A DNA stretch of 63,481 bases, the filler included, from Platydemus manokwari (taxonomy: Eukaryota), in NCBI GenBank assembly GCA_037951405.1. It is 5 parts of 5 records of this genome, joined end to end, with 100 filler letters (N's around TTAATTAATTAA, not from the genome) between each part and the next. Parts side by side here need not be neighbours in the genome. Positions count along the whole stretch, not along the records: positions 18,797 to 29,091 come from JBBMOY011147549.1; 4 more parts are not named here. One strand, 5' to 3'. Made by a program: the position numbers and the translations under genes. Every line of letters begins with the position of its first letter. Position 1 is the stretch's first letter. Shown piece after piece: positions 1 through 63,481 of the stretch. Under the pieces are notes generated by a model. It had not been told where the DNA came from. It saw nothing but the letters and a program-made list of their open reading frames with translations, and searched no databases.

Positions 1-3000
1 ATTCCCCCTTCATTATTTATATTTTTTAATTAACTATTATCCGAAGTAGACGCAGCTCGTATAAATTGAAAATCAGAAACCTTATTATTAGAAATTAAAT
101 TTTTAAAATCTTAGATTAATAAATATCTTAATTCAAGTCGAATATGTAAAATTTTAAAAATATTATTTTTCGATTTCATTTTAAATGTTTTTTTCTTAAT
201 TAGTTAAACGATTTCGGTTTATGAGCCTAGCATGTTATTTTATATTAATTTTGAAATCACCTTCAAGATGTCCAGATCATAGAATTAATTTATTATGAGA
301 CATATTTTATTCCAACACTTTGGAACAGATCCAGTAATTAACTTGTATTCAATATAAAAAATTTAAATTTATGATTTACAGTAAATCATGAATAAAAGAT
401 AAAAAAAAGGTTTAAAATTTATTATGAGAATGAAGTTATACACTTGTTATATGTTTGGAAATTTTATGTATTTATTTATTTGCATCTATATGATAAGCTA
501 GTGATATTTCTAACATATTTGCGTTTGTATTTCTTTTTTATGTTCTGAAGCATTCTACAAAATTCAAAATGATAATAACTGTGCAATCAATTCTCAATAT
601 TCTAATAGATGAATGATATTTTTCAAAATTTGGAATCAATCTTATCTATTTTATTTATTAATTAATTGTCTACACATCAATTGGAATATTGCAAGAATTT
701 CTGAACTGATTGTAATCACATTGAAAATGGCTTTTAATTTCTCCACAAATAAATTTATTTCAATTAGTTTTCATTACGATGGTGAATTTGATTTTTTGTT
801 ACGAATCAATGAATTGTTCTATTGGATATTCGATGAAAGCATTTTTCAATGAGAAGATGAAGAAAATAGACACAAAAAATCATTTTTAATCGTGAAATAT
901 TATAATGAAATTCTGCTTTAATTTTTGAAATTGGAATTCTTTTGATAGTAAATGGCAGTTAAACCTTCCAGCTCATTTTCGGTACAATTCATTGGAATTC
1001 ATATTAATTTCCACTCAAATATCATTTCATTTATCTTCTTTATAATTAGCATGTATGAACATAATTTTTAAAATATTTCACTTGATAGAATTATTCTAAT
1101 TGTTTTAGAATCGTCTTAGCTCTATTAACAGTGTGAATTTTATTAAATTCTAACCCCTAACAAGTTTTAACTCTAAATTATGAACTTATTTTATAATGCT
1201 TGAAAAGAAATTTTGTTTTAAATTTTTATCTTTTACAAATTTCATATAATTGAGGTCAATTTTTCAATAATAATGTTTCCTGGTTTTGATATGCATGCTT
1301 TATTGATTGATTTGAAATAATAATGAAATTTAATTTCACTATGTAGATTTAATGGAATCTATATTTTAATCCAATATTTCGGTCAAACGAATCGAAGAAC
1401 TTGATTCGGATCATCGTTTGTTTCAGTAAGGTTTCAAATGAAACTGAATTTTTATATTTAAAACGAAATTATTCTAAATAATAATAATGAAACTTATTGA
1501 AAATGTTAATAAATATGCCATGCGTTATCTTTGATCTTTTAATTCAAATATAATTATACACTGTAGAATTTTATCACTGTCAACGATACCATAATTGAAA
1601 AATATTTTTAGAAATTAATCTTCATATTTTATGAATACTGAATGGAATTTTATATTCACTTCGCCAGGAAATTGTTTGATTTCTGGCTCCATAAGACTTT
1701 AATCATTGACAATTCTTTGTGCGTGTATCTCGGTGGCAATTAACCGTCACATTCCAATGAATAAATACATGGAACTTATTGTTCACAACTCGGATTGTTA
1801 ATTATTTATCAAAATAAATAATGATGAATTCATTGATGAATATATTTTTAAACTTTTATTTGATTATTATTTTTTTTTCAAATTAAAATCTCAAATATTT
1901 TTACAATTAGTGAAGAAACGTTTACGTTTTCTCAGGAAAACTTTGGAAATGTTCATTGAATTTCGTGATCAGATAATAAAATAAAAATAAGAATTCACTA
2001 CTTCATTGGTGGTATGGACGATTTTATAAATCAACATTTATTTGTTTTAAATCATGAAATTATTCTAGCATACGCAATTGATTTCTTTTTTGTTGTCTGA
2101 AAACAATTTAGGTTTTCTTAGTATTTCCTTTGAAGTCATTGTATATTGTCTGTTTCTATAGCTCTCAAATTTTCTCTTACATATTTAGACGACAAGAGAA
2201 CTCATATAATAAGTCGCTCTTTATTGAGTGCGGCTCAGTAAGCCCAAAAGATAAATATCGGACAGAATTTTCCTAATTGTTTCCATTTTGTTCTAATGAT
2301 TTGATATGTTTGTTTTATTAATAAGGGTTCTATTTAATGACTCCAATAATTGGCTATGAAATAAAATAATGTCCAACTTATTTTATCCAATATTAACGCT
2401 AAATATACCAAGTGGATCGAAAAAAACCTGGTTTTAAACGGTGACTTAAATTTTTAAGTTTTATTTCATTCTATTCATTTGACTTTATATCTTTATCCAT
2501 TAAACTATATTAATTACAAATTAATTGCAAATCTGAAATTTATTTTCTATCATTATCACATTTTTGTTGTTAAAAATAATAATAATCTTATTAATCTTAA
2601 CTGGAAAACTTGAAATAAATCCTACACTAACATAAGATAAAATTGAAAAGTAATATATCAAATGTTTTTAATTGCAAAGTCGACAATCATTCATTGGTAA
2701 TCTGCCAGATTGGAAATAATAGCAAATATAACATCTTGAATAGTAATCTTGAGAAGGAATTAATAATACTTTATCTCTAGTAAAGTTTTGACAAATTCAC
2801 GACTAATAATTGATCATCTTAAAATCATACTATGGAATAATCAATCATGTTATAAATAAAAAACAATAAAATAAGAACACAGTTGGAATCGATATTTCTA
2901 ATAACATGATCAAATAGCTCATCATTGATATTTATTTCATATTTTTTTGGAATTCAAACTGTAGCCTATCGAATTATTTTCAACTGATAATCCATATTTA

Positions 3001-3017
3001 ATATTAATCTTATTCAG

Positions 3018-3278
3018 GAACCAATTTTCAATCAGAATTTATTCCAATTAAAGGAATAACTACAGGATCAGTTAAAAATTTCATAACAATAACCTTGAGA
3101 GGCGATGCCATATTTAACACGACATTGGTTTATTCATTGAAGTGTGAACAAAATTATTACGGGCCCAATTGTCAACAATACTGTAAACCCATGGATAAGA
3201 AATCTGGACATTACAATTGTACAGAAACCGGACAACGAATCTGCTTGGATGGCTGGAAAGGAATATTTTGTTCCGAAG
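3018..3278 (+). CDS. Delta/Serrate-family Notch ligand, exon encoding end of N-terminal region plus DSL domain
   Basis: Acceptor ttattcAG at 3016-17, donor GTaaat at 3279. Translation ...LKCEQNYYGPNCQQYCKPMDKKSGHYNCTETGQRICLDGWKGIFCSE fits the DSL consensus C-xx-xYYGxxC-xxxC-xPxDxxxGHYxC-xxxG-xxxC-xxGWxGxxC. Confidence 0.93.
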
Positions 3279-3517
3279 GTAAATCATTTCAAATATTAAT
3301 ATGAGCAATACAATTAATGATATCAATGAAAATTTCGCCATTAAATTTCTCATTTTATTAATAGACTCTCTGATTGAAATTGTTAAATATTTCGATCATT
3401 CTATGAATTTAATGCAAATTTCTTTACCGTAATGATAAATTTGTTATCGACATAAATGGTGAAATATAATTGATTCAGAAAATAATGATCGATGAATAAC
3501 AATTTCATTTTTTTCAG

Positions 3518-3569
3518 CCAATTGTGATCACTGCATCAATGGTCAATGTGTTGGGCCCGATAAATGCAG
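3518..3569 (+). CDS. Delta/Serrate-family ligand, 52-nt exon (first half of EGF repeat 1)
   Basis: ttttcAG acceptor at 3516-17, GTaaga donor at 3570. Phase-compatible with both neighbours; encodes ANCDHCINGQCVGPDKC(S). Missed by the ORF track. Confidence 0.9.
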
Positions 3570-3766
3570 GTAAGATTTTGATTTTCAGACTCATTATACG
3601 GTTTAAGAATGCTCATAATCGTGCAACAAAACCGTTGTGATAATCTCTTCACGGTCGAGCTATTTGTCACACTGTGTTGGTGCATGTTATTTAGCATTTT
3701 GATAAAAATCAAATAATCGATTGAAGTAATAACAAAAAAAACTGTGTTTGCTTTTTTTTACAACAG

Positions 3767-3936
3767 TTGCTATCGTGGATGGACCGGTAAAAATTGTGAG
3801 ATTTGCCTGAAAGCACCTGGTTGCATGCAAGGAATGTGTCAAAATGATGCTGGAGTTTCTAATACATCGAAACCGCAGTTGAAAGCATTTACTTGTTCGT
3901 GTCATCCGGGATGGGGTGGTCAGAATTGCGATATCG
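3767..3936 (+). CDS. Delta/Serrate-family ligand, exon completing EGF1 and encoding EGF2
   Basis: caacAG acceptor at 3765-66. Encodes CYRGWTGKNCEICLKAPGCMQGMC...FTCSCHPGWGGQNCDI, the typical DOS-type EGF1-2 pattern. Possible donor GTtag at 3937; if unspliced, in-frame TAG at 3939-41. Confidence 0.9.
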
Positions 3937-4733
3937 GTTAGATTACGCTTTGTTACTGATTGGTTTAGAAAGTTTAATGTTTTGTTCATTAATCGTTTTA
4001 GGTTTAGACTGGAAATTAAGCTGTTTGTTAAATAGATTAGACAGCATCTAACTGATGTATATTTTTGTTCATCTATTAATCATCTGTTTATATGTCCAAA
4101 TGGTTGGAATAACGCAATGGATTTGTTTTTTTTTACTTTCTCTTTTGATTTTAGGAAATTGTTTTTAGAAAAATGACATTAAAATTTTTGCTTTCGATTC
4201 TATTATTGAGGATCAATTTATTGAATGAATGGACTCTTGTGGGTTCATAAAAACACTATTTTTAAATTTCACTTATTAACGTGACAGGAAATAAGTTATT
4301 TTATTTACTCTCTTTCAATGAATATTGAAATTTTGATTTATGATATTTTTCTATCGCGATATTTAATAACAAAACTAGTTAAAAACTCTTCATTGGACCA
4401 ATAAGCGTTGAAATATGAAATGAAAGTGGTGATTATAGTAGTGTTCTGGTTATATAGACTTGTTTTTGGTTAGTTATTGAATGGATTGGGTAAAAATATT
4501 GTAAGAAATCATTATAAATAAGATCAAAAAGAACTTTTTATTGGGAAATTAAATCTAATAGGTTTGATATTAGTTCGTAGAAGATGTTAGAATATCTTCA
4601 CAAGCGCTTTATAAATATAATTTATTGATGAAAATTTGTTTAAAATTATTGATAAATGCTACTTTATATGTTGTGATTTAATAACTTCGATTTATTAATT
4701 GTTTGAGATATATCTGCCATGTATGGACTATAC

Positions 4734-4838
4734 CAGGGATGGCCAACCGGTCGATCTTGAAGCCAATTTTAGTCGGTCGCGTGAGATGTTATTCAAATGA
4801 AAAGTCGATCTTCCGTACACAAAAGTTGGCCACCTCTG
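4734..4838. mobile_element. 105-bp hAT (Buster/Charlie-type) MITE
   Basis: Imperfect 14-bp terminal inverted repeats CAGGGATGGCCAAC / GTTGGCCACCTCTG. The 8-bp flanks gacTAtac and cctTAgag both have the central TA typical of Buster targets but are not identical. GC-rich island in AT-rich DNA. Confidence 0.7.
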
Positions 4839-7081
4839 CCTTAGAGGATTCGCTTTTAGATAAACCGTATCGTGTATATCGATTTCGCTTAAAATTCAAA
4901 TAAGTTCAGACCTATTATTTCACTGCCTTTCCCAAATTGTTATTTTCGATTTCAATAACATTCACATTTTTTAACTTGATACCTTAGAATAATATTATAT
5001 TTGCTTAAACGAAACATATTGACATAGAATCTATATAAAACGAGTAAATTTAGCTTATAATCTTCGACCATTATTGTAAATTTATATTTATAAGTTCAAT
5101 TTTTTATAATTGTGAAAATTGAATCGAAACTTCTATAAATTTAATATTAATTAAAGATATAAGTCGAAATATTAGTATATATCTTAAATAAAATAATCAT
5201 GATAATAAATAGTCCTGTCGTAAATAACCTTTCAACATCCTCAAAACTAAGAACATGTTAAATAATAATGATATGAGAGTTGCTTTCACAAACAATCGGT
5301 TAACATACAAATCAATTTCTTCATAAGTTTCTACTCTATGATATCAAATAGAGTACTCAAATTTATCAACTCCAATATTCAATAATTAACCCCTTATCTC
5401 CAATATACTCCAACACTTTTCTCCAAACCAAAATAAAATCATAAACGGCATTATCATTTTTCTTTAATTTAATAAGAGCTGTAAATGTTTTTGTGTTAAT
5501 TCTTAAATAATTCATTTCCCGAAATATTTATACTTAACATAATATCAAATTTACTGCATTTGTAAGAGTTGAAAATAGACGTGTCTTCTAGATTGAAGCT
5601 TTCAAGAGATATTCTATTCCACAAACCTTTATTCTAAAGGAAAAAATTTATTCTAAGCTAAAGAATTGAAACCGTTCCATAAAGTCAATTTCTGCTAATT
5701 TATACTATAAATGGAAAACATAGCAAATATAATCTGAGATGGTCTTCCAAAAGATAAAAAATAAATGTAAAAAATTGAAAAATCAATCAAAAACAAAAAT
5801 GTTTCGAAAAAGAAAATAGCATATTTAAATTTTTTAATATTATTAATAGATGAAATCACTGAAATAACTGTTATATAATAACTTAGTAATTTAAATTTAT
5901 CTTTGAAGAATTAAGTTTATTATTATAACAAAAAAATAAAACCGAATCAAGATTTTATCCTGTATATCGAAATTGTGTCCAGATCATTACTGATCATAAT
6001 GATTCGTACAAATATAAAAACGTTGTTACAATTCATTGGGACAAATACACTGAACCCCTTAACATGATATCGTACATCAGGAGAAAATATTGTGAAGAAC
6101 AAAACTGCTGCGAACAAATTGGATTGTGAAACATTTCTGTGAGATTGGCCAATAGTTTGATTTAGATAAATAAAGTTTTGGCAACCAAGATAAATCATAT
6201 TTGCTATTTCGGTGTAACAAATAATAACAGCTTCTTAAATGAATTTGAAGTGATTGAAATCACTAGCCAAGAAATCAAAAGTTATTTGTTTCATAATCGC
6301 TTATTTATTCATGACGTCAATTGTCGAAAAATAGGTTAAAAGAATACAAATTAGTTGATATTTTTAAGATTAATATGCTTTATGTTCCACTCAAGATAAC
6401 CTTTTTCTCCAAATGTGTTGTCTCAAATAATCCAAAAGGCTACAGACTATAATCAGCCGATGTAATTTCCTTCTAGTTTTACATCAGCAGATCTATCGCA
6501 TTGTAAATCAATTCATATTTTAAAAATTAATATAATTAATAAAAACGCACAATCGTTATAAATCAGTCATTAAGTGAAAGAAAAAATCTGAAATTTATCC
6601 GAATATAATTTCTCATTTAAATTTAATGCTTAAATTTGTTAATATGAATTATTCGGCAAATCATAAAATAACTAGGCCAATCTAGATATGAAATGAAGAT
6701 TGAATTCTTTGTGATTTCCTATTTGATATTATTATACTTTCAGTTATGATACACTACAATCTGTTATTACAATTAGTAGATCATTCAATACAACTCAAAA
6801 AAGATATGTATATATAATTATGATTTATATTTAAAATATAAAATTATGATCACATTTTAGAATCAGAATTTAGTCGAAAGAAAAATTTAATTTTCAAGCA
6901 CTAGTTATGCAGAAACGAACGAGATGAAATTTGACTTCCGAAAATAATCATCATTATAAAATAATTTATTTTTTTGTTTTTATATTTATCATATCAAAAT
7001 TATATCATAAAAATATTCTTCAATTCATTATATTTATTAAAAGATACGTTAAATAATATATTATTATTATTATAAAATGAT

Positions 7082-8461
7082 TTAATTGCTTACATATTTT
7101 TGAAAATCTTCTTTGTTCGGATAATTCTTACTGTGTATGTCGTATTGCTGATAAACCACTCTGAAGTCTTCATCTGTGACAGATCTTTTGTCCACGGGGT
7201 ATGCAACATTAGGACTGTTGTAGGCAGTAATATTATTAGAGCAGTAAGGCGTTTCAGCCTGAGTAGTGTAAATTTGAGGCTGATTGTTGGAAACAGAATT
7301 CACGTTCGGCGTGATTACGTTTGATTTCTTATTCGTATCACATTCAATAGATTCCATCACTTTATTAGGAAGAGTATTGGAAATTGAATTATCTATTGAA
7401 GGCGGTTGTGCATTTACCGTTGTGGATGTTTGTGGTGGTAAATTAGCACTTGCAGAAACCGGTGTTTCCGGATGCATGCCGCGTTGCATTAATGCAACTC
7501 TTCGTCGAAGCATTTGGGCCTGTTGCATTCTCTGTTGACTTCCTTGTTGTTTCCAATTAAAACGTAAAGCTAAACAATTGGGAACTTGACATTTTGGATC
7601 GGAACAAAATTTGGCATGTACAAAACAAATACGTAAAAATAACTGACACATTTTGCAGGTACTTTTCTGCATGTTACAGCATTGTAAATGTTTAATCATT
7701 CCTTTCATTTTAGCACAAAGATTTATTCGGCAATTGACATCTCGACATTGACAGGCATGTTGTAAACTCTTCGAATATCGAACCATTCGTGCACGAGTAG
7801 TATCTTGTAATTCCGATGTCGGTTGTGATAAGTTCTGTGGATTCGAAATGTTTGATTCTTCGTCAGGATCGACTTTAAACAATGGATGCGGATGAGATTC
7901 AGTGCTGTAGCATGTTGGACATAATTCAAAATCTTCACATTGCTTACAAGTATATCGGACTTCTATTTGTTTATTGCAAACATTACAAGCATAAAGAACG
8001 GAATTTTTCTGTTCCATATGCAATTCATAGCAGAAACAAAGGGTAGAAAATTTCGCTCGACGCAGAGAAGAAAATTCTAAATGCTTTTCTCTGGCTAAAC
8101 AAAGTAACTTATCTCTACCATCCATAAGGTCACTATGAAACAAAGCATCTGGATCATTGATTGGAGGTAAATTAGCGGCATCAATTTGGCTATGAAGTCG
8201 AATAACAAAAAAGTTCTCTTTGCGCTTTTCCATCAACTCCAGAACTTTACGAGATACATCATTAATAGTATCAGAACCATTACTTCTTTTCTTTTTGTTA
8301 TTTAACGAATTCATACGTTTTAATTTACGTTTTTTCGGTTTTTTATCCATTTTCGATAAATTATTTTTGGATATGACTTCGATTTGTGAATTTTCGCCTT
8401 CTTGAGAATTTGGATTTTCAGAATATGATTTCATTCGACGATTAGTTTCTTCATCGATTTC
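7082..8461 (-). CDS. CBP: CBP/p300 histone acetyltransferase, terminal exon (HAT C-terminus, ZZ, TAZ2, Q-rich tail)
   Basis: Acceptor ttcgtAG (plus-strand ct 8462-63); exon starts EIDEETNRR then runs into ORF 7082..8434. Motifs: KENFFVIRLH, DLMDGRDKLLCLAREKHLEFSSLRRAKFST, ZZ finger CNVC...CKQCEDFELCPTCY...HPH, TAZ2 LQHACQCRDVNC...HAKFCSDPKCQVPNC. Confidence 0.97.
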   Translation of the reverse strand, partial: EIDEETNRRMKSYSENPNSQEGENSQIEVISKNNLSKMDKKPKKRKLKRMNSLNNKKKRSNGSDTINDVSRKVLELMEKRKENFFVIRLHSQIDAANLPPINDPDALFHSDLMDGRDKLLCLAREKHLEFSSLRRAKFSTLCFCYELHMEQKNSVLYACNVCNKQIEVRYTCKQCEDFELCPTCYSTESHPHPLFKVDPDEESNISNPQNLSQPTSELQDTTRARMVRYSKSLQHACQCRDVNCRINLCAKMKGMIKHLQCCNMQKSTCKMCQLFLRICFVHAKFCSDPKCQVPNCLALRFNWKQQGSQQRMQQAQMLRRRVALMQRGMHPETPVSASANLPPQTSTTVNAQPPSIDNSISNTLPNKVMESIECDTNKKSNVITPNVNSVSNNQPQIYTTQAETPYCSNNITAYNSPNVAYPVDKRSVTDEDFRVVYQQYDIHSKNYPNKEDFQKYVSN

Positions 8462-10804
8462 CTACGAAATAAAAGTTGGAAATAAATGAAATTCACTGTT
8501 TTAAAAGAAAAGGAAATTAAAATCAACTTTATAATTTATGAAAATCAAGAAATTCAACAAACAATATCGAAACAGAGATTATGCCAACTTGTACAGAGAG
8601 ATACACGGAAAGACTCTTCTATTAGTTGTAAAATATACATTTAAGCTTTTAGTAAATGAAAAGCAAAAGAAAACCTAAGAACGAAGAGCGGATGTATACA
8701 TATTTTAATTGTCGAATTTAAGAAAGAAATGACATTCAACAAGTCTATAGATCTGAACATATTTATAAATGGGAAATTTCGCTAATTGTTTTTGTCAATG
8801 AAAATTATATAAAGATGGCATTTTTCATCATTTAATTATTTCGTACAATTTTCCAATGGATTTTTTGACTAAGGCTACTTTTTCAAATCATAACTGATCG
8901 TTCGTGATTTATCATTATATTCATTCAAAAATATTAATCTTAACCAATGATTTCCGTTTCCAAATTCATTGATATCTCATAAATATTCAGAAAAAGATTT
9001 AATTTTAGATAATAAATCAAATACATAACATTAATTAAGAAAAATTTCAATTCAATGATAATGCGTGCACAGTTCTAAACGTTAACAAATTAAATCAAAT
9101 GATATTATTAAATAACAAATTCACCCAGTTATACAATTGATTTCATTTTATATATATATATATTCAATTGAACCCAGGTTAATAACATATCCTTTAATTC
9201 TGGTAAATTTGTCATTTAAAACCAATTTGATTAATAAATGCTAATAAAAATTAATTATAAACTGAATACCATTCAGTAATTTGACATTACAACTTCATTG
9301 GCGTCCAGTGATGGTCATTAAACACAATGAGTTGACCATGCTTAACCATTAAAGTATTTTAGATAAATATGAGTGCATTTTGTACCCAGTTATACACAAA
9401 TCAAACTAAAATTTTAATAGTTCTTTGTAAAATTCAAGCAAAATTACTGCAAATTACGGAATATATTTATTCGTTCAAATAATCCTATCAAACTTAACGT
9501 GATTTATTAAAGTGATATTATTGTAGTGAATAGAAAAAATGAAGTTTCAAAAATTTTCAGCAATATTAAGCGAGGTGAATCTATTTTAAATATTCCCGTT
9601 TGATATGAATGCCGCTGTTTATTTATATATTAAAGGCATTTAAATAAAAGGGAAAACTTAAAACGGAATCGATAATAAGATATTAATGCACAATTTGCGC
9701 GTGAAGCGAATGGATTAGAAAAAACATATATTCCTCAAATCAAGTATGTGACATTTAAACTAATTATATAAAATGGAAGTAAATACTTTTCCACTGAAAA
9801 TGAATAAAAATCATGACCCAACATTGACTTATGAAACTATTAGCTTGATTAAAACATTATCTTAAACAGTATGCCATATATTCTAGGAATGTGAAGAACA
9901 TAAAATTAATCATCAAGTAAATTTTCCAGCGGAATAACCATTGTTTCATATGATTACAGAATATCTTTCGTTAGGGTTTCTTATTTGAAAAATATTGATT
10001 AAAGTTTTTATTAAAATAATTATTGATTCAATTTTGATTTATGCAATCAAAAGATGGTTATATTTGGAAAATGGAACTCTTTCTTAATGAAAGAACATGA
10101 GATAAGTAATCTATTTGAAAACAAAACAATACAATTTAAAATGAAATTCTTGAATAAATTTAATATCTCGACAAAAAGTAATATTTATTCCTTAATAACT
10201 TGATATCATTTGGATGTTTGTAATGGTTTTCATTTGCTGATTAAAAACAGATAAAAAATAAATTATTTCCATAGATATATCATTATAACAAAGTAGCTTT
10301 AACATAATAACAGTCATATAAATCACATGTAATTAATAGACGTTCATTCCGTCAATCAAATACGATTTACGTAGTATTTAACGTTTCACTAATATGCGCT
10401 ATGAGACACTAACGACTATTTAGAAAAATATCATGGGCCTGGATGATCAACATTTTATATTTTAAAACAAATTATTTAAGATTTTGCCTCTTGCAAATCA
10501 CCCGAGAAGAAATATTATAAAATGTAGAGAAATATATATACCATTATATAATTTATTCATAGAATTGTAAGGATCACCGATAAAATTATTCTCATATTTA
10601 TATATTATTTTATATAATGGCCATTCAGTTATATATAAAATAAATTGAAGACATTTTATGTTTTAAACTCTAAATTAGACGAAATTAATTAAATTTAATT
10701 TTTAAATTGATAATTGTGATAATACATGATAGAATATTTATAATTCAATTTAAAACCAACATCATATATAATATTTGTAAATGATTTATATATATTAAAA
10801 TTAC

Positions 10805-11684
10805 TTTGAAGATCTCTTCAAGTGCATTCGGCCAATAATCACCTTCAAAATAAGGAAGCTCAGTAGGTGAAAGCATACTCGAATGTAAAGCATCGCTAAA
10901 AATATCTTTATAATCTATAACAACGTTCTCTTTCATAGCTTTGTCAAGCATTTTGATATACCACTCTTGTAGTCGTTTAGGTTTTGGAAGCTTTTGTTCT
11001 GGAGGATGCATGTGAAATATGTAGTCGTCACCTTCTCCAGGAGGACATGCCCATATATGAGCCATTGTAAAACCGAGCTTTTTTGCATATTCCAAATATC
11101 CGACTAGAAATTCATGATATACATCAGTCCGATATTTACGAGGCTTAAAGTAATGCACAGAATCAAGATATGCAAGATAAACACGACGAGAATTGGGATC
11201 TGGACAATCCGATCCATATTCTTGAACATGAAGTCCAAAAAAACAAACTTCTTGACCATCGATTTCTTGAAATGCAAATATTGCTTTTAGTCGATATTTA
11301 AAGGATTCTGGCATTTCACAAGTTTCACAATAATGACTTTTCATTCCGGGTTTGACCTCAACAACTTTATCACTACTAGAAAGTACTCGAACAATAACTT
11401 CATTAATAGTGGGATCAATTGCTTTCAAAAAATTATTGACTCTATTTTCAATGTATCTACTCAATTCGCAATGTGGTAAACCCTTTGATTTATAAATGTT
11501 TTGTTTAATTTTGATAGTTTTTTCACGAATACAAGTAGTACAAACGAATCCTTCTCTCCATATTTCATCAACATGATTTGCACATACTTTATGCCATTTA
11601 CGATTACAAATCCGACAATAAACAAATTCTTCATTTTCCTTTACATTATTGCGACATTTTGACAGTAAAGACTTTTTCACTTTG
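10805..11684 (-). CDS. CBP: CBP/p300 exon: PHD finger and KAT11/HAT catalytic core
   Basis: Acceptor at 11685-86, donor GTaatt at 10804-03. Motifs CRICNRKWHKVCANH, FAFQEIDGQEVCFFGLHVQEYG, RRVYLAYLDSVHYF, HIWACPPGEGDDYIFH, PKPKRLQEWYIKMLDKA, LPYFEGDYWPN. Catalytic Trp and Tyr equivalents are retained. Confidence 0.98.
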
Positions 11685-12372
11685 CTATAAAAAAATAAAA
11701 ATTTACAAAAATTTCATTAAGGAATATTTTATAGAAATATTATAAATCAAAAATAATACTTAACTAAAGCTTTCTAATTCACATTTTAATGCTGTTCCTA
11801 CCTTGCTATTCTTAGTATAATTATTAATAAATTTCAGAGCCATTTTCAGTAGGGTCATAATAGTTAATAATATTATATAAATTAAGAAAGCTGTCGCAGA
11901 GTTGTGAATATATCAATCAATTAAGTTTACAATATTTTATCTTATATCTTCAAAATACAATTGCTAATTCCTATCAGTATCTAAACGATAAAAACCTTTG
12001 TATTTCTTCGGATAAACATCGTATCAATAAAGGATAGACATTTACCGTTATCGACTAGAGCAGAGATATAAACTGTGATAATTAATAAAGTAATAATTAA
12101 TAATTTGAAACCTCTTTTGCATTCATATTTTTATTTACAGACATAATAGTTTAGTCAATATTTTAAGTTTCGTCGGATTTTTGTCCAATTGTATTCTTAA
12201 GTAAGCCTTGACATCAAATAAACAAATCGGATAAGCAGGCCGACATTTATCAAAAGAAATGCGGTATGATCAATATCGTAAAACAAATTACACAAATATT
12301 TAACAAAAGAAAAGTACAAGTAGCTTATTAATAATATTCAATACTATCATTGAACATAAATGATCCACTTAC

Positions 12373-12486
12373 CATGCTGCGCCATTATTCTCGGCATTAA
12401 TAAATTGAACTTCTTCACCACTATCATTGTAACATTTCTCGCAACATATATATCTATCACAAGTAAGTTCACTAATAATTTTCTCA
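12373..12486 (-). CDS. CBP: CBP/p300 exon (RING-like region)
   Basis: 114-nt phase-2/phase-2 exon with AG and GTaagt sites. Encodes EKIISELTCDRYICCEKCYNDSGEEVQFINAENNGAA(C), matching the p300 RYHFCEKCFNE region. Not in the ORF track. Confidence 0.92.
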
Positions 12487-12543
12487 CTGAATATCAACAA
12501 ATGAAGCAATGAGAATTTTGTAAATCAGTGGAAAATCAATTAC

Positions 12544-12713
12544 CCATTAGATTTATCATTTTGGAAGGCATAATAAACTGCATCTCGAACAATCAAACAA
12601 ACATTGGGTGTACAACAAATCAAAACTTGTGGAAGATAAACATATTCACGACCACAACAAAAACCACAAGCTACCATAATTTCATCGATTTTGGACTCAA
12701 AAAGCTTGGCTAG
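12544..12713 (-). CDS. CBP: CBP/p300 exon (end of bromodomain / start of RING region)
   Basis: 170-nt exon encoding LAKLFESKIDEIMVACGFCCGREYVYLPQVLICCTPNVCLIVRDAVYYAFQNDKSN(G), matching p300 LSEVFEQEIDPVMQSLGYCCGRK...TIPRDATYYSYQN. A 57-nt intron separates it from the next exon. More 5' exons were not found in the window. Confidence 0.93.
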
Positions 12714-13253
12714 CTATTAATAAATTAAAATAATTTGTTAATTAGATGTTGATGTAAATTTTTATTGTTATAATAATTGTGAGGTTTATTTAACAAATAT
12801 GATAAATAATTAAAATTTGCATATGATTAAAATTACAAAACTTTGATTTAAAAAAATACTTTTAAAAACTTATATTAAAAATAAATACACCGTATTGATA
12901 TTAATAAAATGATGTTGTTTAAAAAATTACTGTTAAACTCTCACTTTTAAAAATTAGTAAAATTACTAAAAATAAAACTTAAATTTTTTTAAGAAAAATA
13001 AAGATGTAATATAAAAATGTAGGCATTTTGATTTTCATTAAAAATGAAGACGAATCAGATAGAAATAAATTTTAAAATATTTAAAATTTGATTGAAAATT
13101 GATGTATTGACAAATAGATTAAATAGATTTGTTGTTCTGTTGTAAACATGACTTTTGATTTGAATATTAAAAATGAAGAAGTTTTGGCTACTAACATTAC
13201 CTTTTCTAAATGAATCATTATCGGACATGTTTGAACATAATCTTTTCGTTAAG

Positions 13254-13558
13254 GACATACAGAAAAAAGAAGACGCTCGAGATTGGAAGATAAATCCATT
13301 GACCGATATTTTAGTTCCATTGAATTGGTAGAGAAAAGTTCAGTATCTCCCGACAGTTCATTACCATCAATAATTGATGACAAGATATTTAATGAGCTTT
13401 ATGAAGCTTGTATCTCGCAAAGTTCAAATGCAAAAGAAGTGCCATCTGATAAATTAATACCTATTAAAGATGCGGTTGTCAATAATAGCAATTTTAATGA
13501 AAAAATCAATACATTCAATCCCACCGTCATCATCTCGATATCAAAGAAAACAAAACTG
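13254..13558 (+). CDS. Probable nuclear-receptor hinge-region exon
   Basis: cttttcgttaAG acceptor at 13252-53, GTaaat donor at 13559. Open frame (G)HTEKRRRSRLEDK...SKKTKL with a basic NLS-like start. Ends in phase 0, compatible with the LBD exon at 16801. Confidence 0.55.
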
Positions 13559-13608
13559 GTAAATATATTTCAACAATAATGTCTGACATTCCTAGATATT
13601 TTATAATC

Positions 13609-14460
13609 TGTAATTGCTTTATTATCTCAATTTATGGCCACAAAAGCTTAGACAATTTGAAACTACTTTTATTCGGGAATATTATAGTTCTAACTAAATC
13701 GACTTCTTACAGCTCAATATTTCTGTTGAGTTAAACTCATAGAGTCAAAAATATTTAGATAACTGATTGGTTTTGGGGCTTGTTGGTTTTATTTGTAATA
13801 TTATCAGTCTCTTTGAAGATCACTCTTTGAAGATCACTGTTGTCTTGATCATTCTCTGCGAGACCTAATCAAGTCCAAGGTACAATTTATAAACCTTTTT
13901 ATTTATTTCTTCACGATAATATGATCGGCAACAATGATCTTATTAAATTTAATCCTATCAGTCTCAAATTATATCTTAATTTATTGCCTTACTATCTGAT
14001 CTTTTTTACAAGAACTTCAATCAATAACGACCTTCAATTACACTAAGATTTATTATTACAAACACCGATACAGCAATTGACACAAAAATTACATGAGTAG
14101 CTTACACTAAAACTGAACTCACGTTAGTTGCAAATGTCTACCGAGAAAATGGTATATACTGACTTCAAACAATAATACGCAATACGTCTAATGGTCTCCA
14201 ATAACTAATGGGGCCGTCTGTGGTCTACTGATTTTATCCCCTTTATATAGTATTCGATATATGAGCTTTCATTGTCTCTTAATTTTATTTCGATACAATT
14301 TTCCCAAAACTCTCAAAGAATTTCGTATTAATTTATTTCTCTTCATAGAAAATTATCGCCACTTATTTTGCGAATAATTATTATTACCAAAATTATATTG
14401 TTATTTTTAATAATATTTGTTTTATCTATTAACTAATTTTCCTAATGTTATTGCATAACA
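13609..14460 (-). mobile_element. Putative solo LTR (gypsy-like)
   Basis: TGT...ACA ends. On the minus strand a CTATATAAAGGGG TATA box (plus 14238-14250) and AATAAA just before the terminal ATTACA. Short internal tandem duplication (ctctttgaagatca x2, ~13809-13838). No TSD found; the right boundary is uncertain. Confidence 0.4.
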
Positions 14461-16800
14461 TCATATTGTTTTAAGAAATAATTATAACATTTATTTTTAT
14501 AATTATTATTTATCTCAATAAATTATTCATTCCTTTTTTGCTAAGCTTTCAGATAAAAAAATTATAAAATGTTATTTCGATAAAAAATGATTACATTTAA
14601 GATATCATGCAGAACTATTGTGACAGTTTATTGATATAATTCAGATAAGCTGCCAACCATAAAAAGATACATTGGCTAATTGGTACATTTTCAATTTAAG
14701 CCAGACTCAAATATTACTACAATATACATAAATCGTTACAAAAATATACCAATGTCGTCAAAATTGTTATTTTTTATTATTTTTTTAAATAGCACGATTT
14801 TCCAAAACCCCAACATTACAGTAAAGGTATAATTCGATAATTTTCATATGCCAATAAAATCCATTACTCAAACCAAAAATATACAAATCTTTATCTGAGC
14901 ACTATATGGATATATATCATAAAAAGTTTCTTTATTCTCAAAAGCATAGTATTTCAAAGATGACTAAAAAGGGAACTTAGTTGCCAATAAGCACTGGAGG
15001 GTGCCTTTTTTGACAACGAACTCTTCAAACCCATATTTTGAATTTTGCACTTTAAGATATTCAACCTACAAAGTATCTCAAATTGATTATGTAAACCAAG
15101 ACAATTATGAAAGAGCAATTCAATTTATCATCTCAGGTTTGGTTGTGAAACAGAAATATATTTCCTCAAAATATAAAATAATGTAAAATCTATAAAACAA
15201 AGCCGTGATAACAAAAATATTATATAAATATTTATCAAAGTAACTCACCAAGTAAACAGTTTAACCATATTATTTATAAAAATATATATAATTTAGTAAT
15301 AATAATGATAATAATTTTAAAATGTTAAGCGAATAGCCCAAAATATATTCAATTTTAACCCTTGTTATGACATCGAAATGTTCATTTTATGTTTCACTGC
15401 AGAATAAGATCTCAAAGATAAAAAATTAAGCATAAAGAATATAAATTTGTTTGGCATACCAAATTTATTGTAAATATTAAATTTAAAAAATTGGTACGCA
15501 TATTTCCTTCATTAATAAATTACTAAAATTTCGCTAGTTTTCTGATATCGAATTGTCTTTGATTGTCGTTGTAGTTGCAATAATTCTTGATCGATCGAAA
15601 AAGTTTGTGTTTCGATTGACAGGAATAAAGTGTGGTTGGGTTTTGGTAGTTATTTGGAAATCGTGTGATATGAATATTGATCATTTGACCAACTTAATTA
15701 AAAAGTTCAAATGACCTTGAACATTAATTAGAAAATATTATTTTATTATTACTATTATAATTATGAACACTGTTATATTATTTCATATAATCATTTTATT
15801 ACGGAATAGCTATCAATGAATAAAACAAAAAATTCCAGAGTAAATTATTATGATAAAAATTTTATATCTTTAAATGGATCCACACAATCAACATCTCTGT
15901 AGTAAATTATATTTCACGAATCTTTGCAGGCATAATGAAATAATAATAATGAGTTAAGAAAAGGGTTCCTAAAATAAATTTTTAAAATTTTTGAGTTTAT
16001 TGCAAAAATCCATATAGTTTATTTAATTTTATTCTTTAAAACATTTTGAATTTTTTATTTAAGTACTTGAGAAGAATTTTAGTTGTTTGTAATAAGATAT
16101 TAAATACAGTAGAACTTTAAAATCTCCTAAAATTTGATTATTTGAAAAGGTATAAAGTAGGTCGAATTGCAATTTATTTAAAACTAGTTAGGACCCCATT
16201 TTTAACACTAGAAGCAAATTGAAATATGCTCTCAATTTTTAGAATTTTAGAATAGGAACTTGGTTTAGAAACTGTTTTGCCCCTATTAGACATACTAATA
16301 AGTGAGATATTAACTGAATTATACGAATAAATCAAACATCGCAATTGTATTTAAAATTAAGTTATAAAATTATCTCATGCGCGAAAATTAATTATTAGGA
16401 AAGTAGGTCAAAGAACTCCTTTCCGTAACTTAAGCCAATTATTATTATATTTTATTAATTTACAAGGTCACTTAAACTTTTAATTAATTTAGTCTATGAC
16501 TAGTTATTTATCATTATTCTCATATATCAGTTTTGAATACCTGAGGAATCCCGATCAACACATGTACACTATCGATCGACAACTATAGACAAGTTAGTCA
16601 ATTATTTGGAAGGAACATAAACAGAAATATTATTAATTTATTATAAAATTTCATGAATTATCCAATTTTTTTATTAATGACTCTTTGATACCTTAATTTT
16701 CATTGGATTCTAATTATTGATGTATAAATGAATGTTAATAATATAATTTAAAATTAATTTTTTGTTCCCTTTATAATATATTAAAAAATAATTTATTCAG

Positions 16801-17040
16801 GTGTCTATTAATGATAAGCTGAGTCGTGAGGGTATGGCACGTTTACTTAATGAAGAAGAATGGAATAGCTTATTCTATGTACATAAGGCTTATGTTGATA
16901 ACTTTTTTGAATCGGGTTCTATGTCACCAAGTGCTATAGAAAATGCTAATTTGATTAGCCTTGTTAATTCGAGTGGATTTCTTGTTCGAAAATTAATCAG
17001 TTTTGCAAAATGTCTGACAGAATTTACATCTTTGGAACAG
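16801..17040 (+). CDS. Nuclear hormone receptor ligand-binding-domain exon (helices 1-4; NR1-like, e.g. HR96/VDR group)
   Basis: ttattcAG acceptor at 16799-800, GTttct donor at 17041. Encodes ...LLNEEEWNSLFYVHKAY...LVNSSGFLVRKLISFAKCLTEFTSLEQ, the first part of the LBD signature FAKxxxxFxxLxxxDQ, interrupted by the intron just before DQ. Confidence 0.85.
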
Positions 17041-17256
17041 GTTTCTTTCTTGATTCTTATTTTTATGATTATAAAATCATTATGGTTTTCTGAAGATATA
17101 AAAATGACAAGCATTACCTTACTAAATGATTGTTGCAAAATTATCTTTTGTAGTTTTTGGTTAGTAATGGTTGTAGAAAATGTTTATATTTTCACAAACG
17201 CAGGAATGTCTATCAGACGCAAAGGAGAATATGACCTGTCTACTTAAACCACCATT

Positions 17257-17364
17257 ACAAAAGTCTGTCATAAGTGTTTTGTGAAACCAAAGGAAATCAT
17301 TTATCATTGTGTTTATTTAAAACCCAGACCGTTGATTTGTAAAGATGTTTTCACAACTATGTAA
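17257..17364 (+). mobile_element. Degenerate piggyBac transposase C-terminal cysteine-rich domain
   Basis: TKVCHKCFVKPKEIIYHCVYLKPRPLICK, then (frameshift) CFHNY, resembling CxxC...RKETxYxCxxCxxxPxLC..CFxxYH. Confidence 0.5.
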
Positions 17365-18538
17365 AAATGTGCGATAGGCTAGGCGATCTAAATTGTTCAG
17401 GAGAAAAGTATAATGCCTATTAAGAAAATTGATCAACCCAAATAGATCTTTGCATCAATTTGGCTGGAATGTATGTGTCCTTCTATAAAATACCCCTTCT
17501 ATATACCTTTGGACTGTAATTTATTTAGATATTTTCAAGAAATTTTCTTTGAAATTCAAATTTATCAGTTTTACGCGTGCTTATTTATGCAACTATCAGA
17601 AACTGGAGTAAGGTCATGCAATTAAATTATCGTTAATGTTTGCATTTTGCACCGGCTTAGGGGTTTGTAAAGCTTATGGAATCTAAATGAAATTATCTAA
17701 AAGTTGTTGATTAAATTTATATTGAGTGTTGAAACAGGGATTTGGTTCCACTGTTAATGAATATAGTGCAATTAACGAAATGTATATAGAAACAAAACGT
17801 TACTCACTGTAAAATAATTTCAAGTATAACAATCTCCTAGTTATAATCTTTAAAAATCGAATTCTTCTTAATTAGTATTTTCGTTATCTACGATTTGAAC
17901 TGTCTTTTTATACTATTTATTGATATACGTGATGTGTTACTTTGTTGTTTTATTAATTTTAAATTTCGTTATTAAACTCGATAAATTTTACCTTGTTCGC
18001 ATTCAGTTTCGTCTGAATTGAATTCTTTTTAGTCTGGAATGCTTATTTTTATTTTGTTGAAAAATAACATTGTACGTTGGAAATATTATTTTTCAATAAA
18101 TAACCGATTAAATATAATAATTCATCGATTAACAAAATAATGATCATTATATTTTTCCAATAATACAAAAAAGAAAGATCAAATAAAATCAAATATCGTC
18201 AATATCAACTTTTCAATTCGAGGTTTTTGAGAATTGTGATTGTTTGGAGTTCGAAGCATTTAAGAATTTGAATTTGTTTGACCATTGTGATTTCTGATTA
18301 CTTGTTGGTGTTGCGGTGGATCGTAGTTATTGGTAATTTGATAATACAGTTGACGGTTTTGATGCAGTTTTAGGGCAGTTATATTTTATTATATTGTCCC
18401 CTATCCTACCGTAACAGTTCTGTTTAATTTTATTTTATAATTATAAAATAGTTAATAATTATAAAATAATATAAGTATAAACAGGTAAACATAAAAGTCA
18501 AGTGATAATTGTTTCATCAATAATTGTTAATTATCACA

Positions 18539-18696
18539 TTAACCACTTAAGCATCTCGAAAGAGACCCTCTCGCGCATCAAATGTGTTCCGATTTGCGCT
18601 ATCCCGAGTACCTCTCGCTACTTATAAATATTATGTTTATATTTTTATCTGGAGCGATACCTTCTCGCCCGTTTGTATTTCATAGAGCTTAGTGTA
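18539..18696. mobile_element. Possible piggyBac-like terminal sequence truncated by the contig end
   Basis: TTAA followed by CCAC..., then a GC-rich tract with repeated ctctcgc/ttctcgc motifs. The other end is not visible. Confidence 0.3.
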
Positions 18697-18796
18697 NNNN
18701 NNNNNNNNNNNNNNNNNNNNNNNNNNNNNNNNNNNNNNNNTTAATTAATTAANNNNNNNNNNNNNNNNNNNNNNNNNNNNNNNNNNNNNNNNNNNN
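18697..18796. other. Artificial contig-joining spacer
   Basis: 44 N + TTAATTAATTAA (stop codons in all six frames) + 44 N = 100 bp; identical at four places in the window. Confidence 0.98.
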
Positions 18797-18837
<41 letters not shown>

Positions 18838-18890
18838 GTTATTATTATTATTATTATTATTGTTATTATTATTGTTATTATTATTATCAT
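18797..18890. repeat. (TTA)n microsatellite
   Basis: About 30 TTA units with a few TTG variants at the contig start. Confidence 0.95.
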
Positions 18891-18938
18891 TAATTTTGAA
18901 TTTCTATTATTTGATTTTTAAATTATATCCATTTCCAG

Positions 18939-19670
18939 AAAAAGAAAGAAATTCTTAGTGACTTACAAACTATTATTAATTACGCAAAAAGCAACTTTAA
19001 AAATGCAATATTTAATAAAATGTTATTAAATTTTAAAAAGAAAATACTAGTTGGCGATTTCAATTCGCCAAAAAAACTCGGATTAATAGAAACCAAAAGT
19101 CGCGGACTAGTCACGGATTGGAAGCTTCTATTAGTCACGGATTGGAAGCTTCTACTAGTCACGGAATGGAAGTTTCAACTAGTCACGGAATGGAAGAAAC
19201 TCTTAATGGCGAAGAGGAATCCGAAATAATACTTTGTTTGAACGAAAAAGATAAATATCCAATTGCAAAATTTACATGAAAAAAAACTAATGGGAATTAA
19301 AACTGTACTAATGGAAAGTAAAGTCAAAAAGCCTACCCTATTCGAAAATTTTCAATCAAATAACATGAAGGAATGTATTATTTCACTGAAAAAACTTGAT
19401 GCCATGAAAACTATTGGGAATAAATCTCTCCATGTTTATTCTTTAACTGGAGAGATTATTTTACAAATGAAAATATTTGCGCCAAAAAATTACCTTAATA
19501 TTTTGAATATCAACGGCATAAATTACAAGCCAAAGTATATTAAATCCATTTTGAGGTTTACAAAGCTATGTCAAAAACATCATATATTACTAACTTTTTC
19601 AGTGCCTTTTAATTATATTCATAAAAATTTCAAAAATATTAAAGAGCTCTGTATTATAAATAAATGGTGA
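18939..19670 (+). pseudogene. Frameshifted orphan coding exon (ORFs 19020..19229 and 19263..19670 are parts of it)
   Basis: tttccAG acceptor at 18937-38 opens KKKEILSDLQTII...ILVGDFNSP. The repeat region reads more naturally in another frame (TSHGLEAS-like x4, then TLNGEEESEIILCL). The original frame resumes near 19263 to TGA 19670, followed by AATAAA at 19672-77. Confidence 0.5.
19106..19201 (+). repeat. 24-bp coding-type tandem repeat x4 (ACTAGTCACGGATTGGAAGCTTCT consensus)
   Basis: Four contiguous units at 19106, 19130, 19154 and 19178, plus a truncated unit at ~19095-19105. No spacers between units. Confidence 0.95.
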
Positions 19671-19812
19671 CAATAAAATTTGTGGATTATTTCTCTTGTT
19701 ATTAATTACAATTTTTCATAATAATAATAAGAAATTTCAAAAATTTTGAGGGCGAATGAAGAGCTTACATGGTTAAAATATTCAAATAAAGATTGAAAGT
19801 AAATAGCTAAAG

Positions 19813-20070
19813 ATGATAAGAAAAAGTTGTGTCATTTGTCATGACACAGCTAAAATAATTTTTGATACTTTCAAAACAGAGATCAACCAAGGAAATTTAA
19901 GATATAAAAGAAAAGATCTCATCAAAATATATAACAAAATAAAATTAGACCTCCTGAAGCAGATTGAGCTTTTGCTCGTTTCAGCTATGGTTGATATAGA
20001 TGGCGAAAATGAAATATTGCGTAATAATTCTTGTTATATTTGTGTAAATATGAAATTATGGAAATATTAA
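19813..20070 (+). CDS. Small intronless orphan protein (85 aa) with N- and C-terminal CxxC pairs, possibly zinc-binding
   Basis: ATG-initiated intact ORF; CVICH near the N-terminus and CYIC near the C-terminus bracket amphipathic helical sequence. Confidence 0.5.
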   Translation: MIRKSCVICHDTAKIIFDTFKTEINQGNLRYKRKDLIKIYNKIKLDLLKQIELLLVSAMVDIDGENEILRNNSCYICVNMKLWKY

Positions 20071-21099
20071 ATATAATAATAATAATTTTTATTTTCATGA
20101 GTGTTTGACCATTTTTGATTTTGTAATATTATCAAGTAGTCCACGACATTACTCATACTCATCCTTACAGATTAAGATATTATTTTATGAACTAGACAGT
20201 TTCGAATTTTGATGAAACTAACTGTCGCTTATCAAATGACAGTGAGCATCTGTTTGTGTGGGTATTGATTGAGTCTGTATTAGTCTCCCTGTAATAATGA
20301 AATTAATAACGAATATGATAATATATTATTTCTTCTTTCACCTGTACTATTATTTTGTGATGCCAATATTGATAAAATATTCATGCAATATTTTACGATC
20401 GGTAAGAGAAATTATTGAGATAGAAAATCTTCGAAAAAAAATTCAAAGCAAAAGGCCTTAGCAAATAATGTTGTGAGAAGAAAAAAATCCAAAAATGTTG
20501 ATTTGAAAGAGGGAAACTTATTTGTAGATTTAACTTAATAATTGAATGTTTCGTTATTTATGTATATTTTCCCTTGTGTGTTTTATTGAATTCGGTTTGC
20601 AAATTAAGTCCCATATGGACCTGAAATTGACCTGTTACAATAAACGTTGTTTGCTTCTATTTTATAATCCTAGATGACCGTTAATTAATAATAAATATTT
20701 AGTATTAATGACTATTCATTTTAAAATGCAATAAGAAAACTTATACAAATGACTTATATATCATCTTTTATATATCCAATAGCCTAATGATTAAATAATT
20801 TTGATGGAAAAACATCTAAGAATTTCTAAAGTAACTACTAATGCAGAATGGCACCCTGAAGAATTATATTATTAAGGTTTAATTTAGCGATTTTTAGCGT
20901 TTAAATGGCTTCTGCCTGAATATTGCTATTTATAAACAATATAAATGCTATTTATAAAGTTATGAATTTTATCTTTAATAAATTTAATATGAAAAATAAA
21001 AAAGCAAACGGCACCTATAAACAGTAACAGTAATTAAAATGTACGACTTTAAATATAAAATAAAATTACGGGGAAAATAATGAAATAAAATAAAATAAA

Positions 21100-22071
21100 A
21101 TGAATCGGCAAATCAAAGACTGAAGATGAGATGATGACCCATTAACGATATCTACTACAGAGGAGGAATCTCTCCTGGGAATCAACATTCACAACAACAG
21201 ACTATGGACGTAAGATAAACCTAGAAAGCAAGCTATCCCAATGGCTTCTCCAGAGCAGTCTTTAATCAAGGGAACTTCTCATAACATAGGCATTAGGAAA
21301 TATGAAAGGGTAGAAGACTTACCGAACAAACTTAAACCCCCAACAAAAAGCAACCGAGTATTCACCCTAATACATTCAATAACTCAAACACGTTTCTAGC
21401 TGGAGGAACTATCACAACATAACTTCATAGAAACCCACCGATTTATAGTGCATGCTGCAAACCCAACGATAACAATTAGGACATGGACTGATAACCACGA
21501 AGTGGAAGCCTTATCTTCTCTAAAGATAAGACTGAGAATGCGGCATGAGCAAAGAAGAGGGTTATAGAAGCGCTATAATTAGCGTATCAGACCTCCCGGC
21601 CATTTTTGCAATCGAGCAGAGAATGGTTGAAGGACGGGAGTGGACAAACGAGATACCCATAAACCCCCCCCCATAGTAACACAAAGAAAATGACCCTTTC
21701 AGGAATTGGACAGAAGCCTGGGTTTCTTAAGAAAAACCACTGTCAATGAAGTAAGAACAAGAAGCCATTGTCTTTATCGATGTCAAAACAGCAGAATACT
21801 TCCTGGGGGAGTTTCACCCAACATGGGGGGAATAGAGGACTACGTAGGAAATGATTTATTCAAAGAAAAGATCTGACAGCGAGCAGAAATCAAGAAATAT
21901 AATGTACACAGGGGAGGATTAGAGGAGTATGAAGTAAGAGGCTAGGTGGATGAAGAATGGGCCAAGGTGAGGTTCAGGGAAATCTGGCAAGGGAAAATCA
22001 TGGTCGGCCATCGACTGAAAGAGAAGTTGATGACAATTGGACTAAAGATAGAAGAAGTGCTATTAGTGTGA
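21100..22071 (+). pseudogene. Decayed intronless gene with C-terminal REX4/ISG20-like DEDDh 3'-5' exonuclease domain
   Basis: Purine-rich, GC-richer island with ATG at 21100 and TATAAA at 21016-21. Reading across stops and frameshifts gives AIVFIDVKTAE (21764) / GIEDYVGNDLFKEKI*QRAEIKKYNVHRGGLEEYEVRG*VDEEWAKVRFREIWQGKIMVGHRLKEKLMTIGL. This is colinear with the REX4-type pattern SIVNYxGxVxxDxxVKPxxxVxDYRTxxSGIxxxxxxxAxxFxxxxxxxxxxLxGxILVGHxLxxDLxxL. Confidence 0.65.
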
Positions 22072-22238
22072 TATTTGCTATTATGAATTGCTTTTAACAG
22101 TTATTTGAATTTTTTGATATCAACAATAAACAATTAGTGTAATTTTTGCTATTATAAATGGTTTTTATTTTTTTTTATGAAAGGGTCATTATGTAATCAT
22201 TTTATTATAAATGCAATGAATATTTTTTATGAGATTCG

Positions 22239-22915
22239 TGTATGCGGACGATGTGAGCAAATTCGGAGGATGCGTTAGCAAAGCAAATAAATGATAATAT
22301 TAATAAAACGATAACGAATAAAATATGGTCAGTAGGATAAACAGTTAAATAATAAAATTAAAAGTAAAGATAAATAAATAAGATTTAATAAAAAATTTGA
22401 AAGGTGTAAAATAAAGTTAAATTAGATCAATTAAAATAGGCACGAGAAAATAACTGATTAAATAAATCGTGAGAAAATAATCAGCCAAATTCGTAAAACT
22501 AAACCAAAATGAGAGAATTTATGAAAGAAAAATCATCAGGTATTCGTGTGAGAAAATAGACAGGATCAGACGCCTATAAATATCAGCGCTGGTAATAGGT
22601 AAGAGCCATAATAATAACGCACAGTAGAGACATCAATCGAACGATCATTATTCTGATTTGAGAAAAACTTTGACGGACGACGATAAAGAAGTTTCATTAA
22701 TTTCTGAGGTCCATCAGCCTTTCTTATTTATACAGAGCTATAAGTGGTCATAGATCATCAATTATTGGAAATTGCCTTATTGGACTATTAATCCTGGATT
22801 TATTTTTATTCGAGATTAAGCAGTAAGAATCTTTTAGATTACGCTTTCATTAATTTGTTAAACGCTCACTCGTAATAATTATCGAAATAATTAATAATTA
22901 ATTATAATGTTAACA
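22239..22915 (+). mobile_element. Putative LTR
   Basis: TGT...TAACA ends, A-rich U3-like region with repeated cgtgagaaaata-like motifs, and a CCTATAAATA TATA box at ~22572-81. No TSD found. Confidence 0.35.
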
Positions 22916-23858
22916 AGCATTAACATTGTGTAATTCAATAATTGGCTTTGTCGATAACTAACTTCTTCGGTTTTGTATAATAAAATATCTTCGTCCGTTT
23001 CACGGATTTTCCTGTTACTGGCTGAGGCGAGGTACGGGGCATTTTGATTAACATTTTTGGTGTTTTTCTTTCAATATTAATTGTTAATTTTCCTGTTTTC
23101 TAAATTAATAAAGATTTTGAAATTTTGCATTGTTATTTTGAATTTAAATATCACTACATACAGAGTTGTTATACCACGAGACTATATATTATCATATTAT
23201 AGTAATTTGTTAAAGGTTGTCACCGTAAAATATAATATCAAGCCTTTGAATCTTCATTCGTCGTTTTATCATAGATTATTAACACGTTTTTCATAACCGC
23301 CTCATTATTTTCAAGCCCAGAGTAACTCGTTTTCCTCTGTGCTCAATTATTAATTTAAAATCAAATTATTAAAGACAAGTTTTGTCACCAAATCACAATG
23401 AGTCTACAAGTCCATTATTAGTAATATTTTATTAACCTATTATATATAAATTTTGTTCTTCATTAAATTACACTAATAAATGTCAGTGAGTTCTCCTTTG
23501 AAATTCCTTCTATTATGAAGTTAATTTTATTGTTTGCATCGAAATGACTACTACTACTACTTTGTCAATATTTAATTTTTACACAAACGATAGCCGAATA
23601 AATATAATTACTTTTCCAAATTCATTTAAAAATCTTGAACGAATGTTGTTAACGCAAAGATCAATTAACTGTACAAAGTTAACCTTAAAAATACGCTCAA
23701 CCAATTATTTGGGTTGTAAGCTCTTGTTGAAATCATGAAGACCTTTGTACTATGAATTTGTGGATATTTATGAATTATTATTGTTGTCCATTTCCCAACA
23801 ACATCACGTGATAGCATGGTATATATTTTCTCATAGATGATCCTCAGTTGTTGATGAC

Positions 23859-24819
23859 TTAATTGATTCCTCGGTTTTTTTTACTGTTTTGGCAGGATCG
23901 ACGCAAGTTTTCCCGACTGCATGCGTGAGTGTTGCGCAAATGGCGTTTTAGTTGATTAATTAGGTCGAATCCAAGTCCACACACGTTGCAGAGATATGAT
24001 TTGTAATTTTGATGAACTCTATTGTGACGAGTTAAACAGAATTTCCTTTTGAATTGAAGGTCGCAAATTGTACACTTATATGCATGGTTGGTTTTTGATG
24101 TTGATGATCGAATATTGTCGAGATTACAAGATGTTTCGTCAACATTGATGACAGAGCTTGTTGGGGAAATTTTTTCAATCGATTCCACTGATACGTTACA
24201 CAATTTCTCGTCGCTTTCATCGGTTTCAATGGATTTATTCAATAAATCAATTTTCGGGACTTTACTGTTGTGAGATGTGAACTCGAATTGAGTATCAATT
24301 TTCAATTCACAAGCACACGTTGGAGTCAATGGTTTCATTTGATCCGACTCACTTTTAACATTTGTTGTATCATCGTCAATTATATGTCGAAATGTTTGCT
24401 GAGGTTTACGTGGCCTTCGTTTTTGAGTTGATGACTTTTCTGTTTCATCAATCAAAATAGAGTAATCTTTTACTTTGTCAATTTCCATTTCTTTTGTCGA
24501 TGAATTCCGGACCGTTTCCATACCTCCAGTGACTTCTTCAAGTGCCTTCAAGATGTCATTTTTTTGACTGATGTCCGTCAACTTGGAATAATCGGTATTG
24601 GTATTCGTTAAAACGATATCTTTTTTGATAAATGTTTCATTTAATTTAATACTTATATCAACATCATCATCAATATTGATACAAAGTAACCCGAATATAT
24701 CAATTGTTCGTTCATATTGAACGACTTGTTGACATGAAGATGAAATGACATTGGAAATAAGATTAGCAATCGTTTTTTGCAGTTTCACATTTACTCGACC
24801 TTTTTCGGATTTATTTGAT
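23859..24819 (-). CDS. C2H2 zinc-finger protein, exon 2 (two C2H2 fingers; 322 aa in total with exon 1)
   Basis: tttAG acceptor (plus ct 24820-21). Fingers YKCTICDLQFKRKFCLTRHNRVH and YLCNVCGLGFDLINQLKRHLRNTH; basic KRRPRKPQQ motif; stop at 23859-61. Confidence 0.9.
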
Positions 24820-24990
24820 CTAAATAATAAATTAAATCTGTAATTGATGGAAAACCATATAACAACCAATAATTAAAAACGAAATCGAAACATAGGCATT
24901 TAAGTTTATTCCATTTAAACATTAGTCATTGTATAATAACATTCATTATTTAAAAACAATCTCAATTATATAAAAGTAATCACAACTTAC

Positions 24991-24998
24991 TTATTCAT
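24991..24998 (-). CDS. C2H2 zinc-finger protein, coding part of exon 1 (ATG AAT AA)
   Basis: ATG at 24998-96 followed by a consensus GTAAGT donor; phase 2 matches exon 2 (8+961 = 969 nt = 323 codons including stop). Confidence 0.7.
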
Positions 24999-26489
24999 GC
25001 GTATTGATTGTTTGGATTGTTTAATAAATATGCTATTTTATTCAAAATGGATATATATTGTTACTCGATTGCTCATAAGAATGAAATCCCACGAAATTGT
25101 TTGTAGGATGGGTAAATTCAATTGAATAAAATCGATAGACTGACAATACTTTATTAGTCATTATAATTTAATCATTAATAATACAATCATGCTTGAGGAA
25201 TTAAGATGTAAAACAATGGAGTTTTATCGAAGCATTGCCGGTTTTCAAAATAATCATTGTTTACAAAGACAGGCGAATGGAAATGAAATAAACTGTTAAA
25301 ATCTATCTTACGAAGACCACGGCTTAAAATCCTATTTTGATTTCAATGAACCATAAGATAATTGTTATTTATTGGATATTACAAGCCGGGCTTTGACGAG
25401 TGTCAAAGATGTTTGGGACAACATTTTTGAATGAGTGATATTTGTCGAGTATGGTTGGAATTATTATTCCATACACCGTAAGTCGATTATTAAAAATGTT
25501 AACAAATTCTTCGCAATATATATAAAAAAATTAAATATATATATAAAATTAAATTTTACCTATTTTCCTCGAAATTTTTTATTGCTGAAAATTATTTTTA
25601 ATTCTGTTGTTGAATTTATTTTAATTTTAATAATTTATCGATGTGATCATTTTTATATTGAAAAAATATTTTTTTTTGGTTTTAACCAACTCTGTATGTG
25701 TTTTATTGAAAATTTTTAATTATTTTTTTCTCGAGTGCATGGTTGCAGAGACTGATTATTCTTACTACTCGACGAAATACATAGCTACACAAAGACAAAT
25801 GGAATAATAAAATTACAACAAACACACCAGAAATAAAAACTGAAAACACAATTCGATGCAGCAATAATATTGAAGAAAGAATTTGAAAAATTTATTTTAT
25901 TACAACAAAACTATAGAATATTGGGATAGGAAAAGTTCATCGTTTAACCCAAACAACAAACAAATAAACAAAAAACAACAACAAAAACAACAATAACAAT
26001 AACAAAAACAACAGAAAGACCTTGCTTGACAAATGAATGCAGAGAGATGCAAAGATTAGGCGTGACTGAGAATTTATTTATTCTCAAAAGACAGTTCATA
26101 ATGTTGTTTGTTTGCTTTGTTTTTACAAATCAATTGATATGATTTTGTATGTCCAATGTGGTATTTAAAAGTGTAAATGATAATTATCATCAACTTATGA
26201 GGAACCCAGGAATTACTTTCAAACCAATTAATATTTTCTTGAATCTTTGAAGAAAATGACCCAACAGAATTGATTTAGAAAATTATAATAACAATCAGAA
26301 ACACATATTTTGAAAGATATATTCATCTTTTGGTTAAAGTCTCCTATCGGATAATCTTATATATCAATCCTTTTACTCAATTCTATTAAATACAATCATA
26401 TGTTTTCATCAGTTCATAATCTAGAAAATTATGATTTCAGATGTATTTGAGCTTCATTGATGAATGAGATTTATCGAGTGAATAAATCT

Positions 26490-27135
26490 GCAATAAACAG
26501 AAACCTCTACAATTCAATGGCTCACATTTTACATTGAATGTTTTGAGGAATGCCATCGCAGGAACGGTTTTAGGTCGTATTGTTCTCATGAAACGACCTT
26601 CAAGCGCCTAGGTAATTTATATACTCAATCCTAGTCATTCTCATATACAGATAAATCGGCGGTCAACTGCAAAAATACGAAATAATGAATGAGTGAATTG
26701 AAGAAAATTACTTTGATATTTTTTTAGAATATCAAATAGAGAAAAATACCAATTTATCGATCCAACTCTTCATACATTTTCTCGTTCTCTTCACAGTAGA
26801 ATAATTCAGACAACATCGGCCATTATCGATATCAGAATTATAGATATCAACGATCATTCTCCGGTACAATTTGAGAATCCAGTGAAATGTTTGGTTCCAG
26901 ATTCGTGAATCATTCAAAGCCAATTGGCTAAACTACGGCAACAGATTTGTATAAAGAATCAAACATCACTTTCGAATTCGATTTTAGCCATCCTGGAAGT
27001 TTTTCGTTGATTTATTTCTATCGTTTGGATTTTTCGACGAGGGTTCTGTTTGTGAAATCTCCAATACATTGTACAGAATCTGCCAGACATATTTTGAATG
27101 TAATAGTCTCGGACAATGACTCACCTAGCAAGTCC
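26490..27135 (+). pseudogene. Decayed cadherin/protocadherin extracellular-repeat exons
   Basis: PLQFNGSHFTLNVLRNAIAGTVLGRIV (~26500-26585), IIDIRIIDINDHSPVQFE (DxNDNxP motif, ~26822-26875), then PIG*TTATDLYKESNITF...HILNVIVSDNDSPSKS. In-frame stops, frameshifts and degenerate Ca-binding motifs. Confidence 0.75.
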
Positions 27136-28384
27136 GTTATCGGAATGAATTAGATTTTAAAACATTGAACAAAATAGCGATTTAAAAATAACGATTTAAG
27201 CGCTTATTATCAATCTGCTATCGTTTGAACTTTGTGAAACTAAATAGTTGAGTGAATTTGGTGGTGGTGCAAGTTGTGATTTTATTTATTGTTACTATAT
27301 TATATATAAAATAAATAAATAACAAATTTCGTTTTTAAATAATTTTGAATAATAATAATAAATCGTTACATTTGCAAATGGATACACAGATTAAATGAAT
27401 TAATTTATGATTTTATCGGTTGCACATTCGTTTTATTGCATTTAAATCCAATAAATTCCGAACGGTCTCATTCTTCGAAGTTGTTTTCATAAAACTTAAA
27501 ACAAGAATTTCAAATAAGTCGTCTTTATATTATTGATTTAAAATTTATTAATAAATTATATTATTTTAGTGATGGCTTCTGCACCTAAAAGTACAATTTC
27601 AATTGGAAACAAGTCAAAAATACAAAGCATGTTCGATTTGCAATCGATTGTGAACGCCATATTGACTCAGATAAAAAGAAATATTGTGTAAATTCAAGTT
27701 ATTATTACGATAATTATAATAATTTTATTATTATGACGATAATCTGGTATTTTTATTTTTTAGTATTAATTATTTAAATTTTTATTATTTTTTAAATATA
27801 TTTTTATTTTTTTTACTATTAATTAATTTATTATTTTGATTTCTATTATAAATAATTTTTATTAATTAATTAATTAATAAAAAATATTTTTTTTATTTCA
27901 ATATTAACTGATTAATATTTTTAATATTGATAAAATTATCGAATTCTTTTTGTTAATTATAAAATAATTATAAAATAAGTAAATATTTGAATTTTATTTA
28001 TTTATTTTCATTGTGATTTTAATATATTCTTATCAAAATTTGTCAATTTTGTTTTAATGATTGAAGTAACTCAATGAATTTCAATCATCACTAATAAAAT
28101 TAGTAATTTTCTTTTATTGATTCAATTAATTTTCTAAAATTAATTAATGTTCCAATCAATTTGAATTTTATTAAAATTTGTTTTCAATTAATAAATTATT
28201 TTGATTTTTATTTATATATTTTTCAAATGACTTGTTAAATAATTTGAAAATAAATTGCATTAATGAATTCATTGCTAATATTATCAGCTAGTTAAATTTA
28301 TGCTTTATTTTAACAATCGTAATGTAATATACTTTCGTAAAATTAAATAGATATGTATATATAGCGGCTTACAATTATTATTAA

Positions 28385-28385
<1 letters not shown>

Positions 28386-28420
<35 letters not shown>
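28386..28420. repeat. (ATT)n microsatellite within an extremely AT-rich low-complexity tract (~27700-28420)
   Basis: About 11 perfect ATT units. Confidence 0.9.
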
Positions 28421-28421
<1 letters not shown>

Positions 28422-28799
28422 AATTTTGATATTAATATTCTAAGGAAATCTACAATCTTTAACTTAACAATGCGTCACTCAATATATTTATTCTTTCATT
28501 GTCTTGTAAATCGCCTTCTCGGTCAAATCGTTGAAATTTTACGAAAACTCCTGTTTGGGGATTTATTGCAAAATGTTTTGATGGGTACTGAATGGAGAAT
28601 TTTCTGGCTTAATTTTCACTAATAAATCGAGAAATTCCCCACGAAAGTGCCAGCTGGTCGATTATCTCCAACAATAGTTAGTTGGGTATCATTAGCATTA
28701 GTTGTTGGGTATCATATCGTATATGACGAATATTGTCATGAGATGATGTCATAAAACACAAACATTTCGCTCTCAATGTATGATAAACATATAATTATT

Positions 28800-28892
28800 T
28801 TATCTCTCTTCTTGCCCAATATGATTAGTAGCAAAATTGAAATCACCAATAACAGAGCCAGGAGCTGAATAGTAAGATATTATTAATGTTAC
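28800..28892 (-). mobile_element. Fragment of non-LTR retrotransposon APE-type endonuclease
   Basis: VTLIISYYSAPGSVIGDFNFATNHIG carries the YxPP-like and GDFN motifs, brought together by an apparent internal deletion. Confidence 0.45.
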
Positions 28893-29091
28893 GTTCCGTT
28901 GGAAGAAATTGTCAACAGATTTTTTTCTCCGTTGTCGATTTAAAATGTTTTCAATAAAGCATGTTCATTGCACCTATACTAGATCTGATACGGAAATACT
29001 CAATCTGATAAATGAATTACCATTAATTATTGGCACGTGACAACCTGTTCAGGTAGCGACCTTTGAGGTAGAAATATAGACATCTCGTTAA

Positions 29092-29191
29092 NNNNNNNNN
29101 NNNNNNNNNNNNNNNNNNNNNNNNNNNNNNNNNNNTTAATTAATTAANNNNNNNNNNNNNNNNNNNNNNNNNNNNNNNNNNNNNNNNNNNN
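29092..29191. other. Artificial contig-joining spacer
   Basis: 44 N + TTAATTAATTAA + 44 N. Confidence 0.98.
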
Positions 29192-29717
29192 ATGATTTAC
29201 TACAGCACACACACAAGTGTTTACATCTGGTGTCAAATTCCGGTTATTAAGTTATAGACCCAATATATAAAATTTCCAAACCGTTGGGTTGGTGACCGAG
29301 AAAATCTTTTGAAGTGTTCGTCGAGATTAGTAGATTTATGATTTCGCTCTTTTGGTTCATAAAAAAGAAGATTAATAGTATATCAGAGTAATTCCGAAAC
29401 CTTTTATAAATTTGACAATTAAATTTGAAAGTGAAAATCGTTATAAAACGAGACTTGTACACTGTGAACGTTTGAAAAATACATTACATATAATTAAATC
29501 GAAAATTGCTATAACATACTCAAGCAAGTATTTTAATTATAAGATTTCTCTTAAATTACTCTTTATACCAACTATTCGATTACAATTGGGTTGATTAATC
29601 CGAAAATCCAAGCTCTTTTTTGAATTAAATTTCTAATAATTTTTAAAAGTTTCGGATTAATGTTGTTTAAATGTTAAGCTTGTTTATAATTTTAATTTAT
29701 TTATATTAAATATCCAT

Positions 29718-30990
29718 ATGGCTAGAAAAAGAACTGAAATTACAATTCATCAAAGGGTAAAAAAATTGTGCAATAAAATAGTCAAAGAAAATGTCGCTGA
29801 GTAAATTGTCTCAAGTTATCAGAAGATAATTAAACCTGGACCTAGGAATTTCTACGTTAACAGAAATTTTGAAAAATAAAGAGAAATGGGAAAATTGTGA
29901 AAGCTCAAACACTTACTCCAGACAATCTTTGAAAATTCATTCTCTGTTTGAGAATTCATTGATCGAATGGATATTTCGAATAGATGTGATAAATGGTTAC
30001 TTGACTGATGAAATTATCATTACAAAAGCAGAGGAATTTGGACAAAAACAAAATGTTGATGACCTGCAATTCAGCAAAAGTTGACTCTACACATTCAAAA
30101 ATCTATGTAATCTGAAATTGAAAGTTCTCGGTGGATGTTTCAGAACCATTGGAAAAAATGGTTGAAAAATTAGCAGGAATTGGCCTAGAAGTTATACTTA
30201 ATATTGATGAAATTGGACTTTTTTTCAAGCATTTCCTACAAGATCGATTTCATCAAGTGCAAGAAAAGGCATAAAATAATCTAAAGTTAGAATAACCATT
30301 GCTTTATGTTCAAATGCTATTGGATCACTTAAATTACACCCTTTGTTATTGGACATAGCAAGCAACCAAGATGTTTTAAAGGATTTATTGTTGTAAGGTA
30401 CTGTAATTACCACGGAAATTCGAAAGCATGGATGATCACCGATTTGTTTAATTGTTTTCTGCTGCATTTTGATAATGAACTGAGAAAATACAAGAAGAAA
30501 TTTTATGTACTTCTTGATAACGCTCCAAATAATAATGGCTTTAAGAAATGTTTTCAGAACAATAAAGTTATAATGCTTCCGAAGAACTCAACTGCTCATC
30601 TTCAACCCATGGATGCAGGTATAATAAAAAATTTAAAGCATTATTACAGTAAAAGTTAGTAGTTGATTACATTCAATGGCTTGATCAAAAAAAGCCTTTG
30701 TTGTTAATTTTAGGAAAGCCATATTGATACTCCATGAAGCTTGGGAAGATGTGAAAGAAGAAACCATAAAAAATTGTTTCAAAAAGGTTGCGATTATTCC
30801 AAGTATTCATGGATCTTATGCTGAAGAAAACTTGCCATCAGATCCCGTTGTTGAGACACACAAGAATGAGCTTGACCAAAACATGGTTGAAGATGATATG
30901 ATCCAAACAAACGAAGTCATTGATGATGATGAAATCATTTCACTGTTTCAAGAAGTAATGGTGGCGTCTTACAGATTTATTAAGATGTGA
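29718..30990 (+). mobile_element. Tigger/pogo (CENP-B-like) DNA transposon, inactivated transposase
   Basis: MARKRTEITIHQRV (psq-type HTH); FENSLIEWI...LTDEIIITKAEEF...LQFSKS (CENP-B HTH); NIDEIGLF; RITIALCSNAIGS; SKAWMITDLF...LLDNAP...LPKNSTAHLQPMDAGIIKNLKHYY (DDD core); EAWEDVKEETIKNCFKK. Several frameshifts and stops. Inverted TTAATCCGAAA/TTTCGGATTAA pair at ~29595-29661. Confidence 0.93.
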
Positions 30991-33469
30991 ATGTAACGAA
31001 ATTAAGTGAGGCATATTAAATGTAATTCGACAATATTAAACATAATAGAATTATTGAAAATTATTTAAAATAAAATGGGGAAAGTGCTAAGATATTTGAC
31101 TACAAGAGTTGATTGAAATGATGATTTGACTTTGTGGTTGCTGGTATATTATAAAATTAATAGATAAATCAAATAACGGGTGATGCATTGATTTATAAAT
31201 AAAATTTTAGGAAATAATATCGCATCACACATTTTATCATATTGATTAATATCATTCAGATTTTAAAAATATTTCTATCTTACTGAACTTAAAAATTCCT
31301 TATTTCATAAATAAATTTAATATCACCATAAAACAAAACCTATCGTATAAGAATCGTAATAAATTACGCAACTGGTTTGAATAACAATGATAACTGTGAC
31401 TGTACCTGGATATTGGCTCCACTGATTCCGTTAATCAATCTCATAAATGTATTACTTTTGTTTCTATCGCTATATAAATTATTCCCGAATGAATAGAGTT
31501 GGCGTTTGACCACCGGTTTGAAATTTTAATATAATATAATGGCAGTGAAGTGTCAGATGTTTTATTTTCGAAATGAAAAATAAAATATCGAATAGATATT
31601 TCATTATTTAATTTATTTCAATAGATATTACAGAAGCGCACGTTTAATGGATCAAAAAATGACAATGATACAAAAGAAAGAGGAATAATAATCTTAGAAA
31701 TTTCAATAGCCAAATTTATTTAATCAATTATGTGACATTTGTGATGAACGATTTATAGAATATTTGGTTCCAAAATAAGATAAATCTGTAAAATATTGTT
31801 CTCATTTTGTTTCAGTTTAATAAACGAATAAACAATGTTAACTGATATCTTTAAATTACGACATTCGTTAAAATTCTTCAATGAGTATTATTCACAAATA
31901 AAGACTACAGGAAAACTTTTAGAATAAATCGAGAAGTTCATTTTGAAAACTGTTATTGTAGATGTTGAAGAAATCTTTTTGTGAAATAGAAAAGTTGGCC
32001 AGTCAAAAGATTTGGAAATAAAGAAGTTTTTATACTGTATATGTCTGTTAAAAACTTCTTTTTGGATCCACTTGATTTTATTAGTAATACATTAAATATG
32101 TAAAATTTGGGGAAAAATTTGAGAATAAAAACATTTTGTATTTGTGTTTATCTAGCAGACTAAGTACAAGTTTTATGTTATTGATTTTCTAAAAGTTGTT
32201 TAAATATCGTTTTGATTTACGAGTGATAATTTTTGAATAAAAATCTATTAAATACCACATGTTTGTATATTTGGATGTAGCTCTTTTATCTCCAGACTTG
32301 GGAACCCACTGTTCCATACCATTGAATATTGAATAAATTTCATTAAAACTTTCATTTGATGAGTTAAAATCGTTTTTTCACGAGTCACTATTTTCACCTG
32401 ATTTTACAATGTGTAACCTTGTATAGTTATTTGTTAAATATATTCTGCTAAAATTGCAGCAATCACTAATAGCAAAAGAACAGTTTCAAAATACATTGTA
32501 AAATGGCTTATCATTTCCAGTCTATCTAAGTAACTGATAATAATTCTGATTTATTAACAATATTAAAGGAAATTCGAGGTAACTATTGATCAAGATATAA
32601 AAAGTCTCGATTTAAGATTACGGAAAATTTACGAATTTGGAAATTTTCCTATGTCAATGGAGTACATTTTATTTTATTGTTAGGGTCTTCTTTTGACATC
32701 ATTTGCTTTTTATCGTAATTGGTCAGGCCGAATATATTTACTAGTTAATGTTTTTTATTATCTTAACAAATTTCAGACTGGACTCCATGTAAGGATTAAT
32801 ACATAATCCTCTTTTTATTGTCTATTATCAATTTGCTTTCATTTTTAATATAACATTAAGCCTGAAAACGTTTGCTGCTGCATACTACGGTTTTATTATT
32901 TTATAAATAATAAAATTGTTTAAATACATCATTATTCCCTTAAGGTCGAATATTAGAGTTAAGAAAATTAAATTTCCGTTCGGTGATTATATTATTATGC
33001 CTACTACTTTTCATTATCATCCTAAACTTTATTTATTAATAAAATGATAATATACCATTTTTCTATTTAGAGAAATTTTAAAGTACTTCTCAAAAAATCA
33101 ATCAATTAAGATAAAGTTTAAATCTAAGTAAAATTTTAAATAACTCATTAAATATTTATTTTTCAAAACTTTGCCTGTTCAACTAATTCATAGGAAAAGT
33201 ACTTTTCAACGAATAAAAATTCAGATTTTTTAATTTTTTAAAGCAGAAAAAGAAATTTAAAAACTGAGAAACGACTGTGATAAGTTTTCAAAAGCATTTT
33301 TCGAAATTTAATAATAAATTGGTGTATCAACGAATAATTGATAAAATATTTTAGTGAATATTAGAAAATTAAATGTAAATCATTCGAAATAAATATTACA
33401 TTATCGTTATATTATCTCAGTAGAAATGAATTGTTACAATTTATAGACAACAATAATCGATGATGCACA

Positions 33470-33598
33470 TCATTTAAAATATTCATCAGGACTAATTCTT
33501 CGTTTTTTCAAATAATCTGTCCACTTTTTTGCAAGTAATGGTGGATATCTTTCATAGTTGGGACGATTGAATTGAAATTCATCCAGTGAACTTGACAC
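33470..33598 (-). CDS. Candidate terminal coding exon of an unidentified gene (possibly the tail of the receptor-like locus upstream)
   Basis: catttAG acceptor (plus ct 33599-600); open frame VSSSLDEFQFNRPNYERYPPLLAKKWTDYLKKRRISPDEYFK-stop. Confidence 0.4.
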   Translation of the reverse strand: MSSSLDEFQFNRPNYERYPPLLAKKWTDYLKKRRISPDEYFK

Positions 33599-35104
33599 CT
33601 AAATGAATTCGATCAAATATCATCATAAAATACAAATGCAACTCATACAATGATATTGGTTTCAAAACAACAAACAAAGAATATGATAAACAATCCTTTC
33701 AATACCATATCTAATGTATTTCTTTTCGAATACAAAGAAATTTATAGTCATGTTTGACGAATGGGAAAACTGGGCTTTAACCAATTGAATGAAGCTGGAT
33801 TAATGGAATCTGCACAATGGCATTGTTAGATATGCCATTATTGTTTCGATGCCATCTGTCATTGGTCAGGTTTTACGGCCAATGGAAATCAAAAAATACA
33901 ACATGTTTTAATCAATCAATAAGCTGGTTGTTTAAAATCGAAAGTGTTAAGCTTTGCAAGGTTTCTGTAAACATTCAACAATCACTTGAGGTAGAAATCA
34001 GAAATTATATGATGGCAAATTGTCGTGTGGGATTTGATATTGATTTAAAAGCTGGTAAGTGATTTTTGACAAAATATTTTTTGAAATAAAACTTAAATTT
34101 CAAGAAAAGTCGATTTGGAAATATAATATTGAATTTCAAATTCTAAAGGTTTATTTGACGGTTCCGATGCCGAATTTTCGCTATCGGTGTTGAAAATTTA
34201 TATTTTATTCCCTCACTTGAATGTGATCTCAATTCAGAACCGAAAATTTTATTTGATAATTTTCTTTCACTGAAATAAATTAATTACAAATCCGGCTTTA
34301 TTTATCGATAATTGGAAACATGTGTTAACTGATTTGTTAATTAATAATGTGTTAATGTTTATTTGTTCTCGTTGAGTGAAACTGGACAAAGATCTGGTGG
34401 CATGCGTATGAAACTAATAATTTTACTAAACTGTTGCTACACTACTTTTTTCGGTACGGCCGTACCAGCGAAGCCTGTTGTCGATCGTATTTTGAGAAGA
34501 GAGTCAGATTTTGTTATTGTTGCCAAACCATTAATGTGGATTCACCATGATATCGTTCATATTATTGAAATTATGATTTTTATGTTTGACTCATTTGGGG
34601 ACGATAATCGGGGGTGAATCATATGGCTCAACTTTAGAGAAAGATTTATAGAAGAAAGGATTATCATAACCTGTCTTATACATGAAACTGAGGCAGAAGT
34701 ACCAATGAAAAAAGAAAGTATTTAGTGACAAACTCAATGCTTTTAGAATCCTATCTTGGTTATAATGACATGACAATGTATTTTTAAATTTATATTATAA
34801 TATGACATAAAGTTGGAAATAATGAAGGACCCGGGGCTGGTTGGTGAAGGAATTTTGTTCCGGATCTATTTCTTTGTGGCCAAAATCCTTTCCATAGTTA
34901 AATAAAGCTCGGTTATTACTTTCTGTCAAAAAGAATGTATTTTACAGTTAATCTATCAACGTCTAATGGGCTATAAATTCCACCTTTTCTTTACCAATGT
35001 TAATCGGAAGATATTCAATAAATTGTAAAATCTTGAAGTATGGATTCGAATAAAATTAACATCAACTTCAACAGTAATTTTATAAACGAATTGCTTCACA
35101 ATAA

Positions 35105-36775
35105 TCACAGTTTTCGTTCATAAAATTATACATTTCCCACAAATATATCCATAATAATTGCTAAACGAAGAGCGAATCCATAAACCACTAAATTATCAAG
35201 TGTGATTAAAAAAATCGAATGTAGGAATCGTATTTTGAATACAAGCAAAATAAATGCATTTTATATATAATGCATATTCAGCATTAAAATAAATTTATTT
35301 ACGATATTTTTAAATATGATAAAAAATTTAATTACGAAATAGATAATTAAACATTGCTTTTGTTTCGAAATATTGGATAAATTCAAAAGATTTATTACAA
35401 TAACAACATGTCACATTTAGGTATCATCTCGAGAATTCAAAAGAAATCATTCTTTATGCATGAAGATAATGAACTCACATTTATCAATCCTATTATTCGA
35501 CTGATGGTGAAATGAAAATGAGATTATAATGGATTTTATGCCAGTTTTTTTTCCATCTGTTGGTGAGAAGCTTGTTTATTTCCTCATCTCGAGCAACATT
35601 GTTTTTTATTAGAATCTCGTGAATTTTTTCTGTTATTATTCCGTATTCCATATCGATAATGGTTTGTAATTCGAATGGAAAATTTTTGGCATGCACCTTC
35701 CGCCTGATAGATCAAAATCTGATAAATGAAACAGGTAATAATGAACAAATCCATTGACAATTTCATGGAATATTGTCATTTTATAAATGAATAGATTATT
35801 TTTAACTTGTCATTTGTGATGATTTGTTTGAATGAATAGATCTTTATAATATTTTTTCGAATCTTTATTGAAATATAAATCGATTAAAAGATACTATTAA
35901 TTTTTTTCGTTGTTTTAATTAATGTTTTTTGGAAATTATTTGATAGAAATATTTTTCCTTCAATATAATATGTGTGTGTGCGTGTGTGTGAGAGAGAGTC
36001 CTATTTTGAAATAAGAAGCTAATTATTAGAGTTTATAATAACGATATACACTTGTTTTCAATGTTTTCTACTTAGAGGAAATACGTTGCAAATATATTTA
36101 TATATTATGGAATAAAATAATCAAACTATCTGCTTAATTTCAAGCCTCGATATCGAAGGTTTAAAATCACCAGACTGTCTGTTAACTAATCTAAATATTA
36201 TTAATTCTCGCAATGTTTCTGTCAACCAATAGCAAATTCCATTAAGAACACGCATCTGAATTTGTATATCCAAACCGACAGTAATGTCGTCTTATCCTTT
36301 CACTTTTTATCATAAAGAAAAAAAATATCAACTGTCCTTTATTAAAATATGTTTCTAGCTATTTGGTAACAGTAGGTTAATGTTTGAATAAAACGTATTA
36401 AGAAATTGATGTAGAATTGAGTTGACCAATAGTTTTCTTTTTGTCAGCCTTTCTTTCATTTTGTACCGATGAATGAAAATAACGTTGTCCTTCATAATGA
36501 ATATTTCAGTAAATATATATACGACCATTAATAATAAAATGAATATATAGCCAACCACGCCAATGGACAATTGGATTGATGAGAGTAAATATGCAAATAT
36601 ACTGAAATAGGAGAAACGATATATCGATGTAATCCGAGGCCAATAATTTGAAACTGTCTACAGCCTGGGATCACCTGTTTTTTGGATGGAAATGGCTAGC
36701 GAAATTTGAGTAATTTAAACCTCCAATTAAACCCATTTCAAGCAAAACATGATCATTTCCAGAATCAATATAATC
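35105..36775 (-). pseudogene. Decayed ionotropic glutamate receptor / ionotropic receptor (IR)-like gene
   Basis: Segments occur in the correct order on the minus strand: S1-like EMGLIGGL; M1-like IFAYLLSSIQLSIGVVGYIFILLLMVVYIFTE; pore-like LVNSILHQFLNTFYSNINLLLPNS; S2-like MEYGIITEK...DEEINKLL; M4-like LITLDNLVVYGFALRLAIIMDIFVGNV*FYERK (cf. LTLxNxxGxFxxL...VxxxEFxY). Many stops and frameshifts. Confidence 0.5.
35970..35998. repeat. Compound (TG)n(AG)n microsatellite
   Basis: tgtgtgtgtgcgtgtgtgtgagagagag, directly visible. Confidence 0.85.
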
Positions 36776-37061
36776 TCATAGTCCTAGTTTGATAAGCATC
36801 AGATAATTATCAATGATGATGTTTACTATCAAATGTAATATTAGTATTGTCGATTAGCATCAATATATTTTGCTATATTTGCTTAGGAATCTTTAATCAA
36901 TATAATGGGTGGGCCAATTTAAAAATCAATTGATGCGTAATGCTTATTTTAAAGGGGAAGTATATTGATTTTTAAAATATAACTTTAATTTATCTGAATA
37001 TTTTAACAAAATATACTTTTTTAACATCAAGTTCTTAAATTCTTTTTCAATATATACAGAG

Positions 37062-37745
37062 CAGTGGTTCATCCAGTACACTCCAGGGTTCCGCTATTTC
37101 TAAATGAGAACAACGAAGAAATAAATAACATGTTCAATTCAATTTCAAAAATCTATTTTATTTTTATTATTATTTTATTATAATTTTTATTATTTTATTA
37201 TTATTTATTGTTTAAATATTCTAAATTCAACATAATTAAACTCTCTAAATTTAAAATGTCACTTTGTCCAACCAGTATTAGGTTTGCTTTTATATATTTT
37301 GCTTAACGGTTGAAAAGGAATATCCTGCAATTACCCAGAAAGCGTTAGGACTTCATGTGCAATTTCATAACTCATATTTGTGTGCATTTGGATTTTCAGC
37401 TCTGACAACCATCAAACACAAGAATCGAGCACAATTGCTGTCTGTAGAAGATGAACTTCATGTGTGTGTCTGTCAAAAACACAACCTAATCTTAAAGAGT
37501 TGTGCAAGAAACACTAGGCTCAAATTTCCCACTGTGTTTTTGATCAGAATAAATTCAGTCTATTCAAACATGTATAATTTTGTTTTCATTTCATCAACCA
37601 ACATGTACAATACTCCGGACATAAATAATTTTATTTTATTTTTAAAAATAAATGCTGTTGTCCGCATAAAACAATTAAATTATTGCATAAAGATTCCTAG
37701 AGCTAGAGGAATCTTTCCTTGAGGTTCCTCTGAAGTTAAAAGGTA
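37062..37745 (+). mobile_element. Non-autonomous hAT (Buster/ZBED5-like) element carrying the dimerisation-domain remnant
   Basis: Starts CAGTGGTTC. KEYPAITQKALGLHVQFHNSYLCAFGFSALTTIKHKNRAQLLSVEDELHVCV matches the hATC consensus YLCExGFSxLxxIKxKxRxxL. Homologous to the copy at 52050-52390. Confidence 0.85.
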
Positions 37746-50187: not shown

Positions 50188-52049
50188 GTTAGTTTATAGT
50201 TCTAATTAGTCTTGAACAGTCTTTTAAAGTATGTCATTAGCAAAGTAATGTAAAAACAATGTGGGCAAATACTAATTATCATTTGGGATTAGCTTTCGGG
50301 TAATATGTTGTGTAAGGCAAATACTGAAGTTGGTTATTTCATAGATAAGTTTTCTTGTCTTTATCGGTCATCTTGAATAGAGAAGATTACCATTATATTC
50401 ATTAATACACAACTAATTAAAGTACATTTTATTTATAGTAAACCTGTATAGTAATCGGGACCTGATTCCTCGTCAAAAATAAATAAATATCATTAGAAGT
50501 TCTTTAATAAAGGCAAAATAATTTAAGAAGTTTTAAAGAGAATAGTGTTTAAATAGGAAATTCTTAACAAAACTTTATATTGATACCATATTTAATAAAA
50601 TAATTAATAAAATGTATAAATTAATAAATAAGAAGAATTACTACAAAATGGAGAATCAAAGTATTCGATTAATTCTAAAAACATCACAGAGCGATGTTGT
50701 GACCATCTGTTATTTTTAGAATATTTCTTTTATCCATTCGATTTTCATGAATAAAAACAATTAATTAAACCGATTTCACACAAGAGAATGATAATAAAAT
50801 CAAAATCCGAAACCAGCAAATGAAAATCGATTTATCTAGGTATTCTTTTTGTCTTTTAATATGGTATGAATAGCGATGATATAAATGATAGCGAGAAACA
50901 AATACGAATTTTTCTAATGACAAATGATTATTATTGTCGCTTTCAGTTATAAACAAATCTGTTTGAAAAAAATCATTTGAAAACAAATTCCCTTTTTTTT
51001 ATTTTCTGAATCGTTATGATTTATTCAGAGAGAGAGAGTGAATCGAGAATCTTGAGATTTGTTTCTTCATTATTAAAACATAATATTTCAAATGGTAATT
51101 TTCCATAATTCCTTTCTCCAAACAAGTTAATCAAACTCGAGAGAATGAAAAAATAATAATAATTAAGAATATAAATGATTTCTGTTCTCAAGCCAATTCG
51201 CTCTTTCTTCTCGCTCAAAATATTGGACATCAATTAGTTTTAGTGATAGACTTTTAATCTAGTATTTCACTGGATTTTAAAAGGTTTATTAATAATTAAA
51301 AAAAGGAACGATTAAACAAAAATTAAGATAAATAGCATATATTTTTTTAACTAACAATTTTTTCAATCTTCTGATTAATCATTCTTTGTTTAAATAATGA
51401 GTTTGATTTATTTTTCAAAAAGTAAATCAGTTATCGTTATTTTGTTTATGAATTATTTGGACACTTTAATATAAATGTACGAATGAATTTAAATGATAAA
51501 GAAAATAAAAATGAATTTATAAAATGTTGATTATTTTCGCAAACATCCTGATTTGTATGAAATTTATAAAAATATGATTTGTTTAGATCAGTTATTTTAA
51601 TAATTAAATATTTCTTGTCTTTGTGCAATGGAATAGTTTTCCTTTTCTTTCTCAAACAAAAATGGCTATTGTTTGTTGTTATTAATATCTATCTGTGTTC
51701 GATTTCTTTTTAATGTCTAATTTCCTTTGTAAGGCTTCATTTTCTTTGTCGTTTTGTGGACATTTCGCGTCGTTAGTCAGTGGATGAGAATTTAATTGAC
51801 ATTGAATGGAAATATTTCACCCAAAATACGTGTTTCTCTTTGAAGATCGTTTCAAGTAATCAACAATTTGAAAGATTATTATAGATTTGTATATATTTTC
51901 ATAATTGAGAGAAGATAAATAGTTTGGCATAAACACTTGGCAACCAATCACCGAAAATGATAATTTGTGGAGAATTAAAACTAAGTTGGGCATTTTTCGA
52001 ACAAATTTTAAATTTTTTAATCAATGAAGGATAATACAATAACAACAAT

Positions 52050-52390
52050 GGATTAATATTTAAGTAAATATTTAATTGCCTAGAAAGCGCTCCGACTTCT
52101 TGTGCAATTTTCAACCTTATATTTGTGTGAATTTGGATTTTCAGATCCGTCAATCGTCAAACACTAGAAATGAGCACAGTTGCTGTCTGTCAAAACCACG
52201 ACCAAATCTCAAAGAGTTATGCAAGAAACACCAGACTCAAATTACAATATTCTGAACATAAATACTTTCATTTCATTTTAAAAAATAAATGCTGTTTTCT
52301 GCTTAAAACAATTAAATTATTGCAGTGGTTCCTCGAGCCAGAGGAATGTTTTTGTGGGGTTCCTCTTCAGCTAAAGGCTGAAAACCACTG
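52050..52390 (+). mobile_element. Second copy (3' part) of the hAT Buster-like non-autonomous element
   Basis: Colinear similarity with 37315-37745 (cttgtgcaattt...tatttgtgtg.atttggattttcag...tgtctgtcaaaa...gcaagaaacac); ends in TIR AAAGGCTGAAAACCACTG. Confidence 0.85.
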
Positions 52391-52479
52391 AAATATTAGT
52401 TGATATTTGATTTTCTTATTTCAAAAATCATATTTGTTACTTCATTAAAATATTACCAATGAATAAAATGTAATTTAAA

Positions 52480-53009
52480 TTATGCAAGAAGTTTTTTACA
52501 ATCTTAGGGCATTGTTAAACATGTGGATAAAAGTCGGTGGTCTGAAATAACTGTATGTCGAACGTCTTCTATTGAAAGACATTTTGAAATCACCGTAAGG
52601 AAATTGGTTATATGAATATTGATGAAAGAAGGTAATTAATTAAGTCTGCTGAAAATCAATCGAATTTATTATCTAAATATGTGAAAAATTCGAACAACGC
52701 GAGACTAGTTTTGAAATTAAATGGCCAACATTAGAGACCATTTTCTGATGGAGAATTTTTAAAAATTCTCATTGTTAAAAGCGTCTCCTAGTTTGTTATA
52801 ATATTTCAATAATGAAGAAACACTTATATTAAGAATCCAAGAATTGCAGCCAAGAAGAAATACTGTTAAGGAAATGATTTTATATATTAATGTTAGTTAT
52901 ATAAAATTTCAGATAAACTTTACACGAATATTAATAGTAGTGATTTGTTCTTTTTTGCCTTGATGAAACAACTGATGTTTACTAATCTGCTAGATTAACC
53001 CTTTTGTCT
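52480..53009 (+). mobile_element. hAT (SPIN/GTF2IRD2-like) transposase N-terminal fragment, truncated at contig end
   Basis: Motifs SIERHFE, RPFSDGEFLK, RIQELQPRRNTVKEMI and LDETTDV (first catalytic Asp), with stops and frameshifts. Confidence 0.85.
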
Positions 53010-53109
53010 NNNNNNNNNNNNNNNNNNNNNNNNNNNNNNNNNNNNNNNNNNNNTTAATTAATTAANNNNNNNNNNNNNNNNNNNNNNNNNNNNNNNNNNN
53101 NNNNNNNNN
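53010..53109. other. Artificial contig-joining spacer
   Basis: 44 N + TTAATTAATTAA + 44 N. Confidence 0.98.
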
Positions 53110-55448
53110 CCGACATCTTGGTCTTCAATACCAGGTGTTGAAGCCCCCATCAGAACTAGTGCCTTTAGGATAAAGCGATTAATTTGTATTCAATTAATTA
53201 ATATATTACAAAACCAACACCATAATAACACCATAACATCATAGCCCATTCAATATAAATATGGATTAATATTAGAACGAATCTGATTGATTAATGGCAC
53301 GTGTGCTTTCGAATTTGTGTTCATTGACCCTTTTTAGGGTTCATTCCTTGGTTCTTGTGAGCCTTTCGATTGATTTGTGATCTATCCAACACTACATACA
53401 TGTGTTTCTCTTAGTTCAAGTCTTATATACATCAATTATATATTATCACCAATTTCTATTTAACGTATCGTAGTAATTATTAATGTTTTTATCATTAACT
53501 CGTATTCTTTTCAATGAAAAAAAATCTCCACCCGGTGATTGCTTTGTTTAGGTTATTAACATATATCCTCAATTCGATTGTCAATGAGTATAGATATTTT
53601 GATCTTTAATTCACAAAGTAGATATAGCTGTAAGATATTTAATTTTAATTTTAAACATTCATAAAAACAGTCTTAAGCCAAACGCATAGTGAAAAATTAT
53701 GTTCAAGCTCTAGAAAATAGGGTTTTCTAAAATAACAATATAAAACTATGATAAAAAATTAATTATCATATAATTAAAATTATAATATCGCAAATAATCC
53801 TGAATTGCATATACAATTTTGAAGCAATATTGTTCGGTTCCAATAAAGTAGTTGGAATGAAAATAATGCGATAACAATATATTGTTTTTTAACTGTTTTT
53901 TGGTGGGATAAATATCTGAAAATTCACCATTGATAATATATAAGCCAAAGTATTTTAATACAGTCTCGTATATATCTGTGTGCGTGTACTTGTACGTGAT
54001 CTATAACCAGAGTTCTCATTCATTAGAAAAATTGTTTTGATCAGCAATATTGATCAGAATCACAATGACAGCAAAACAAGAACTTTGTCATAAAAATTAA
54101 ACACATCATAATGCTAGATTTATTTGTATGTTGTTCCAAGGATATAAATATTGTGCTTCATCGAAAAATAAAATCGCATAAATTTAATAAGATTAAATAA
54201 ATAAAATATTATCATAATAATTATTTTGTAATATTTTTATTGTAATTATTAAAAGAAAAATTGGTTATAATTAAGATAAAGTTTAAAAAAGGTTTTGTTT
54301 GATATTGTTTGAACAATCATTTTCCTTGTTTTTATTTTACTAACGGATTTTAAAGCATTTTTTGAGTGTACAACTTTAGTTTAAAGTACTTCTTCAAGTC
54401 AAACCGACATATAAAGTTCATATGTATTAATTATAGTTTCGATTAATATATATTTTTAAAAAATATAAACAAAATTACTATAGCTAATATTAAAATTACA
54501 ACAATGCTTCAAAAAAAATACAAAAATAACCACAATATTATTTAAGGTCTATTAGATCTTAATATATTTGTAATAACTCGAATAAAAAATTAAATAGTAA
54601 ATAATCTTTCGCGGTAATCCTTTAGTACAATGGAATCAAGCTATAAAACGACTTGATTTTATGAACATAATCTAATGATTTGTCTTTTATTTACTGGTTT
54701 TAATTTAAAATATTAGCTTGTTCGAGACGATTCGATCACTTAAGAATATAATCATTAATTTAAGATTCCTTTAAGTAAACTCGAATTCATAACAAATCAA
54801 AAAACGTCATTGTTGCCATGTGAATTAGAAATAATCAACGTCATCTAATTTTAAAAGCAACCAATTTATGAATGGACCTAAATGAAACAATATACGTTTC
54901 CAAATTTCGTAGATGGTTAAGAAATATATATATCGATTAAAACTTGAAATACGAAGCAAGCAAATCTATTAACTAAACAATTTTAATCTACATATTTGAA
55001 TACTAAAATTTAGAAATAAAACTGTTCGTGTTGATTAGCCTAATTATTTAAGAACTTGATTTCAGTTAAATCGAATATTGAAAGCTGAATTGAATATTAA
55101 ATGTAATGAATTTAATATAAAATCAAAAGTAATTAGCATATTTAGTTTACAATTTTGAGTTAATGTTACAAATTTGGTAATAATTTAATAAACCTAACCG
55201 TTGTTTCTGATTTTTACTTGCTATCCCATTATTGTTTTATGGGCTTATTGTGTTCCTGCAACATAAAACTAATATTGAATTAATCGTTTTGGGTAATCGG
55301 CCGAATACGATGAAAACCGATTACATCATGCTCAATATAAACAGAGTAAACTAATGAGAAAATTCTAATGTAAATATAAATTTGTTGCCCATATGTTTAC
55401 AATGTATAAGCGTTTGTATAAAAACACACAAACCTATCAAGTGATTTG

Positions 55449-55498
55449 ATTGGTTGAATTCAATTCACCAATACTTACATACTGTTTTGAGACGTGAC
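55449..55498 (+). promoter_or_regulatory. Candidate proximal promoter of the PPP1R3 gene (inverted CCAAT pair plus GACGTG)
   Basis: ATTGG at 55449-53, CCAAT at 55468-72 and GACGTGAC at 55491-98, 80-130 bp upstream of the ATG. Short motifs only. Confidence 0.3.
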
Positions 55499-55577
55499 TA
55501 CTTTCTAAAAATAGAATTGGTCATTGAAGATAAAGTAATCTTTTTTGTAAATTTATTCACATTTTAATTCTCGAAAA

Positions 55578-56483
55578 ATGTCAGATTTTGCAACAGAAAT
55601 ACTATTTTGCCAGTCCAATTCATATTATTACCCAACTCTTAGTCAGTTTTTCAAAAAATCAACAATGACATCCACATACTCACCAATTTCCACTTGCGAC
55701 TCAGGTATCGAATTGTGGAATCTTTCGAAAACCATATCACCAGTTGACAGTGTTGCGTCATCAAATGGCTCGGATTACAGATGGGGTCCAAATATGAAAT
55801 ATACGACTGAGAAAAGTAGTGATTCAGAAACCAATACAGAATCCGAATTCAAATATTATAAACCTAAAAGAGCGAGTTCATTGAAATCCAATAGAACTCC
55901 TCCCGGAACTCCAAAATCAAAGGCAGTGCGTTTTGCTGATGCTTTTGGACTCGATTTAGCAGATATCAGACATGTTTTCAATCTTGATTTACCTCCAAAA
56001 ATACCAGCCTCAGCTGTTCAAGACTTGGTTCTCGATAGTGACTCGGATTCTACTATTAATGACATACATTTTATGCACTACAACGCAAATTTTGAACAAC
56101 CTGGAGCTGCTAGCGATTTCTTAAGGCGAGTACGAATGCACAATGTATCATTAGAAAATGCATTTTTCGAAAACAATTGTCTCTCTGGCACAATTCGTGT
56201 GATGAATGTGACATTTGAAAAGAAAGTCACCGTTAGAATCACATTCAATGATTGGAAATCTTTTGTCGATTGTACAGCACATTATGTACTGGATTCGAAT
56301 GATGGTGTTACCGATCGATTTTCTTTTTCATTTCTGCTGCCAGGAGAATGCCAAAATACTGGTCAGAGAATTCAATTCGCTGTTTCATTTGAGAGTTCCA
56401 ATTCAATGACATACTGGGACAACAATTTTGGACAAAATTATATTTATACTTATTCCAATGATTCCAATATCTTCAGCGATTGA
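55578..56483 (+). CDS. PPP1R3: Protein phosphatase 1 regulatory (glycogen-targeting) subunit 3 family, 301 aa, intronless
   Basis: RVxF motif KAVRFADAFGLDL; CBM21 domain NFEQPG...VSLEN...GTIRVMNVTFEKKVTVRITFNDW...TDRFSF...IQFAVSF...YWDNNFGQNY. Confidence 0.96.
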   Translation: MSDFATEILFCQSNSYYYPTLSQFFKKSTMTSTYSPISTCDSGIELWNLSKTISPVDSVASSNGSDYRWGPNMKYTTEKSSDSETNTESEFKYYKPKRASSLKSNRTPPGTPKSKAVRFADAFGLDLADIRHVFNLDLPPKIPASAVQDLVLDSDSDSTINDIHFMHYNANFEQPGAASDFLRRVRMHNVSLENAFFENNCLSGTIRVMNVTFEKKVTVRITFNDWKSFVDCTAHYVLDSNDGVTDRFSFSFLLPGECQNTGQRIQFAVSFESSNSMTYWDNNFGQNYIYTYSNDSNIFSD

Positions 56484-59400
56484 TATAATGAGAAGTCTCG
56501 ATTAGACGAGTAAACATTTTATTTTTTTAAATAATTATTTTTTAAGAAAATTCTGCAAATTCAAAATTTAATTTTAATTTCTGTTTTTAGTTTTCGTTAA
56601 CAAACATTTACTATTTTTGTCTTTCTTTATCCATTCAACATGTTTCTCTCACTAATGAGCTTTCTACATTATTACCCATGTGTTACCACAAATAAATCAG
56701 ACTTCAATATCACAATCATGCTATTAAACAAACGTCAACACTATAAAATTATTATTATTATGTCCGCGATATTAAACTTTGGTATTATTGTTTTAGAAAT
56801 TAATGGTACAAATTTCATGCAGAGCATGCATAAAACATGAATTACACATGTTTTATGATGTTTATCACGACCCTCGCCGAGTACATTTCGGACATTCCAT
56901 GATCAAAATATAAATACATCTTAATCAACCACTCTGAATTTCATGCCAAATGTGCCGCAATTATTTTCATATCAAATATTATTATTTGCCGTTTTTATGA
57001 GTGACAAATAATTGTTTATTTTATAAATAATTGATATTGAAGAAAATTGCATAATAATAAACATAACAAACGATAATAATGAACATTAGAGCAATAGATT
57101 AAAATCATAACAGCTAAACATTTATTAACAAATTTTATTGATTGAAATAATGTCTTTTATAAGTCTTTACAGAGAACTATTTTATGACATTACTGTAACA
57201 ATTTGCCATTGAAAATAAACATCATAGATATTAACGATTTATAATTATGGAATTAAATCATGCCCGGTGAGAGAAATTATCATTGAATTAATGATGAAAT
57301 TACGGTTAAGTTTACAATGTTTAATACAATCTAAATTGTATTGATTGATCATTCACCGTATTTGATTAACATAGCTTCCATTAACTATACACAAAATATA
57401 ATGTCTAATTCCGATTCAATAATTTTTGTTTAATATTTTTTAAACTAATATGGAAAAGTTCTAAATGACAGATTATCAATGAATTTAATTGTCAATCGAA
57501 AACCCACACAATTATAAGTAGCAACGCAATAGAATGATATTTATTTTTCCAATTTTCCACGTTTTAAATTTTCCAAGAATTCGTTTTAATGAATGACGAA
57601 AGTCGAATGGTTATTTCTAAACACGGAGCTATTTGTCAACAATCGTCAACTGTCACAACAATTAATCAGTGGAAACTAGGGAAAATTAGAATTCATTATT
57701 AAAACAAGGAAATTTAGATATTAAAATAATATTTAGTTTTCATTTTATTTTATAAGTTTTTTTCAGTGGAAATCTGTGTTTTTGTCGTAAAATTGTAATT
57801 TATGCATAATTTTTTAAAATAAAAATTGTATTTAGAAACTATTTACACAAAAATGAATATTGATTTAAGATTTTTATAAAATGTTTACATATCAACAAAT
57901 AAACTTGGCTCAAATCGGTTGATGATAAAATATGAGTAGACTGCTTAAATTTTATCATTTTTTTTTCACAATAATGCAGATAAATATAGACTTATTAAAA
58001 ATAGCTTTTTACAAATGATGATATCGTAATTTTTGGACATCGAAATTAATGGAATAATTTTCAATACGTATAAATTAAAAGAATCCCAAAATATAACATT
58101 TTGCCTTGTATTTGATTATAATTCATAATATTTGAACCACTTTAGGATAATTTCCATGAGAAAATGAAATTTATATTACGTTATATATGTTACATTAAAC
58201 TAAAATATCAAATTGATAAATGTAAACATAATCTGTAAATTATTTAGTCACGACTTTTCCATGGTGTTACATGTAGATAATATGTACCAGAATTTAATAA
58301 AATGTATACATCTTCATTTTCAACATCAGTTTCCTTGTCAACTTTATTTTAGAATTTACCTCGTTTTCAGCTTCAGATCTCTTTTATTTAGAATTTTTGA
58401 TTGTTTCAATTGAACTTTATAAGTGGAATTTATTGTTGTAAAAATTAACGCTAAAAATATTTCTAATTTTATATACCGATTTATATATATATACAGAAAA
58501 GCGTTGTATGCAGAAATATATACTTTATCAACATATAAGATTACATAATAAATATATAAATTTAATTATTTGGATTGAGCAGGATTTTTTAATTTTCCTA
58601 TTAAATAATGATGTATTTTAGTAAATGGAAATTATAATGATTGACGAAGGTCCACTAATTGGACCATTGATCATTCTAATTGGTAGATTGATTCCAGACG
58701 TTGATTCCATCATTCCAAAGTTTGCTACTTTACTTAACTCCATTTTAACTTACCTCGTATATGAACATATCCTTAAATAGATGACAGATTATATCTAACC
58801 AATTTTTCTAATTTTCTATAAATCCCTTATTTTTAATTCATTATCTCAATGTATTATCATCGAATTCTTTTTTGGCATTCTCAATTCTAAATTTATATAA
58901 AATATCATTTTACGGATTATATCAAAACAAATTCCACAAATGCACTGATTTATTGAAATATTTTGACTGGCACTGCTGAAACTATTTGTAATGTGTGTGA
59001 ACTTTATGTTAGATATCAATAAGTCCACATCAATGAGGAAAGCACGGTAGTTTTTGTTTATTATTAAAATTAATTTATTTAAACAATTTTCCTTTGATGG
59101 ACGTTTATTGAAAAACAAGTCGTTTTGATTTTGACAGTTATCGTAGTTAATTGAGATCATTTGATTTAGTGATTTTTACTCGACGCCTAGAAATGTGGCT
59201 TGATTGGCACATCTACAATTGCACTGTTGTCGTTTTTGTTCGCTTATTAATCTTTGAAAATTACTTTTACACATAAAGCATATGTTTCGAAATTGATGCA
59301 ATTTAGCTCTTTTTGTCGGGACAAAAATGGAATTGATAATATTTTTTTGTACTTTTATAATTGTTGTTTTTGCTATTTTTAATAATTCTATTTTTACTAC

Positions 59401-62400
59401 ATCATGTTAATTATCGATAAAACTTAGATGCCAACATAGATTCATTCATAATACTATATTAAAGGTATTGGGAAAAGCTAAATATTTTTACTTTAGTAAT
59501 TAGTCTTGCAAATACGTACGATGTTATAATAATTATTAATAATTTTTAGTGACTATATTTATATATCATTATTAATAATTGTATTATTTTGTAAACATGC
59601 GTCCGAAATTCAAATAAAATGCGATAAATTTCCACTTTGACTGCCGATTATAAACATAAAAACAATATAATTTTACTTTAATGTTTTATAATATACCATG
59701 ACTCTAAATATTTTTTCAATAAAGCATTCTATTTTTTAGAATCGCAGGTGCAGTGCCTTCCAAGCAAATGTACTACCACATGATTCATTTCGAGTTTTCC
59801 AAAAAAAATGATTTTCGATGCTTGAACATTGTGTTATTAGGATTCATTTGGAATTGAATATTTCTTGGTGGCAGTCTCAGATTTATTATGTTTTTTGTAG
59901 TTCCATTTAAGCCGTTTTGTACATTCTTAAACAATCAGGAAATTGTGATATAATTTTAGCAGTTCCTGATCACTCATAACGGTTGGTAGTTTTGCATCCT
60001 AGAAATTTATATATCCATTTTGCTGATTATTTGAAAATATTTTAATAATTTGTCATTTGTTTTCAATCGAAGAGTTTCGGTATTATTTACATCATGTTCA
60101 AGAGATTTTCTGTACATCATCTTATTTGGAAACAAGAAAAATATATCGATTTGGATTTTTATTGAGATTTTATGCTGTCTGATCTCTTTAATTATTCGAA
60201 TGGTAAGATTTGTATTTGTTAATTTTTTTGTTTATAGACTGGATTTGAATTTAGCTTTAATAATGAAGCGTTAAATCGAAAAGAAAATTATCAAAAATAA
60301 AGACCTTGTTGATTGGATTTAGTAAGATTAAATAAAAATAATGATAAAATGAAGTACAAATTTACAGAAATTTAAATTTTTTTAATTGGTTAGGGTTGTG
60401 CTGGTTTTCTTAACGAATTGTTGACAATCTCAACAGCTTTCAATTATTCTTTACTCTTTTTTCTACTAATTATTTACATCTAAGGCCTTGAGTCTAAAAT
60501 TTTATTGTTCACTGACTAATGAAATCTAAGTCGTAATTTTAAATAGCTTCAATAAATTACACTTCTGCACTCTATAATAATCTATGATACACACAAATTT
60601 ATTGAGCTAAGATTGCATAAAAACATGAAATATAATGAAAATCCATTCAGTTTTTTCCCTGTTTTGAAAAACCAAATTTCCAACGGTTCCTAATCTGTTC
60701 AAAAATAAAAATAATAAGTTCAAATTATATTGATGAAGTTTGTCTACGTGATTGATTAATTAAATCTCACTAATTTGCATTCAACAAAAATAAATCGCAT
60801 TCAGTTGACTATGAATTAATGTTTTCTAAAGCTCTTATAAAATTGATAGACAATTGCCAGTTATATCTAAGAGATTTTTTTCAGATATAACAGATCTATA
60901 ACTTTAAACATTAATGGAGAATAAGGACTATTATATTTTTCTCCATTATTAAAAGATTGTCTTCGCTTTATACATAAATGTACAAACTCATTATTTCTAC
61001 TTTTTTAAATAATTCTTGATGCTACTATTATCATCTCTAGTTAGCTTTAATTGTCATTTCGTCCAATAATAATCTTAAATATTAAATTTCAATAAAAAAT
61101 AATGACTGTATTCTAAAATCAGAAACATCATTTTCTAGATTATATATTTAAATAAAAAATTCACAATCCTTTTTATTGTGATTTGTAAACCAATGTTTAG
61201 ATCTAGATAATTCTTCTTAAAGTATCAATCACGAAAATCGAAGTCGCTCTAAGACAAAATTTATTTCCATGACAAGGAATTACTGTAGAAATTACTACAA
61301 TAAGAAACATTCTGAATTATTGTTAAATTTCAAAAAATTTATCTTCGGCTACAACAATGGAGACATAGACAATATTTATCAATTTTTTTATAGTTCTAGA
61401 AACTATAAGTAAAAATTATAAAAACTTCGGGTATAGTTTTCGGCAAATTTCTTTGAAATTCGATTGTATTCAGAGAAAAGATTGTCACTCAAAATACAAA
61501 AATATTAAAATTTGCAACTTCAGCTTATCGCACGAGTTAATTCAGCATTTCATTAAAATAAAACTTATTAGATTAGATTTTACACGCTTCGAAAATTCGG
61601 GAGCTTGCGAAATAACAAATTTTTCATGGAAACCATTTTTCTTTATTATTCTGATTCATAATGTTTTGAATTTGAAAAATAATTTAATAAATTGAATAAA
61701 CATGACTAATATAACATTTTATTGACTTCTGAAAATTATATTAATCAATTATTTGTCAAATATTCAAGCCAATCTATTTCATTTGAAAATCTGTAAATTT
61801 AACGACAAGCAAATTGTAAATGATAAAACATTCAAAACACAGGGTTAGTGTATTGTTCCTGAAATTGTAAACAAACTTTGAATTGAATTTACAATTGCCG
61901 ATAACCAATGAAAATTACTACCAAGTTCGAGCTCATAATTAAGCAACTAGTAAATCATACTGAATTGATTTAATATTGACCTACGATATTGATTATTAAT
62001 CGCAACTTCATCGATAACACCAATTATTTTTATTTTAATAAATAATCATACTATTAATAGATATCGACTATTAAAAATTTGATAAAAGTTTCCCAATCGT
62101 ATTTATAGAAATAAGCTTTAATAATATTGTTATTGATATTAATATTGCTTAAATTATTTGATGACCTCTATCAACGATAAATTGAAATAAAATCCACATT
62201 TTCACGCTGTAAAATTTGTTTCGAAATCTCGATGATAAAAACAGAAGAAAATTAAAATGATAGATTTTCATCTAATTATATGTTCTCGTCTCATAATAAT
62301 GCTGTTAAAATTTTGAAAACCAATATTCACTTCTTGACCGGCAATTAATCTGAGAGGCAAAATATAGTTCAAGTAATACATTTCAAAGGTATATCTCACA

Positions 62401-63481
62401 AACTAATTCAAAGAACATTGTTTCCATGAATCACTCAATATTTTTATTAATATCTACTTCATGTGTTTTCTAAGCTACAGCAGCCAATTCAGCTGCAATT
62501 TTTAAAAATAATTAGAAACATAGTTTTCTTTCTTGACTGCACCTCTAATTGGCTACAAAACAATAATAATAGCTGTTCACTACTCTTTATAAACGGTGTG
62601 TTTTCTCGATTTTACGCTCAACATTTTAATCCGACGAGAAAGACTTTGGTCTCGAATTGATATTTAAAAAATAAGTAATTGACAAAGGCATCTAAGCTTA
62701 TTGAAGTGGTAAGTTTTGAACTGATTTAAAAAAATTATCTTGTACCAAGTACATGTTTCGCAACACAGAATTTATAGATAAAATCATTAGACCTTAAATT
62801 GCATGGGTACTTCAATTAGATTGGGGTTCATCTTTATTTCTTATGTCTGATCAATTGCATGCTGACATGGGAGTATTTTCTAGTAAGTGGGTGTTTGTAA
62901 CTGAAATGGGATTCAAAAGTAATTTTGTTTAGTTATCTCAACAGTCAACACTTATCAAATTATTGTCAATATTTGCGTTTGAATGTCTATTGTATTATTT
63001 TGATTATTGCACTTTCGAAATAATAATAAGTCGACTTATAATAAATAATAATAGCCTATCAAATGATAAAAATACAACAACAGATATTAAATAATTTATT
63101 TATTTCCAGTCCAAAACCGAAATGACAACCCTATATTCAATAATTTCAAGATAAAGACAAAATTAAGATTTGATATACTACTTGGTATTTAAATGAAGAT
63201 AGGTAAAGTCGGATAAATCATTTAAAGCTTTTTTGGAAGTCTTACAGCTAACTTCTAAACTTCAGTTTTAAACATGGCACTGTTAGCTATTCAAAAATAT
63301 TTCATCCATCCAGGAAATCAACTCATTTATAACATTTGGAATTCAATTATTGAATATCATTTTCTCTAAATTAAAAATTTTGATAAAAATAAATGTTTAT
63401 ATAAAATTTTAGACCAATATATTAAATTATTAATTTTATAATTAAGTCATGCACGAAAATTCACTATAATAAAAATAGTTT

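Follow-up and report, generated by a model that had tools for sequence, protein, structure and literature searches.

The segment at 20898–23370 of the window, the window being the whole 63,481-nucleotide stretch of Platydemus manokwari DNA that was analysed, is what remains, after truncation and an internal deletion, of a Ty3/Gypsy LTR retroelement that carries env and has its genes in a Burro-like order. The element is multi-copy, and the locus is probably a dead piece of its 3'-most accessory gene, which encoded an ISG20L2-like fold without most of its catalytic residues and whose product likely bound RNA without cutting it. High confidence attaches to the joint set of observations on which this reading is built, namely the element context, the copy number, the domain homology, Lys/Arg at the ExoI Glu and ExoII Asp positions, loss of the ExoIII His, purifying selection on both domains, and catalytically complete sister lineages. 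The window copy itself is a dead remnant with no likely function.

Composition and coding state of the window copy

The initial annotation, made from the sequence alone, had pointed to a purine-rich island of about 1 kb with more GC than its flanks, and the composition counts agree: positions 21100–22071 are 60.4% purine and, at 41.9% GC, exceed the 1-kb flanks (25.5% and 28.0% GC), forming the most GC-rich kilobase of the window (37.7% in the richest 972-bp stretch elsewhere; 34–36% in three host coding exons). The TATAAA at 21016, the ATG at 21100 and both peptides quoted in that annotation were all located in the sequence, and the stops and frameshifts said to break the ORF came to nine and three, respectively, when the copy was read against open relatives (frameshifts near 21255, 21560 and 21805, the last two placed by eye), with ExoIII deleted.

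A role of the TATAAA as a conserved promoter is not supported: it is present in only 4 of 17 distinct other copies, and the + strand of the window holds 131 such motifs. Nor is the ATG at 21100, listed by the annotation, supported as the start: it is lineage-restricted (6 of 18 copies), and the homologous start is the ATG at 21204 (12 of 13). The extent proposed for the gene, 21016–22071, located the island correctly and missed the limits, since the element remnant spans 20898–23370 and coding homology ends at 22061, the point at which a deletion has brought the gene up against LTR sequence (Table 1). Within 18900–25500, homology to other copies covers 20898–23370 and nothing else. The spacer at the left, truncated at its left end in the window, carries both the TATAAA and the ATG at 21100, and lies directly behind the transmembrane (TM) ORF in L018, L030 and L034.

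Table 1. Features of the window, with positions counted along the whole stretch.
Feature	Position	Strand	Evidence or remark
Delta/Serrate-type ligand exon	3008–3304	+	
CBP/p300 host gene	7082–11713	-	
AT-rich element spacer, membrane-protein ORF to exonuclease-like ORF	20898–21203	+	About 19 loci match at 66–90%
Start codon homologous to that of other copies	21204–21206	+	ATG in 12/13 other aligned copies
Decayed N-terminal domain, ~160 codons, predicted double-stranded beta-helix, 2OG-dioxygenase-like, without conserved iron triad; frameshifts near 21255 and 21560	21204–21690	+	Model of open relative, fold match, column counts, translations
Decayed DEDDh domain of ISG20L2/REX4-like type, reaching from ExoI to shortly beyond ExoII; frameshift near 21805	21760–22061	+	Translations, profile and PDB matches
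ExoI Asp codon	21779	+	
Lys at ExoI Glu position	21785	+	
Lys at ExoII Asp position	22024	+	
Internal-deletion junction, ~1.2–1.6 kb lost (ExoIII region, acidic coiled-coil tail, 5' part of LTR)	22061–22062	+	Coding homology of ~40 loci stops here; distances in L023, L026 and L034 versus window
3' LTR interior (full LTR ~1.6 kb); ~85 bases of 3' end absent in window	22062–23370	+	61 matches; other copies continue beyond 23370
C2H2 zinc finger host gene	23859–24872	-	Stop 490 bases from element remnant
Decayed Tc5/pogo-type DDE transposase	29830–30990		Pfam HTH_Tnp_Tc5, DDE_1
CBM21 glycogen-targeting subunit gene	55551–56483	+	

Elsewhere in the window, the best match of the CBP exon was a monogenean flatworm protein at 70%, followed by matches of 65% or less (candidates being proteins of 162–518 aa). 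Positions 18915–19670, beside an assembly gap, hold overlapping short ORFs with no Pfam match and a 24-nt tandem repeat (5 copies, 19082–19225). Other interspersed repeats common to the fetched loci lie at 47312–47625, 48370–48891, 53110–53391 and 37282–37722, the last resembling by eye the end of a hAT transposase, with no Pfam match.

Repeat family and host element

Searching the genome with the window DNA returned 58 matches at 66–93% besides its own copy (55 candidates, 40 scored), and searching with the protein of an open copy returned 109 matches, down to ~28% identity (809 candidates, 104 scored); related places in the genome number more than 100. The repeat that follows 22061 is non-coding and gave 61 matches (417 candidates). 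It was identified as an LTR because it is ~1.6 kb long, begins with TGTT (5 loci) and occurs as solo copies flanked by 4-bp target duplications, which are present at L109 and L110 and absent at L112 (two of the three copies with both ends); its 3' end is TA, not CA. Other copies go on for ~85 bases beyond 23370; the window copy is therefore truncated on either side.

On contig C380000 (L049), Pfam matches to RVT_1, RT_RNaseH, rve and Integrase_p58_C, then the membrane-protein ORF and the exonuclease-like ORF, follow one another on one strand, which is the Ty3/Gypsy order of RT, RNase H and integrase with a GPY/F-type integrase tail; the LTR with short target-site duplication that also marks Ty3/Gypsy elements was found at L109 and L110. 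Upstream on C206672 are a viral fusion glycoprotein (PF24664, E 4.6e-14) and, by eye, a gag-like CCHC-knuckle frame with no Pfam match, and the PF24664 env lies upstream of pol in C206672, C1234431 and C1130329. The gene order is repeated in lineages of ~30% identity (L123, L128, L129, L130 and L120; env at E 1.8e-58 and 6.3e-27), giving an element layout of gag...env-RT-RNase H-integrase, membrane-protein ORF, exonuclease-like ORF and 1.6-kb LTR.

Among the 57 exonuclease-bearing loci of at least 4 kb, three of which are the window's own contig, 14 have a same-strand RT, RNase H, integrase or env on their upstream side and another 6 the TM ORF; the other 37 show no upstream element gene, a pattern that fits truncation and short contigs. 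The longest element-bearing contigs are 12–17 kb and decayed. The proposal that the gene is borne by a mobile element is borne out by gene order, LTR and target duplications, and inspection of the flanks of other copies, which the annotation had recommended, placed pol, env or a TM ORF upstream in 20 of the 57 loci.

Lying between pol and the exonuclease ORF, the membrane-protein ORF (L030:771–3080; L049:2404–3855) encodes ~600 aa with signal-like and TM segments, belongs to no Pfam family, and is a second surface protein besides env. At L030:4700–5450, on a contig that also bears a copy of the window's lineage, a fragment of a distant altered lineage follows that copy.

Exonuclease-like domain

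In its longest copies the protein has ~720 codons and consists of the N-terminal domain, the exonuclease-like domain and an acidic coiled-coil tail. Homology to REX4/ISG20-like DEDDh enzymes, as first claimed from the window, is weak on the window's own pieces and clear through open copies. The 100-aa 3' piece of the window had ISG20 and ISG20L2 as its top two rows against the PDB (E 0.36 and 0.91), and none of three window pieces matched RNase_T in Pfam. The PDB sequence search reached E 1.2e-4 with a single natural open copy, 1.9e-9 with a 15-copy profile and 5e-32 with a 70-row profile (ISG20L2), and open-copy sequences and profiles ranked ISG20L2 first, then ISG20.

A two-domain model of an open copy, modest in quality (pLDDT 60), matched the fold of ISG20, an antiviral nuclease in humans, with Z 14.6 (rmsd 3.4, 153 aligned) and, using Foldseek, that of ISG20L2 with E 2e-7; ISG20, PAN2 and SDN1 were the top matches of the exonuclease domain. 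Fold and profile scores together identify a DnaQ-like fold with REX4/ISG20 spacing. In the ESM Atlas, the whole protein retrieved RNase_T clusters only, all under 0.9, and the N-terminal domain had no usable feature match. Lack of an RNase_T HMM match had been named in advance as grounds for giving up the exonuclease assignment; formally this is the outcome in the window's lineage, in which none of 15 open copies matches PF00929, and it is outweighed by the profile and fold matches and by sister-lineage rows, which pass PF00929 at 42 and 33 bits (cut-off 24).

N-terminal domain

The annotation had also described an unrecognised N-terminal domain fused to the exonuclease, and this region, folded alone for an open relative with 70 rows, was modelled as a double-stranded beta-helix (pLDDT 85, pTM 0.82). 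Fold matches were prolyl-4-hydroxylase (Z 11.4, rmsd 3.1, 144 aligned), ALKBH7 (Z 10.4) and cupin (Z 9.8), with viral AlkB-like proteins and the N-terminal domain of vaccinia C16 (E 3.9e-4) also among them. With strands assigned by eye, the columns scored for an HxD/E...H iron triad contained one conserved His (64 of 70 rows) and were otherwise at 13 of 70 or fewer; as a single conserved His column accompanied by Arg and Glu does not make the triad, the domain is not predicted to be an oxygenase. Its most conserved residues, Pro-Asn-x-x-Lys, Arg54, His86 and Glu146 (52–69 of 70 rows), are common to intact and altered members. That the N-terminal domain is a double-stranded beta-helix without the iron triad and that the altered lineage has no nuclease activity are predictions which, taken jointly, are very probably correct.

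Family and phylogeny

An exhaustive profile search gave 398 cluster representatives at E ≤ 0.001, the weaker of which include cellular REX4/ISG20L2, and 88 at 1e-10; a word-indexed homolog search using one open copy as query returned none from 2433 candidates. None of the 20 top family clusters that were looked up has a real name; all derive from metagenome and Logan assemblies. Profiles A1 and A2 align with each other over 332 columns. Many external homologs are on 2–3-kb contigs. A metagenome context scan, using one sub-family pattern and covering 13 loci, all from two assemblies, found retroelement-like neighbours at two (L090, with a retro-type aspartyl protease and a TM ORF upstream, and L091, with a TM ORF), and no relative was confirmed among 36 stretches of viral contigs searched with one sub-family pattern.

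Sister lineages in the same genome (C1765673, C1985244, C1295973, C1371426 and others; L096–L107, L118–L127) have the full D-E-E-H-D set and pass PF00929, and a protein search from them gave 115 matches (799 candidates), the weakest of which run into the altered lineages. Several proteins (P0067, P0076 and P0094, of 778, 804 and 733 aa, and P0069, P0072, P0086 and P0087) carry four or two tandem ISG20-like domains, and in several of these proteins the motifs are altered. L093 (C11827), a 1-kb contig, encodes a DnaQ of bacterial type that probably comes from a symbiont or contaminant.

The phylogeny suggested by the annotation was built in two ways. A quick tree was made from 102 exonuclease domains: 29 cellular rows, including the host REX4, fell on one side of a branch (99), and 39 altered element rows formed one branch (92 SH-aLRT), the other 34 element rows all reading D-E-[D/E]-H-D. 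In a careful tree of 34 rows (14 of the 39 altered, 12 of the 34 intact, 8 of the 29 cellular), the 8 cellular and 26 element rows split with 100/100 support and, when rooted on the cellular enzymes, the altered rows nested within the intact ones (97/98). The host has a spliced REX4 gene of its own on C1105887, which falls with the REX4 of the fly, in keeping with the annotation's view that the island is not the host gene. A single origin of catalytic loss had support of 69/94 in the careful tree and 92 SH-aLRT in the quick one, with long branches. As judged from the rooted sequence tree, loss of catalytic residues is derived within the element family, which splits into likely active exonucleases and a derived, conserved pseudo-nuclease group.

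Active site and selection

The full catalytic set was found in 34 of 34 element-type rows outside one branch and in 0 of 39 inside it (73 rows in total). All 34 sister rows, which come from this genome and from metagenomes, have D-E-[D/E]-H-D, with ExoII Asp in 16 and Glu in 18, and all carry His, not the Tyr general base of DEDDy enzymes. The D-E-D-H-D set is absent from the window's lineage, and the ExoIII His from all 39 altered rows.

Across 38 close copies, with the window copy left out, 27 of 29 scored retain the ExoI Asp, whereas Lys/Arg has taken the ExoI Glu position in 28 of 28 and that of the ExoII Asp in 29 of 31. A basic residue at the latter two positions, read as Lys in the window by the annotation, is common to the close copies, and is a lineage-wide feature, not decay; the window's branch is therefore a pseudo-exonuclease, not an enzyme awaiting reconstruction. 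Collecting copies, as advised, did recover open ones, without the catalytic residues that were expected to return with them in the window's lineage. Over the wider altered group, Lys/Arg occupies the ExoI Glu position in 27 of 37 scored rows, and beyond the window's sub-lineage neither the ExoII Lys (16 of 39) nor the ExoI Asp (15 of 39) is retained as a rule.

Both domains are shown to have evolved under purifying selection. Median pairwise dN/dS, the pairs being mutually non-independent, was 0.11 for the N-terminal domain (384 pairs) and 0.09 for the exonuclease domain (332 pairs) with poorly aligned columns masked, and 0.10 and 0.09 when 11 long copies were compared without masking, with 36 of 45 and 45 of 55 pairs short of saturation. 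The window copy had dN/dS of 0.10–0.36 against six relatives, highest against the nearest, as expected from its later decay.

Relation to known systems

Burro and flatworm errantiviruses have env between gag and pol (PMC6431247, PMC13524379). As described there, the Burro/GYPSM1 giant Gypsy elements of planarians and the GAG-ENV-POL errantiviruses of Platyhelminthes resemble the present element in the Gypsy RT-RNase H-integrase, the RNA-virus-type env between gag and pol (here PF24664 upstream of pol), accessory ORFs, a decayed multi-copy state and a flatworm host; a weak BCL2-like stretch just before env (Bcl-2-related A1 at E 0.45, in one lineage) would be a further likeness to Burro. Burro has an internal region of ~25 kb and an ORF1 of ~4,900 aa; here the LTR is ~1.6 kb long and the longest element-bearing contigs are 12–17 kb. 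The element is called Burro-like from its apparent gene order, RT clade and size standing outside that comparison. TRAF/MATH ORFs near L002 and L028 were considered as Burro MATH domains and set aside, having no demonstrated membership in the element. The consulted text of neither paper mentions a 3' exonuclease ORF (the eLife main text is without the word 'nuclease' and its seven supplements without 'exonuclease', figures being outside this scope), and the portions consulted of PMC8532177, PMC3985635 and PMC13238120 hold nothing on the exonuclease ORF of the window's element.

Transposon-borne exonucleases as such are known. Bdelloid rotifer Juno/Vesta LTR elements and Terminons carry behind pol an ORF3 for a catalytically intact, RNase D-like DEDDy 3'-5' exonuclease (PMC5408684), similar in being a separate ORF behind pol and in the change of the third acidic residue to Glu (DEED; compare 18 of 34 intact rows here), and different in that the present gene is of REX4/ISG20 DEDDh type, is fused to a beta-barrel and has a conserved disarmed branch. 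KolobokD (PMC9587614) also bears a DEDDh accessory nuclease, but is a DNA transposon with a TREX/ERI1/Exuperantia-like, not ISG20-like, enzyme. Arenavirus NP and nidovirus ExoN (PMC7968707) are virus-borne DEDDh enzymes acting against innate sensing, and are independent captures with no sequence relationship established beyond the superfamily. The cellular DEDDh exoribonucleases ISG20L2, ISG20 and REX4 (PDB 7yw5, 1wlj) are the best sequence and fold matches and share the motif spacing, but form a separate clade, without the extra domains and without the catalytic replacements of the window's lineage. Exuperantia and Maelstrom are exonuclease folds turned to RNA binding; as pseudo-nucleases they are independent of the present gene, with no sequence relationship established beyond the superfamily (Exuperantia, PDB 5l80, is among the fold matches). 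The literature searched yielded no Gypsy element on which an ISG20-type DEDDh domain is joined to an oxygenase-like barrel and one conserved branch is disarmed; the primary Burro description, its supplements, Repbase and figures lay outside that search and may annotate the ORF.

Proposed function and alternative explanations

The ancestral element would have captured a REX4/ISG20-type RNA exonuclease once. By analogy with the arenavirus NP exonuclease and innate sensing, the captured enzyme likely trimmed or destroyed the element's own RNA intermediates, as intact lineages likely still do. On a later branch, the acidic metal ligands would have been replaced by basic residues, which would grip the phosphate backbone. 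With basic residues in place of metal ligands the pocket would suit an RNA backbone, hence shielding or competition is the likely mode of action: the altered protein would shield the 3' ends of element RNA or compete with host exonucleases and small-RNA surveillance, its expression from an internal promoter or a spliced message being assumed. It is the charge reversal alone that suggests RNA binding by the altered protein, and the lack of a fixed ExoII Lys or ExoI Asp in the wider altered group counts against an RNA clamp shared by all of it. Taken jointly, we infer single capture, RNA trimming by the ancestor and a later charge swap to a shielding or competing protein as a plausible course of events, held a little short of probable. 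A bolder version is tentative and on balance unlikely, in which flatworm retrovirus-like elements captured an ISG20/REX4 homologue and fused it to a dead oxygenase barrel, and one old branch was charge-reversed into an RNA-shielding anti-silencing protein.

The main rival shares the element and the dead active site with the RNA-binding reading, and has the protein act by protein contact, as a decoy or scaffold for host partners of REX4/ISG20-type enzymes or of silencing factors, through the beta-barrel and the acidic coiled coil. Poxvirus C16-family dead oxygenase folds bind host partners, and the C16 fold match speaks for this role, as does the fact that intact and altered members have the best-conserved residues of the N-terminal domain in common; the wide variation of active-site positions over the altered group favours a decoy somewhat. 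The near fixation of basic residues at metal-ligand positions in the window's lineage, and the predominance of Lys/Arg at the ExoI Glu position over the altered rows, suit a phosphate-binding pocket instead, and we consider action by contact rather unlikely.

It is improbable that the Lys lineage remains a nuclease whose active site has been switched in the way proposed for Maelstrom: the retained ExoI Asp and the selection on the exonuclease domain, as strong as that on the N-terminal domain, would agree with it, but three or more of the five catalytic positions differ, two of them now being basic, and no alternative conserved acidic/His set is apparent by eye in the alignment. An origin of the insertion in a non-retroviral virus, independent of the LTR sequence beside it, would accommodate the RNA-virus type of the env and the short contigs of many external homologs, yet the recurrence of pol and LTR gene order in several ~30%-identity lineages and the lack of a confirmed relative in the viral contigs searched with one sub-family pattern make it very unlikely. 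A processed copy of the host REX4 gene, for which the intronless state and REX4-like spacing might speak, is refuted by the tree, in which the spliced host gene sits apart with the cellular rows, and by an N-terminal domain, tail and LTR context absent from REX4, the window DNA reaching at best E 0.27 against 15 PF00929 loci, a set with the REX4 locus outside it.

Significance

The analysis names a previously unannotated family, represented by the clusters found in the profile search. With likely active and conserved disarmed lineages in one genome, it offers a natural pair for the question of how an enzyme becomes a pseudo-enzyme. The system bears on how giant planarian-type retroelements face host piRNA and dsRNA defences and, if the bolder version of its history is true, would be a retroelement counter-defence factor whose active and disarmed natural forms are paired in one genome.
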